NCBI GenBank assembly: GCA_050252415.1
Contig: JBFWKZ010000001.1
Location: 1 to 57,179 of the forward strand
Reading direction: 5' to 3'
Source: Oscillospiraceae bacterium
Lineage (GTDB): Bacteria > Bacillota > Clostridia > Oscillospirales > Oscillospiraceae
DNA length: 57,179 nt
In this document: piece by piece, positions 1-57,179 of the stretch
How the letters are laid out: every line of letters begins with the position of its first letter
How positions within the stretch are numbered: position 1 is the first letter of the stretch
Made by a program: the position numbers and the translations under genes
The notes under the pieces: model-generated
Database searches by the model: none
Told to the model about the DNA's origin: nothing
The model's input: the letters and a program-made list of their open reading frames with translations, nothing else

Positions 1-375
1 CGAATTACTGAAAATACGATAACGAAGGCCATTGAATGCTCACGCATGGATGTTTACAACTGGTTTGCCGTCAAGCGGTATGACGCGTTGGAGAGACCAT
101 ATATGAATCTCTATCTTGAGATGAGCGAGCACGCCATTACAAACGGTGTCGTTGCAAGTGATATCTTGCGCGAACATCTATCCGCATATTTCAGATATGT
201 GGACAGCGATTACAAGGACTTGAAAAAACTGCTTGGAATCGATCCGCTTGTCATCACCGTGCTTCCCACCGGGACAATCGAGAGCTATGAACAGCAAAAC
301 AGCCGTATTATCCGTAAAATAAATCCCTCGCATTATGATGTGACAGGCATTGAGAGGCTTGCCGGGAGACGGTAA
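1..375 (+). CDS. hypothetical protein, 3' end (the gene starts upstream of the window)
   Basis: Frame 1 is open from nt 1 to the stop at 373-375, so the ORF-track Met at 46 is internal. I recognise no family with confidence; there is only a faint resemblance to C-termini of GH3/adenylate-forming enzymes. Confidence 0.45.
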   Translation, partial: RITENTITKAIECSRMDVYNWFAVKRYDALERPYMNLYLEMSEHAITNGVVASDILREHLSAYFRYVDSDYKDLKKLLGIDPLVITVLPTGTIESYEQQNSRIIRKINPSHYDVTGIERLAGRR

Positions 376-420
376 ATGCGGGTTCCAACGCGAAATGTCA
401 GAGAGAGGAGGGCTGGATAA

Positions 421-2961
421 GTGGTATACAATTTGTTTTTCTGGGGCGTACCCGTCATTACGCTTGCAACCTATCTTATCCTTATATTTTTCTTTGCGAT
501 AAGCAAGAAAGATAGGGCGATACGGGCTTTCCAGCCCATATTGTTTGCCTTGGCCCTCTGGAGCGCCTCTTCTCTGCTCATGAAGCTGCAACTCCCACCG
601 GGACCGCTGTTTTGGAACAAGATGATGATGGTGGGCGTCATCACCAGCCCGCTCCTCATATACATATTCCTGTCTGTTTTTACCGATACCGTGCGCATCT
701 TCCGCATGGCTGCCTTTTCCCTGGTCACGATCGCTTTTATTGTCATAGATATCACCTTGGGGATAGTGAATTACGCCAACGTTATAGAGAAGACGGTTAT
801 TGAGGGCGGGAAAACCATCAATCAAATCGAGTTTTCGTATGAATTGAGTATGTGGGCGGTACCGACCTATATCGCCATGCTCTTTTTTACCGTGATTATT
901 ACTAAAAAAATTCACTATTGTCTCAAGACAAATAAATCCGAATATAAAGCTGTCCGCCCAATTCTGATCGGTATTATCCTTGTGTTCTGCGGCCTGCTTT
1001 CAAATATTATTCCTCAGCTGGGAAAATACCCTATCGATATTCTCACCAGTTTTATAAACGGTCTGCTCATCTTCTACGCGATCTACCGCAACCGCATGCT
1101 GGAGATGAAGTTCATGCTGACACAGGGCTTGGTCTACTCCATTTTTTCCTGTATTATCATGGGCGTCTATATCTTCGTGGCCTATCATCTAAACAGGCTG
1201 CTTGCCGGGGTATATTTGGCCAATGAGTATATCGTCTTTATTCTTGCGCTGTTGGTTGCCATGCTGTTCCAACCTGTCTTAAGCCTTACAAAAAAGTTAT
1301 CTGAGCTTATTTTCTATAAATCTGAGTATTCTCAGCGGAATGCGCTTAAATCCTTTAATATCAATATCTCAAACACGCTTAGCCTGACTGAGATATCCGA
1401 CAAATTTATTGAGACGATTAATAACGCAATGAATCCGCGCCACACATGTCTCCTCCTTGAAGATGACGAGACCGGCGTTTACACCACTTTCAATTCCCTG
1501 CAAAAACTAAACCCCATGGCGCTGACGCTAGACGGTGATCACCCTGTCGTTGCGTGGCTGCGTGAAAAAAATCAGTGCATTACGCGCGAGGAGCTTGACC
1601 ACAGCATTTTATTTAAGTCGATGTGGGACGCTGAGCTGACCGCTCTGCGCAACATGGACACCGAGGTCCTTGTTCCACTGAGATGCCGCGACGACCTTAT
1701 CGGCATTATCCTGCTTACCTCCCGGCGCAATAATATCTCCTATACATCCGACGATCTCGATTTACTTAAATCTTTCAGTGCGTCTACGGCTATGGCAATC
1801 AGCAACGCCGCATTGTATGCCAAGGCCAAAAATGAGGCGTACACCGACGATATGACCGGGATATACAATCGCCGGTATCTCTTTAAATATCTCAAAGAAC
1901 AACTTTTCGAGCGCCGTGCCGACACGGTGTCGATCATCATTTTTGATCTCGACCGCTTTAAGCTCTATAACGAGCTGTACGGTTATACCGAGGGCGACAA
2001 TGCCATTGCCAAAGTCGCCGCATTGATTGCCAAATTTGTCGACCGCCGGGGAATCAGCGTGCGGTACAGCGGTGAACAATTTGCCGCCGTCCTGCCGGGA
2101 GTAGACGCTTCCAACGCCCGCATCCTCGCCGAGAAGGTCCGCGTTAAAGTGCAGCAGACCTTTTTCGACGATGAGAGCACAACAAAGCAGTTCCTGACCA
2201 TAAGCTCCGGAATATGTTCATATCCCGTCTGTGCCGGAACGTCCGACGAGCTTCTGCACCGTGCAAACCTTGCCCTCCTGAAGGCAAAGGAGGCGGGGAA
2301 AAATACGACCGTCGTCTATGCCTCGGCCAAAAGCACCGCGCTCAACGCCGAAGAGGACCGCAACAACGATACATCGGATCTGCGGGCGACGATATACGCA
2401 CTGACCGCCGCGATTGACGCCAAGGATCACTATACTTTTGCCCATTCACAGAATGTTGCCAAATACGCCACCGCAATTGCCCGGGAGCTCGGTCTGGACA
2501 GTGTAACCCAAAAGATTATCTATGAGGCCGGACTGTTACATGATGTTGGAAAGATCGGTATTCCTGAACATATTCTGACAAAGGCCGAAAGACTGACGGA
2601 TGAGGAGTATACGATTATCCGAAAACACGTTGACATCTCAATCAACATTGTCAAGCATCTTCCTTCGATGGCTCATGTTATTCCTGCGATCGTTGCCCAC
2701 CATGAACGGTGGGACGGCAAGGGTTATCCAAGAGGAATATCCGGCGAGCGTATCCCGATCGAAGCCAGATGTCTTGCTGTGGCGGATACGTTCGATGCCA
2801 TTACGTCCATCCGCCCATATAAGACCCCGCTTTCCACAGAATACGCGCTGCGGGAGATTGAGCGCAATATCGGGACACAATTCGACCCCAAAGTTGCCAG
2901 CGCCTTTTTGCGCATGGTGCGTGCGGGCCGGGTTGACGTAACTCCGGCAACGTCTTTGTAA
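421..2961 (+). CDS. membrane sensor protein: N-terminal multi-TM domain, GAF-like region, degenerate GGDEF domain, HD-GYP phosphodiesterase domain
   Basis: 846-aa ORF with a GTG start. There are about 7 hydrophobic helices in the first ~290 aa. The GGDEF-fold block 'DDMTGIYNRRYL...IIIFDLDRFKLYNELYGYTEGD...VRYSGEQFAAVLPG' has SGEQF in place of GG(D/E)EF. The HD-GYP signatures 'LLHDVGKIGIPE' and 'HHERWDGKGYPRG' are intact. Confidence 0.85.
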   Translation: MVYNLFFWGVPVITLATYLILIFFFAISKKDRAIRAFQPILFALALWSASSLLMKLQLPPGPLFWNKMMMVGVITSPLLIYIFLSVFTDTVRIFRMAAFSLVTIAFIVIDITLGIVNYANVIEKTVIEGGKTINQIEFSYELSMWAVPTYIAMLFFTVIITKKIHYCLKTNKSEYKAVRPILIGIILVFCGLLSNIIPQLGKYPIDILTSFINGLLIFYAIYRNRMLEMKFMLTQGLVYSIFSCIIMGVYIFVAYHLNRLLAGVYLANEYIVFILALLVAMLFQPVLSLTKKLSELIFYKSEYSQRNALKSFNINISNTLSLTEISDKFIETINNAMNPRHTCLLLEDDETGVYTTFNSLQKLNPMALTLDGDHPVVAWLREKNQCITREELDHSILFKSMWDAELTALRNMDTEVLVPLRCRDDLIGIILLTSRRNNISYTSDDLDLLKSFSASTAMAISNAALYAKAKNEAYTDDMTGIYNRRYLFKYLKEQLFERRADTVSIIIFDLDRFKLYNELYGYTEGDNAIAKVAALIAKFVDRRGISVRYSGEQFAAVLPGVDASNARILAEKVRVKVQQTFFDDESTTKQFLTISSGICSYPVCAGTSDELLHRANLALLKAKEAGKNTTVVYASAKSTALNAEEDRNNDTSDLRATIYALTAAIDAKDHYTFAHSQNVAKYATAIARELGLDSVTQKIIYEAGLLHDVGKIGIPEHILTKAERLTDEEYTIIRKHVDISINIVKHLPSMAHVIPAIVAHHERWDGKGYPRGISGERIPIEARCLAVADTFDAITSIRPYKTPLSTEYALREIERNIGTQFDPKVASAFLRMVRAGRVDVTPATSL

Positions 2962-3145
2962 GACGTTTTGCCAGGGTGTGGAACTTTGGGCTTTTTCTGC
3001 AAATGCCTACTTTCCCAATGACGGGACAAGAGGCCTGCAATCCGGGAAATGTTATGCCGGGTATGGTACCGGATTATGTATGCCGTGGTAACGGTGCAGA
3101 CCATATCCGTACCTGTACGCCTGTAGCAATTTTGTATGAAAGGAC

Positions 3146-3201
3146 AAAAAAGTCCGGCAGACGATGGTGAGTGATCCTCACATCTGCCGGACCTCGTTTT
3201 T
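3146..3201. terminator. bidirectional intrinsic terminator between convergent genes
   Basis: 10-bp stem gtccggcaga (3152-3161) / tctgccggac (3183-3192) with an inner gtgag/ctcac stem. An A-run lies 5' and ttttt (3196-3200) lies 3'. Confidence 0.6.
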
Positions 3202-3333
3202 CCCGGAGGCTGGTGTTTCCGGTTTTTGCGTTTTGCCGTAACTTTACTTTTGGAGCCTATTTATCCGAGCTGAGGAGCCGTTTTTTACAAATGCGGTCAC
3301 GATTTTATGACGTACTGACACGGCTTTGCTTAT

Positions 3334-4014
3334 TCAGGCCTGATCTGCCTTGTAGTAAACCATTGACGGCCTGCCGCCGGTATCGTAATTTATGCGGTTC
3401 ACGACTTCGCCGCGTTCTGCCAGGTAATTCATATAGCGACGGACGGTTACGGCAGAGAGTCCGGAGACTTCGGACAACTCCGCGCTGGTACATCCATCCG
3501 TCGGAGAGTCGTCCAGACAGCGCCGTATGCGCTCAAGCGTATGCTCCTGCAGACCCTTTGGGACCCCCTCAGACGCAGTGGGGATTCCGGCGGCAAAAAG
3601 AGCATCCAAGTCCTTCTGGCTGACGTTCTTGCGGCTTTCAATCGCTTCGCGGTAATGACAATAATTATCCAGCGCCTTTTGAAAGCGTTGGTGGGTAAAT
3701 GGCTTTACCAGATAGTCCGTGACGCCAAGCTTGAGAAGCGTATCGACGATTTTAGAGTCGTTTGCGGCAGTGACCATGATGACGTCGGCAAAGGCATTGC
3801 GTATACGCAGCTCACGCAACAGATCAAGTCCGGTATAATTTGGCATAAAAACGTCCAGAACAATAAGGTCTATGGGATTTATTGTCAGCCAGTTCAATGC
3901 CGTTTTTCCATCCCGAAACTCTTTTATGACCTCAAACCGGCAGTCACTCTCCAAAAATCCTCTGTTTATCATTGCGACCATGGGGTCGTCTTCAACGATT
4001 GCGACTTTATACAT
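3334..4014 (-). CDS. two-component response regulator, CitB/DcuR family (receiver plus HTH)
   Basis: 'MYKVAIVEDDPMVAMINRGFLE...LIVLDVFMPNYTGLDLL...DYLVKPF' is a receiver domain, with a C-terminal HTH 'TSAELSEVSGLSAVTVRRYMNYL'. I chose the start at the Met of MYKVAIVEDD (ATG 4014-4012), which overlaps the kinase stop by 8 nt. The ORF-track start at 4080 would lie inside the kinase gene. Confidence 0.85.
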   Translation of the reverse strand: MYKVAIVEDDPMVAMINRGFLESDCRFEVIKEFRDGKTALNWLTINPIDLIVLDVFMPNYTGLDLLRELRIRNAFADVIMVTAANDSKIVDTLLKLGVTDYLVKPFTHQRFQKALDNYCHYREAIESRKNVSQKDLDALFAAGIPTASEGVPKGLQEHTLERIRRCLDDSPTDGCTSAELSEVSGLSAVTVRRYMNYLAERGEVVNRINYDTGGRPSMVYYKADQA

Positions 4015-5623
4015 TAATATCTCCTCGATTGATATGGAAAGATACGAAGAAGGCCGCTCCTTCCTGCGGCTTGCTTTCAACCCGAATTTGCCCGTGATAG
4101 AGTGTCACAAGATTCTTCACCAGCGCAAGGCCTGTGCCACGGCCGGCACCTTTAGTGGAAAAACCGCGCTTAAATATTTTCGGCAGCGTATCCGGCAGAA
4201 TTCCAGGCCCCGTATCTTCAACACAGATCAGCAGACTGTCTGCCTTTTCCCGAATGCTGACGATGATTTCCTTAATGCGGTGGGATGAGCGGTCCAGACT
4301 ATCGGTTGCGTTTTCGATAAGATTACCAAGGATCGTTACCAGAGCGCTGGAAGGCAGGAAACGTTCATCGCCGGAAAGTGAGCTCTGCGGATCTGTGTGC
4401 AGGGAGATGCCAAGCTCGGCGGCACGGCTGGTTTTTCCCACCAGCATTGCGGCAACCGCGGGGTCGCAAATATGATCTCTGATATGGCTGACCTCTTGCT
4501 GCTGCACCCGCGTGATATTCAGGATATATTGCTCGGCTTTTTCGGCCTGACCAAGCTGAATAAGCCCTAATATAATATGTAGTTTGTTCATAAATTCATG
4601 GGTATAAGAACGCATTGCCTCCACCATATGACGCACGCCAGTAAGATCCTCGGCAAGTTCCGTGACCTCGGTGCGGTCACGCAAAATCTCTACCGCACCT
4701 GCGATATTTCCATTTTCCATGATAGGCATACGGTCGGATATGGCACATATGCCGGGGATACGCTGGATGTTCACGTTATATTCGGCTTTTTCGGTTTCCA
4801 GAATACGGGGCAGGTACGATTCGGGATAGATCGTTTTTAAAGGCTCGCCGATAAGGTTCGTTTTGTCATCGATACCCAATATCCTTTTTGCGGCGTGGTT
4901 TATATAGATGATTTTTGCGTCGATATCTATCGCCAGAATGCCTTCTTCCAAGGCCTCGAGAATATCCTCGCGCTGGTTCAGCCGATGCCGGAACGCATCC
5001 GGCTCAAACCCCATCAGAGAGTCTTTGACCGATCGCGAATAGCGGTATGAAAGATAGAAGGCGGCGGCGACTGCGGCGGCGGTTATCAGAGAAAAATAGC
5101 CTATCGTGATTTGCTGCAAATGGTGAATACTGTATGCGCTGATGCCAATCGAGACAAAGCCCAAAAGGTTGCTATCCGAGTCGTGTACAGTGACCAGAGC
5201 GCGTCTTGCCGTGCCCAGTATTCCGGGACCGGCGTTCATATAGCGGTATGATCCCTGCAATGCGGAAATAGACTTTTCATCAGGATATTTTGTTCCAAGA
5301 TAACTGGGGTCCGGACAGTAGAGAATGGTTCCGTCCGCGTCAACGATCACGATGGCGTCAATGTTATAGACCTTTGTGATGACGCCGTCAAGATAGTTCG
5401 TAACATCTTTGAAATCAGAGCGGCCTGTGAGCGCATCGGTCACGCAGGGAGCCTGAGCAATCACCTGAGCGGAATTTAAAAGATTGTTGTCGAGATTCCG
5501 ATATTCCATTTTCATCGTAAACCATAAAATGCCGCCCAAAACCGTAATAATGGCGATAAGCGTAAAAAACAGACTCATATGTGCGAGCTGCTGACGGAAG
5601 GGTATCGGATCGGCTGCTTTCAT
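4007..5623 (-). CDS. sensor histidine kinase, CitA/DcuS family (periplasmic Cache-like domain, PAS, SpoOB-type dimerisation helix, HATPase)
   Basis: There are two TM segments flanking a ~150-aa extracytoplasmic domain, a PAS block 'ILEALEEGILAIDIDAKIIYINHAA', the H-box 'SYTHEFMNKLHIILGLIQLG', and the ATPase motifs 'GNLIENA', 'EDTGPGI' and 'GRGTGLALV'. I chose the start at MKAADPI (ATG 5623-5621) because it is preceded by GGAGA. Confidence 0.85.
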   Translation of the reverse strand: MKAADPIPFRQQLAHMSLFFTLIAIITVLGGILWFTMKMEYRNLDNNLLNSAQVIAQAPCVTDALTGRSDFKDVTNYLDGVITKVYNIDAIVIVDADGTILYCPDPSYLGTKYPDEKSISALQGSYRYMNAGPGILGTARRALVTVHDSDSNLLGFVSIGISAYSIHHLQQITIGYFSLITAAAVAAAFYLSYRYSRSVKDSLMGFEPDAFRHRLNQREDILEALEEGILAIDIDAKIIYINHAAKRILGIDDKTNLIGEPLKTIYPESYLPRILETEKAEYNVNIQRIPGICAISDRMPIMENGNIAGAVEILRDRTEVTELAEDLTGVRHMVEAMRSYTHEFMNKLHIILGLIQLGQAEKAEQYILNITRVQQQEVSHIRDHICDPAVAAMLVGKTSRAAELGISLHTDPQSSLSGDERFLPSSALVTILGNLIENATDSLDRSSHRIKEIIVSIREKADSLLICVEDTGPGILPDTLPKIFKRGFSTKGAGRGTGLALVKNLVTLYHGQIRVESKPQEGAAFFVSFHINRGDINV

Positions 5624-5820
5624 TCCATATTCTCCTCTCGTGTGTTGTTTTATTATAGGGCCAAATAATCCGCATGTCAAACGGAGGCTGTGTTTACATT
5701 ATATATTTTTTTTACTTTCAAAACATTGGCAAAACTATATTATACAGATAAAATAGATTTGTATTGCTCATATGTGTATAATATGTATAATGACAAATAT
5801 GGTAGGGAGGCGATAAAATA

Positions 5821-6516
5821 ATGGAATCATTTCAAGAATCGATACTTGACAATCTCAGTAATCCCATTGTCTTTACGATCCCGCTTTTCGGCGGCATACC
5901 GGTGGCGCAATCTGTGGTTGGAAGTTGGATAACCATGGCGACGATCATGATACTTACGCTTTTACTTACACAGAACCTCAAAGAACGCAACCCCGGTAAG
6001 GTCCAGATCGTGATTGAAGCAGGCGTCAGCTATTTAAATAACTTCGTTAAGGAACATACCGGCGAGCGATGGCGCTCATTTGCTCCATATCTCGGTACGA
6101 TAACATTATATATTGCGCTTTCAAACGTAAGCGGGCTGTTTGGCATTTCCCCGCCGACAAAGGATGTTAACGTCACGGCGGCGCTTGCCGTTATGAGTGG
6201 AGTGCTCATCTATGGCGCACAGTTTTACTGCCGCGGATTTATAGGCGGACTAAAACATTTTGCAGAGCCAATACCATTGCTTTTGCCCATAAATCTCATG
6301 GAGATATTCGTCCGACCGCTGGCGCTGTGTATGCGACTGTTTGGCAATATATTGGGCGCCTACATTATCATGGAAATGATAAAGTATTTTTTGCCGATCG
6401 TGGTACCCGTGCCGTTCAGTCTGTATTTTGATCTGTTTGACGGAGCAATTCAGACAATAATCTTTGTATTCCTAACAACCCTGTTTCTCGGTGAGGGGAT
6501 TCAGGAAGAAGAATAA
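5821..6516 (+). CDS. atpB: F0F1 ATP synthase subunit a
   Basis: 231-aa polytopic protein with the conserved 'RPLALCMRLFGNILGAYI' (essential Arg helix). It is the first gene of the atp operon and has a GGGAGG RBS. Confidence 0.92.
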   Translation: MESFQESILDNLSNPIVFTIPLFGGIPVAQSVVGSWITMATIMILTLLLTQNLKERNPGKVQIVIEAGVSYLNNFVKEHTGERWRSFAPYLGTITLYIALSNVSGLFGISPPTKDVNVTAALAVMSGVLIYGAQFYCRGFIGGLKHFAEPIPLLLPINLMEIFVRPLALCMRLFGNILGAYIIMEMIKYFLPIVVPVPFSLYFDLFDGAIQTIIFVFLTTLFLGEGIQEEE

Positions 6517-6544
6517 ACGAAGCAAAAATTAGGAGGAAACAAAA

Positions 6545-6763
6545 ATGGATTTAGCAATGATTGCCGCCGGTATCGCAGCTTTTACTGGAGCCGGAGCAGG
6601 AATCGGTATCGGTATAGCCACCGGAAAAGCGAGTGAGGCGATCGCCAGACAGCCTGAGGCGGGTGGATCCATCAGAACCGCACTGCTTTTGGGCTGTGCA
6701 CTGGCTGAAGGTACTGCAATATTCGGATTCATCACCGCTTTGCTCATCATATTCACACATTAA
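6545..6763 (+). CDS. atpE: F0F1 ATP synthase subunit c
   Basis: 72-aa hairpin proteolipid with a GxGxGxG helix, the 'ARQPE' loop and the carboxylate 'ALAEGTAIFG'. AGGAGG RBS. Confidence 0.92.
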   Translation: MDLAMIAAGIAAFTGAGAGIGIGIATGKASEAIARQPEAGGSIRTALLLGCALAEGTAIFGFITALLIIFTH

Positions 6764-6776
6764 GGGGGCACACCCA

Positions 6777-7265
6777 ATGTTGGACTTCCAACTATCCACT
6801 ATTGTCTGGACAGTGGTAAACCTTCTGGTTTTGTATTTATTTTTAAAAAAATTCTTATTTGGCCGCATAAATGCGATGCTTGACAAACGCTCACAGATGG
6901 TTGAGGAGACCATTGCCGATGCCGAGCGGAAGCGTACAGAGGCTGAGAAGCTTAGAGCAGACTATGAGAGCCATGTTGCCGCAGCACATGAAGAGGCTGA
7001 GATTATCGTGACTAACGCGAAAAAACGCGCCGATGCCGAGCGCGAGCGCTTACTCAGCGAGGCACAGGAAAATGCGCACGCAATACTCACGGCCGCTCAG
7101 CTGCGGGGGGAGAGAGACAGGGAAAATATGCTGCGCTCAGCGCGTGCGCAGGTCGTTTCTCTGTCGTTGCTTGCCGCCTCGAAACTCGCGGGAAAGAAAC
7201 TGGACAGCGACACAGACCGTGAGATAATCGATGAATTTTTGAACGAAGCAGGTGAGCGCCGATGA
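6777..7265 (+). CDS. atpF: F0F1 ATP synthase subunit b
   Basis: Start at [23 protein letters not shown] (ATG 6777), giving a single N-terminal TM helix followed by a long charged coiled coil. The ORF-track start at 6633 would overlap atpE. Confidence 0.88.
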
Positions 7266-9289
7266 GTGAACTGACAAGACGGTACGCAAAGTCTTTCCTT
7301 GAAAAGGGTGGTAAGGAATCCGAGCTCAAGAGCGCCAATGAGATTCTGACCAGCGACTCAGAGCTTTGGGAAGCCATTATCAGTCCTGCCGTATCGGCCG
7401 AGGAAAAACAGCGAATCCTGCACCGCGTAACCGGATTGCCGGAGTCGAAGACGTTAATGGGCTTTTTAAACCTGCTCGCTGGAAAAGACCATATGAAGCT
7501 TCTGGAGCAGATCAGCCGCGACGTACATTTTTCCGAGATGAAAAAGCAGCATGGTGCAGAAGCTACTTTGACCTGTGTCCGGGAACCGACGGCGCAGCAA
7601 CTCGAAGCGATTACCAAGAAGATATGTGAAATGCACAATCTGGATAAGATTGAGCTTAATATTAAAAAGGATCCGTCCCTTTTGGGCGGTTTCATGCTGG
7701 AACTGGGCGGCGTGACCTATGATCGAAGCGCCAGAGGTGCGCTGCGCGAAATTGCGCAGAACGCTGAGGAAAAGTTAGACCATACGAAAATTGCACCTGA
7801 AGAGATCGTCGCTATCCTGAAAGAAGAAATTGAAGGGTATCAGAATAAAACGCGTACCGATGAACGCGGCACCGTGCTTGAGGCGGGCGACGGTATTGCG
7901 ACGATATATGGGCTGGGCAAAGCTGCCTATGGAGAGCTTTTGAAATTTGATACCGGCGTCGAGGGCATGGTTATGGACCTCAAACGCGATAGCTTAGGCT
8001 GCGTGCTGCTCGGAAGTGAAGACGGGCTCCACGAGGGCAGCGTCGTTCTGCGTACAGGCCAGCCCGCCGCTGTGCCGGTGGGGGAGAACTTGCTTGGAAG
8101 AGTCATAGATGCTTTGGGCAACGCCATTGACGGCTTGGGCAGCATTGATACCACCGAGACCCGCCCAATCGAGCGTGTCGCAAGCGGTGTTATCACGCGT
8201 GAACCGGTAAATGAACCCATGCAGACGGGCATCCTTGCCATTGATGCGATGGTTCCAATAGGGCGCGGACAACGCGAACTGATTGTTGGCGACCGCCAGA
8301 CGGGAAAGACCGCCATTGCTGTCGATACGATTTTAAACCAAAAAGGACAGGGCGTTATCTGTATTTACGTCGCCATCGGGCAAAAGGCGTCGTCGGTTGC
8401 GAATGTCTATGATACCTTGCAAAAACATGGCGCTATGGACCACTCCATCATCGTCTCCGCTACGGCCAGCGACCCTGCGCCACTCCAATATATTGCGCCA
8501 TATGCAGGCGCTGCGATCGGCGAATATTTCATGGAGAAGGGCAAAGATGTTCTGATCATATTCGACGATCTGAGTAAGCATGCGGTGGCCTACCGAACGC
8601 TATCCCTTCTGCTTAAACGTTCACCGGGACGCGAAGCTTATCCCGGTGACGTATTTTATTTGCATTCCCGTCTGCTGGAGCGTGCGTGCCGCCTTACCAA
8701 GGAATATGGCGGCGGATCGATGACCGCGCTCCCAATAATCGAGACGCTTGCGGGTGATGTTTCCGCCTATATTCCCACAAACGTTATTTCGATTACCGAT
8801 GGACAGATTTACCTTGAAAACGACCTGTTTTTTGCGGGCCAGCGCCCGGCGGTCAATGTGGGGCTTTCGGTCTCGCGCGTTGGCGGTGCAGCGCAGAAAA
8901 AGGCGATTAAAAAAACGGCCGGGACCCTGCGCATCGACCTTGCCCGTTTCCGCGAACTGGAAATATTCACTCAGTTTGCTTCCGACCTCGATAATGCCAC
9001 GAAGCAAACGCTGGAACACGGCAAGCGCCTGCTGGAACTTCTGAAGCAGCCGCTTTACCACCCCATGTCCGTCAGCCGTCAGGCGATACTGCTTTATATC
9101 GCGACAAGCGGGCTTCTCGACGATGTCCCGATTGAAAGGATAAAGGACTTTTCCGACGGCTTTATAGAACGTATGCTCACAGAGCATGGCGATGTGACGG
9201 ATGAGATACAAAATACCGGCGAGCTTTCCGGCGTGGCAATCGAGACCATTCGCAGAACACTGGAGGGCTATAAAAAGGAGCGTGGATAA
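7262..9289 (+). CDS. atpHA: F0F1 ATP synthase delta (OSCP) and alpha subunits encoded as one uninterrupted 675-codon ORF
   Basis: The first ~170 aa are delta-like ('...[28 protein letters not shown]'). They run in frame, with no stop and no ATG/GTG/TTG, into a full alpha subunit ('[18 protein letters not shown]...[10 protein letters not shown]', P-loop 'GDRQTGKTA'). The ATGA overlap with the atpF stop is at 7262-7265. Confidence 0.85.
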
Positions 9290-9291
9290 GG

Positions 9292-10173
9292 ATGGCAAGC
9301 ATAAAGGAAATACGCTCCCATATCAAAAGCGTACAGCAGACCCTGAAGATTACAAACGCGATGTATCTCATTTCTTCATCGAATCTGAGGCGCGCAAAGC
9401 GTCAGCTCGATGACGTCTATCCATATTTTAGTAAGATCTTTTCCACGATATCGGATATTCTCCATCACTCGACAAAGCTGGATCACGAATTCTTTGACCA
9501 GCGCCCGGAAATACCGGCGCGACAGCGCAAGATAGGCTACATCGTTGTCACCGGCGACAAAGGGCTTGCCGGCGCATATAATCACAATGTGCTCAAGCTT
9601 GTTGAAGAGAAAATGCAGCTCACAGATAAGCCGCATCTGTTCGTCGTCGGCATTGTCGGCCACATCTATTTTCAGGAACACAGAATTGCAATCGATGAAT
9701 TTGCCTCATATACGGCGCAGAACCCCACAATGCACAGGGCGCGTATGATAAGCGACGATATGGTGCGGCGTTTCCGTGAGCGGGAGCTCGATGAGGTGCA
9801 TATCATCTATACCGAAATGAAATCCGCTCTTCAGCTTGAGGTTCAAGAGCGCAAGCTCCTGCCCCTGGCACGAGAGGATTTTCCATGGAAAGAGCCACAG
9901 AAAGATGGCTATAACCGAGTCGTTACCTATGTCCCCTCCGTCAATGCGGTTCTGGATAATATTGTCCCGGCATATGTCAAAGGGATGATCTTCGGCGCTC
10001 TGGTCGAAGCCTATTGTTCAGAGCAGTGCGCACGGATGATGGCTATGGAGTCGGCAAGTAACAATGCGAAAGATATGCTGAGCGATCTCTCCCTGACCTA
10101 TAACAGGGCGCGTCAGACGGCGATAACACAGGAGATTACGGAGATTGCCGGTGGTGCGAAGAACCTAATATAA
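9292..10173 (+). CDS. atpG: F0F1 ATP synthase subunit gamma
   Basis: 293 aa, with N-terminus 'IKEIRSHIKSVQQTLKITNAMYLIS' and C-terminus 'YNRARQTAITQEITEI' typical of gamma. Confidence 0.92.
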   Translation: MASIKEIRSHIKSVQQTLKITNAMYLISSSNLRRAKRQLDDVYPYFSKIFSTISDILHHSTKLDHEFFDQRPEIPARQRKIGYIVVTGDKGLAGAYNHNVLKLVEEKMQLTDKPHLFVVGIVGHIYFQEHRIAIDEFASYTAQNPTMHRARMISDDMVRRFRERELDEVHIIYTEMKSALQLEVQERKLLPLAREDFPWKEPQKDGYNRVVTYVPSVNAVLDNIVPAYVKGMIFGALVEAYCSEQCARMMAMESASNNAKDMLSDLSLTYNRARQTAITQEITEIAGGAKNLI

Positions 10174-11595
<1,422 letters not shown>

Positions 11596-19795: not shown

Positions 19796-19824
19796 ACTTA
19801 TGCGTTATTTATTATCATTAAGCC

Positions 19825-19865
19825 ATGATCCCCAAATGCCGGACGGCATTTGGGGATCATTTTAT
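19825..19865 (+). terminator. intrinsic terminator of the pilus-like operon
   Basis: Perfect 14-bp stem GATCCCCAAATGCC (19827-19840), loop ggac, GGCATTTGGGGATC (19845-19858), followed by attttat. Confidence 0.8.
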
Positions 19866-19963
19866 ATATGCCGAAGACGTATTGGAGATATTTTGGCCCC
19901 GATGCTTTTCTGCAGAGACGGGCAAATACGGCAAAGTCCGGTGCTGCTGGCACAATAAAGAGA

Positions 19964-19997
19964 AAAAGGTCCCGACCATAATTGGACGGGACCTTTT
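19964..19997 (-). terminator. intrinsic terminator of ppdK
   Basis: aaaaGGTCCCG...CGGGACCtttt. On the minus strand the stem is followed by a T-run. It sits 30 nt downstream of the ppdK stop. Confidence 0.75.
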
Positions 19998-20028
19998 CCT
20001 GATAGGAGTAAAAAGTGTGTTGTATAAT

Positions 20029-22653
20029 TTATTTGCCGTACTTGATTGCAGCGTGAGCGGCAGCAAGTCTGGCAATGGGAAGGCGGAAAGGTGAGCAGGA
20101 GACATAGTTCAGACCGATCTTATGGCAGAACTCCACGGAAGCGGGGTCGCCGCCATGCTCGCCGCAGACACCCATCTTGATGTCGGGGCGTGTTTTACGG
20201 CCAAGCTCAGCCGCAATACCGATGAGCTTGCCGACGCCGATTTGATCGAGCTTTTCAAACGGATCGTTCTCAAAGATCTGGCGGTCATAGTAAGCGGGGA
20301 GCAGACGCATGGTGTCGTCACGGCTGAAACCGTAGGTCATCTGGGTCAGATCGTTGGTACCAAAGCTGAAGAATTCGGCTTCCTTGGCGATCTCATCAGC
20401 GGTGAGAGCGGCGCGGGGAATCTCAATCATGGTACCGATATGGTACTGAAGCTCTACGCCGGAATCGGCGATAATCTTGTCTGCCGTGGTTTTGACGACG
20501 CCTTTAACAAACTTGAATTCCTTGGCATCGCAGGTGAGGGGAATCATGATCTCGGGAATGATATTGACACCGGTCTCCTCCTTGACGTTCAGAGCGGCCT
20601 CGACAATGGCGCGGGCCTGCATCTCGGCAATCTCCGGATAGGTGACGGCAAGACGGCAGCCGCGGTGGCCCATCATCGGATTAACTTCGTGGAGACTCTT
20701 GACAACCTTCTTTAAGTGTTTAAAGGTGACGCCCATAGTCTCGGCCAGTTCGGCGATATCGTCGTCGGCTGTAGGCAGGAACTCGTGGAGAGGGGGATCG
20801 AGAAGACGAATGGTTACAGGGCGCTCGCCCATGACTTTGAAGATACCCTCAAAGTCGCTGCGCTGCATGGGAAGCAGCTTATCAAGAGCAACGCGGCGCT
20901 GCTCCTCGGTCTCGGAGATGATCATCTCGCGAACAGCGGGGATACGATCGGCGTTGAAGAACATATGCTCGGTACGGGTAAGGCCAATACCCTCGGCGCC
21001 GAATTTAACAGCGGCAGCTGCGTCGGCCGGGGTGTCGGCATTTGTGCGGACCTTCAGCTTGCGGATAGAATCGGCCCAACCCATGATCGTGGCAAAGTCG
21101 CCGGAGACGGTCGCGTCAACGGTGGGGATACTGCCAATATAGACATTACCTGTCGTTCCATCGAGAGACATAAACTCGCCCTCGCTGATGCGCTGTCCCT
21201 CAACAGTGAGGTATTTCTTCTCCTCATTGATGCGGATGGCGGAGCATCCTGCAACACAGCAGGTTCCCATACCGCGGGCAACAACAGCAGCGTGGGAGGT
21301 ACGTCCGCCGGTGGCGGTCAGAATGCCCTGGGCGGCAGCCATGCCTTCGATGTCCTCAGGGCTTGTCTCACTGCGGACAAGGAGGACGGGGCCGTTTTTC
21401 GCAGCTTCCTTTGTGTCTTCGGCGGTGAAGTATATCGCGCCGCAGGCGGCTCCGGGTGAAGCGGCAAGACCGGTGGCAACAGGCTTTGCAGCCTTAAGTG
21501 CGTTTTTCTCAAATTGAGGATGGAGGAGGCTGTCGAGCTGCTTCGGCTCGATCTTCAGCAGAGCCTCTTCCTTAGTGACCATACCCTCGGCCACAAGGTC
21601 GACGGCAATCTTAAGAGCGGCGGGTGCGGTGCGCTTACCGTTACGCGTTTGAAGCATGTAGAGCTTGCCGCGCTCAATGGTAAACTCCATATCCTGCATA
21701 TCGCGGTAATGGTTCTCAAGCTTGGTCGCGATGGCAACGAACTCGTCGTAGACGGCGCGGTTCGTATCCTTGAGCTGATCGATGGTCTGGGGGGTACGGA
21801 TACCGGCAACGACATCCTCGCCCTGTGCATTCATAAGGAATTCGCCGTAGAGCTTCTTCTCACCGGTTGCGGGATCGCGGGTGAAAGCGACACCGGTACC
21901 GGAATCGTCGCCCATATTGCCGAACGCCATCATCTGGACGTTAACGGCAGTACCCCACCAGCTGGGGATGTCGTTCATGCGGCGGTAAACAATTGCGCGG
22001 GGATTGTTCCAGCTGCGGAAAACAGCGGTGATGGCGGCCATCATCTGGATCTTGGGGTCGGTGGGGAATTCGGTTCCCATCTTTTCAAGGTAGAAAGCCT
22101 TAAATTTTCCGACAAGCTCCTTCATGTCTTCAGTGGTGAGCTGGGCATCATACTGAACGCCGCGGCGCTCTTTAACCTCATCGATAAAGCCTTCAAAGCT
22201 GCTCTTTGGGAGCTCCATGACGACATCGGAAAACATCTGAATGAAACGGCGGTAGCTGTCATATACGAAACGGGGGTTGCCGGTCAGTTCACACATGCCC
22301 TCGGCAACTTCGTCGTTCAGGCCAAGGTTTAAGATGGTGTCCATCATGCCGGGCATAGATGCGCGCGCACCGGAACGTACGGAGACGAGAAGCGGATTTT
22401 TCTTATCACCAAACTTTTTGCCACAGATTTTCTCCATCTTGGCGAGATATGCAAAGATCTCTTCCTCAATTTCGGGAGCGATGGTCTTGCTGTCCTCATA
22501 GTAGCGGGTACAAGCCTCAGTGCTGACGGTGAAGCCTTGGGGTACGGGCATGCCAAGATTGGTCATCTCGGCAAGGTTTGCGCCCTTGCCTCCCAACAGT
22601 TCACGCTGGCTTCCATTTCCCTCTGAGAACAGGTACACATACTTTTTACTCAT
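20029..22653 (-). CDS. ppdK: pyruvate, phosphate dikinase
   Basis: 874 aa. N-terminus 'KYVYLFSEGNGSQRELLGGKGANLAEM', phospho-His region 'GGRTSHAAVVARGMG', and C-terminal PEP-utilising TIM barrel 'FFSFGTNDLTQMT...CGEHGGDP'. Confidence 0.97.
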   Translation of the reverse strand: MSKKYVYLFSEGNGSQRELLGGKGANLAEMTNLGMPVPQGFTVSTEACTRYYEDSKTIAPEIEEEIFAYLAKMEKICGKKFGDKKNPLLVSVRSGARASMPGMMDTILNLGLNDEVAEGMCELTGNPRFVYDSYRRFIQMFSDVVMELPKSSFEGFIDEVKERRGVQYDAQLTTEDMKELVGKFKAFYLEKMGTEFPTDPKIQMMAAITAVFRSWNNPRAIVYRRMNDIPSWWGTAVNVQMMAFGNMGDDSGTGVAFTRDPATGEKKLYGEFLMNAQGEDVVAGIRTPQTIDQLKDTNRAVYDEFVAIATKLENHYRDMQDMEFTIERGKLYMLQTRNGKRTAPAALKIAVDLVAEGMVTKEEALLKIEPKQLDSLLHPQFEKNALKAAKPVATGLAASPGAACGAIYFTAEDTKEAAKNGPVLLVRSETSPEDIEGMAAAQGILTATGGRTSHAAVVARGMGTCCVAGCSAIRINEEKKYLTVEGQRISEGEFMSLDGTTGNVYIGSIPTVDATVSGDFATIMGWADSIRKLKVRTNADTPADAAAAVKFGAEGIGLTRTEHMFFNADRIPAVREMIISETEEQRRVALDKLLPMQRSDFEGIFKVMGERPVTIRLLDPPLHEFLPTADDDIAELAETMGVTFKHLKKVVKSLHEVNPMMGHRGCRLAVTYPEIAEMQARAIVEAALNVKEETGVNIIPEIMIPLTCDAKEFKFVKGVVKTTADKIIADSGVELQYHIGTMIEIPRAALTADEIAKEAEFFSFGTNDLTQMTYGFSRDDTMRLLPAYYDRQIFENDPFEKLDQIGVGKLIGIAAELGRKTRPDIKMGVCGEHGGDPASVEFCHKIGLNYVSCSPFRLPIARLAAAHAAIKYGK

Positions 22654-22799
22654 TTACTTCTTCCTTTCCTGACCCATTTCGGTCAACTCTATAATGTATT
22701 TTTATCGAAGCGTTTATAGTTAGGCTGCGATATAAAAGCATATAGTCAGGGTTTTAACATACTTGCTACAAACGTCGGGTACGTTTCTCACCAGACGAA

Positions 22800-22828
22800 A
22801 TTATAGCATAAAAATTGTGTAATTTCAA
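22800..22828 (-). promoter_or_regulatory. candidate sigma-A promoter for ppdK
   Basis: The minus strand reads TTGAAA (22828-22823), a 17-nt spacer, then TATAAT (22805-22800). This is about 150 nt upstream of the ppdK ATG. Confidence 0.5.
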
Positions 22829-23198
22829 TACATTGCATTGAGTTTAATATAAAAATTTTACAAAAAAATTTAAATTCATTTGTTAAGAAAATAGCAATTT
22901 TTTCAAGACGATTCCTTAAGTTTTTATATGCCGTCGCCATGGTGCTATAAAGAAATCTGATGGCCATTCAGACAAATATACGTCTGGCTTTGTTGATAAA
23001 CGATAAAAGCATCAATGGCCTGAAATAGCGGTTGTGCAATATGACGGCCATCGGAAAATGATGGAAAATCAGGTTATAACCGCAATAGAATGTGTAAAGT
23101 AACGGCATTTGCAGGATTAGATAAACAAAACTTGCAAAAATAAACCGCCATGCGGTATTGTAGCCGTTTTATCGGCATTTCAGCCCTCAATGACCAAG

Positions 23199-23243
23199 AA
23201 AAAAACAAAAAGCTTCTGCGGAAAATGTTTCACAGAAGCTTTT
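23199..23243 (-). terminator. intrinsic terminator downstream of ricT
   Basis: The minus strand reads AAAGCTTCTG-tgaaacattttccg-CAGAAGCTTT followed by ttgttttttt. Confidence 0.75.
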
Positions 23244-23356
23244 ATAAATGACATAATCAGATAAATATTGTATTAACTTTTTTAAATGAATCGCGCTGCC
23301 CACAGCCGATCTGCCGTTATTTCTGATAGATATGGGAAAGTAAAGGCGTGTCGCGG

Positions 23357-24613
23357 TTATTCGCTCTTTGTGTTATCGGGAGACTTTGGCTTGCGGTGGT
23401 AATAGCGGCGGCGGCCGTCGTTTTTGTTAGATTGTGCGGCACCGTCTGCATCGGGTTTCGGCTGAGGCTTCTTTTCCTGCTGCGGCTTTTTCTGCTGGTG
23501 CGGGCGTACAGATTTTTTTTCCTGCGGCAGCTTTGCAGAGGAAACTTCCTGTTCATGTTTATCGGATGCGGCGCTTTTTGGCCTCCGGGGACGGGGCCTG
23601 CGCCGTGATCGTCGGGATTTTCCCTCATCCCCTTCACTGCTGCCGTCCGTCATCTTCTTTTCGGGTTCGTCAAGCGGAGCTACAGCCGGTTCAGCCTGGG
23701 AAGAGGAGGACGCCGGGACATCGGGCTCCGATTTTTCGGCCTTGGTTTCTTCTTCGGATGGGAGTGTCAGTACCGACGGCAAAGGCTCGCCGGGCTTTGG
23801 TCTGCCTCCGGGGACGGTTGCGACTTCACCGACTTCAAACGTTTTGATGGCCTGATCGGCGCCGTCAAGACGAACCTTTATTTTTTGCCGCAGGAGGTTT
23901 ATCTGAGTAACATTGCCGTATCCTGCCGGGGTCTGAACAAAAGCACCGTTTTTCGGCATATTTTTGACCAACTCTTCATAGGCTTCCTGCTCATAGCGCA
24001 GACAGCACATCAGTCTGCCGCAGCTTCCCGAGATTTTTGTCGGGTTCAAAGACATAGACTGGGTTTTTGCCATCTTAGTGGATACGGGAAGAAAATCATC
24101 AAGGAACTGGCTGCAGCAGAACGGCCTGCCGCATATGCCAAGGCCGCCGATCATTTTGGCCTCATCGCGCACGCCTATCTGGCGGAGCTCGATGCGGGTG
24201 CGGAAAACACCGGCGAGATCTTTGACCAGTTCGCGGAAATCCACTCTCCCCTCGGAGGCAAAGAAAAATATAATTTTATTACCCTCAAAATTGCACTCGA
24301 CATCCACCAGCTTCATGTCCAGGCCGTGGGCGGCAATTTTTTTCTGGCATATTTCAAAGGCGTCCTTCTCCCGGGACTTGTTGACCCGTGCAACACGCAG
24401 ATCATCCTCCGTCGCAACCCTGACAACCGGACGCAAAGGCTGTATTATGCGCTCGTCCGTAACCCAATGATTGCTGTAGACGCAGTCGGCAAGCTCGAGC
24501 CCTTTTGAGGTTTCGACAACGACCGGGGCATTTTCGGGGATATCGAGTCCGTTCGGGGAGAAGAAATAAAGTTTGCCTCTGTTTTTGAATCGTACGCTTA
24601 CTACTTCAGTCAA
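23357..24613 (-). CDS. ricT: PSP1-domain protein RicT/YaaT with a long basic low-complexity C-terminal extension
   Basis: The PSP1 core is 'VVSVRFKNRGKLYFF...GRVDFRELVKDLAGVFRTRIELRQIGVRDEAK...CGRPFCCSQFL...CGRLMCCLRYE'. I chose the TTG start at 24613, which lies 7 nt after GAGGA and 10 nt after the holB stop. The ORF-track start at 24682 would overlap holB. The last ~150 aa are rich in K/P/E/Q/R. Confidence 0.85.
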   Translation of the reverse strand: MTEVVSVRFKNRGKLYFFSPNGLDIPENAPVVVETSKGLELADCVYSNHWVTDERIIQPLRPVVRVATEDDLRVARVNKSREKDAFEICQKKIAAHGLDMKLVDVECNFEGNKIIFFFASEGRVDFRELVKDLAGVFRTRIELRQIGVRDEAKMIGGLGICGRPFCCSQFLDDFLPVSTKMAKTQSMSLNPTKISGSCGRLMCCLRYEQEAYEELVKNMPKNGAFVQTPAGYGNVTQINLLRQKIKVRLDGADQAIKTFEVGEVATVPGGRPKPGEPLPSVLTLPSEEETKAEKSEPDVPASSSSQAEPAVAPLDEPEKKMTDGSSEGDEGKSRRSRRRPRPRRPKSAASDKHEQEVSSAKLPQEKKSVRPHQQKKPQQEKKPQPKPDADGAAQSNKNDGRRRYYHRKPKSPDNTKSE

Positions 24614-24623
24614 AACTTTTTCC

Positions 24624-25466
24624 TCATTCCAATTCAATTGTGCATGCGGCAATAAGACCAAGTATTTGCTTAACGCCGACATTGGAGCGAATATATGCGG
24701 AACAACGGTCCGTCAGGGTATAAATTTCCATAAGCCTGGCGGCGGATAAACCGGAAATCGTTTCCCTGCCCGCCAGGGCTGCGCCGATCAGAAGGCGGAC
24801 ATTCTGCAAAAAGTCATCCAGCTCTGCCGCCGTTTGCTCTTCCATAGAGAGACACAGCCGCAAAAGGCCGAGCCTGTCACCCTCGGCGGCGAGACGGAGA
24901 TAGGCCTTTTCCTGCTCCCCAAAATACGGACACGTGTCGTCGGCTGCGGCATAGAGTGCGACGCATCGCGAGCGGATCGTGTCCAGCAGTGCGCCGGGAT
25001 TTTCCACACAAAGTATGAAGCGGACATATTCCGGCGGTTCCTCCAGCAGCTTTAACAGTGCGTTTTGCGCCTGTAAATTCATATATTCCGCATCGGATAT
25101 CAAATAGACTTTTTTATCGGCCTCATTCGGAAGAACGGCGGAGTCGGCGCCGAGGTCTCGTATCTGGGCAACATAAATCTCGCGCTTCGGCTTACCCTTG
25201 TCGTCTAAAGGCCGGGTGACCGTTATGACGTCCGGATGGATGCCGCTCAGTATTTTCCGGCAATTTTTACAGACGCCGCACGCCGTCTCGCCATTTTCGG
25301 AACAGAGCATCAGGGCGGCAAGCTGCCGGCCCAATGTCTCCAGATATTTGCCCGGCGCGATTAAAACGTATGCGTGGGACAGCCTGTCCCGCCTGAGACG
25401 GGGAAGGCAAGGTTCAGTTTGTGTGCTTGGCATGACATGCGTCACAGTCGCAGCTGCAGCCGACAA
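24624..25466 (-). CDS. holB: DNA polymerase III subunit delta'
   Basis: 'RLSHAYVLIAPG' with a degenerate P-loop, the zinc-module-like 'CGVCKNCRKILSGIHPDV', 'KVYLISDAEYMNLQAQNALLKLLEEPP' and 'SRC'. Synteny with ricT supports the call. The start is uncertain: TTG at 25466 or ATG at 25433. Confidence 0.8.
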   Translation of the reverse strand: MSAAAATVTHVMPSTQTEPCLPRLRRDRLSHAYVLIAPGKYLETLGRQLAALMLCSENGETACGVCKNCRKILSGIHPDVITVTRPLDDKGKPKREIYVAQIRDLGADSAVLPNEADKKVYLISDAEYMNLQAQNALLKLLEEPPEYVRFILCVENPGALLDTIRSRCVALYAAADDTCPYFGEQEKAYLRLAAEGDRLGLLRLCLSMEEQTAAELDDFLQNVRLLIGAALAGRETISGLSAARLMEIYTLTDRCSAYIRSNVGVKQILGLIAACTIELE

Positions 25467-25848
25467 TGGGCTCCGGATCGATGCCCTGACGCTTATAGTA
25501 GTCGGCGAGGGCGGACTTTATGCCCTCTTCGGCGAGAACGGAGCAGTGCAGCTTGGCCGGGGGCAGTCCGTCCAGAGCTTCCGCCACAGCGCTGTTGGTC
25601 AGCTGCAGGGCCTCCTGGATGGTCTTGCCCTTGACGAGCTCTGTCGCCATGGAGCTTGTCGCAATGGCGGCGCCGCAGCCGAAAGTCTTGAACTTGATGT
25701 CTTCAATGACGTCGTCTTTGATCTTCATATATATTTTCATAATATCGCCGCACTTGGGGTTGCCGACCTGACCGACAGCGTTGGCGTCGGGAATCTCACC
25801 CACATTACGGGGATTGGAAAAATGGTCCATTACTTTATCGGAATACAT
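25414..25848 (-). CDS. nifU: Fe-S cluster assembly scaffold protein NifU/IscU type
   Basis: 144 aa with 'HFSNPRNVGE', 'GNPKCGDIM', 'FKTFGCGAAIASS' and 'KLHCSVLAEE'. Confidence 0.93.
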   Translation of the reverse strand: MYSDKVMDHFSNPRNVGEIPDANAVGQVGNPKCGDIMKIYMKIKDDVIEDIKFKTFGCGAAIATSSMATELVKGKTIQEALQLTNSAVAEALDGLPPAKLHCSVLAEEGIKSALADYYKRQGIDPEPIVGCSCDCDACHAKHTN

Positions 25849-25891
25849 AGGTTTCTCCTTCTTTCTATCATTACGGACATGGTCCGGTCGT

Positions 25892-27070
25892 TTACTTCAA
25901 AGATTTTTCTTTTTCCTCCCACAGGGGAGACATGGCGCGCAGCCGGGTTATGATTTTGGGGAACTCCTCAAGGATGTAGTCCACATCCTCCTCCGTGTTG
26001 CGCTCGTTGAGACTGAGGCGTACGCTGCCGTGTGCAACTTCATGGGACAAACCGATCGCCATCAGAACATGGGACGGATCGAGCGAGCCGCTGGAGCAGG
26101 CGGAGCCGGAGCTTGCACATATCCCGACACGATCGAGGCTGAGGATCATAGACTCGCCCTCAACGCACTCGAACACAAATGAGGCGGTGCCCGGCAGACG
26201 GTTTACGGGGTCTCCGGTCAGACGGGAGAAGGGAATTTTCAAAAGCCCTTCGATGAGCCTGTCTCTCATGGCGGTTATTTTTGCCATGTTTGCGTCCATA
26301 TTGGCGACGGATTCCTTCAGAGCGGCGGCCATCCCGACGATTCCGGCGACGTTCTCTGTTCCGCTGCGGCGGGACCGCTCCTGTCCGCCTCCGGTAATGA
26401 AGGGCGGAAGCTTGATCCCCTTACGGACATAGAGGCAGCCGACGCCCTTAGGGCCGCGGAATTTATGGGCGGAGAGGGAGAGAAAATCAACGCCCGTATC
26501 CTCAACGCTGAAGGGAATATGGCCGATCGCCTGCACCGCGTCGGTGTGAAAGTAGACGCCCTTTTCATGGGCTATGGCACACAGTTCCTTAATCGGAAGG
26601 ATGGTGCCGATCTCATTGTTGGCCGCCATGATGCTGACAAGGGCGGTATCCTCGCGGATTGCATTGCGCAGGTCGTCGGGGTTCACATGTCCGTAGCCGT
26701 CGACGGGCAGATAGGTCGCCTCAACGCCCTCAAATTTTCCGAGCTGGTCCAGCGTATGGCTGATGGCGTGGTGCTCGATGGCGGTGGTTATGATGTGCTT
26801 GCCCCGACATCTGGGCATTTTGAGCACGGACCTGAGGACCCAGTTATCGGATTCCGTACCGCAGCTGGTAAAATATATTTCCTCTGGCTTTGCACCAAGG
26901 CATTCGGCAATATCGGCTCTCGCGTTATCGATGGCCGTCTTTGCCTCCCTGCCGTAGCTGTAAACTCCGGAAGGGTTTCCAAGTGCGTCGCTCAGATATG
27001 GAAGCATGGCGTCAAGCGCGGTTTTGGATACCGCAGTCGTCGCCGCATTGTCTGTATATACTCTTCTCAT
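25892..27070 (-). CDS. nifS: cysteine desulfurase NifS
   Basis: 392 aa. PLP-Lys motif 'LSLSAHKFRGPKGVG', active-site loop 'SSGSACSSG', and N-terminus 'VYTDNAATT'. Confidence 0.93.
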   Translation of the reverse strand: MRRVYTDNAATTAVSKTALDAMLPYLSDALGNPSGVYSYGREAKTAIDNARADIAECLGAKPEEIYFTSCGTESDNWVLRSVLKMPRCRGKHIITTAIEHHAISHTLDQLGKFEGVEATYLPVDGYGHVNPDDLRNAIREDTALVSIMAANNEIGTILPIKELCAIAHEKGVYFHTDAVQAIGHIPFSVEDTGVDFLSLSAHKFRGPKGVGCLYVRKGIKLPPFITGGGQERSRRSGTENVAGIVGMAAALKESVANMDANMAKITAMRDRLIEGLLKIPFSRLTGDPVNRLPGTASFVFECVEGESMILSLDRVGICASSGSACSSGSLDPSHVLMAIGLSHEVAHGSVRLSLNERNTEEDVDYILEEFPKIITRLRAMSPLWEEKEKSLK

Positions 27071-27243
27071 AATTAAGACTCCTTTGATTAAGACTCCTTA
27101 AAATTGCGATATTTCCCGGCAAGCCGCCGGACGGATGCTGCCGGTTGGATATTAAATTATACCACAACAAAGAATTGAATTACAACAATATTTACATAAT
27201 ATTTGTTTTATCGTGTCTTATAAGCAATTATAGACCTTCATTG

Positions 27244-27268
27244 AACAATCTTCTACTTGAAGATTGTT
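27244..27268. promoter_or_regulatory. perfect 10-bp inverted repeat in the nifS/rex divergent promoter region (candidate operator)
   Basis: AACAATCTTC-tactt-GAAGATTGTT. There is no flanking U-tract in either orientation, so it does not look like a terminator. Confidence 0.4.
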
Positions 27269-27381
27269 AAAAAAAGTGGTATACTTTCAATCGATATAAA
27301 TAATTATGAGTGTTGCTGGTAAAGCTTAACGTTATTAATTTTATTTATAGCAATTATCTTCTTGGGAAGGAAATATGAGCA

Positions 27382-28032
27382 ATGAAACGTGTCAATATTT
27401 CGAACAACGTAATTCGCCGGATGCCACGCTATCTCCGCAAATTGGATGACCTTGCCTATCATGGAATAGATCGCATCTCGTCCGGAGAACTTGGAAAGCA
27501 GCTTGGACTTACGCCATCTCAGATTCGACAGGATTTTAGTTGTTTTGGTGAGTTTGGCCAGCAGGGATACGGGTATAATGTTGATAGCCTGAGAGAAGAG
27601 ATTTCCTCAATTTTGGGAATGAAATGCGGATTTCGAGTCATCCTCGTCGGCGTCGGCAACCTGGGACATGCTCTGGTCAATAACTTCGGGTTTGATTCCC
27701 ATGGTTTTAATCTCAAAGCGGCATTTGACGTTGACCCGGAAATTGTCGGCAAGGAACTGGGGGGCGTACATGTTTTTCACTCCTCGGAGCTTATGGATTA
27801 TCTGAGCCGTAATCATATCGACATTGCGGTGCTTTCCGTCCCCCGCCGGCTGGCGAACAACATCGCAAACACGCTTGTGGACTACGGCATACGTGCGATC
27901 TGGAATTTTACGAATATCGAGCTGGACATTAAGGATGAGGGCGTTCTTGTGGAGAATATCCATTTTTCCGACAGCCTGTTGTATCTCAGTTACCACCTTG
28001 CGGAGCAAGCTTTGGAAGAATCCGAGAGCTGA
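27382..28032 (+). CDS. rex: redox-sensing transcriptional repressor Rex
   Basis: 216 aa with 'RMPRYLRKL', 'ISSGELGKQLGLTPSQIRQDFSCFGEFGQQGYGYNV' and the Rossmann motif 'ILVGVGNLGHAL'. Confidence 0.93.
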   Translation: MKRVNISNNVIRRMPRYLRKLDDLAYHGIDRISSGELGKQLGLTPSQIRQDFSCFGEFGQQGYGYNVDSLREEISSILGMKCGFRVILVGVGNLGHALVNNFGFDSHGFNLKAAFDVDPEIVGKELGGVHVFHSSELMDYLSRNHIDIAVLSVPRRLANNIANTLVDYGIRAIWNFTNIELDIKDEGVLVENIHFSDSLLYLSYHLAEQALEESES

Positions 28033-28060
28033 TGTTCCAGACGGTCTATGAGGAATTAAT

Positions 28061-29119
28061 GTGAAACGCAAAACAGTATTATCAATGATATTGGCAATCG
28101 CTCTATTGGCGGGCGTTGGTTATGGATATGCCGCTTCTGCCGGTTCTGCCGGGGATCCGCTGATATCGCTGAGCTTCCTGCAGAGCGATTTTTTGGATAA
28201 CATCCTGTATCAGGCCAAATCTGAAATTAGTTCAGCACTGGGCGGCGCCTATGATTCCGCCTCCGCGGGCATTGCAGGCGACAGCGGCGACACGGGGAGT
28301 TTCAGAGCGGTAGAAATGAAAACTGACGGCGAGATAAGTCTTGGATTTGGCGGCAGCGCCATTGTTCAAAGCGGTGCCGCGAAGCTCAAGGTGGAAAACG
28401 GCGAGGTCATAAATATTACCGAGGGCATAGCGGCCGGCAGCGGCACCGTAAAGTTGGGAAACCGCTATTTTGCCGCAGAGGATACCAGCGCGACAATGAC
28501 GTTCACAGCAGAATCCTCCGTCCTGTTGGACGGGGACGCCACCATTGTCTCCGGCGAACGACTCAACAATGTGTTTACCGATATTTTCCCGAAGGACTGG
28601 TTTTATGCCGATGTTATGAGCGCTGTGGATATGGGGCTTATCAACGGAATGACGGAGACGACTTTTGTCCCGAACGGCAATATCACCAAGGCGCAGGTCA
28701 TTAAGCTTGCCGCCTGCACGTACCAAAAGTATCATGACGGCAAGGTAACGCTGGCGAACGGAAGCCCATGGTATCAGCCATATTCCGATTATGCGCGTGA
28801 AAACGGCATTATATCCGCCGAGCCGGAGGATTATAATTCCGCCGCTTCACGCAGCTATTATATTGCCGTCATGTATCGCGCGATGCCCGAGCAGGAATAC
28901 GATGAGATCAATACCGTTTCCGATGATGCCGTTCCCGACGTGAAGCAGGGGGATGCGTATTACGATGAGATCTATACTTTTTACCGCGCCGGTATTGTCA
29001 CGGGAAGCGATGAGAAGGGAACCTTCAACCCGGCATCGGCGGTAAGGCGCAGTGAGGTTGCAACGTTGGTTGCCAGAATGTTTGATCCGGACGTCAGAAA
29101 AACGGTAAATTTAGGATAA
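28061..29119 (+). CDS. secreted protein with C-terminal SLH-like repeats
   Basis: GTG start, signal peptide 'VLSMILAIALLAGVGYGYAAS', and SLH-type segments 'FTDIFPKDWFYADVMSAVDMGLINGMTETTFVPNGNITKAQ' and 'GTFNPASAVRRSEVATLVARM'. Confidence 0.7.
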   Translation: MKRKTVLSMILAIALLAGVGYGYAASAGSAGDPLISLSFLQSDFLDNILYQAKSEISSALGGAYDSASAGIAGDSGDTGSFRAVEMKTDGEISLGFGGSAIVQSGAAKLKVENGEVINITEGIAAGSGTVKLGNRYFAAEDTSATMTFTAESSVLLDGDATIVSGERLNNVFTDIFPKDWFYADVMSAVDMGLINGMTETTFVPNGNITKAQVIKLAACTYQKYHDGKVTLANGSPWYQPYSDYARENGIISAEPEDYNSAASRSYYIAVMYRAMPEQEYDEINTVSDDAVPDVKQGDAYYDEIYTFYRAGIVTGSDEKGTFNPASAVRRSEVATLVARMFDPDVRKTVNLG

Positions 29120-29348
29120 ACCACCTGCTATGATCGCAAAAATTCGCAGCAGGACAGCAAATAACAAGAGGACTTAAATCTGTTTTTCCGGTGACGTATG
29201 TCGCCGTGAAAACACCCCGATTCGCCGCCAAAGCGGCGAAACCGGGGCATTAACGAGGGGTAGGGGGGATACCTCTCATAAAGCGTGCCGAAGCATCGGT
29301 ACGCGCAGCGGCCGGGATTGCCGGCCGCTTGTTATTGGAGGGACAAAT

Positions 29349-30719
29349 ATGTCAGATACGATTGCGGCTATTGCCACGGGAGACAGGCTCACTGCCATTG
29401 GAATCATCCGCCTCAGCGGCGACGACTCTGTTCTTGTCATGGACAGGGTGTTTTTTCCCGTCTCCGGTAGAAAGATAAGCGACTATCCCGACAGGAGCCT
29501 TGTTTTTGGTGAATTGCGCGATGAGGCGGGGCAGGTGCTCGATATCTGTCTCGGCACGATAAGCCGTGCGCCGAACAGCTACACGGGTGAGAATACGGCG
29601 GAACTACAGATGCACGGTTCTCCAATGGTGCTTGGAGAGACGTTGGGCCTGCTTTTTCGCACCGGGGCAAGGCAGGCGCTGGCGGGCGAATTCACAAAGC
29701 GTGCCTTTTTAAACGGGCGCATGGACCTGACACAGGCGGAGGCGGTTATCGACCTCATCCATGCCGAAACCCCTGAGGCGGCAAAAATTGCCGCCGGCCA
29801 GCTGGGCGGAGCGATTTATCGCAAGGCGGAAGCCGTATATTCCATACTGACGGACATTATGAGCCACTTCCACGCCGTGCTCGACTATCCCGATGAAGAG
29901 ATCGATGCTTTTGAACTGGAAAACTATGAGGCGTCGCTCAAGGATGCGGAAAAGACGCTCGCCGGAATGCTGAAAAGCTTCGACCACGGCAGAATCGTGC
30001 GCGAGGGTATCGCCGCGGCAATCGTCGGTAAGCCCAATGTCGGGAAATCTTCCATATTGAACGCTCTGCTTGGCTATGACCGCGCAATCGTGACGGCTGT
30101 CCCCGGGACAACCCGCGATACGATCGAGGAGAAGCTGCGCCTGGGCCATGTTTTGCTCCGGCTTATCGACACTGCCGGAATACGCAAGACGGATGATGTG
30201 GTCGAAAACATCGGCGTTGAGCGCAGCCTGCGTGCCATTGAAGAGGCTGAGCTTGTCATTGCGGTATTTGATGCCTCCGAACCGCTCGGCGCGGAGGACG
30301 AAAAGGTTATGCGTGCGGCGGTGAAAAAGCAAAACAGTATCGCGCTGATCAATAAGACAGATCTGCCTGAGAAGCTATCCGAGGACAACATAATCAATCA
30401 TTTTTCGCATGTTCTGCACATTTCTGCAGCTTCCGGAGAGGGATTCGATGCCCTTACGGAGCTTGTCTGCACCATGTTCCCGAAGTCGGAGGGAAAAGCA
30501 ATGGGAGAGACGCTCACTAATGAGCGGCAGGCGGATGCCGTACGGCGCGCACTGGAGTCGCTCACGGCCGGGCGCGAGGCGATGCAGTCCGGAATAACGC
30601 CGGATGCCGTGCTGACCGAGGTTGAAAATGCGATGTCCGCTCTCGGAGAACTCACCGGGCGTACGGTTCGCGAAGACATCACGGCGCGAATTTTTGAACG
30701 GTTTTGTGTCGGAAAATAA
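29349..30719 (+). CDS. mnmE: tRNA uridine-5-carboxymethylaminomethyl modification GTPase MnmE
   Basis: 456 aa. 'DTIAAIAT', G-domain motifs 'GKPNVGKSSILN', 'DTAG' and 'NKTD', and the C-terminal 'FCVGK' (CIGK motif). Confidence 0.95.
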   Translation: MSDTIAAIATGDRLTAIGIIRLSGDDSVLVMDRVFFPVSGRKISDYPDRSLVFGELRDEAGQVLDICLGTISRAPNSYTGENTAELQMHGSPMVLGETLGLLFRTGARQALAGEFTKRAFLNGRMDLTQAEAVIDLIHAETPEAAKIAAGQLGGAIYRKAEAVYSILTDIMSHFHAVLDYPDEEIDAFELENYEASLKDAEKTLAGMLKSFDHGRIVREGIAAAIVGKPNVGKSSILNALLGYDRAIVTAVPGTTRDTIEEKLRLGHVLLRLIDTAGIRKTDDVVENIGVERSLRAIEEAELVIAVFDASEPLGAEDEKVMRAAVKKQNSIALINKTDLPEKLSEDNIINHFSHVLHISAASGEGFDALTELVCTMFPKSEGKAMGETLTNERQADAVRRALESLTAGREAMQSGITPDAVLTEVENAMSALGELTGRTVREDITARIFERFCVGK

Positions 30720-30927
30720 GAGAGCCGGGGGATATTCACAGAAAGTTCAGAAATCGTTCAAGTGCCGTTCAGACAAGAAGGTAAAAAATAGGGTATATTT
30801 TATTCGGATAAAGAAATCAGCCCACCGGGAAGTAAAACCTCCCCCAAAATGCTTCCCCTTTAAGGAGATATTTCCTGGTACTCCCCCTTCCTGGTGATCT
30901 CTGGGTGTGATTTCGGGCCGCGATCCA

Positions 30928-30962
30928 CGACCGCTCGGTTGCCGCTGAGCGGTCGATTTTTT
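30928..30962 (+). terminator. intrinsic terminator ~210 nt downstream of the mnmE stop
   Basis: CGACCGCTC-ggttgccgct-GAGCGGTCG followed by attttttat. Confidence 0.7.
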
Positions 30963-31013
30963 ATCTGGAATGGTCTGCCATAAATTAAATTTATCACATT
31001 TATGTAAAAACAG

Positions 31014-31042
31014 TTGCAAAGACATGCCAAAGCGGCTATAAT
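31014..31042 (+). promoter_or_regulatory. near-consensus sigma-A promoter of pncB-niaR
   Basis: TTGCAA (31014-31019), a 17-nt spacer, then TATAAT (31037-31042). This is 48 nt upstream of the pncB ATG. Confidence 0.65.
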
Positions 31043-31089
31043 TGCTCTGTGTAAAACCCCAGTAAAAATAAAGCTAAGGACTGGTTAAA

Positions 31090-32544
31090 ATGGGTAATTG
31101 CAACGAAAAACTTAATTTTACTATGCTCTGTGACTTTTATGAGCTGACCATGGGGAATGGTTATTTCAATTACGGCTACAAGGACAGAATCACGTATTTT
31201 GATTTATTTTACCGCCGTGTGCCGGACGATGGGGGCTATGCCATCGCTGCCGGTTTGGAGCAGGTTATCGATTATATCCAAAACCTGCATTTCGGCCCCG
31301 AAGATATTGCGTATTTGCGCGGAAGAAAAATGTTCAGTGAAGAATTTCTGGAATATTTGACAAATTTTAAGTTTACCGGCGACATCTACGCTGTTCCAGA
31401 GGGAACGCCTGTATTTCCACGGGAGCCTATTTTAACGGTCCGTGCCCCGGCTATTGAGGCACAGCTGCTTGAAACCTTTCTCCTGCTTACGATAAATCAC
31501 CAGAGTCTGATCGCCACCAAGGCCAGCCGCATCGTCAGTGCCGCGCAGGGCAGGGCGGTGCTCGAGTTCGGGTCACGCCGTGCGCAGGGAGCCGACGGCG
31601 CGATGCTGGGCGCGAGGGCGGCTTACATCGGCGGCTGCGCGGGGACGGCCTGTACTATTTCCGACCAGCTCTATGGCGTATGCGCCGGGGGTACCATGGC
31701 GCACTCCTGGGTGCAGATGTTTGAAAGCCAGTATGAAGCCTTTAAGACTTACTGTGAGATATACCCCGACAATGCGACCCTTTTAGTAGATACTTATAAT
31801 ACGCTCAAGTCCGGCATACCGGATGCGATCCGTGTTTTCAATGAAGTGCTGAGACCGCGCGGGATCACAAAATGCGGTATTCGATTGGATTCCGGCGACA
31901 TGGCGTATCTGACCCGCAAGGCGAGAAAGATGCTTGACGATGCGGGATGGCCTGAGTGCAAAATTTTTGTTTCCAATTCTCTCGATGAATACCTCATCCG
32001 CGACCTACTGCTTCAGGGTGCGGTAATCGACACCTTCGGCGTCGGCGAACGCCTTATCACCGCGAGGAGCGAACCTGTTTTCGGAGGGGTCTACAAGCTG
32101 GTTGCCGTCGAGGAGGAAGGCGGCGAGATCGTCCCCAGAATCAAGGTCAGCGAAAATGTCGGCAAAATTACGACGCCGCATTTCAAAAAAACCTATCGCC
32201 TCTACGGCAACGACACGGGCAAAGCCATTGCCGACTATATTTGCCTCCATGACGAGGTCGTCGATGACAGCGATAAACTGGAAATCTTTGACCCCGATGC
32301 GATCTGGAAGCGTAAACAGGTGTATAACTTTACCGCAAAGGAACTTCAGGTCCCCATATTTGTAAACGGCAAGCTGGTCTATGACAGACCGAGTTTGCCG
32401 GCAATTCAGGACTATTGCCAGAAACAGTTGGGTACGCTGTGGGATGAGGTCAAGCGTTTTGATAATCCGCATACCTATTATGTTGATCTCTCACAGAAAC
32501 TCTGGGATGTCAAATATCGGCTGCTTTCGGAAAAAAGCATATGA
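31090..32544 (+). CDS. pncB: nicotinate phosphoribosyltransferase
   Basis: 484 aa with 'LCDFYELTMGNGYF', 'EFGSRRAQG', 'GGTMAHSWVQ' and 'IRLDSGDMAYL', typical of the type II NAPRTase family. Confidence 0.93.
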   Translation: MGNCNEKLNFTMLCDFYELTMGNGYFNYGYKDRITYFDLFYRRVPDDGGYAIAAGLEQVIDYIQNLHFGPEDIAYLRGRKMFSEEFLEYLTNFKFTGDIYAVPEGTPVFPREPILTVRAPAIEAQLLETFLLLTINHQSLIATKASRIVSAAQGRAVLEFGSRRAQGADGAMLGARAAYIGGCAGTACTISDQLYGVCAGGTMAHSWVQMFESQYEAFKTYCEIYPDNATLLVDTYNTLKSGIPDAIRVFNEVLRPRGITKCGIRLDSGDMAYLTRKARKMLDDAGWPECKIFVSNSLDEYLIRDLLLQGAVIDTFGVGERLITARSEPVFGGVYKLVAVEEEGGEIVPRIKVSENVGKITTPHFKKTYRLYGNDTGKAIADYICLHDEVVDDSDKLEIFDPDAIWKRKQVYNFTAKELQVPIFVNGKLVYDRPSLPAIQDYCQKQLGTLWDEVKRFDNPHTYYVDLSQKLWDVKYRLLSEKSI

Positions 32545-32563
32545 ATCTGTGGGGTGAGACGTC

Positions 32564-33079
32564 ATGACCACAGAAGAACGCAGGAAGGCAATTGGTGAAC
32601 TGCTGGCCGGTTCAAGCGTGCCCATAAGCGCGACTACGCTGGCAAGAAAATTTTCCGTCAGCCGTCAGGTGATCGTCAGCGATGTTGCGCTGCTCCGTGC
32701 GGGGGGGATGGCAATCTCCGCAACGCCTCGCGGGTATGTGACGACGCAGCACCAGGACGGACTTATCCGCACGGTCGCCTGTGTACACACGCTTGACGAT
32801 ATGCGCAAGGAGCTCTATGCCATCGTTGACAATGGCTGCAGCGCGCTGGATGTGGTCGTTGAACACCCAATATATGGACAGCTTACTGGCGAGCTCCAAC
32901 TCGCCAGCCGTTATGATGTGGATCGGTTTATGGAAAAGCTTTCTCGCCGGGCTTCGCCGCTTTCGGCGCTGACAGGAGGCATACATCTGCATACGCTCAG
33001 ATGCCCGGATGAGGCGGCTTATGTGCGCGTTTTGGAAGCCCTCCGCGCAGAGGGTATCTTGCTGGACGAAAAAGCTTGA
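32564..33079 (+). CDS. niaR: niacin-responsive transcription repressor NiaR (YrxA/NadR; HTH plus 3H domain)
   Basis: 171 aa. N-terminal HTH 'ISATTLARKFSVSRQVIVSDVALLR', then a 3H domain with 'VACVHT', 'VVVEHPIYG' and 'GGIHLHTL' (three conserved His). Confidence 0.88.
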   Translation: MTTEERRKAIGELLAGSSVPISATTLARKFSVSRQVIVSDVALLRAGGMAISATPRGYVTTQHQDGLIRTVACVHTLDDMRKELYAIVDNGCSALDVVVEHPIYGQLTGELQLASRYDVDRFMEKLSRRASPLSALTGGIHLHTLRCPDEAAYVRVLEALRAEGILLDEKA

Positions 33080-33138
33080 CAAATTTGACATTTTGAACTA
33101 TTATGCCATACAGGTGTCGCGACACCTGTATGGCATAA
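33076..33138 (+). promoter_or_regulatory. sigma-A promoter overlapped by a perfect 38-bp palindrome (candidate NiaR operator; it could also act as the niaR terminator hairpin)
   Basis: TTGACA (33076-33081), a 17-nt spacer, then TATTAT (33099-33104). The palindrome TTATGCCATACAGGTGTCG|CGACACCTGTATGGCATAA spans 33101-33138 with no mismatch and is followed by tttattta. Confidence 0.7.
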
Positions 33139-33165
33139 TTTATTTACAAGGGGAGCGGGGAGAAA

Positions 33166-34230
33166 ATGGAAAAGTTCAAGGTTTTTTTAAAGAGAAAGGA
33201 CATTGAGATTTCCGCAAAACGCTATGGCGTAGATGCTCTTGGCGCAATGGCGCAGGGACTATTTTGTTCTTTACTTATCGGAACGATACTCAACACGATC
33301 GGTACCCAACTGGCTATGCCGGTTTTCAACGAGATCGGCGGATTTGCGACGGCCATCGCCGGCCCGGCGATGGCCGTCGCTATCGGTTATGCGCTGAAAT
33401 GTCCGCCGCTGGTGCTTTTCTCGCTCATTGCGGTCGGCAACGCGGCAAATAAACTCGGCGGGGCCGGCGGACCGCTTGCCGTTCTGGTTTTAGCCATCAT
33501 TGCCGCAGAATGTGGTAAGGCGGTATCCAAGGAGACGAAGATCGACATTCTGGTGACGCCGCTGGTGACCATCTTCGTCGGTGTGCTATTGGCCAAGTGG
33601 TGGGCGCCCGCCATCGGCGCGGCAGCCAGCCATGTCGGCGATATTATCATGTGGGCGACCGATCTGCAGCCCTTCCTTATGGGAATCCTGGTTTCCGTTC
33701 TCGTCGGCGTTGCGCTGACGCTGCCTATTTCCAGCGCGGCAATCTGTGCGGCGCTCAGCCTGCGCGGCCTGGCGGGCGGTGCGGCGGTGGCCGGCTGCTG
33801 TGCTCAGATGGTTGGCTTTGCCGTGCTCTCTTTCCGTGAGAACCGCTGGGGAGGACTCATCTCTCAGGGGCTTGGCACATCAATGCTCCAGATGGGCAAC
33901 ATTGTCAAGAATCCTAAAATATGGATTCCCGCCATAGTGACTTCTGCAATCACCGGTCCGATTGCAACTTGCATCTTTGGTTTGCAGATGAATGACCCCG
34001 CCTCCGGCGTGGCCTCCGGAATGGGAACCTGCGGGCTCGTCGGGCCGATTGGCGTATATACCGGCTGGGTGAGCGATGTGACAAACGGTGTAAAAGCCGC
34101 CGTAACCTCTATGGACTGGATCGGACTGGTCCTCATCTGTTTTGTACTCCCGGCAGTCCTCTGCTGGGCGATTGGGCTTGTCTGCCGCAGAATCGGCTGG
34201 ATAAGGGAAAACGATCTGAAGCTCGACTGA
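33166..34230 (+). CDS. orphan PTS-EIIC-like polytopic permease (no EIIA/EIIB partner nearby)
   Basis: 354 aa with ~10 TM helices and internal two-fold similarity ('GGAGGPLAVLVLAIIAAECGK' vs 'LRGLAGGAAVAGCCAQMVG'). It resembles the short ~350-aa 'EIIC_2'-type family. Confidence 0.6.
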   Translation: MEKFKVFLKRKDIEISAKRYGVDALGAMAQGLFCSLLIGTILNTIGTQLAMPVFNEIGGFATAIAGPAMAVAIGYALKCPPLVLFSLIAVGNAANKLGGAGGPLAVLVLAIIAAECGKAVSKETKIDILVTPLVTIFVGVLLAKWWAPAIGAAASHVGDIIMWATDLQPFLMGILVSVLVGVALTLPISSAAICAALSLRGLAGGAAVAGCCAQMVGFAVLSFRENRWGGLISQGLGTSMLQMGNIVKNPKIWIPAIVTSAITGPIATCIFGLQMNDPASGVASGMGTCGLVGPIGVYTGWVSDVTNGVKAAVTSMDWIGLVLICFVLPAVLCWAIGLVCRRIGWIRENDLKLD

Positions 34231-34373
34231 AAACGATAGCGGATGTGTCGGCTGATCTGGTTTTCCATGAGAGGCCGACTGCCGTTTTGCCCTATCCGGC
34301 TCGTCCTTTTCAGGCCACCGATAAAAACAATTTCGATTGGAAAACTGAATAACCTATGCGTTAATAAGAGTTT

Positions 34374-34410
34374 CCCCCACCCGTTGTGATAACGGATGGG
34401 GGAATTTTTA
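34374..34410 (+). terminator. intrinsic terminator between convergent genes
   Basis: CCCCCACCCGTT-gtgat-AACGGATGGGGG followed by aattttta. Confidence 0.7.
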
Positions 34411-34426
34411 TAGGGAAAATTTTAAT

Positions 34427-36343
34427 TCATAGTTCGTATTTGTTGGCGATATTGTATTTTTTGATTTTGCGCCACAGAGTAGTCGTACTGATCCCAAGCG
34501 CATTTGCGACGTCTCCGCGGCAGCCGTTATATTTTTCCAAAAGCTCCGCAATAACGGCGGCCTCGGGATCCTTGTAAACAATAGACGGCTGTTCGGTTTT
34601 CCGGCGGTGGGTCAGCGGATACATGTGGAAATACATGGTTTCAATAAAATTTTCATCCACCGAGCGGCGGGGAGCGGTCAGGACAATCCTTTCGCAAAAG
34701 CTGGACAGCTGTATGCGATTGCCGTTCCAGCCATAGTCCTCTATTTTTTGCATAGCCTTTGTCGTCAGCGTAATATAACGTTTATATTTTTCCCCGAACA
34801 GTTTGATGAAACGGGAGGCGTGATAACGAATATCCTCCGGCCGGTCGCGCAGCGGAGGAATTTCCAAATGCAGGTTATTCAGCGCGTAGAACAGTTCCTC
34901 GCTATACGTTCCATTTTCAACCATGTGAAGGAGCTGGTCCCCACATGAGGCGATAATCCGAATATTTGCCGGTAATGGCCGCTGCCCGCCGCCTCCGAAG
35001 ATTACATGGTCATTTATGAGGCGCAGTAGCCGGTACTGCGATTCGCGGCTCAAAAATTCGATATCGCTTAGGTAAGCCGTTCCCTTATGGGCTGTGGCAA
35101 GCAGACCTTTGGCGCCGTTCGGTTCGGGTGTTCCGAAGAGCAGGGCGGTCTGCTCGCTGGAAGCCATTTGCGCGCAGCCCACCGAGACATATGGTCCTGC
35201 CCGCAGCTTGCCCGCATTGTGTATCGACTGAGCGAAAAGCTCCTGCCCATTGCCAGGCTCGCTGTAAATTAAAACCGGCGCGTCCGACTGCGCATAAAGC
35301 TGGGCCAGCTCTACGGTTTTGCGGATGCCATGCGAAGGCTCCTCAAACAGGTCGAAAGTGGCCTTGGCGACAAACCCCTGATTATAGAGTTCACGGCGGG
35401 CGGCAACGCCCATCTCCTCCAATTGTTTGACCTCTTGGCTGGAGAAAATCGCACCGGTGATTTCGCCCTCGACTAAGATCGGCGACAGACTGGCTACCAT
35501 GGAAACCCGATTGATGCAGATATATTCGGAATAGATTTCTTTCCCCTCCGCTAAGACCGACTGAAGTGCCGAGCTGTCGAAAGCGTCGGTCAGCGTCTCG
35601 ATCGACTTTCCGATGACCTCCGAAGCCTGCCAGTCCAACAGATTTTCCGCTACGTGGTTTATAATGACGACTTTTCCTTCGCGATCCAGTTTGATTACCA
35701 CACCGAAAGAGTTGTCGAGCAGTGTCTTGAGCTCGGCGGTGTTTTCTTTTTCCCGGTCACTGGCATAGGCAACGCGCTGCGCGACAATCAGAGCTTCTCG
35801 GACGGAGTCTTCAGTTGCTGTGACAAAGAGACTGGGCACGCCGGCCTCGCGGGCCATCTGGACAGCCAAGTCGCCGCCTATAATGAAATCGACCTGATCT
35901 TCAATGGCCTGACATACCCGCTCTTTCAGAGTTTCGACGCCCGTGAGTGAGTTCTTAATGTAATAACTGCGGATCTGAACATCGTATATCTGCTCGAAAT
36001 AATCCATGTTGCAGAACATATTAGAATAGCCCACCACGGCAATAACCGGATGCTCCTTTTGAAGCATCTGCTTAGCCTTCGTGATCAGTAGGCCCATTTC
36101 CTGCCCTGTCATCATCATTTCGACAACCGGAACACTTGTGGTGCGTTTGATATAAGAAGCCTGCAGCCCTCTTGTCACAATGATTTCCGCCCCGTTATTA
36201 AGCGCTTCCTGTGCATACTCGACCGCCAAACCGGTTTGTACGCACTTGAGATAAGTAATATTCGTATATTTCATTTCGTCAATAACTTTTTGAACGAGTT
36301 CAATCATGTCAAAATTAGGCAATAAACAGGCTATCTTTGTCAT
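34427..36343 (-). CDS. PrpR-N / PAS / AAA+ / Fis-HTH regulator with a degenerate sigma-54-interaction core
   Basis: I chose the start at MTKIACLLPNF (ATG 36343, GGAGGAAG RBS). The domains are a PrpR-type N-domain, a PAS region ('LDREGKVVIINHVAENLLDW') and a C-terminal HTH 'ALGISTTTLWRKIKKY'. The AAA+ region has 'SEPGNGQE' instead of GESGTGKE, 'GTAYLSDIE' instead of GTLFLDEI, and no GAFTGA loop. Confidence 0.8.
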   Translation of the reverse strand: MTKIACLLPNFDMIELVQKVIDEMKYTNITYLKCVQTGLAVEYAQEALNNGAEIIVTRGLQASYIKRTTSVPVVEMMMTGQEMGLLITKAKQMLQKEHPVIAVVGYSNMFCNMDYFEQIYDVQIRSYYIKNSLTGVETLKERVCQAIEDQVDFIIGGDLAVQMAREAGVPSLFVTATEDSVREALIVAQRVAYASDREKENTAELKTLLDNSFGVVIKLDREGKVVIINHVAENLLDWQASEVIGKSIETLTDAFDSSALQSVLAEGKEIYSEYICINRVSMVASLSPILVEGEITGAIFSSQEVKQLEEMGVAARRELYNQGFVAKATFDLFEEPSHGIRKTVELAQLYAQSDAPVLIYSEPGNGQELFAQSIHNAGKLRAGPYVSVGCAQMASSEQTALLFGTPEPNGAKGLLATAHKGTAYLSDIEFLSRESQYRLLRLINDHVIFGGGGQRPLPANIRIIASCGDQLLHMVENGTYSEELFYALNNLHLEIPPLRDRPEDIRYHASRFIKLFGEKYKRYITLTTKAMQKIEDYGWNGNRIQLSSFCERIVLTAPRRSVDENFIETMYFHMYPLTHRRKTEQPSIVYKDPEAAVIAELLEKYNGCRGDVANALGISTTTLWRKIKKYNIANKYEL

Positions 36344-36763
36344 AAGGCTTCCTCCGGCAGGTGTGATGTTATGAAACTGAAGATCGTAAGGTACTAAATA
36401 TTTATTAATTATATGAATAATATACTTGGTTTTCAATCGTCAAAAGTTCTAAAATTGTAATATAAATTGTCACGAAACAGCAAATATTTCTGTATTTGAA
36501 ATGTTCATTACGTAAAAAATGTTTCATTATTTCCAGATGAAAGAAGGGGCTGTTTGATAGGAGGCTGGCGGTAGTCGGTTTTATTTCAAAACATCAGTAT
36601 GAAGTTTGCAAATCGACATTTTTTTTTACTCGGCGTACATATGATATTCGGATAAGCCAAAAAAATGAATTACATGAAATGAAGTCGTGTAAAATATAAT
36701 GCAAATATCGAATGATTGTTGGGAAAATATACTTTGGAATTAATACTTTGGGTCATTTGTCAA

Positions 36764-36792
36764 TTGTAAAATTTTTTGTGCAAAACTATAAT
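36764..36792 (+). promoter_or_regulatory. candidate sigma-A promoter for the tctCBA operon
   Basis: TTGTAA (36764-36769), a 17-nt spacer, then TATAAT (36787-36792). This is 64 nt upstream of the tctC ATG. Confidence 0.45.
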
Positions 36793-36855
36793 AAATTCGA
36801 ACAAAAGTTCAACCGTCTAAACTTCCGCACAAATGAGATGTAAAGGAGTAAAAAA

Positions 36856-37917
36856 ATGAAAAGAAGTCAAAAATTAGTCGCTCTGTTTCTTGCAGCAATG
36901 ATGGCGCTTTCGCTCGCCGGATGCGGAGGAACAAGTACCACTTCCGCTTCCACTGCTCCCGAGTCCACCGCCCCGGCAGAATCAGACGCCGCTGCGGAGA
37001 GTCCGGAGGCATCTGCCCCGTCAATCGACTATCCCACGAAACCAATCCAGATTATCTGCCCCGTCAAGGCGGGCGGCGACACCGACCGCAACACCCGCGT
37101 GTTGGCTACCGCTCTTCAGAAGTATCTTAACACGACTGTTGTGGTCACGAACGTTAACGGCGGTGCAACCGTCATGGGCATGCAGCAATGTCTGGACTCA
37201 GATCCCGACGGCTATACGCTGATCGTCAACGGCAGCGACATATTTGTTCCCTATATGATGGGAACCACCGACATCAACATCGACAGCTTTAAAACCATCG
37301 GTATTCCCATCATTGACAATTCAACAGTCCTGGCTGTCAATAAAGATTCGGGCATTACCGATCTCAAAGATCTGATTGAAAAATCCCAGGCCGCGCCCGA
37401 TTCGATCGAATACGGCGGCAAGATCGGAGCGACCAACCAGATTTGCGGCGTTGCGATGAATACGGAGTGGGGTGCCGCGCTGAAGTTTGTTGATGTCGGC
37501 AACAATGCGGCCAAAATGACCGCTCTGCTGGCGCAGCAGACCGACGTTATCAATATTTCCTATTCGCTGGCAAATGACTACTTTACGAGCGGAGACTTCA
37601 TTCCGCTTGTCCTGCTCGGTTCCACCAAAAACGATCTGCTTCCCGATGTTCCGATTGCTTCCGATCTCGGATATAAAAATCTTGATTTCAGCAAGTTCTT
37701 CTGGGTCGGCACAAATCCCGATACCCCTGATGAGATCGTCGACATCCTTGCAGACGCGCTTGAAAAGGCCAGCCAAGACCCCGATTTTGTTGCCAACATG
37801 GAGTCAAACTATTTGACCCCGACCTTTATTGGCAAGGAAGAGGCGAAAGATTTCTGCAATTCCCTGTATGAAAACACGATGCTGCCCTATAAGGATGAGT
37901 TCCTGGCCGCACAATAA
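36856..37917 (+). CDS. tctC: tripartite tricarboxylate transporter substrate-binding lipoprotein (TctC/Bug family)
   Basis: Lipobox 'LSLAGCGG' and an S/T/A/P linker, followed by 'YPTKPIQIICPVKAGGDTDRNTRVLA...VVVTNVNGGATV...DPDGYTL'. Confidence 0.85.
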   Translation: MKRSQKLVALFLAAMMALSLAGCGGTSTTSASTAPESTAPAESDAAAESPEASAPSIDYPTKPIQIICPVKAGGDTDRNTRVLATALQKYLNTTVVVTNVNGGATVMGMQQCLDSDPDGYTLIVNGSDIFVPYMMGTTDINIDSFKTIGIPIIDNSTVLAVNKDSGITDLKDLIEKSQAAPDSIEYGGKIGATNQICGVAMNTEWGAALKFVDVGNNAAKMTALLAQQTDVINISYSLANDYFTSGDFIPLVLLGSTKNDLLPDVPIASDLGYKNLDFSKFFWVGTNPDTPDEIVDILADALEKASQDPDFVANMESNYLTPTFIGKEEAKDFCNSLYENTMLPYKDEFLAAQ

Positions 37918-38007
37918 TTTGAAATCAGCTACTTAACGTTAACGGTTGCCAATACCGGTTTCGACTGGTTTTGGCAGCCGTTTAAAATAATTTAAGGAGT
38001 GATCGCG

Positions 38008-38499
38008 TTGAGCAGCAGGCTCAAAGACTTATATTCCGGCATCTTTTTTCTCATGTTTGCCGTGTTCATTTATGTTGAATCCTATTTTATCAGAGTCTCA
38101 AAAGCGGATGCTCTAGGTCCCCAGTTTTTCCCAAGGCTGGTGGCGATTGCCATGGCCTTTCTCGCATTGCTTCAGATCATCCGCTATGTAAAAACCATAA
38201 AAACACAGCCAAAGCCGCAGACAGATACCAAAGTAATCCCGTTTTGGAAAAATGCGCCTCTCATATTGACTTTTGTACTACTGGCAGGATATGTCATACT
38301 GGTGGATAAATTGGGCTTTATTATTGTAACGGCCATCTATTTATTTTGCCAGATTTTCCTTTTGCTTCCAAAGGGGGCAATCAAGGTAAAGCGCAACCTT
38401 ATCATTACATCGGGTATTGCCGTCATTGTCCCGGTTTTCATCTATTTCCTGTTCTATAAGGTTTTTATGATTTTCCTGCCCGCGGGAATTTTAGGTTAG
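38008..38499 (+). CDS. tctB: tripartite tricarboxylate transporter TctB family small membrane protein
   Basis: ~163 aa with 4 TM helices, sitting between tctC and tctA. The TTG at 38008 is 8 nt after GGAG. The ORF-track GTG at 37999 overlaps the RBS itself. Confidence 0.75.
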   Translation: MSSRLKDLYSGIFFLMFAVFIYVESYFIRVSKADALGPQFFPRLVAIAMAFLALLQIIRYVKTIKTQPKPQTDTKVIPFWKNAPLILTFVLLAGYVILVDKLGFIIVTAIYLFCQIFLLLPKGAIKVKRNLIITSGIAVIVPVFIYFLFYKVFMIFLPAGILG

Positions 38500-38511
38500 G
38501 AGGGCGGAATC

Positions 38512-40032
38512 GTGCAATTAATTAATGGATTTATTACGATATGTCATCCGGGCGTGCTTGCACTTTTGATAGGCGGTACCGTTCTCGGTATTGTGTTTGG
38601 CGCCATTCCCGGCCTTTCAGCATTTACCGCGCTTGCCATTATGCTTCCGCTTACGTTTGCCATGGAGCCGGTACACGGAATCTCATTTCTTGTTGCCGTG
38701 TATGTCGGCGGCTGTTCCGGCGGCCTCATTTCCGCGACTTTGCTTGGTATTCCGGGAACGCCGTCCTCTATCGCCACCTGCTTTGACGGCTATCCGATGG
38801 CACAGAAGGGTCATGCCAAAGTGGCGCTTGGAGCCGGCGTGCTGTTTTCCTTCGTGGGAGGCATGATCAGCGCCATTGCACTGACTTACCTGGGACCGCT
38901 GATTGCAAGGGTAGCACTCCGCTTTAGCCCTTATGAGTATTTTGCGGTCATTCTTCTGGCCTTGACCACGGTTTCCTCCCTTTCGGCCGGAAATATTGTC
39001 AAAGGTCTGCTCTCATGCCTACTCGGCGTTTCGCTCGCTTTTGTCGGTATTGATCAGATGAGTGCATACACCCGATACACGATGGGATTCAGTCAGCTCG
39101 ACGCGGGATTTAACCTTGTTCCGCTGCTGATCGGCGTGTTCGCGGTCGCACAGATTATGGAGTCCGCCGACGAGCGAAATTCCAAAGAAGCCACATCATG
39201 CGTCGTCATCCCTCAGACGGATAAGGTCAAAGGCTTTGGCGTCTCACCTAAGGAGTTTGTTTATCAGCTTCGAAATGCGATCCCTTCCGCGCTCATTGGC
39301 CTTGTCATCGGAATCCTTCCCGGTATTGGCGGAAACGTATCCAATCTGATGGCCTATGCCTTCGTTAAAAAGAACTCCAAGACGCCGGAAAAATTCGGGA
39401 CCGGATTTCTTGACGGTATTGTTGCCTCTGAGACGGCCAACAACGCGACGATCGGCGGAGCCTTTATTATTCTGCTGACACTTGGTATTCCGGGCGACAA
39501 TGCGACATCGATGATCTTGGCCGGATTCCAACTGCACGGTATCGCTCCAGGCCCGTTGCTGTTTAATACGAGTGCAGCGCTTGTCTATGCGATTTTTGCC
39601 GCCTACATTCTTTCAAACACGATTATGCTGATTACGGAATTCTTTGGCTTGCCGCTCTTTACCAAAGTACTCTGTGTACCGGCGCAGTTTCTCATGCCGA
39701 TTGTTATCGCGTTTTGCTTTGTCGGGTCATTCTCCGCGAACAACCGTGTTTTTGACATGATGGTTATGGTCTTTTTCGGCTTAGTGGGTTATATCATGAA
39801 AAAGTTTGCGTACCCGCTTGCGCCTATGGTGGTTGGATTCATTCTGACACCGCTGTTGGAAGAAAATCTGCGCCGCTCACTGATGCGAACGGACGGCAGC
39901 TTTATTCCAATCTTAAAGTCTCCGATTGCGGCGACATTTTTGGTATTGACAGTTGTCGTAATCGTTTTAACCGTGCGCAACGAACTGCGCGATGCAAAAA
40001 AGGAGGCAAGAGCATCCGGTATGCCTGAATGA
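38512..40032 (+). CDS. tctA: tripartite tricarboxylate transporter permease TctA
   Basis: 506-aa polytopic protein with 'GAIPGLSAFTALAIMLPLTF', 'GILPGIGGNVSNLMAY' and 'ASETANNATIGGAFIILLTLGIPGD'. Confidence 0.88.
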   Translation: MQLINGFITICHPGVLALLIGGTVLGIVFGAIPGLSAFTALAIMLPLTFAMEPVHGISFLVAVYVGGCSGGLISATLLGIPGTPSSIATCFDGYPMAQKGHAKVALGAGVLFSFVGGMISAIALTYLGPLIARVALRFSPYEYFAVILLALTTVSSLSAGNIVKGLLSCLLGVSLAFVGIDQMSAYTRYTMGFSQLDAGFNLVPLLIGVFAVAQIMESADERNSKEATSCVVIPQTDKVKGFGVSPKEFVYQLRNAIPSALIGLVIGILPGIGGNVSNLMAYAFVKKNSKTPEKFGTGFLDGIVASETANNATIGGAFIILLTLGIPGDNATSMILAGFQLHGIAPGPLLFNTSAALVYAIFAAYILSNTIMLITEFFGLPLFTKVLCVPAQFLMPIVIAFCFVGSFSANNRVFDMMVMVFFGLVGYIMKKFAYPLAPMVVGFILTPLLEENLRRSLMRTDGSFIPILKSPIAATFLVLTVVVIVLTVRNELRDAKKEARASGMPE

Positions 40033-40044
40033 AAGAGGTGTGAA

Positions 40045-40707
40045 ATGACGGATTCAAGAATAAGTTTTTTAAAAAATACAGAAACCGGGGCCATTACCGA
40101 TGCCATGAACCTCATCGGCGTTGCCGGCTGGATGGAGAATATCTACCCGGCCAATCCCGAGATGAAAATCAGCGGGAAGGCGTTTACCGTACAATTTTCC
40201 GTTGTACGCGATCCCGGGCAGGAAACCTACAACATGTTTGAGGTATTCGATCTGTGCGAGCCGGGAGATGTCGTTGTCATATCCGCGCCGAACAAAGGCG
40301 CCGTCGTTGGTGAGAATATGATGCATGCGCTGACCAACAAAGGGCTGGCCGGTATGATTTTAGATGGCAGGACGCGCGACTGGGGTGTTATTATGAACGC
40401 CGGCATACCGCATTTTTCTTGTGGGCCAGCCATTATGCTGCCGGCCAATTTCAGGATCACGGCGGTGCAGGTGCCTGTTTTGTGCGGCGGCGTGGTTGTT
40501 GAGCCCGGCGATTATATTACCGGTGACATCGACGGCGTAATCGCCATTCCCAAATCCAGGATTGACGATGTGATTTACCAGGCTGAAATGGTTGCCGAAG
40601 TGGAAAGCGAGCTTGAGCAGGCGCTCAATCAAAAGCTGGAAATGTGCGAGATCGTTTCCGTATCAAAAAAGAAAAAAAGTCCCCGCACTGCAGAAGCGGA
40701 CAAATAG
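40045..40707 (+). CDS. RraA-family protein (class II 4-hydroxy-2-oxoacid aldolase / oxaloacetate decarboxylase-like)
   Basis: 220 aa with 'GDVVVISAPNKGAVVGENMMHALTNKGLAGMILDGRTRD' and 'GGVVVEPGDYITGDIDGVIAIP'. Confidence 0.8.
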   Translation: MTDSRISFLKNTETGAITDAMNLIGVAGWMENIYPANPEMKISGKAFTVQFSVVRDPGQETYNMFEVFDLCEPGDVVVISAPNKGAVVGENMMHALTNKGLAGMILDGRTRDWGVIMNAGIPHFSCGPAIMLPANFRITAVQVPVLCGGVVVEPGDYITGDIDGVIAIPKSRIDDVIYQAEMVAEVESELEQALNQKLEMCEIVSVSKKKKSPRTAEADK

Positions 40708-40717
40708 GAGAGTTAGC

Positions 40718-41482
40718 ATGACGGATATCAAGAGCCGCCTGAAAAACGGCGAAAACATTTTTGGAACGATGATCAACATTGTCGATCATCCGGACATCGT
40801 AAAAATCTTTAAATCTTGTGGATTTGATTACTTCATTGTGGACTGCGAGCACGGCTGCATGAGCTATGATAAAGTGTCTGCGCTGGTTGGACTGGCAAAG
40901 GAAATGGATATTGCGGCGCTGGTGCGAATCCCAAAAGCGGACCGCGAGTCGATCCTTCGTTATATGGAAATGGGTGCGGACGGCCTGATGCTTCCAAACA
41001 CGGACACGGCGGATCAGGCGAGAGAGCTGGTGAGATATGCCAAATATGCCCCGATCGGCGAACGCGGTATTTCAATGATGCGCGGCCATAATCGGTATAT
41101 CCCTGTTGAATCCCCAGTCGACTATATGCGTGAGGCCAATGAAAACACCATTCTTATAGTACAGATTGAATCATCCGTCAGCATCTCAAATATTGAAGAG
41201 ATACTATCGGTTGAAGGAATTGACATCGCATTTATGGGACCGAGCGATTTGTGTCAAAGTCTCGGCATTTTAGGACATCTGGACAGCCCAATTTATGTAG
41301 AAGCGGTTGAAAAGGTGATTGCCGCCAGCCAAAAGCTTGGAAAAGCTTGCGGCACACAGGGAATGAATCCTGAGGCTCTGCAGATATGGGTCGATAAGGG
41401 GATGCGTTTTAATCTGTATAGTAACGAGGTTTCGATGCTGATGCGCGAAGGCAAAACAGCGATGAAAATTTTAAAAAAATAA
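40718..41482 (+). CDS. HpcH/HpaI-family aldolase (2-keto-3-deoxy-acid aldolase type)
   Basis: Start at MTDIKSRLKNGENIFGT (ATG 40718, AGGAGA RBS). 'DYFIVDCEHG', 'VRIP', 'GADGLMLPN' and 'YAPIGERG' match the family. Confidence 0.8.
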   Translation: MTDIKSRLKNGENIFGTMINIVDHPDIVKIFKSCGFDYFIVDCEHGCMSYDKVSALVGLAKEMDIAALVRIPKADRESILRYMEMGADGLMLPNTDTADQARELVRYAKYAPIGERGISMMRGHNRYIPVESPVDYMREANENTILIVQIESSVSISNIEEILSVEGIDIAFMGPSDLCQSLGILGHLDSPIYVEAVEKVIAASQKLGKACGTQGMNPEALQIWVDKGMRFNLYSNEVSMLMREGKTAMKILKK

Positions 41483-41570
41483 TCAAAAAAAATTCAGAAG
41501 CCACGCAGGAAAAATCTGTGTGACTTTTAGAATAAAATCCAAAGAGGCTTCAGCAAAGAAAGTGATTTTT

Positions 41571-41608
41571 ATAAAAAACTGCGGCGGAACGCTTGGCGAT
41601 CCGCCGTC
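41571..41608 (-). terminator. intrinsic terminator of the deacetylase gene
   Basis: The minus strand reads GACGGCGGA-tcgccaagcgt-TCCGCCGC followed by agtttttta. Confidence 0.6.
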
Positions 41609-41611
41609 ATT

Positions 41612-42508
41612 TTATGCGCTGTCAAGTATGGACTGGACAGGAAGAAGACAGGTTCGATTATAACGTGGAATGTTGTTAAGGCATTTTTCATCGCGGGTGA
41701 CGTAAAAAGTACTGGAATCCGAACCCAATGTCGCCAAGAATCCAAGATTTCGGATCACAGAAGCGCTGTCCTGCGGTACGGCGCCAGATGGATAGGTAAA
41801 CGTGTTTGGCACGATGCCGAGCTCATCCCGGAAGCGGTTTTGCATCTTTGTGACGTCGGTATAAAGCCATGTACGATAGGCCACAAGTTTTTCCCCGACA
41901 TAATGGCCTGTGCCGATATAATTTTTTTTAAAATATTGCAAATCATAAGTGTAGTTTTGCAGCTCGATGACGCCGCTTTTTTGCATTTCACGAAGCTGAT
42001 CCCATGTGCAGCGGGCATAATTTTCGTTTGTATCCGGCTTGACGGTATACTTATCGGTCTCGGCGCCGACGACGGAAAAGACAGCCCGCAGATCATACGC
42101 CCTGAGAATGGGATAGGCATAGAGATAATTGTTGTAATACCCGCCGTCGATTGTGACCATGACCGGCTGTTCCGGCAGCGGGGTTCCGTACTTCACATAG
42201 GCTATAATATCCGCCATAACGACCGTGTGATAACCGGAATCCCTGAGATACGCCATGTCATGGCGGAAGCTTTCGGTCGTTATCACATCGTCACCGGATT
42301 TTTCAGGGTCGCTGATAATGGCGTGATACACGAATACCGGTAGCTTGATGCGCTCGGCATCATTAACGCCCGGAGACATCCGCGCGGCAACCGCACCGAG
42401 AGAGGCCATCGCAGACACGACGGCGATAAGCGTAATCACAATTTTGAATTTAAAAAGCTTTCGTTCAAACCGCGCTCTCTTATCCCACACGAATATCATC
42501 TCCTCCAT
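41612..42508 (-). CDS. membrane-anchored polysaccharide deacetylase (NodB-homology) family protein
   Basis: 298 aa with an N-terminal TM helix. 'LPVFVYHAI', 'VMVTIDGGYYNNY' and 'FTYPSGA' are typical of NodB-type deacetylases. Confidence 0.75.
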   Translation of the reverse strand: MEEMIFVWDKRARFERKLFKFKIVITLIAVVSAMASLGAVAARMSPGVNDAERIKLPVFVYHAIISDPEKSGDDVITTESFRHDMAYLRDSGYHTVVMADIIAYVKYGTPLPEQPVMVTIDGGYYNNYLYAYPILRAYDLRAVFSVVGAETDKYTVKPDTNENYARCTWDQLREMQKSGVIELQNYTYDLQYFKKNYIGTGHYVGEKLVAYRTWLYTDVTKMQNRFRDELGIVPNTFTYPSGAVPQDSASVIRNLGFLATLGSDSSTFYVTRDEKCLNNIPRYNRTCLLPVQSILDSA

Positions 42509-42604
42509 AGCAGTATACGTCGTTCCGAGCGCTATAACAGCGTTAATAACAGGCAGGAGCGGGAGATATTTAAAATATAAAAAGTTCCAATTTAATTAAA
42601 GATG

Positions 42605-42957
42605 TGGTATAATAGCCGCAAAGCGGCTATTATACCCGGCATGCCGGACGGTTCCGCCTTTGGCGGGAGTCCGGCTGCCATTTCTGTCGCGACCGCCTCG
42701 CCCCTTGTGGGGCAACCGGCGGCGATGACAATTATACCATGAATTCGAAAAATTCATGGTATAATAACCGCAAAGCGGCTATTATACCCGGCATGCCGGA
42801 CGGTTCCCTTTGGCGGGAGTCCGGCTGCCATTTCTGTCGCGACCGCCTCGCCCCTTGTGGGGCAACCGGCGGCGATGACAATTATACCATGAATTCGAAA
42901 AATTCATGGTATAATAACCGCAAAGCGGCTATTATACCCGGCATGCCGGACGGTTCC
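42605..42957. repeat. 2.3 tandem copies of a ~150-bp highly structured non-coding repeat
   Basis: Unit 1 is 42605-42756 (152 bp), unit 2 is 42757-42906 (150 bp), and a partial unit 3 is 42907-~42957. The units differ only by one G/A change and a 2-nt indel. Each unit begins with TGGTATAAT and contains four GC-rich hairpins. Confidence 0.9.
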
Positions 42958-43090
42958 GCTTCGCTCTGCTACGGAACGCACCGGCGGCGAGTGTGCACGC
43001 CCCCGGAAGTGACAGATTTGAATTTATTTCCGCCGTGCTCGGCGAAAATTTAAGCGAGGCTTCTCATAGTCGCATAGTTTTGACAGGCTG

Positions 43091-43123
43091 AGATACCACA
43101 AAGCTTATCGCTTTGTGGTATCT
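43091..43123 (+). promoter_or_regulatory. perfect 14-bp-stem hairpin in the uvrB leader/promoter region
   Basis: AGATACCACAAAGC-ttatc-GCTTTGTGGTATCT, 70 nt upstream of the uvrB ATG. No U-tract follows. Confidence 0.4.
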
Positions 43124-43192
43124 TGATATCCTAGCGTTATACGATGAGAGACGGGCGGCTGCGGCTGCATATGAGGAGGATTTAGGGAACAT

Positions 43193-45157
43193 ATGTCGGA
43201 TTTTCACGTCAAAAGTGAATATAGCCCCTCCGGCGATCAGCCGGAGGCGATTGAGGCGCTTGTCAAGGGTGTGGAAAATGGCATTGAGGAACAGGTGCTC
43301 CTTGGTGTCACCGGTTCCGGAAAGACCTATACCATGGCGAAGGTCATTGAGCGGCTTGGAAGACCCGCGCTGATCCTTGCGCATAACAAGACGCTTGCCG
43401 CCCAGCTCTGCTCCGAGTTCCGCGAATTTTTTCCCGATAATGCCGTTGAGTATTTCGTCTCCTACTACGACTATTATCAGCCGGAGGCATATATTCCGCA
43501 TACGGACACCTTTATCGAAAAAGACAGCAGCATCAATGATGAGATCGAGCGCCTGCGCCACTCTGCGACCGCCAGTCTCTTCGAGCGGCGGGACGTTATC
43601 GTCGTGGCTTCCGTCTCCTGCATATACGGACTGGGCGACCCCATCGATTATGCCAACATGGTCATCTCTGTCCGTCCGGGACAGCGCAGAGACCGGGACG
43701 AGCTCATGCGAAAGCTTATCGACATCCGCTATGAGCGAAACGATATCGCCTTCGAGCGGAATATGTTCCGGGTTCGCGGCGACACGGTGGAAATATTTCC
43801 GGCATATGCGACCGACAAGGCGATCCGTATTGAGTTTTTCGGTGATGAGGTGGACAGAATAAGTGAGATAAATGTTGTCACCGGAACGGCACAGCGCTCG
43901 CTGCAGCATGTGGCGATCTACCCTGCCAGCCACTATGTCACGACCAAGGAAAAGATGGAGGCCGCAATCCACGAAATCCGTGCCGAGTGCGATGAGCGGG
44001 TAAAGTTTTTTGAGGATAATGGCAAGCTTTTGGAGGCCCAGAGAATAAAGCAGCGCACAATGTATGATATTGAGATGATGCAGGAGCTCGGCTATTGCTC
44101 CGGCATTGAGAATTATTCCCGCATTATAAGCGGGAGAGCGCCCGGCTCGCCGCCCATGACGCTGCTCGACTATTTTCCGAAGGATTTCATCCTGTTTGTG
44201 GATGAGAGCCACGTCACCCTGCCGCAGGTGCGCGCCATGTATGCCGGCGACAGGGCGAGGAAAGAGACCCTGGTCGAATACGGCTTTCGGCTGCCCTCGG
44301 CTTTTGATAACCGGCCGCTTAAATTTGATGAGTTCAACGCGCACATCAATCAGGCCGTCTATGTCTCCGCCACACCCGGCGATTATGAGCGCGAACGTGC
44401 GGGACAGATTGCCGAGCAGATCATCCGCCCGACGGGACTGCTGGACCCCGTTATCGTTGTCCGGCCGGTCGAGGGCCAAATCGACGACCTCATCGGAGAG
44501 ATCACAAAGCGCGTGGAGAAAAGCGAGCGCACGCTCGTGACGACCCTGACGAAGAAAATGGCGGAGGACCTGACCAATTACCTCACCGGCGCGGGCGTCC
44601 GATGCCGGTATATGCACCACGACATCGGGACTATCGAGCGCATGGAGATCATCCGCTCGCTGAGGCTTGGCGAATTCGACGTGCTGGTCGGCATCAATCT
44701 CCTGCGCGAGGGGCTGGATTTACCGGAGGTCAGCCTTGTCGCGATACTCGATGCGGACAAGGAGGGTTTCCTGCGCAGTGAGACGAGCCTTATCCAGACC
44801 ATAGGCAGGGCCGCGCGCAATGCGGACGGCACAGTGATCATGTATGCCGACATCGAGACCCGATCGATGAAGGCGGCGATCGATGAGACAAACCGGCGCC
44901 GTGCAAAGCAGATGGCGTATAACGAGAAAAACGGCATCACGCCAAAGACGATCATCAAGAGCGTCCGGGACATTATAGAGATATCCGGCAGTGTTGACAA
45001 TGCACCTCGAAAAGACGGAATCACCATGACGGCGCGTGAACGCAGAGAAGAGATCGCCAAACTGGAGAAAGAGATGAAGAAGGCGTCTCAGATGCTCGAG
45101 TTCGAGTATGCCGCCATACTGCGCGACAGAATTATAAAACTCCGCGGAGAGAGCTGA
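43193..45157 (+). CDS. uvrB: excinuclease ABC subunit B
   Basis: 654 aa with 'GDQPEAI', 'GVTGSGKT', 'DESHVT', helicase motifs and a C-terminal UVR domain '[11 protein letters not shown]'. Confidence 0.97.
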
Positions 45158-45247
45158 AAAAGGTCGAAATTTCGCGTATTCGCATTGACAGGGCAATGTG
45201 ACTGTTATATTCTAAAAGGTACACTGCCACTTGGATTGGAGTCAGCT

Positions 45248-46444
45248 ATGGATAAGCATTTGGGGGTATATATCCATATACCCTTTTGTGCCAGCAAGTG
45301 CCGCTACTGTGATTTCTACTCACAGCCCGGCACCGGCGGAATCATGAACAAATACCTTCGCGCGCTGAATCAGCATATTGCCGAGTCATCGGCCATGATG
45401 GCGCCGTATTATATCGATACCTTATATTTTGGCGGAGGAACGCCCAGCTACTTCGGCGCAAGACGGATCTGCGAGGTGCTCAATACCGTCAAGCGTTCGG
45501 CCAAGCTTTTGAAAAGTGCGGAGATAACGGTTGAGGTGAACCCCGACAGCATTACAAAGCACGATTTGGTCCGACTGAAAAACGAGGGCGTTAACCGCCT
45601 GTCTATCGGCGTACAGTCGGCAAATGACGATATTTTGAAGCTTATCGGACGCCGCCACAACTTCAAGCAGGCGGTAAAGGCCTTCAAAAATGCGAGAGAC
45701 GTCGGCTTTGCCGACATCAGTATCGACCTCATCTACGGCCTGCCGAGCCAGAGCCGAAACGATTGGGCGGACACGCTGTCCCGTGCAATGGCGCTCAGGC
45801 CGGACCATATCTCCTGCTATGGGCTGAAGCTTGAGGAGGGGACACCGATGTGGAACGACCGCGAATCGGCCATAATGCCGACGGACGACGATCAGGCGGA
45901 CATGTATCTGTATGCCGTTGAGACTCTTGAGCGATACGGCTATAACCAGTATGAGATTTCAAACTTCTGCTTTGAAGGCCATGAGTCCCGCCACAATCTC
46001 AAATACTGGCGTTTGGAGGACTATGCGGGTTTCGGTCCCGCAGCGCACTCCTGCATCGATGGGCTGCGGTATAGCTATGTGCGCGATTTGAAGCGGTATA
46101 TCGACGGCGTCTTGGGGCATGAGAGCATTCTCGACGAATATGAGAAGATCGATCGGCTGGACAGGGCCGCCGAGTATATCATGCTTGGTATGCGCACGGC
46201 CCTTGGTATAAGTGCGGAGGAATATCATAAGGTTTATCGCAGCAATTTTGCCCCGTTGGAAAAAATGCTGCGCGAAATGGAAAAGCGCGGCTGGGCACAA
46301 TGTGACAACGGGCACTGGCGGTTTACCCCGCAGGGCTTTTTGATCTCCAATACGCTTATAAACATATTGCTTGATGCTCAGGCGGAATATAAGCTGAGCG
46401 GTAATCCCTGGGTACGCGATGAGGTTAACCAGACTAGAAATTAA
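45248..46444 (+). CDS. hemW: radical SAM family heme chaperone HemW (oxygen-independent coproporphyrinogen-III-oxidase-like)
   Basis: Start at MDKHLGVYIHIPFCASKCRYCDFYS (CxxxCxxC), preceded by a GGAG RBS. 'TLYFGGGTPS' and a HemN_C-like C-terminus are also present. Confidence 0.9.
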   Translation: MDKHLGVYIHIPFCASKCRYCDFYSQPGTGGIMNKYLRALNQHIAESSAMMAPYYIDTLYFGGGTPSYFGARRICEVLNTVKRSAKLLKSAEITVEVNPDSITKHDLVRLKNEGVNRLSIGVQSANDDILKLIGRRHNFKQAVKAFKNARDVGFADISIDLIYGLPSQSRNDWADTLSRAMALRPDHISCYGLKLEEGTPMWNDRESAIMPTDDDQADMYLYAVETLERYGYNQYEISNFCFEGHESRHNLKYWRLEDYAGFGPAAHSCIDGLRYSYVRDLKRYIDGVLGHESILDEYEKIDRLDRAAEYIMLGMRTALGISAEEYHKVYRSNFAPLEKMLREMEKRGWAQCDNGHWRFTPQGFLISNTLINILLDAQAEYKLSGNPWVRDEVNQTRN

Positions 46445-46449
46445 AAGGT

Positions 46450-48291
46450 GTGAGCATGATTAAATCAAATCAAAAAGGCGGCCACTCGGCCGCTCCACAT
46501 AAAAAAAGCGATAGCGACAAAAAAACAGTGAAACGCGCAAGGGGCTATGATATGCCCCAGATTCCAAAAAGGAAGAAAAAAAATCCGGTTGGCATCATCA
46601 TCGCAGCGGCGATCGTTGCCGCAATATTTTTAGTTGCGGCAATGACCGCAATGTACGTAAACGGGCTCCAGACGATTTATCCGAACGTCAGCTTCGCCGG
46701 CGTGGATGTCGGCGGCATGTCGATATCCGAGGCGGGCGATGCGCTGGAGGCGGCGGGCTATGGTTTCGGCGATGAGAGCGTATCCGTTGCACTCCCGCTG
46801 AATGAAACGCTTGTCATCCCGATAACTGAGGCTTTTAAATCCGCAACGCCGATCGAAGCGGCGGCGGAACTCTATGCCTATGGCAGAGATGGGAATCCCC
46901 TGCAAAACCTCATTGCGTACTTAAGATGTTTAACAGACGGCTATTCTCCCACACCCGGCAGTATTATGAGCATTGACGAGGATTATGTTAAACAGATGGT
47001 GACGGATGAGGTCCAGACTGTCAATGCCGAGCTTATGGCTTCCGGACTGACCATTGGCGAGACAGAAATAACCGTTGTCAAGGGGGCAAAGTCTATCATT
47101 GTGGATGGCAATGCCGTCTATACCCTTGTGATGAATGCCCTCCAGAGCGGCAGTTACGGTGCTGTGAGCTATACGCCGCAGAGTACCGGGGAAGAAGATG
47201 TCGATCTCCAAAGTGTCTACGACACGGTGTATAAAGAGGCTAAGAATGCGGAATATGACCCCGAGACCGAGTCCGCGACGCAGCATGTCACGGGCGTGAG
47301 TTTCGATCTTGACGCGGCAAAGGCCATGTGGGACAGCGCCTCACTGGGGGACACCGTTGTCATACCGCTCATTATAACGGAACCGGAAATCACCACGGAT
47401 TACCTGAACAGCCGGCTGTTTTCCGATGTGCTCGCAGAAAAGACCACGAGCCTTTACGGCAGCAGCGCCGCGAGAATCAACAATGTCACTAAGGCGTGCC
47501 AGTCGATCGATGGGATTGTTCTGAATCCGGGCGACGAATTTTCATATAACACGGCGCTTGGCAAGCGTACCGAAGAGGCGGGATACCAGTCGGCAGGCGC
47601 CTATTCCGGCGGTGAGGTCGTGTCCGAACTGGGCGGCGGTATCTGCCAGGTTTCGTCCACGCTCTATTACTGCACGCTGTATTCAAATCTTAAGATCACT
47701 GCCCGCACCTGCCACTATTTTCCGGTCGCTTATCTCCCGGCGGGGCTGGACGCGACGGTGAGCTGGGGAGGACCGGAGTTTAAATTTGTCAACGACCGGG
47801 ACTATCCGATAAAGATTTCCGCTTCGGTTGAGGGCAACAGCTGTCATGTCCAGATAATCGGTACGGATGTCGATGGCAGCTATGTTGAAATTACTACCGA
47901 GTCGTGGCTTAATAATGACGGCAGTACGGGCGTGAACTCCTATCGCTGGCTCTACGACAAGGACGGCAATCTACTGAGCAAGACGAAGGAGTCCAGCAGC
48001 AAATACCATGTTCACAAGGACGAGCAGGAGAGTCCCGAGCCCAGCGAGTCCCCGGTTGTGACGGAGTCCCCGGTTGTGACGGAGTCCCCGGTTGTGACGG
48101 AGTCCCCGGTTGTGACGGAGTCCCCGGCTGTGACGGAGTCCCCGGTTGTGACGGAGTCCCCGGTTGTGACGGAGTCCCCGGTTGTGACGGAGTCTCCGGA
48201 CGCGACGGAGTCTCCGGACGCGGCGGAGTCCCCGGACGCGGCGGAGTCTCCGGACGCGACGGAGTCTCCGGACGTGACGGAGCCAGTTTGA
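46450..48291 (+). CDS. membrane-anchored VanW-family protein ending in an (E-S-P-x-x-T)n repeat tail
   Basis: N-terminal basic region plus TM helix 'VGIIIAAAIVAAIFLVAAM'. The VanW core is 'GGGICQVSSTLYYCTLYSNLKITARTCH...GLDATVSWG'. The C-terminus is ~13 tandem hexapeptides. Confidence 0.85.
   Translation: MSMIKSNQKGGHSAAPHKKSDSDKKTVKRARGYDMPQIPKRKKKNPVGIIIAAAIVAAIFLVAAMTAMYVNGLQTIYPNVSFAGVDVGGMSISEAGDALEAAGYGFGDESVSVALPLNETLVIPITEAFKSATPIEAAAELYAYGRDGNPLQNLIAYLRCLTDGYSPTPGSIMSIDEDYVKQMVTDEVQTVNAELMASGLTIGETEITVVKGAKSIIVDGNAVYTLVMNALQSGSYGAVSYTPQSTGEEDVDLQSVYDTVYKEAKNAEYDPETESATQHVTGVSFDLDAAKAMWDSASLGDTVVIPLIITEPEITTDYLNSRLFSDVLAEKTTSLYGSSAARINNVTKACQSIDGIVLNPGDEFSYNTALGKRTEEAGYQSAGAYSGGEVVSELGGGICQVSSTLYYCTLYSNLKITARTCHYFPVAYLPAGLDATVSWGGPEFKFVNDRDYPIKISASVEGNSCHVQIIGTDVDGSYVEITTESWLNNDGSTGVNSYRWLYDKDGNLLSKTKESSSKYHVHKDEQESPEPSESPVVTESPVVTESPVVTESPVVTESPAVTESPVVTESPVVTESPVVTESPDATESPDAAESPDAAESPDATESPDVTEPV
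48046..48279 (+). repeat. 18-bp in-frame tandem repeat array (~13 units) at the 3' end of the VanW gene
   Basis: The unit is gagtccccggttgtgacg (ESPVVT), with variants ESPAVT, ESPDAT, ESPDAA and ESPDVT. Eight near-identical units are followed by five diverged units. Confidence 0.9.
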
Positions 48292-48348
48292 TATTACAGC
48301 AGAAGCGGCTAAGATTATGTATGAAATCCAATACCAGGAGGAAGATAA

Positions 48349-50313
48349 ATGAGCAAGAAATATTACATCACAACGCCTATTTACTATCCATCGGATAAGC
48401 TGCACATAGGTCATACCTACTGCACCGTGGCAACCGATGCGATGGCGAGATATAAGCGCCTTCAGGGCTATGATGTCATGTTTTTAACCGGCACCGACGA
48501 ACACGGTCAGAAGATTGAGGACAAGGCAAGGGAAGCGGGAGTTACGCCTCAGCAATTTGTCGATAACATTGTAGCCGGTAAGGGCGGCATACTTGACCTC
48601 TGGAAGCTCATGAATATCTCCAACGACCGTTTTATCCGTACGACGGACGACTATCATGTCAAGTCGATTCAAAAGATATTTCGGAAGATGTATGAAAAAG
48701 GCGATATCTATAAGGGAAAATATGTCGGTAAATACTGTAAACCCTGCGAATCGTTTTGGACGGAGAGCCAACTCGTTGACGGCAAGTGTCCCGACTGCGG
48801 CCGCGAGGTATATGACGCGGAGGAGGAGGCCTATTTTTTCTGCCTCTCAAAATATGCCGACAGAGTTCAGGATCTCCTGGAGAACACCGACTTTTTGGAG
48901 CCGCGCAGCCGCGTAAATGAGATGGTGAATAACTTTATTAAGCCCGGACTTGAGGATCTGTGTGTTTCCCGTACGAGCTTTTCCTGGGGCATACCCGTGG
49001 ATTTCGATCCGGGCCATGTCGTATACGTCTGGGTCGACGCGCTTTTTAATTACACCACCGCGCTTGGACTTTTTAACGACCGTTACGACGATTATGACAA
49101 ATACTGGCCTGCCGACGTCCATTTTGTCGGCAAAGAAATAGTGCGCTTCCATTCCATAATCTGGCCTGCTATGCTGATGAGCATGGAGCTGCCTCTGCCC
49201 AAAAAGGTCTTTGGCCACGGCTGGCTGCTTTTAGACGGCGGAAAGATGAGCAAGTCCAAAGGCAACGTGGTCGATCCCATTATCCTCGCAGACCGATATG
49301 GTGTGGATGCGCTCAGATATTTTCTTTTGCGTGACTTCCCCTTCGGCTCGGATGGAAATTTTTCGAACGAACTGCTCATTAACCGCATCAATGTTGATCT
49401 GGCAAATGACTTGGGGAACCTTGTGAGCCGCAGCACCGCGATGGTGGAGAAATATTTTAATGGCGTACTGCCGCAAGAGCAGAAAGCCGACAGCGCGGAT
49501 GATGAACTGTGTGCGATGGCGTCCGGACTGAGAGAGCTGTTCGAGGAGCAGATGGAGAAATTTGCCTTCCAGAACGCGCTCATCGAGATATTTAAAGTCA
49601 TCTCCCGTGCAAACAAATACATCGATGAGACGGCCCCCTGGGTGCTCGCCAAAGATATGGATGCCAATGGAGCCAGACTTGCCCGAGTGATGTATAATCT
49701 CGCTGAGACAGTCCGTATTTGTACAACGCTGCTTCAACCCTTTATGCCGGAGAGCTGTGACAAAATCTTTAGCCAGATCGGTGTCACAGGGGAACTGAGG
49801 AGCTGGGAAAAGGCCAATGTGTTCGGGGCGCTTCCTGCCGCCGCCACAGTCAGAAAGGGCGAGGCTGTGTTCCCGCGCATCGATATTAAGAAAGAGCTTC
49901 AAGAGCTGGAGAAAGCTGTTCTGGCGACAAAAAAGGTGACTTTGCCTGCGGTTGAAGTCGAGCCTATCGCGGACGAAGAGGTCGATTTCGATACCTTCTG
50001 CCGGAGTGATTTCCGCGCGGTCAAGGTAAGAGACTGCCAAAAGGTCAAAAAGAGCGATAAGCTTCTGCGCTTTACGCTGGATGACGGTACGGGAGAAAAC
50101 CGTCAGATCCTCTCTGGAATTGCCAAGTTTTATAAACCCGAAGACCTGGTCGGGAAGACACTCGTGGCGATCGTCAATCTTCCGGCGAGAAAGATGATGG
50201 GGCTAAATAGCTGCGGCATGCTTATATCCGCCATACACAAGGAGAAGGGTGAGGAAAAACTGAATCTCCTCATCGTGGACGACGCTATCCCCGCCGGAGC
50301 GAAGCTCTGCTGA
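48349..50313 (+). CDS. metG: methionine--tRNA ligase with a C-terminal tRNA-binding (EMAP/Trbp111-like) domain
   Basis: 654 aa with 'PSDKLHIGH' (HIGH), 'KMSKSKGN' (KMSKS) and the zinc knuckles 'CKPCE...CPDCG'. The C-terminus 'DFRAVKV...IVNLPARKMMG' is an OB-fold. Confidence 0.97.
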   Translation: MSKKYYITTPIYYPSDKLHIGHTYCTVATDAMARYKRLQGYDVMFLTGTDEHGQKIEDKAREAGVTPQQFVDNIVAGKGGILDLWKLMNISNDRFIRTTDDYHVKSIQKIFRKMYEKGDIYKGKYVGKYCKPCESFWTESQLVDGKCPDCGREVYDAEEEAYFFCLSKYADRVQDLLENTDFLEPRSRVNEMVNNFIKPGLEDLCVSRTSFSWGIPVDFDPGHVVYVWVDALFNYTTALGLFNDRYDDYDKYWPADVHFVGKEIVRFHSIIWPAMLMSMELPLPKKVFGHGWLLLDGGKMSKSKGNVVDPIILADRYGVDALRYFLLRDFPFGSDGNFSNELLINRINVDLANDLGNLVSRSTAMVEKYFNGVLPQEQKADSADDELCAMASGLRELFEEQMEKFAFQNALIEIFKVISRANKYIDETAPWVLAKDMDANGARLARVMYNLAETVRICTTLLQPFMPESCDKIFSQIGVTGELRSWEKANVFGALPAAATVRKGEAVFPRIDIKKELQELEKAVLATKKVTLPAVEVEPIADEEVDFDTFCRSDFRAVKVRDCQKVKKSDKLLRFTLDDGTGENRQILSGIAKFYKPEDLVGKTLVAIVNLPARKMMGLNSCGMLISAIHKEKGEEKLNLLIVDDAIPAGAKLC

Positions 50314-50388
50314 TCTAAAACGGCCCATTGCCTAGGCAACGGGCCGTGTCGGCTATTTTGTTTCGGGAAATTAACACGATAGATATGC

Positions 50389-50421
50389 GAAAGCCGGTAT
50401 GGAAACCATACCGGCTTTTTG
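50389..50421. terminator. bidirectional intrinsic terminator between metG and the convergent dehydrogenase gene
   Basis: AAAGCCGGTATGG-aaa-CCATACCGGCTTT followed by ttgtt. Confidence 0.75.
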
Positions 50422-50438
50422 TTCATTGTACCTTTGGC

Positions 50439-51398
50439 TTATTTGCCAACAGGATTGTTGAGCGCCCACTGTGGTTTTTTGCCGGTGAGTGCATCGTGGA
50501 TACCCATAGCGGCATGCAGGCCCATACGATCCATGGATTCCTGGGTCAGCGCTGCGGAATGAGGTGTCATGATGATGTTGTCAAGCTCAAAGAGAGGGCA
50601 GTTCTTGGCGGGAGGCTCGGTGGGGAAGACGTCGATGCCGGCACCGGCGATAACGCCGTTCTTCAGGCACTCATACAGGTCTGCCTCATTAACGACCTCG
50701 CCTCTTGCGCAGTTGATGAGATAAGCGGTGGGCTTCATCATACCGATGGTGGTCTTATTGATGCTGCCGCGGGTCTCGGGAGTGCTGGGAACATGCAGGG
50801 AGACAAAGTCGGCGTTCTTAAGAACATCTTCCATAGTCTCAACCTTGGTGCTTCCGGCGGGGAAGCGCTCTGCGGGCAGATAGGCATCGTAACCGATGAC
50901 CTTCATGTCGAAGGCAGCCATGCACATTTTGGCGACCATGGAACCGATGCGGCCCATGCCGACCAGACCAAGGGTCTTCCCCTCGAGGTCCATGCTCCTA
51001 TACTTGTTGCGGAATCCCCACTCGCCCTTGCGGACGCCGCGGTCAAAGAGGGAGAAGTGGTGTGCGCAGGCCAGAATCATACCAACGGTATGCTCGGCAA
51101 CTGAGATGCCGTTTGAGGTGGGCGCGTTGCAGACATAAATGCCGTGTGCGGTGCAGTAATCGATGTCGATGTTGTCGACACCAATGCCATGACGGCCAAT
51201 GACCTTCAGGTTGGGCGCTGCGGCGAGCACCTCGGCGGTATAGGGAGCAGTGCGGGCAAGAATGGCATCGGCACCGGCAATCTGGGCCTTCATAGCCTCA
51301 ATATCGGTGTTACCGGTACCAATAACGATCTCATAGCCTCTTTCTTTCAGGTAATCCTTACCTGCGGCGGTAATGTCCTGTGGAATTACAACCTTCAT
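50439..51398 (-). CDS. D-isomer-specific 2-hydroxyacid dehydrogenase family protein
   Basis: NAD-binding motif 'GLVGMGRIGSMVAKM', catalytic 'NCARGEVV' and 'MTPHSAA'. I chose the ATG at 51398, which is 10 nt after AAGGA. The ORF-track TTG at 51407 abuts the RBS. Confidence 0.85.
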   Translation of the reverse strand: MKVVIPQDITAAGKDYLKERGYEIVIGTGNTDIEAMKAQIAGADAILARTAPYTAEVLAAAPNLKVIGRHGIGVDNIDIDYCTAHGIYVCNAPTSNGISVAEHTVGMILACAHHFSLFDRGVRKGEWGFRNKYRSMDLEGKTLGLVGMGRIGSMVAKMCMAAFDMKVIGYDAYLPAERFPAGSTKVETMEDVLKNADFVSLHVPSTPETRGSINKTTIGMMKPTAYLINCARGEVVNEADLYECLKNGVIAGAGIDVFPTEPPAKNCPLFELDNIIMTPHSAALTQESMDRMGLHAAMGIHDALTGKKPQWALNNPVGK

Positions 51399-51468
51399 AA
51401 TGATCAAATCCTTTCTCGACAGTATAGTATATAGAATGCTATCTAAAATAGCTTTCTCAAAAAATTAA

Positions 51469-52398
51469 TTAGATGATAGTCACAACATATGACCAAAACG
51501 GCATGGTCACGACACCAAAGAGTGTGGAGATAAAAACAGCTGCTCCGGCGTAGCAAGGGGCCGCTTCATAATTTGCGGCATATATCGCCGTCATTGCGGC
51601 GGAGGGAACCGCCGCGAAGAGGACACCGAGATTTACGAGAAGCTCTGAAAATCCCAGCAGTTTCAAAACGATAAGCACGATTGCCGGATTTATGATGTTT
51701 TTGATAACCACGATAACCGGCAGTGTAAAGTCGGACAAGAGCTCTTTGATATTGACATCGGCAAGCTGCATTCCGGTTATCATCATACCCAAGGGCATCG
51801 TCATACCGCCAAGGTCTGCAATGCAGTCCCAGATGATCTGCGGCGGACGAAGTTCCGTTATAAACAGGAACAGACCCACAAACACGGCAATGGACGGCAG
51901 CTGAATGAGAAGACGCCAACTGAATTCTTCGTGGTGTTCGCCGTTGCCCACTTTGCCATACATGATAGGCAATACGATAAACATTATGATGCGCTGTGGC
52001 AGTCCCATGAGGCCAGTATAAAAAACACCGTCCGGACCGAGTACCGCTTCTATTATCGGGATACCTATCAGCATAAAATTGTTAAATAACAAAAACGCCT
52101 GAATGACCGCCCGGCACTGCGGGTCACGCGGTTTTAAGACATGTCCCGATACAAAACCGCTCGCAAAGAAAAACACATCGATGATGAGGATCATAACAAG
52201 CGACATAAACCCCTGACTGAGCTTTTCGGATTCAAACGGGGTCATCATAGAATTAATAATAAGACATGGGACGGCAATATTCAAGAGAATTTTTGTTAAT
52301 GAACCGAGAGAACCTTTGGTTGTCCATTTCAGCTTACGGCACAGAAATCCCAATGCCATGTATACCATGACCTGGATTGCCGCGCTAAGCACACCCAT
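51469..52398 (-). CDS. AEC (auxin efflux carrier) family transporter
   Basis: 309 aa with ~10 TM helices and the two-repeat architecture typical of AEC/malate-permease-type proteins. Confidence 0.7.
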   Translation of the reverse strand: MGVLSAAIQVMVYMALGFLCRKLKWTTKGSLGSLTKILLNIAVPCLIINSMMTPFESEKLSQGFMSLVMILIIDVFFFASGFVSGHVLKPRDPQCRAVIQAFLLFNNFMLIGIPIIEAVLGPDGVFYTGLMGLPQRIIMFIVLPIMYGKVGNGEHHEEFSWRLLIQLPSIAVFVGLFLFITELRPPQIIWDCIADLGGMTMPLGMMITGMQLADVNIKELLSDFTLPVIVVIKNIINPAIVLIVLKLLGFSELLVNLGVLFAAVPSAAMTAIYAANYEAAPCYAGAAVFISTLFGVVTMPFWSYVVTII

Positions 52399-52502
52399 AC
52401 AATTCCTTTCTCCGGTCAGATACGGGCTGTTACAAAAACATCCCGCATCAATACCTCAAGGTTTTACCCGGAGTCGAGCCAAACCTTTTCCAATTAGAAA
52501 GA

Positions 52503-53231
52503 TTAGTCGACCTTTACGCTTTTGCGGGCCTCGGCCATACCAGCTCTCCACTTGGCAAGGTCCTCAATAGTGGGACGTACGCCATCGGTGATCGCCTTGC
52601 GGCAGGGCTCGAGAACAGGCATCTCGGCCTCTGCGATAGCGACGCAGGCGTCGTACAGCTTGGGCGCAACTTCTTCAGGAATAATCGTGAAGCCGTGAAT
52701 ATCGGCGTGAATGAGATCACCGGGCTTGATGGTCAAACCGCAGATGACGACGGGGCAGTCAATTGCCTCAACATGGATATAGGCGTGGGAAACCAAGGTG
52801 ACGGTGGACATAAAATAGAAGCCAAGCTCATCGGCTGCGGGGATATCGCGAACGCCGCCCTGTACGAGTGTTCCGACAGCGCCGAGGGACTTGTGGGTCG
52901 TAGCCTGGACCTCACCCCAATAGGAGCCGAGAGGAACAGCGTCTGTATCTTGAATGCAGATAATGGAAGGGCCCTCCTGTGCGCGGTTTTTAGCATACAG
53001 CTCCATCTGAAGCTTTGCCTGCTCGGGTGTTGCGGGGTTCATGGCGCTTACTTTTGCGGTAACCGCATAGCCGATCATGGGCTTTTCCTGATCTCCGGCA
53101 CGCTGAACCATTCCCGGATATCCGAAACCGGCGGTACGGGGACGGATGTTGAAGCACTCCATTGCGTTACATATGGTGGGACTATCAAATTCACGCAGCT
53201 TTTCAAGCTGCTTATTGGTGAGCTTAGCCAT
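52503..53231 (-). CDS. RraA-family protein (second paralogue; aldolase/decarboxylase-like)
   Basis: 242 aa with 'FDSPTICNAME', 'LGSYWGEVQATTHKSLGAVGTLVQGGVRD' and 'CGLTIKPGDLIHADIHGFTIIP'. Confidence 0.75.
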   Translation of the reverse strand: MAKLTNKQLEKLREFDSPTICNAMECFNIRPRTAGFGYPGMVQRAGDQEKPMIGYAVTAKVSAMNPATPEQAKLQMELYAKNRAQEGPSIICIQDTDAVPLGSYWGEVQATTHKSLGAVGTLVQGGVRDIPAADELGFYFMSTVTLVSHAYIHVEAIDCPVVICGLTIKPGDLIHADIHGFTIIPEEVAPKLYDACVAIAEAEMPVLEPCRKAITDGVRPTIEDLAKWRAGMAEARKSVKVD

Positions 53232-53275
53232 AATATGAATTCTACCTTTCTATGCTAAATTTTTGCTTGAGTCAA

Positions 53276-54541
53276 TTAAAAGAGGTTTCCGTTCTCGTCA
53301 AACTGGAACTCCTCAGGCTCTCCGATTATTTCCACATTGGGGATACTCTTCGCCTCTTCGATCATATTCTCGGAGACATAGAACTCGCTCATGCAGAGCG
53401 TATTGTGGATGCGGATAATGCGCGCATTATCCCGGTCAATATCGAAGCAGCACTTCACGCCGGCGCGAATAGCCTGGCGGTCGTTGTCCATGACCATAGG
53501 AATTTTGGTGGAAAAAGAGATTCGGGAGGTCAGCGGGTTGGGATAGGTCTCATAGAGATCCACCTTGTTGTACAGACGGCGGGTGGTGAAGTCGGCAAGA
53601 CCCATGCCGCCGCCGTTGCCGTGAGCCTTCTCCGAGAGATCAAGGGCGACGATCGTCTGGGTGATGGGGGGCTCTTTCATATCGGGCGTGGTAAATCTCT
53701 TGACGACGTTGGGGTCCATGCCGGCCCCGGAGATATTTTTGCCGATCTCGTCGACAACAAGAACATCACAGCCCTTGAACAGGATCTGAGCAAGGTATTT
53801 TTTGGCCTTTTCGAGGTACGCAGGCTCCCGTTTGGCAAAGTCCTCGGACAACATGCCGACAAGCTCCGCCGTATCCTCATAGGCGTTTTCGATGGCGGCA
53901 AGGCCGCCGATGATATTGCAGTGCTCAATGGCATAGGTGCCCATCTCTTCAATACGGGGTCCCAGATTTATGATCTTGGTGGAGTGGCAGCACTCGGCGC
54001 CGTATTGCTTACCAAGGCCAATAACGATCATCTTGAGCAGACCGCTCTCAATCTTATAACGGAAGGATGTATGGGGCTTTATACGGTGGACAACATAGAT
54101 GGCGTCCGCTTCGTATGCGTTCTTATCGAGCTCGACGCGAAGCCCGCTCTTGGTATAGCCAAGAGTCACGGTCTCCATAGAGGAGAGTATGGGCACGCCT
54201 ATCGTCTCCTCGGTGATACCGAGACCGGCGAGAACGCCTCTCTGGCCTTCGGCGGTAGCCCCGCCGTGACTTCCCATTGCAGGGACGACAAAAGGTTCTG
54301 CGCCATGCTCTTTAAATATTTTTATGACCTCTCGGAGAATGAGCGGAAAATTGCTGATCTGACGGCTGCCGGCGGTCAGACATACTCTGTCACCCTTCTT
54401 TATGCGGCTGAGAACACCGGAGCTCTCGATCTGCTTACGGACCTCGGCGGGGATATCTTTTACCATAGGACGGTCAAAGTTCTGGCGTATTTTTACCATC
54501 CTGGGCAGAGTGATCATACTTGTCAGATCTTCTAGAATCAT
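53276..54541 (-). CDS. LarA-like (lactate racemase N-terminal domain / DUF2088-type) protein
   Basis: 421 aa with an AGGAGG RBS. The N-terminal organisation 'RVCLTAGSRQI...VVPAMGSHGGAT' and the overall length resemble the LarA-related family. This assignment is from memory only. Confidence 0.5.
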   Translation of the reverse strand: MILEDLTSMITLPRMVKIRQNFDRPMVKDIPAEVRKQIESSGVLSRIKKGDRVCLTAGSRQISNFPLILREVIKIFKEHGAEPFVVPAMGSHGGATAEGQRGVLAGLGITEETIGVPILSSMETVTLGYTKSGLRVELDKNAYEADAIYVVHRIKPHTSFRYKIESGLLKMIVIGLGKQYGAECCHSTKIINLGPRIEEMGTYAIEHCNIIGGLAAIENAYEDTAELVGMLSEDFAKREPAYLEKAKKYLAQILFKGCDVLVVDEIGKNISGAGMDPNVVKRFTTPDMKEPPITQTIVALDLSEKAHGNGGGMGLADFTTRRLYNKVDLYETYPNPLTSRISFSTKIPMVMDNDRQAIRAGVKCCFDIDRDNARIIRIHNTLCMSEFYVSENMIEEAKSIPNVEIIGEPEEFQFDENGNLF

Positions 54542-54723
54542 ATTAAAATGCCTCCTAAAAATTTCGAACTACTAGTTCCCTATTTCTTGCAATTTATACA
54601 CAACTATAATAAATATACATCTTTCCATGCTTTTTTTCAACTGGCAGCTCAAAATAAACAAACCGGAAAACGCACAGGTCTGTTGTGTATTACGGACATG
54701 CCCCTTTGATCTTTTGCTGCGAC

Positions 54724-54746
54724 AAAAAGGAGGGCTTAAACCCTCC
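54724..54746 (-). terminator. intrinsic terminator downstream of the tct remnant
   Basis: The minus strand reads GGAGGG-tttaag-CCCTCC followed by ttttt. Confidence 0.6.
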
Positions 54747-54913
54747 TTCATTATGGGTATGATCCCAGATCTTTGCTGTTTGTACAGAAAAAACATGGGA
54801 ATAACGCGTCTGAAGCGATCGTATTTGTCTGAGCCGGTGAAGCGCCAGACAAATATTCTCTGGATAAAGATATTTTTACCTAGGGGAGAGTTTCTGCTCT
54901 TTCGCCGATAGCC

Positions 54914-56409
54914 TTATGCCGTGATTTTACTTACTTTTCGCTTATATCGAACGAGTGTGGCAATTAGTACAAACATTGCCAAGAGAAGAAACAGCGCGGA
55001 TATGGGGCGTGTTATAAACGGCAGACCGTTTCCGCCCGCATATTGCAGCCCACGGCGAAAGTTTGTCTCAATCATGGTTCCCAGTATGAACCCTAAAATT
55101 ATAGGCGTGAGCGGTATTTTGACTTTTGTCAGCAGATAGCCGCCAATTCCAAAGAACGCGACGCATTTTACGTCAAAGATACGATTGTTCAGGCAGAAGG
55201 CGCCCACCGCGCACATGACCAATATTATGGGCATGAGGATATGTTTTGGTATTTTCAGAAGCCGTACAAAAGCTCTAAGGCCAAAAAATTCGATTCCAAG
55301 CATCAGAAAATTTGAAATGAGCAGAGAGGCAAAAATCGCATAGACAAGCTCTTTCTGATTGGTTAAAAGCATCGGACCCGGCGTAATTCCATGGATCATG
55401 AATCCTCCTATGAGCATTGCTGTAGCGGTGTCGCCCGGTATTCCGAGTGTCAGCAGCGGTACGAGCGCACCGCCAATAGTCGCATTATTTGCCGTTTCTG
55501 ACGCAACCACGCCATCCAGAATGCCGGTGCCGAATTTTTCGGGATATTTTGATGCCCCTTTTGCGACGGTATAGGCAAGAATATTTGAGGTTCCTCCGCC
55601 GATCCCGGGTAAAATACCTATGCCCAAACCAATAAGCGCAGACCGTACGGCGTTTGGCAATTGGGCTATGAATTCCTTCATGCTGAAGCCGAATCCTCTG
55701 ATATTAAAATTCTGAACAATGCCCTCTTTAGCCGTTTTTCGTGCTTCAGAGGTTAAAATAATCTCGGATACAACAAAAATACCTATAAGCATTGATAAAA
55801 TATTGAAACCACCGTCTAATTCATAAATACCAAAAGTCAGCCGTTTGACACTATCCATCGGCGCCATTCCGACAAAGCCGAGCGCCACTCCAATCAGTCC
55901 GGAACCGATACCCTTCGACATATTTTCTTTTTCCGTCATGACGCAAATCATTGTTAAAGAAAATATGCCGAGGGAGAACATCTCATACGTGCCCAGTTTG
56001 ACGGCATAACGTGCGACTGTCGGCGCTGCCGTTAAAGTAATTGAAGATAATGCCATCGTGGTAGGTCAGCAGCGTGTAGCCATCCGGATCGGCGTCATAG
56101 ACCTGACGACAGGCCAACGTGGCTTGCCCCGTCGACGTTTGTGACGACAACCGGAACGCCCAGTACGTCCTCGAGGTAGGCCGCATAGGCGCGGCCGTTA
56201 AAGTCGGTGTCGCCGCCGGGCTGGGCCGGGATAATCATATTTATCGCTTTGCTTGGCCAATCATCCGCAGGGTTTGCATCGGTGCTTGAGGACTCGGGAA
56301 CTGTAGAATCGGAAGGGACTGTGCTCGCCTCGCTGCCTCCGGTAGAACATCCGGCCGACATGACAAGTGCCAAAGTGAGTGCCAGGATAATTGAAATTGC
56401 CTTTTTCAT
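54914..56409 (-). pseudogene. remnant of a second tctCBA locus: tctC 5' part (frameshifted) fused by deletion to the 3' three-quarters of tctA
   Basis: - The ORF at 56409-56095 is a TctC N-terminus (lipobox 'MSAGCS', 'INMIIPAQPGGDTDFNGRAYA...VVVTNVDG').
- The reading frame then shifts at a G4 run (56127-56130) to '...QATLACRQVYDADPDGYTLL...FNGSAD'.
- At about 56011-56030 it joins sequence that aligns to TctA from residue ~128 onward ('VARYAVKLGTYEMF' vs 'IARVALRFSPYEYF').
- tctB and the first ~125 codons of tctA are absent. Confidence 0.75.
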
Positions 56410-56507
56410 TTTTGCTCCTTTCTTGTGCCTTAAAAATATTTATGGAGCGAAATTTTCGCTTTCATATACAAAAATTAATACTGCAATTGCCCCGGAGTAC
56501 TACCCGA

Positions 56508-57179
56508 TTAATACTTGCAATTATCCTGGAATGCTTCCCACATGGCTAAGATGTTCTCAACCGGGACATCGGGCTGAAAGTTGTGGATAGGCGCAAATAC
56601 GAAGCCGCCGCCTGGTGCGAGCTGATCGATTCTGCGCTTCACCTCATCCTTGATCTCCTGAGGCGTGCTGTAGGGCAGCATCTTCTGGGAGTCGATCGTA
56701 CCGCCCCAGAACACGATATCCTTGCCGAAGTCCTTCTTGAGCCGAGTCACATCCATTCCTTTGGCGCTGATCTGGATTGGGTTGAGGATATCTACGCCGG
56801 CCTCAATAAGATCTGGAATAAGATCACTGACTGCGCCGCAGGAGTGCAGGAATACCTTGACTTTGTACTTATCCTTTAGATAATGGTACAGTTTGGACTG
56901 ATAAGGCATAATGAGCTCGCGATACATGCCCGGGGAAATAAACAGTCCGTTTTGTGTACCCAGATCATCTCCCTCATTGATAATGTCAATGCTGTCGCCG
57001 AATAGGCCGAACAGCGTATCGTAGTATTTCAGCTTTTCCTCAAGCAGCTTGTCCAGGAATGACTCGACTCTGTCCTGCTCAACGGCAAGCATCGTGAGCA
57101 AATTGTTAAAGCCATACATTCTGGGTCCGGTCTGAAGGAAACCGTTGGTATAGGCCTCGCCGCAAAAGACAGGATATCC
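56508..57179 (-). CDS. uroporphyrinogen decarboxylase (URO-D) family protein, 3' part (the gene continues beyond the window)
   Basis: 'VFLHSCGAVSDLIPDLIEAGVDILNPIQ...IVFWGGTID...GGGFVFAPIHNFQPDVP' is typical of URO-D/MtaA-like enzymes. The frame stays open upstream of the Met at 57119 to the window edge. Confidence 0.75.
   Translation of the reverse strand, partial: GYPVFCGEAYTNGFLQTGPRMYGFNNLLTMLAVEQDRVESFLDKLLEEKLKYYDTLFGLFGDSIDIINEGDDLGTQNGLFISPGMYRELIMPYQSKLYHYLKDKYKVKVFLHSCGAVSDLIPDLIEAGVDILNPIQISAKGMDVTRLKKDFGKDIVFWGGTIDSQKMLPYSTPQEIKDEVKRRIDQLAPGGGFVFAPIHNFQPDVPVENILAMWEAFQDNCKY

Follow-up and report, generated by a model that had tools for sequence, protein, structure and literature searches.

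How can an F-type ATP synthase be built when its delta subunit, expected once per complex, and its alpha subunit, expected three times, are encoded as a single protein? This arrangement is found in a landfill Oscillospiraceae bacterium. The locus lies in a stretch of 57,179 nucleotides, called the window here. The window contains a genuine atpH::atpA gene fusion. We consider it probable that its product is one 675-aa chain with a full delta, a six-residue linker, and a complete alpha, forming a (delta-alpha)3 head with a geometry that could recruit stalks. The fusion is a real further case of a recently recognized kind.

The fused gene and its operon

The window contains an F-type operon in which seven intact ORFs encode eight subunits. 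The gene order is a-c-b-delta-alpha-gamma-beta-epsilon, which is that of the canonical atpBEFHAGDC F-type operon. The features are as follows.

5821..6516, + strand: atpB (a subunit); ORF list and family model.
6545..6763, + strand: atpE (c subunit, 72 aa); ORF list and family model.
6777..7265, + strand: atpF (b subunit, 162 aa); its TGA and the delta ATG share bases in ATGA (7262-7265).
7262..9289, + strand: atpH::atpA fused ORF; 675 codons, then a TAA stop.
7262..7549, + strand: delta N-terminal domain, residues 1-96, predicted six-helix bundle; AF2 model and alignment to a solved delta.
7550..7777, + strand: delta C-terminal domain, residues 97-172, predicted four strands and helices 111-124 and 157-172; AF2 model and alignment.
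7778..7795, + strand: junction or linker D-H-T-K-I-A, residues 173-178 (six residues); alignment of relatives, ATGA overlap, and pLDDT minimum.
7796..7834, + strand: alpha N-terminal helix, residues 179-191, still near the unfused consensus; AF2 model.
7835..9286, + strand: alpha body; Pfam and NCBIfam domain matches.
7862-8059, + strand: alpha beta-barrel, within the alpha body.
8228-8875, + strand: alpha nucleotide-binding domain with Walker A GDRQTGKT, within the alpha body.
8894-9265, + strand: alpha C-terminal helical domain, within the alpha body.
9292..10173, + strand: atpG (gamma); ORF list and domain match.
10195..11595, + strand: atpD (beta); ORF list and family match.
11596..12003, + strand: putative atpC (epsilon), from position and size only.

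The earlier note on this DNA had claimed that delta and alpha are fused in one ORF. This was borne out, as the frame is open throughout, both domain sets are complete, and there is no stop. Pfam OSCP (PF00213) matched residues 5-166 with 91.1 bits (cut-off, 22.3) and covered 2-170 of the 172 profile positions. The alpha domains are ATP-synt_ab_N (201-266), ATP-synt_ab (323-538), and ATP-synt_ab_C (545-668). The equivalog model NCBIfam atpA (TIGR00962) matched residues 177-673 with 759.6 bits (cut-off, 484.45). The delta part is a complete two-domain delta of residues 1-174, and its last residue is His174. It has no stop before alpha, so it is not a polypeptide of its own that would be present once per complex. 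The alpha part lacks its own translation start, with ACG at the Met position. It shows no decay: at columns invariant in 68 other alphas of its clade, it contained four singular changes only.

An N-ATPase was ruled out by the gene order and by the alt_F1F0 alpha model, which scored 604 against a cut-off of 750.5. The alt_F1F0 a and c models likewise stayed under their cut-offs. A mycobacterial-type b-delta fusion was ruled out by the separate end of the b ORF at its TGA.

The AF2 monomer model of the fusion had a pLDDT of 83.9 with the minimum at the linker; a monomer is silent on assembly. The delta N-domain is predicted to form helices at 3-14, 19-31, 33-40, 46-55, 63-74, and 78-95 (block pLDDT, 75-89). 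The C-domain is predicted to contain four strands and two helices within 98-172. The prediction thus has the two-domain fold of a delta. The delta part aligns to residues 7-171 of the solved delta 7p2y_d, and solved deltas were matched over residues 4-166. The top PDB match of the model was the engineered chain 9jc1_I (572 aligned columns; rmsd, 3.0 A; TM, 0.91). The sequence match to this engineered deltaΔN-alpha covered residues 101-195.

The genome contained five PF00006 matches: the fusion, beta, the A and B subunits of a V/A-type ATPase, and FliI. The only OSCP match was the fusion. No second F-type alpha or delta gene was found in this genome, which is 94% complete, so that absence is not proven. 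The claim that the fusion is obligatory holds so far as the sequence goes.

The junction and how it is read

The junction codons are gag gaa aag tta gac cat acg aaa att gca cct gaa gag, as the earlier note had quoted them. The nearest in-frame canonical starts are GTG 7712 and GTG 7874. There are none between them, and there is no stop at the junction. It had also been stated that no ATG, GTG, or TTG lies between about 7740 and 7800. This stands for in-frame codons, the ones that matter here; it fails out of frame, where start-like codons occur near the junction (GTG 7737, TTG 7752, and TTG 7791).

The closest relatives of the window are Flavonifractor/Pseudoflavonifractor-like Oscillospiraceae. 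In the eleven closest unfused relatives examined (alpha identity, 70-80%), the delta stop and alpha start overlap as '...GCATGA...' with SD energies of about -8 to -10 kcal/mol. The delta part is gapless and collinear with the free 174-aa deltas of relatives, and the very next codon aligns with their alpha Met. This codon, ACG 7784-7786 (Thr175), occupies the site of the ancestral alpha ATG. Comparison of the atpH-atpA junctions thus puts the unfused ATGA overlap precisely at the join of the window. Because delta aligns without a gap and alpha begins at the very next codon, the join is, judged from these alignments, seamless and not due to chance.

The ancestor would have had a delta TGA stop overlapping the alpha ATG start. 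A small frameshifting insertion may then have removed the stop and brought delta into the alpha frame, with the initiator now ACG. Two routes to this state are conceivable: insertion of one base and then ATG>ACG, or insertion of the two bases 'AC'.

A sequencing or assembly artifact, in the form of a false indel at the delta/alpha overlap, is highly improbable. In favor of such an error, the window comes from one sample only, as a MAG contig. However, a 5053-bp Logan contig from run X1 (depth, ~10) covers 7300-8300 with no indel and two substitutions (8011 and 8035). This second assembler's contig is identical at the junction, where the earlier note had advised a check for a lost stop or frameshift. 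Window and contig probably share their sample, which makes the contig an independent assembly and not an independent sample. Runs X2-X4 gave short pieces only, and none bridged the junction. No RNA run is among those listed as carrying the stretch. A lone false indel would also keep the alpha ATG, yet the codon is ACG, and the same architecture is present in hundreds of other genomes.

One gene might instead give two products. Free alpha would then be made beside delta-alpha, by initiation at ACG 7784 or ATT 7790 or by proteolysis of the linker, at about 1 delta to 3 alpha. GAGG at 7766-7769 lies upstream of both codons. The linker has the lowest model confidence and is probably exposed. A Met close to the junction is present in some fused relatives, for example in 'SESMEELMG' of L048. 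We nevertheless regard this as quite unlikely. The SD duplex energies at the seven operon starts are -7.8 to -12.9 kcal/mol, against -5.7 at ACG 7784, which is badly spaced (13-14 nt), and -0.1 at ATT 7790. To our knowledge, ACG is not an established bacterial initiator. The fused genes of other lineages have no conserved in-frame start or SD around the junction, and five of them (L008, L009, L032, L010, and L035) have none at all within -25 to +30 codons of it. The b-deltaCTD-alpha triple fusions would make little sense if release of alpha were needed. An internal alpha start was rejected on the SD energies and the lack of conservation across fused lineages.

The question of stoichiometry raised by the earlier note, one delta to three alphas, is thus genuine, since the gene is the sole copy and there is no credible internal start. 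Internal initiation, proteolysis, and an unusual stalk architecture had been proposed as resolutions. The comparative evidence favors the last.

Fused relatives and the age of the fusion

Across about 400 Oscillospirales genomes, roughly one-third of the listed F-type alphas are fused. The architectures are full delta-alpha, deltaCTD-alpha, and b-deltaCTD-alpha. Hundreds of relatives of 673-681 aa have the same four Pfam domains as the window. Full delta-alpha is the sole alpha in two genomes (G023 and G015), and it occurs in the cultured strains Parasporobacterium paucivorans DSM 15970 (L125) and Pseudoflavonifractor phocaeensis (P0013). In fused deltas, conservation of the N-domain relative to the C-domain is about that in free deltas. 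Natural fusions were pointed to in Acidaminococcus fermentans and in UniProt entries G4Q3K6 and A0A1I2C5T3 (PMC12229609). Natural fusions of alpha with the whole delta, or with its C-terminal part only, are also described in a 2026 preprint (10.64898/2026.10.01.756066). The earlier statement that no delta-alpha fusion had been described is therefore outdated. The fusion belongs to a natural group of fused stators that is widespread but has received little study. This group is similar to a design made in the laboratory in 2025, with which the enzyme gains as many as three stalks.

Like the fused gene of the window, the natural deltaCTD-alpha fusions are single ORFs in which alpha is preceded by delta or by the C-terminal part of delta, and many are in Oscillospirales. 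The fusions in the preprint (10.64898/2026.10.01.756066) come with a shortened delta, whereas the delta of the window is unshortened (174 aa). The fusions of Pseudoflavonifractor phocaeensis, Flintibacter, and 'Ruminococcaceae bacterium D16' (~680 aa) and of Parasporobacterium paucivorans DSM 15970 (676 aa) have the same four Pfam domains and a full OSCP match. The alpha core of the Pseudoflavonifractor type (L047 and L048) is 79% identical to that of the window. In contrast, the junction and alpha N-helix of these full-length fusions have diverged, with 15-27% identity to the helix region of the window. They may or may not share an origin with the fusion of the window.

Of 26 positions in the alpha N-helix region, the window shares 16 with the consensus of unfused relatives. 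This ancestral-like helix suggests that the fusion event is young. The fusion of the window probably arose independently of the old fused clade. An AU test did not reject a single fused clade of the window and the fused genes of its own alpha clade (P = 0.39), and the base of this clade is unresolved in the tree. On the alpha tree, there are two places where deltaCTD-alpha clades lie nested within full-length fusions. Oscillospirales appear to have gone repeatedly from free delta to full delta-alpha to deltaCTD-alpha, and the window seems to stand early on this route.

Among 5.8 billion proteins there was no close fused homologue, and the exact junction is known from one sample. Two degenerate junction patterns gave no match to it in JGI metagenome contigs. 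A near-identical free delta, which would have pointed to an error specific to this strain, was not found either; the delta-length search, which needs shared 5-mers, gave one match at 43% identity.

The F-type operon may be dispensable in the source organism, since the genome also encodes the V/A-type A and B subunits and five of six other genomes sampled from the same genus have no match to an F-type alpha. The fusion could then be a recent neutral or mildly harmful event in a cell that runs on its V/A-type ATPase, with the F-type enzyme impaired or being lost. The singleton junction (in both the protein and the JGI contig searches) and the ancestral-like alpha N-helix fit this account as well. 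We think it unlikely, although it is the strongest of the alternatives to a working fusion. All seven operon ORFs are intact and have strong SD sites, and changes at invariant sites are not in excess in alpha. To arise from an ancestor of the ATGA type, the gene needed two or more mutational steps, among them a frame change and loss of the ATG. Other lineages stably retain this architecture as their sole alpha.

Proposed assembly of the fused enzyme and its meaning

If the fusion is translated as one chain, as we favor, gene content points to an F1 of (delta-alpha)3 beta3 gamma epsilon in which each alpha would have its own delta. With no other F-type alpha or delta in the genome, F1 would have to hold three delta-alpha chains. 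Among the closest known systems is the engineered Bacillus PS3 deltaCTD-alpha fusion of Ueno et al. 2025 (PMC12229609; PDB 9JC1), which has up to three stalks. Its stalk number and H+/ATP ratio (5.8) were measured (PMC12229609). As in the window, a short linker connects the end of delta to the start of alpha, and a delta C-domain is on every alpha. The engineered chain lacks delta residues 2-104, whereas the window keeps the whole six-helix N-domain, predicted to be folded.

Each delta C-domain of the window enzyme may likewise sit atop its own alpha. Recruitment of a b2 stalk and an a subunit might then be possible at more than one alpha, by analogy with the engineered enzyme and the Chloroflexus structure. 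By the same analogy, the axial crown site would fit only one of the three intact delta N-domains, and the other two would be undocked. An intact delta N-domain limits the enzyme to one stalk (PMC12229609). Since the engineered multi-stalk enzyme needed this domain deleted, its presence in the window argues, by that comparison, against three fully formed stalks.

The F1Fo of Chloroflexus aurantiacus (PMC12002316) is a natural F-type enzyme with two peripheral stalks. Each complex contains delta, the b2 stalk, and the a subunit in more than one copy. Its deltas are free, with a shortened four-helix N-domain that dimerizes on the crown, and are not fused to alpha. The mycobacterial b-delta (PMC8617483, PMC5709465) is, like the window, a stator fusion of neighboring atp genes. 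It differs in that delta is joined to b, not alpha, with one copy per complex, so it has no conflict of stoichiometry.

A bolder reading, which we put forward tentatively and think doubtful, is a natural multi-stalk enzyme with a full-length delta. Each F1 would carry three delta-alpha chains, with a single N-domain docked axially, and would engage two or three b2-a stators. Oscillospirales would repeatedly have evolved the stator design engineered in 2025 by slips at ATGA overlaps, from free delta to delta-alpha, deltaCTD-alpha, and b-deltaCTD-alpha, with the window at the first step.

The ion-to-ATP ratio of an ATP synthase is set by how many peripheral stalks and a subunits it has. For F-type enzymes, this number was believed before 2025 to be always one. 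This view changed with the natural two-stalk enzyme of Chloroflexus and with the engineered delta-alpha fusion, which can form as many as three stalks. Natural delta-alpha fusions are an obvious place to look for F-type enzymes that are naturally multi-stalk, and none has been purified yet. The window adds a clean, apparently young example that retains the whole delta. The comparison adds that such fusions are common in Oscillospirales, arise at stop/start overlaps, lose the start codon of alpha, and are present in cultured strains open to direct study. If the multi-stalk reading is true, H+/ATP would be well above c-ring/3, which would allow ATP synthesis at low proton-motive force in an energy-limited anaerobe.

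The fused reading frame and its junction

The plus strand of the window encodes a canonical F-type operon, whose ORFs are all intact and have good Shine-Dalgarno-type (SD) sites.

5821-6516, plus strand, atpB
6545-6763, plus strand, atpE (c subunit, 72 aa)
6777-7265, plus strand, atpF
7262-9289, plus strand, one long ORF (delta-alpha), 675 codons
9292-10173, plus strand, atpG
10195-11595, plus strand, atpD
11596-12003, plus strand, atpC

Residues 5-166 of the long ORF match positions 2-170 of the 172 in the OSCP (delta family) profile, and the three alpha domains lie at 201-266, 323-538 and 545-668 (Pfam). Residues 177-673 match the atpA equivalog with 759.6 bits (NCBIfam). The junction codons are exactly those transcribed in the earlier note. 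Its statement that the junction lacks ATG, GTG and TTG holds in frame, where none occurs between GTG 7712 and GTG 7874; a few GTG and TTG codons are present out of frame. Positions 7300-8300 are covered, with two substitutions and without indels, by a 5053-bp Logan contig (depth about 10) from run X1, a landfill metagenome that probably represents the sample from which the window came. This second assembly agrees at the junction and excludes a slip by a single assembler. It is very improbable that the fusion is an artefact.

The closest alphas (70-80% identical) are from Oscillospiraceae labelled Flavonifractor, Pseudoflavonifractor, Oscillibacter, Dysosmobacter and Lawsonibacter. Almost all of these have separate delta and alpha genes. 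Where the window is fused, their 174-aa delta ends in '...EERRMA' and its TGA overlaps the alpha ATG (GC-ATG-A), with an SD about 8 nt upstream of that ATG (duplex energy -8 to -10 kcal/mol). The window's delta part aligns to these deltas with zero gaps, and its residue 174 (His) corresponds to their final residue. The next codon, ACG (Thr175, 7784-7786), aligns with their alpha Met, and the residues after it resemble their K-x-x-PEEIVSILREEI-x-GY. The two genes are therefore joined end to end at the old stop/start overlap. Judged from these alignments, the fusion is a frame change with loss of the stop and of the alpha initiator. It may have arisen by insertion of one base and a later ATG>ACG change, or by a two-base 'AC' insertion.

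The atpF stop and atpH start of the window form an ATGA overlap (7262-7265). This is the type of overlap found at the relatives' delta/alpha boundary, and a one-base slip at such a site would yield a b-delta fusion. The carboxylate of the c subunit lies within '...LAEGTAIFGF...'. The subunit lacks the Gln/Ser/Tyr pattern of Na+-binding c subunits and probably translocates H+. The G+C content is 0.40 at 12000-12999, directly 3' of the operon, versus about 0.50-0.55 in the flanking kilobases. A small Cys-rich ORF lies inside this stretch on the minus strand (12046-12255).

Copy number, internal starts and condition of the gene

The genome is 2.43 Mb and 94% complete. It contains five PF00006 matches: the fusion, beta, FliI and a neighbouring gene pair assigned by NCBIfam to V-type B and A. 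The only PF00213 match is the fusion. These profile searches found no second F-type alpha or delta in the 94%-complete genome, so any F-type enzyme that is produced would have a delta on each of its three alphas. With one open frame, a second assembly and no other F-type alpha or delta gene, the fusion proposed in the earlier note is real and, as judged from sequence, obligatory. The stoichiometry question raised there was justified, since the sole F-type alpha carries delta. An obligate chain giving three deltas per F1 is the most likely reading, and we consider it probable.

Free alpha could instead be released from the fusion, for example from a start near the junction. The candidates are as follows.

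ACG 7784, SD -5.7 kcal/mol, SD-like GAGG 14 nt upstream, too far
ATT 7790, SD -0.1 kcal/mol
GTG 7712, SD -4.0 kcal/mol, nearest upstream in-frame canonical start
GTG 7874, SD -1.7 kcal/mol, nearest downstream in-frame canonical start

All are much weaker than the seven real starts of the operon (-7.8 to -12.9 kcal/mol). No in-frame start or SD near the junction is conserved across 23 fused genes of other lineages, and 5 of the 23 have neither from -25 to +30 codons. Unfused controls have ATG with an SD of -6.9 to -10.2 in 9/9. Internal initiation is therefore not a trait of fused genes, and release of free alpha is improbable.

The fusion could also be a young mutation, tolerated in an operon that is dispensable. 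Among columns that do not vary across 68 other alphas of its clade, the window alpha has four singular changes (P288A, E306V, Y434F and T546K); two unfused relatives have more. The delta part is somewhat more diverged than the alpha distance predicts: it is 37% identical to the delta of L019 at 80% alpha identity, versus 43-49% for unfused pairs at 79-81%. Elsewhere, full delta-alpha is the only alpha in genomes G023 and G015. Delta N-domain versus C-domain identity is 33 versus 43% and 48 versus 59% in fused genes and 35-46 versus 35-53% in free deltas. The N-domain of these sole-alpha fusions is thus conserved much as in free deltas, and a full-length fusion can be a working, selected state. 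We regard a tolerated mutation as unlikely and retain the obligate chain.

Fusions across the Oscillospirales

A protein search found the four domains of the fusion together in hundreds of proteins of 673-681 aa, from sources including Pseudoflavonifractor phocaeensis, Flintibacter and 'Ruminococcaceae bacterium D16'. F-type alpha was present in 184 of 401 sampled genomes of the order. Among 150 matches listed, tallied by hand from the table, alpha lies in uninterrupted frames of at least 579 aa in about 48; in about 15 more, delta and alpha share one frame with a single stop between. Sequence reading and a Pfam scan gave four architectures.

Architectures of fused alpha loci (deltaCTD, delta C-terminal domain)
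Full delta-alpha: L008, L009, L030-L033, L047-L049, L125 and others
deltaCTD-alpha: L010, L014, L017, L035, L037, L043, L044, L058, L060, L063
Tandem (deltaCTD)x2-alpha: L011
b-deltaCTD-alpha triple fusion: L018, free b' gene upstream

The single-stop pairs (TAG, TAA or TGA) include those of G201, G320, G075, G346, G242, G411, G062, G307 and G283. A single point mutation or read-through event would fuse them. In L011 (G024:C17, 1243-3264), alpha follows two tandem modules, each consisting of a delta C-domain and a segment resembling the alpha N-helix; two OSCP C-terminal stretches are recognised by Pfam. L018 (G010:C2, 453-3168) encodes 747 aa with ATP-synt_B at 6-134, the OSCP C-terminal part at 171-243, then alpha (Pfam). 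The free gene upstream is b/b'-like (138 aa). About 15 sampled Oscillospirales genomes have alpha frames of 714-787 aa, which may represent further triple fusions. In such a fusion each alpha would be tied covalently to a membrane-anchored stalk. No description of this architecture was found in the literature searched. G028 (C4 + C1) and G356 (C7 + C118) each have, besides a deltaCTD-alpha fused operon, another alpha whose 498-aa frame is of ordinary length, and so two F-type alpha genes differing in stator design. Within the window's genus (G001-G006), five genomes have only V-type and FliI matches and no F-type alpha match, and G001 has a deltaCTD-alpha fusion (L045) of the other, old fused lineage. 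The operon is thus unevenly distributed in this genus, and its ancestry there is mixed.

In a maximum-likelihood tree built from alpha parts, the other genes of the window's clade (support 100/99) are unfused, and an old fused clade (99/99) lies elsewhere. Denser family sampling placed fused members in the window's own clade too (L047-L049 full-length; L058, L060 and L063 CTD-only), some from genera also holding unfused members. An AU test does not reject grouping all fused members of this clade (p = 0.39), and the clade base is poorly supported. The window's alpha N-helix matches the unfused consensus at 16/26 positions and is 15-27% identical to other fused genes. In delta and alpha core, fused relatives are no nearer than unfused ones. 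From these distances we tend to favour an independent and recent fusion event for the window. In both fused regions, the CTD-only forms fall among full-length ones, which suggests, by parsimony on an alpha tree without an inferred root, that fusion came first and N-domain loss later. The alpha N-terminal helix is highly conserved in unfused relatives and diverges fast after fusion (31-37% pairwise identity among fused genes). This hints at altered contacts of the alpha N-termini with delta.

Predicted structure and stalk number

An AlphaFold2 monomer model of the fused chain (56-row alignment) had a mean pLDDT of 83.9 and a pTM of 0.70. It predicts a six-helix N-domain (3-95), a C-domain (98-172), a six-residue linker (173-178), the alpha N-helix (179-191) and a normal alpha. 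The best match in 350,542 PDB chains was 9JC1 chain I, the engineered Bacillus PS3 deltaΔN-alpha (572 columns, rmsd 3.0 A, TM 0.91 on target, 53% identity). The natural linker is thus compatible with a delta C-domain that rests, in the canonical b-binding pose, on the alpha to which it is fused; as a monomer, the model says nothing on assembly.

In the engineered enzyme, PS3 delta residues 105-178 were fused to alpha. The resulting complexes carried between one and three b2 stalks and a subunits, and the H+/ATP ratio was 5.8 (PMC12229609). Ueno et al. concluded that the delta N-domain restricts the enzyme to one stalk, and their discussion lists natural delta-alpha fusions without it in Acidaminococcus fermentans and two other entries (PMC12229609). 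In the enzyme of Chloroflexus aurantiacus, shortened delta N-domains dimerise and hold two stalks (PMC12002316). The b-delta fusion is the only one mentioned in an earlier operon survey (PMC5709465). Natural b-delta and delta-alpha fusions, carrying delta or only its C-terminal part, are described in a 2026 preprint, which states that a shortening of delta accompanies them (10.64898/2026.10.01.756066). The earlier note's view that such fusions were undescribed is therefore outdated. No paper characterising a natural delta-alpha enzyme was found in the literature searched.

The window is a further case of a recently recognised kind. Its delta is unshortened, whereas the fusions in the preprint are accompanied by a shortened delta. 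The point of interest is whether extra stalks form despite an intact delta N-domain, which we consider possible but rather doubtful. The value of the window lies in an unshortened, seamless and apparently early-stage fusion, and in the comparative picture it opens.

Follow-up and report, generated by a model that had tools for sequence, protein, structure and literature searches.

Why should the spacer between a polysaccharide deacetylase gene and the divergent uvrB gene of an Oscillospiraceae bacterium be filled with tandem hairpins that carry promoter-like boxes on both strands? In the present study, the stretch of DNA holding this locus (57,179 nt, contig JBFWKZ010000001.1; herein the window) was analysed computationally. 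With a probability of roughly 0.7, we conclude that positions 42605-43124 belong to a family of mosaic palindromic repeats that is non-coding and dispersed, resides in sigma-A promoters and resembles the BIME and BOX elements.

The anatomy of the array largely bore out the initial annotation (Table 1). Tandem Repeats Finder delimited an array at 42605-42957 (period 150, 2.3 copies, 98% matches) with units of 152, 150 and then approximately 51 bp, in which the hairpins follow one another in the order B, C, D and A. The segments 42657-42806 and 42807-42956 are 100% identical in a repeat search of the window, and the three 53-nt unit heads share 94-98% identity, differing by one G/A change and the 2-nt indel noticed earlier. 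Pairing agreed with the earlier description of hairpin B as 14 bp, perfect in unit 1 and interrupted by a single A-C mismatch in each of units 2 and 3 (93% complementarity), and of hairpin A as 15 bp and perfect in both copies. Folding one unit as RNA reproduced the earlier set of four hairpins exactly, at -99.9 kcal/mol and z = -11.1; folding as DNA gave z = -11.3, and the reverse strand folded equally strongly. The box TGGTATAAT does occur on both strands, three times on the plus strand (42605, 42757 and 42907) and twice on the minus strand (42731-42739 and 42881-42889); six copies are present in the whole window against 0.34 expected, and six or more were observed in 0 of 100 shuffles. In the third copy, the different hairpin that had been reported is a truncated variant of hairpin C, followed by a tail of 105 nt that matches nothing in any fetched locus. 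A covariance-model (CM) search matched hairpin C of unit 1 at 42634-42682 on the minus strand with 30 bits, a score that is partly circular because this sequence belonged to the training set. No tRNA was found in the window, and the Rfam search of the window returned 0 families at the gathering score, with the top sub-threshold match at chance level, in agreement with the earlier statement that no known RNA family was recognised.

Table 1. Features of the deacetylase-uvrB spacer and its flanking genes, in window coordinates.
Feature	Position	Strand	Remarks
Polysaccharide deacetylase gene	41612..42508	-	Divergent neighbour; Pfam domains of orthologues
-35-like hexamer TTCCAA, host DNA	42585..42590	+	17 nt 5' of the first TATAAT; candidate from sequence
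Stretch GTTCCAATTTA...TG.TATA.T, region of the hexamer			Aligns collinearly with the promoter of uvrB in L004, an empty site
Distal TGGTATAAT, predicted extended -10 box	42605..42613	+	Also the left arm of hairpin B of unit 1
Hairpin B unit 1, GGTATAATAGCCGC-aaa-GCGGCTATTATACC	42606..42636	.	Conserved signature of the family; 100% paired
Hairpin C unit 1	42638..42679	-	D-type motif (CTC / GC stem / AAC, helix-flanked) on minus strand
Hairpin D unit 1	42685..42730	+	CCGCC-CTC-GCCCC-ttgt-GGGGC-AACC-GGCGG within an outer helix; CM 55.9 bits
Hairpin A, junction 1/2, ATTATACCATGAATT-cgaaa-AATTCATGGTATAAT	42731..42765	.	TGGTATAAT at minus 42731-42739 and plus 42757-42765
Hairpin B unit 2	42758..42788	.	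One A-C mismatch
Hairpin C unit 2	42786..42832	-	2 nt shorter; CM 20.3 bits
Hairpin D unit 2	42835..42880	+	CM 55.9 bits
Hairpin A, junction 2/3	42881..42915	.	TGGTATAAT on each strand
Hairpin B unit 3	42908..42938	.	Inverted-repeat pair
Hairpin C unit 3, truncated variant	42939..42985	.	Arms 42945-42958 and 42972-42985
Diverged tail in the expected place of module D	42986..43090	.	Partly structured
Terminal A-type hairpin E, AGATACCACAAAGC-ttatc-GCTTTGTGGTATCT	43091..43124	.	3' end is a degenerate proximal -10 box, TGGTATCTT
uvrB	43193..45157	+	Co-oriented downstream gene; context

Relatives of the window were obtained by homology search, and exact-sequence look-ups of its UvrB and deacetylase gave no match. 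First, the element is absent from L001 and L004 (89% UvrB identity, same synteny), where only a -10 box is found (TGGTATACT or TGTTATACT, 36-46 nt 5' of the ATG), and L005 and L006 likewise show a -10 box alone. Second, the closest relative, L003 (91% UvrB identity), carries one unit, B-C'-D-E, which folds into the same four hairpins as the window (z = -6.7), shows compensatory changes in hairpin C relative to the window, and ends in a hairpin homologous to the window's hairpin E, the box there reading TGGTATATT. Because this single unit has the same ending, the perfect 14-bp hairpin at 43091-43123, which had been annotated as related, is assigned as the terminal A-type hairpin of the family; the right limit of the element is thus this hairpin, beyond the partial third unit with which the array had first been described as ending. 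Hairpin A at the internal junctions is unlike the terminal hairpin E, and hence the window array did not arise simply by duplicating a unit such as that of L003. Third, the element at filled sites is bracketed by direct copies of TGGTATAAT or TGGTATA(T/C)T, whereas empty sites have one such box, and the distal TGGTATAAT of the window is orthologous to the uvrB -10 box of the element-free relatives. A further locus, L002 (P0002, 777 aa), was rejected for comparison since its uvrB context is unrelated. The exact subtype, sought in JGI metagenomes with a pattern of the window-specific B/C junction, gave no match, nor did a metagenome scan for sister strains with the uvrB start region. Since the 9-mer TGGTATAAT is present at every locus, it might belong to the element itself or serve as a specific target, and not be a target-site duplication.

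These comparisons bear on the idea that the element is a cis-regulatory leader specific to uvrB or to DNA repair, be it a riboswitch, an attenuator or a site for protein binding. The element does lie between the promoter and uvrB, it has been kept in L003 with compensatory changes, and hairpins A and B exclude each other. The sharing of GGTATAAT by these two hairpins, which the initial annotation likened to a switch, holds structurally and throughout the family, the word switch being a structural statement only. Nevertheless, a dedicated leader is close to refuted: the element is missing in syntenic relatives with 89% identical UvrB, its copy number is variable, the same unit types precede functionally unrelated genes elsewhere, and a box search of the deacetylase-uvrB spacer revealed no LexA/Cheo box.

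The scan for hairpin B, a 31-bp palindrome searched with a pattern of 25 specified bases, revealed the dispersed family to which the window belongs. At least 119 stretches matched, in at least ~65 species-representative genomes (counted as accession prefixes among the matches listed) from three orders of Clostridia, including Oscillospiraceae, Lachnospiraceae and Anaerovoracaceae; since hairpin B was the bait, its constancy is partly a matter of ascertainment. Several loci are found per genome (up to 9 among the matches listed), and 29 of the 123 arrays among these matches hold 2-6 strict B copies. The arrays run head-to-tail with periods of 89-252 nt, which are multiples of 3 in only 12 of 47. 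The architecture of the window, B-C-D-A, recurs in L073 with the junction CATGAATT...AATTCATG; the window's type of junction hairpin is also found in L073, L060, L019 and L094 and is common to the bin54 loci, and copies in Papillibacter, L029 and L003 share 90-94% identity with its module D. Copy number also changes at one orthologous locus, with 1 unit in L118 and 3 in L030. The reading that the promoter region of uvrB was duplicated recently and neutrally in this organism alone, with no relatives elsewhere, is therefore refuted as a full explanation by the at least 119 loci, by the shared module D and by the junction hairpin of the bin54 loci; among all the readings considered it is the least probable. 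It would have accounted for the 100% identity of units 2 and 3 over their common part and for the lack of a second copy within the 57-kb window by repeat or covariance-model search. The last step, from 1 to 2.3 units, is nonetheless recent and local.

Several searches concerned the nature of the family. Among the 119 loci of 8 kb, no transposase or regulator gene recurred near the arrays and no Y1-transposase-like cluster was seen among the ORF clusters; the only recurring neighbours belong to large paralogous families (ABC ATPases and histidine kinases) without a fixed position. The spacer had no BLASTN match among plasmids or phages, a pattern scan of IMG/VR returned nothing, and the element is apparently carried by neither phages nor plasmids. 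In 15 array-bearing loci, Rfam 15 matched only a T-box and a tRNA, both outside the arrays. The best sub-threshold Rfam matches were STnc540 (18 bits, threshold 38) and radC (22.9, threshold 40). The characteristic 14-mers are absent from the searchable literature, and no earlier description was found in literature on the sequence, on mobile promoters or on REP/BIME in Clostridia. Thus, the family matches repetitive extragenic elements in kind, one of the outcomes raised in the initial annotation, but is itself apparently new to description.

The units are mosaics, in which a conserved hairpin B is followed by one or two variable GC-rich hairpin modules and then by hairpin A. In this anatomy, the left arm of hairpin B is the predicted extended -10 box TGGTATAAT, the right arm of hairpin A supplies the next TGGTATAAT, and the window's modules C and D fit one motif in opposite orientations. 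The internal modules vary among genomes and even inside one array, and they fall into 46 interchangeable families, many of them unrelated in kind; units are near-identical within one genome, and modules are unlike between genera. Covariation analysis on homologues, suggested earlier as a check, showed that module D is a conserved motif with covarying helices, which hairpin C fits in inverted form: 95% of cells are paired (65% in shuffles), the covariation score is 0.65 (0.155 in shuffles, at most 0.16 with partners slid) and both-side changes occur at 8 of 10 pairs, in a set that was partly selected for complementarity and whose bias-free part is stem 2 of one subset. Modules chosen by position alone had a median MFE z-score of -2.1. 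The more stable strand is the reverse one in 80 of 114 modules, yet the count is 23 versus 19 by module family; assigning the strand by G-U versus A-C pairs and by fold energies gave conflicting answers and was set aside.

The hairpins could also be read as an operator array, in which GGTATAAT-N15-ATTATACC palindromes bind a dimeric protein or sequester sigma-A or RNA polymerase. The palindrome overlaps the -10 and +1 positions, and the outer 9 bp of the hairpin B arms are nearly invariant across three orders, an invariance partly forced by the search pattern. Stem position 10, on the other hand, changes jointly on both arms (A-T 98, G-C 30, T-A 18), and a nucleic-acid hairpin or cruciform therefore fits better than a protein contact; together with the lack of a recurrent regulator gene nearby, this makes an operator array very improbable. 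In hairpins A and B alike, a small GC hairpin separates each TGGTATAAT from the adjacent inverted copy with which it pairs, and in A. colihominis the CCGC-NNN-GCGG core of hairpin A has the opposite orientation to hairpin B. The inverted repeats GGTATAAT and ATTATACC lie side by side, not at opposite ends of a unit, and no insertion sequence with such ends was seen near the family loci.

The initial annotation also considered a duplicated sRNA or riboregulator gene, in which each unit would use its own extended -10 promoter to express a structured sRNA of ~110-150 nt. The perfect TGnTATAAT once per unit with purines at about +7, the strong folding and the covarying module helices suit such an array, but the remaining evidence makes it improbable. 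No conserved terminator follows the units, including those of A. colihominis and Intestinimonas, and terminator-like sites are window-specific or weak; in addition, a -35 box is found only at the first unit of arrays, the 46 module families are unrelated and interchangeable, the arrays lie tightly 5' of unrelated protein genes in sense, Rfam has no match, and the element is absent in two relatives. Hairpin B as a terminator was likewise dropped, an extended stem with a T-run being present in the solo copies L104 and L117 only. On the minus strand, the T-run after hairpin B is specific to the loop of the window's hairpin A.

The position of the arrays gives the family its distinctive character. 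First, TTG is found 16-18 nt 5' of TATAAT in 36 of 110 non-redundant left boundaries (the host flanks 5' of the first TGGTATAAT, taken from the matches listed), against 5.3 expected (Poisson P ~2e-18). Second, GGTATAAT almost invariably has a T directly before it, and the hairpin-B loop, ~7 nt after the -10 box, is purine-rich on the module-facing strand (AAA 55, AGA 21). Third, among the arrays listed, 69 have a co-oriented downstream gene and 10 a convergent one (P = 6e-12); of the arrays between co-directional genes, 33 run in sense and 2 in antisense, and the last -10-like box lies 15-80 nt 5' of a start codon in 22 of 48 arrays. The combination of TGnTATAAT, a -35 TTGnnn at 16-18 nt, a purine at +1 and a gene downstream is that of a predicted sigma-A extended -10 promoter, and, judged from sequence, the conserved end of the family is a putative sigma-A -10 box used with host -35 boxes. 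The genes behind the same unit types include WYL, ParA, PGM, GlpP, CdaA, Dus, subtilase and others; a Pfam scan of 20 downstream genes placed 19 in 19 unrelated families and left one without a match, so the family is not a regulon element. Two further proposals of the initial annotation are thereby partly upheld. The family is dispersed, multi-copy, structured and non-coding, as a MITE-like element would be, and it has a putative sigma-A -10 box with host -35 boxes, as a promoter-duplication cassette would; each term captures only part of it.

Herein, we propose a history of the window locus. In the ancestor of the window organism and L003, one unit would have come to stand right behind the -10 box that serves uvrB. 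Later, in the window lineage, the element's head would have been amplified to 2.3 copies, probably by recombination or slippage between units or by re-insertion beside a resident TGGTATAAT. As far as transcription starts and an effect on uvrB can be read from the locus, the old -35 and the distal TGGTATAAT would start a ~580-nt leader running from the purine loop of hairpin B through the hairpins; the internal TGGTATAAT copies and the degenerate TGGTATCTT, 68 nt 5' of the uvrB ATG, might serve as -35-independent extended -10 promoters towards uvrB, and the two minus-strand TGGTATAAT boxes would aim at the deacetylase gene. With regard to its spread, the family is most likely selfish or neutral in nature and of the BIME, BOX or MITE kind, tolerated at promoters, we propose, because the element rebuilds the -10 box that it displaces.

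A more specific mechanism, contained within this explanation and not in contradiction to it, is that the family homes to promoters. An excised, perhaps single-stranded unit would integrate beside genomic -10 boxes, with internal ATTATACC segments pairing with TGGTATAAT in the manner of IS200/IS605 or REP/RAYT guides; recognition might involve single-stranded DNA in the open complex or at the replication fork. The unit would come to lie right behind the box and end in a fresh TGGTATAAT, and the host promoter would therefore survive and units would stack head-to-tail, because every unit ends in the target sequence. Consistent with homing are the direct TGGTATAAT copies that bracket the element, the distal one orthologous to the empty-site -10 box; the correctly spaced host -35 boxes in one third of the flanks; the pairing of each TGGTATAAT with an inverted neighbour in hairpins A and B; the head-to-tail arrays; the near-identity of units inside a genome with different modules between genera; and the junction hairpin of the window, unlike the terminal one, as if its units came from elsewhere. 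Against it, no HUH transposase, RAYT or other transposase is recurrent within 8 kb of the 119 loci, no circular junction or recent within-species insertion polymorphism was seen, and selection against insertions elsewhere could equally yield the enrichment at promoters. The right ends, moreover, are ragged, falling after TGGTATAAT or within a partial hairpin B, and thus fit a clean cut-and-paste element poorly. We consider promoter homing a tentative, minority reading, and a mobile promoter cassette that finds sigma-A -10 boxes through ATTATACC recognising TGGTATAAT is accordingly rather unlikely. If true, portable two-way, -35-independent promoters would be spreading through the gut Clostridia, and spread that truly targets -10 boxes would be a novel insertion specificity.

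The preferred reading, a dispersed BIME/BOX-like family, places the window beside several known repeat systems. Much work exists on small mosaic repeats of the interspersed type in Proteobacteria, pneumococci and Neisseria, and no description of such a mosaic repeat was found in the literature for Oscillospiraceae or Lachnospiraceae, which are dominant gut groups. Classic interspersed repeat families gather after genes, REP elements being mostly downstream of genes or between the genes of an operon, and REP palindromes have a conserved GT(A/G)G tetranucleotide beside them. In contrast, the Clostridia copies lie 5' of genes in sense (69:10) with host -35 boxes, and the units have neither GTAG nor CTAC, both of which are absent from 42605-42957. 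The BIMEs and REP (REPIN) elements are found in Proteobacteria, where RAYT transposases mobilise them (PMC2817692, PMC3116915), and REP elements have been described as regulating from the 3'-UTR and as acting in transcription termination (PMC2817692; bioRxiv 10.64898/2026.03.23.713779). The Clostridia family resembles them as a composite, non-coding, interspersed repeat with GC-rich imperfect palindromes at regular spacing and in alternating orientation (module C inverted relative to D, and hairpin A to B), with specific motifs in its linkers, amplification in tandem, variants that differ by species, and a polarity that each palindrome owes to an asymmetric internal loop. It differs in its host phylum, Bacillota, in that no RAYT was seen near the arrays, and in its linkers, which are AT-rich hairpins with a perfect extended -10 box.

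The BOX element of Streptococcus pneumoniae is a composite boxA-boxB(n)-boxC repeat that is highly structured, is co-transcribed with its neighbours, and can raise or lower downstream expression (PMC3049150). By analogy only, the Clostridia family is likewise a Firmicute composite with fixed end modules, variable tandem internal modules, length polymorphism (1 versus 3 units in L118 and L030, 2.3 versus 1 in the window and L003) and neighbours of no one functional class. BOX is enriched between convergent genes (PMC3049150), an arrangement seen in 10 of 79 scored Clostridia arrays. It lacks a built-in -10 box and has no set position relative to the -35 boxes of its host. The Correia elements, which are MITEs of Neisseria, are small structured repeats that are co-transcribed with genes and whose ends can create functional promoters (PMC3049150). 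They differ in having 26-bp terminal inverted repeats, in occurring as single units and not head-to-tail, and in not being restricted to pre-existing promoters. A TA target is duplicated by Correia elements. Putative mobile promoters, near-identical promoters before unrelated genes across genera (PMC3575422), are similar in these very respects; however, that catalogue of similar upstream regions contains no hairpin mosaic, tandem units or -10-centred palindrome. The palindrome-associated elements derived from IS200/IS605 and other HUH-processed hairpin elements (PMC6006769) have subterminal hairpins without long terminal inverted repeats and insert beside a short specific sequence recognised by internal guide pairing, features seen in or proposed for the present case; no TnpA was found near the Clostridia arrays, and at either end the putative 9-nt target of the Clostridia family pairs along its whole length with an inverted copy.

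The distinctive feature of the Clostridia family is thus a core with the sequence of an optimal extended -10 box, situated in promoters and facing genes. If these boxes fire, dozens of unrelated genes per genome would acquire leaders, extra promoters and divergent antisense promoters, and the elements would change in copy number between strains. On the practical side, the family marks the ends of many MAG contigs, contig ends being the site of many hairpin-B matches, and gene callers place spurious ORFs over the arrays, through which such ORFs run.

The array in the window is most likely a locally amplified member of a promoter-embedded mosaic palindromic repeat family, which is widespread in gut Clostridia and apparently undescribed. 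First, Tandem Repeats Finder returned 2.3 copies with a period of 150 and 98% matches in the 684-bp spacer upstream of uvrB, confirming the near-identical tandem units of the initial annotation, whose hairpins were all present with positions and pairing quality unchanged. From the middle of unit 1 to the middle of unit 2, the sequence recurs 150 bp on with zero differences, and one base and a 2-nt indel are all the differences among the three unit heads. Second, the array contains five copies of TGGTATAAT (three plus, two minus), previously noted on both strands, compared with an expectation of 0.34 for the whole window. Third, a single unit folds into four consecutive hairpins (B, C, D and A, in that order; z ~ -11), as RNA or DNA and on either strand. 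No tRNA was found and no Rfam family matched, in agreement with the earlier remark that the repeat was not recognised as a known RNA family; the suggested sRNA or riboregulator gene was not supported. Hairpins of two subtypes occur, CCATGAATT/AATTCATGG at the internal junction and CCACAAAGC/GCTTTGTGG at the terminus (A-type hairpin E), the latter common to the closest relative (L003); the array thus could not have arisen by simply duplicating a unit like that of L003. In the last unit, module D (modules being the GC-rich hairpins between B and A) is replaced by a 105-nt tail, which was unmatched in 125 loci and includes a hairpin, TTTCCGCCGtgctCGGCGAAA.

Coordinates of features in the window and in loci of other genomes
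Feature	Sequence	Position	Strand	Remark
Polysaccharide-deacetylase gene	window	41612-42508	minus	left border of spacer
Full element	window	42605-43124
Tandem array	window	42605-42957
Internal junction hairpin	window	42731-42765
Tail	window	42986-43090
Terminal hairpin E	window	43091-43123
uvrB	window	43193-45157	plus	right border of spacer
Spurious ORFs	window	42596-43053		104 and 53 codons
18-bp repeat	window	48046-48282		13 units
ORF with 18-bp repeat	window	46450-48291	plus
UvrB homologue	L002	3167-5500		777 aa
Spurious ORF	L011	2171-5378		1069 codons
radC RNA likeness	L011	2276-2395
Unit adjoining tRNA gene	L113	~6859-7023
Unit adjoining tRNA gene	L094	~6250-6411
Solo hairpin B	L117	~5277-5330
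Solo hairpin B	L104	~4856-4910

The family was traced through hairpin B, a 31-bp palindrome, by scanning GTDB (one genome per species) with the pattern GGTATAATANCCGC-N3-4-GCNGNTATTATACC, in which 25 bases are specified. At least 119 stretches matched, in at least about 65 assemblies (a count of accession prefixes among the matches listed), marking the family as dispersed. Among the matches listed, the hosts cover three orders of Clostridia and include Anaerotruncus colihominis (two genomes, with at least five and at least eight loci), Intestinimonas butyriciproducens, Papillibacter cinnamivorans, Bittarella, Marasmitruncus, Lawsonibacter, Flavonifractor, Evtepia, Gemmiger, Bacilliculturomica and several Lachnospiraceae MAGs. 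Many matches are located close to contig ends (within a few dozen bases), as would be predicted for a repeat that breaks assemblies. No match to the family was found in phage records, plasmid records or IMG/VR, no Rfam model for it was found, and a literature search for its characteristic 14-mers found no paper containing them. A sub-threshold radC RNA match in an A. colihominis array (L011; 22.9 bits, gathering score 40, E = 0.028) is probably a chance likeness between GC-rich hairpins.

Family membership and unit anatomy were shown directly. The common plan comprises a sequence-conserved hairpin B; one or two GC-rich modules, which vary between genomes and sometimes even between adjacent units of one array (L011); and hairpin A, composed of ATTATACCA, a variable small stem-loop and TGGTATAAT. 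The right arm of hairpin A also forms the left arm of the hairpin B that follows. The two-module plan of the window, together with the CATGAATT...AATTCATG junction hairpin, is observed in a Clostridiales MAG (L019, L060, L073, L087 and L094). Among the matches listed, 29 of 123 arrays contain 2-6 strict B copies, and array periods range from 89 to 252 nt, mostly near 110; only 12 of 47 periods are multiples of three, indicating that the arrays are non-coding. Long spurious ORFs cross some arrays and group as a false "protein family" in all-against-all protein comparison. Solo hairpin-B copies in L117 and L104, in which host flanks lengthen the palindrome by ~10 bp and a T-run follows (aaaagcatgt, B, acatgctttttt), look like bidirectional terminators around the same 31-bp core.

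The window UvrB is closest to Oscillospiraceae MAG proteins (top named match Candidatus Heteroscillospira, 89% identity), and five relatives with usable uvrB loci were compared. Empty and filled sites were directly observed. In L001 and L004 (UvrB 89% identity), gene order is kept, spacers are short and the element is absent, the uvrB promoters reading gatgTGGTATACT and tttgTGTTATACT at a distance of 36-46 nt from the start codon; in L005 and L006, which are more distant relatives, this promoter has a plain TGGTATAAT or TGATATAAT. L003 (91%) has exactly one unit, in the order TGGTATAAT, hairpin B, C, D and a final hairpin ATTACCACAAAGC-ctagg-GCTTTGTGGTATAT, folding into four hairpins (z = -6.7). 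Its hairpin C is unlike that of the window in sequence and equivalent in pairing, and its last hairpin is the counterpart of hairpin E, which had initially been described as "related". Ahead of the first TGGTATAAT, the window DNA (GTTCCAATTTA...) aligns collinearly with the promoter at L004, one of the empty sites. The box at the element end also resembles a -10: it reads TGGTATATT in L003 and is degenerate (TGGTATCTT) in the window, and its 44-nt distance from the ATG in L003 matches that of the -10 in the empty sites. These comparisons place the element immediately downstream of the ancestral -10 box, with another -10-like box at its far end. Copy number shifts between relatives also at another orthologous locus (1 unit in L118, 3 in L030), as it does from L003 to the window. 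Allowing up to two mismatches, no LexA (Cheo) box was found upstream of uvrB in 42509-43192; the nearest likeness, GGAACATATGTCGG, has three mismatches, overlaps the uvrB start codon and is largely kept in L003 (GGAACATATGTCGA). The UvrB homologue of L002 is longer than the usual ~655 aa and lies in a different neighbourhood, after radC.

Promoter position and orientation were also shown directly. The hairpin-B loop is purine-rich (AAA, AGA, AAG) on the strand where the modules follow, and this bias defines array orientation. At 110 non-redundant left boundaries where host DNA starts, among the matches listed, a T nearly always precedes GGTATAAT, and TTG occurs 16, 17 and 18 nt upstream of TATAAT in 11, 17 and 8 cases (background 1.8 per position), that is, 36 compared with 5.3 expected (P ~ 2e-18). 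The -35 box is host DNA, and thus the first TGGTATAAT is, at the sequence level, the -10 of a genuine sigma-A promoter, with the purine loop of hairpin B at the predicted transcription start. Among the matches listed, 69 arrays point the same way as the next downstream gene and 10 are convergent with it (P = 6e-12), and 33 elements between co-directional genes are sense and 2 antisense. In 22 of 48 arrays, 15-80 nt separate the last -10-like box from the start codon that follows. In a Pfam scan of 20 downstream genes, one had no match and 19 represented 19 unrelated families, including WYL regulator, ParA, phosphoglucomutase, GlpP, LuxR, endonuclease-IV-like fold, epimerase, PNP, GH18, DinG-like helicase, CdaA, NYN and Dus; no recurrent gene family adjoining arrays was found. 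Units also adjoin tRNA genes in L113 and L094, and that of L113 is immediately upstream, which extends the promoter association beyond protein genes. This tie of a repeat family to -10 boxes is unusual and statistically solid.

Module D of the window shares 90-94% identity over 28-42 nt with modules of Papillibacter, L029, L003 and L107. In 20 distinct copies chosen solely by the conserved core CTCGCC..GGCAACC, the flanking helices differ yet stay complementary (CCGCC/GGCGG, TTTTC/GAAAA, GAACC/GGTTC, CCGGC/GCCGG). Structural covariation was directly observed in a 24-sequence alignment and a 46-match alignment built with a covariance model: 93-95% of cells are paired (shuffles, 65-69%), the covariation score is 0.62-0.65 (shuffles, 0.16-0.17; partners slid 1-3 columns, at most 0.25) and 7-8 of 10 pairs are altered on both sides, some rows having been selected by Watson-Crick complementarity, so that the outer helix in the 20-copy core-selected subset is the sole unbiased test. 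Hairpin C fits the D motif on the opposite strand in a motif scan; thus, the window unit contains an inverted pair of one motif. Modules picked by position alone have a median fold z-score of -2.1. Both arms change together at hairpin-B stem position 10 (A-T 98, G-C 30, T-A 18), and hairpin-B mismatches showed no bias between G-T and A-C. The reverse strand is stabler in large module families, but not across families.

Correia elements can create promoters; however, these occur as single units with an inverted repeat at each terminus, unlike the present family. The closest analogues of the family in mode of action appear to be the BIMEs known from enterobacteria and pseudomonads (PMC2817692, PMC3116915) and the pneumococcal BOX elements (PMC3049150), all composite, structured, tandemly variable and co-transcribed with neighbouring genes. 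The family is a member of neither, and no sequence relationship to either was found; the window array is without the GTAG tag of BIMEs, and no RAYT was seen for the family. BOX, RUP and SPRITE are enriched between convergent genes (PMC3049150); the present family has the opposite placement, upstream of a gene and in sense. Surveys of "mobile promoters" described the phenomenon in general (PMC3575422), but not this structure.

Herein, we propose that transcription from the old uvrB promoter would start in the hairpin-B loop and traverse a hairpin-rich leader of ~580 nt before reaching uvrB. Both the internal boxes and the terminal one might serve as -35-independent extended -10 promoters, and transcription directed at the deacetylase gene might begin from the two minus-strand boxes. 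Most likely, the family is a selfish or neutral element, which would persist at promoters because the displaced -10 box is restored. Spread by integration next to -10 boxes would fit the head-to-tail arrays and the direct TGGTATAAT copies at both element ends, which pair with inverted copies next to them; however, the searches revealed no transposase, right ends are ragged, and the promoter bias is obtainable from selection alone. The earlier readings as a MITE-like element and as a promoter cassette were each half right. The window contains one other tandem repeat; its 18-bp unit encodes ESPVVT/ESPDAT hexapeptides at the C-terminus of a VanW-like protein.
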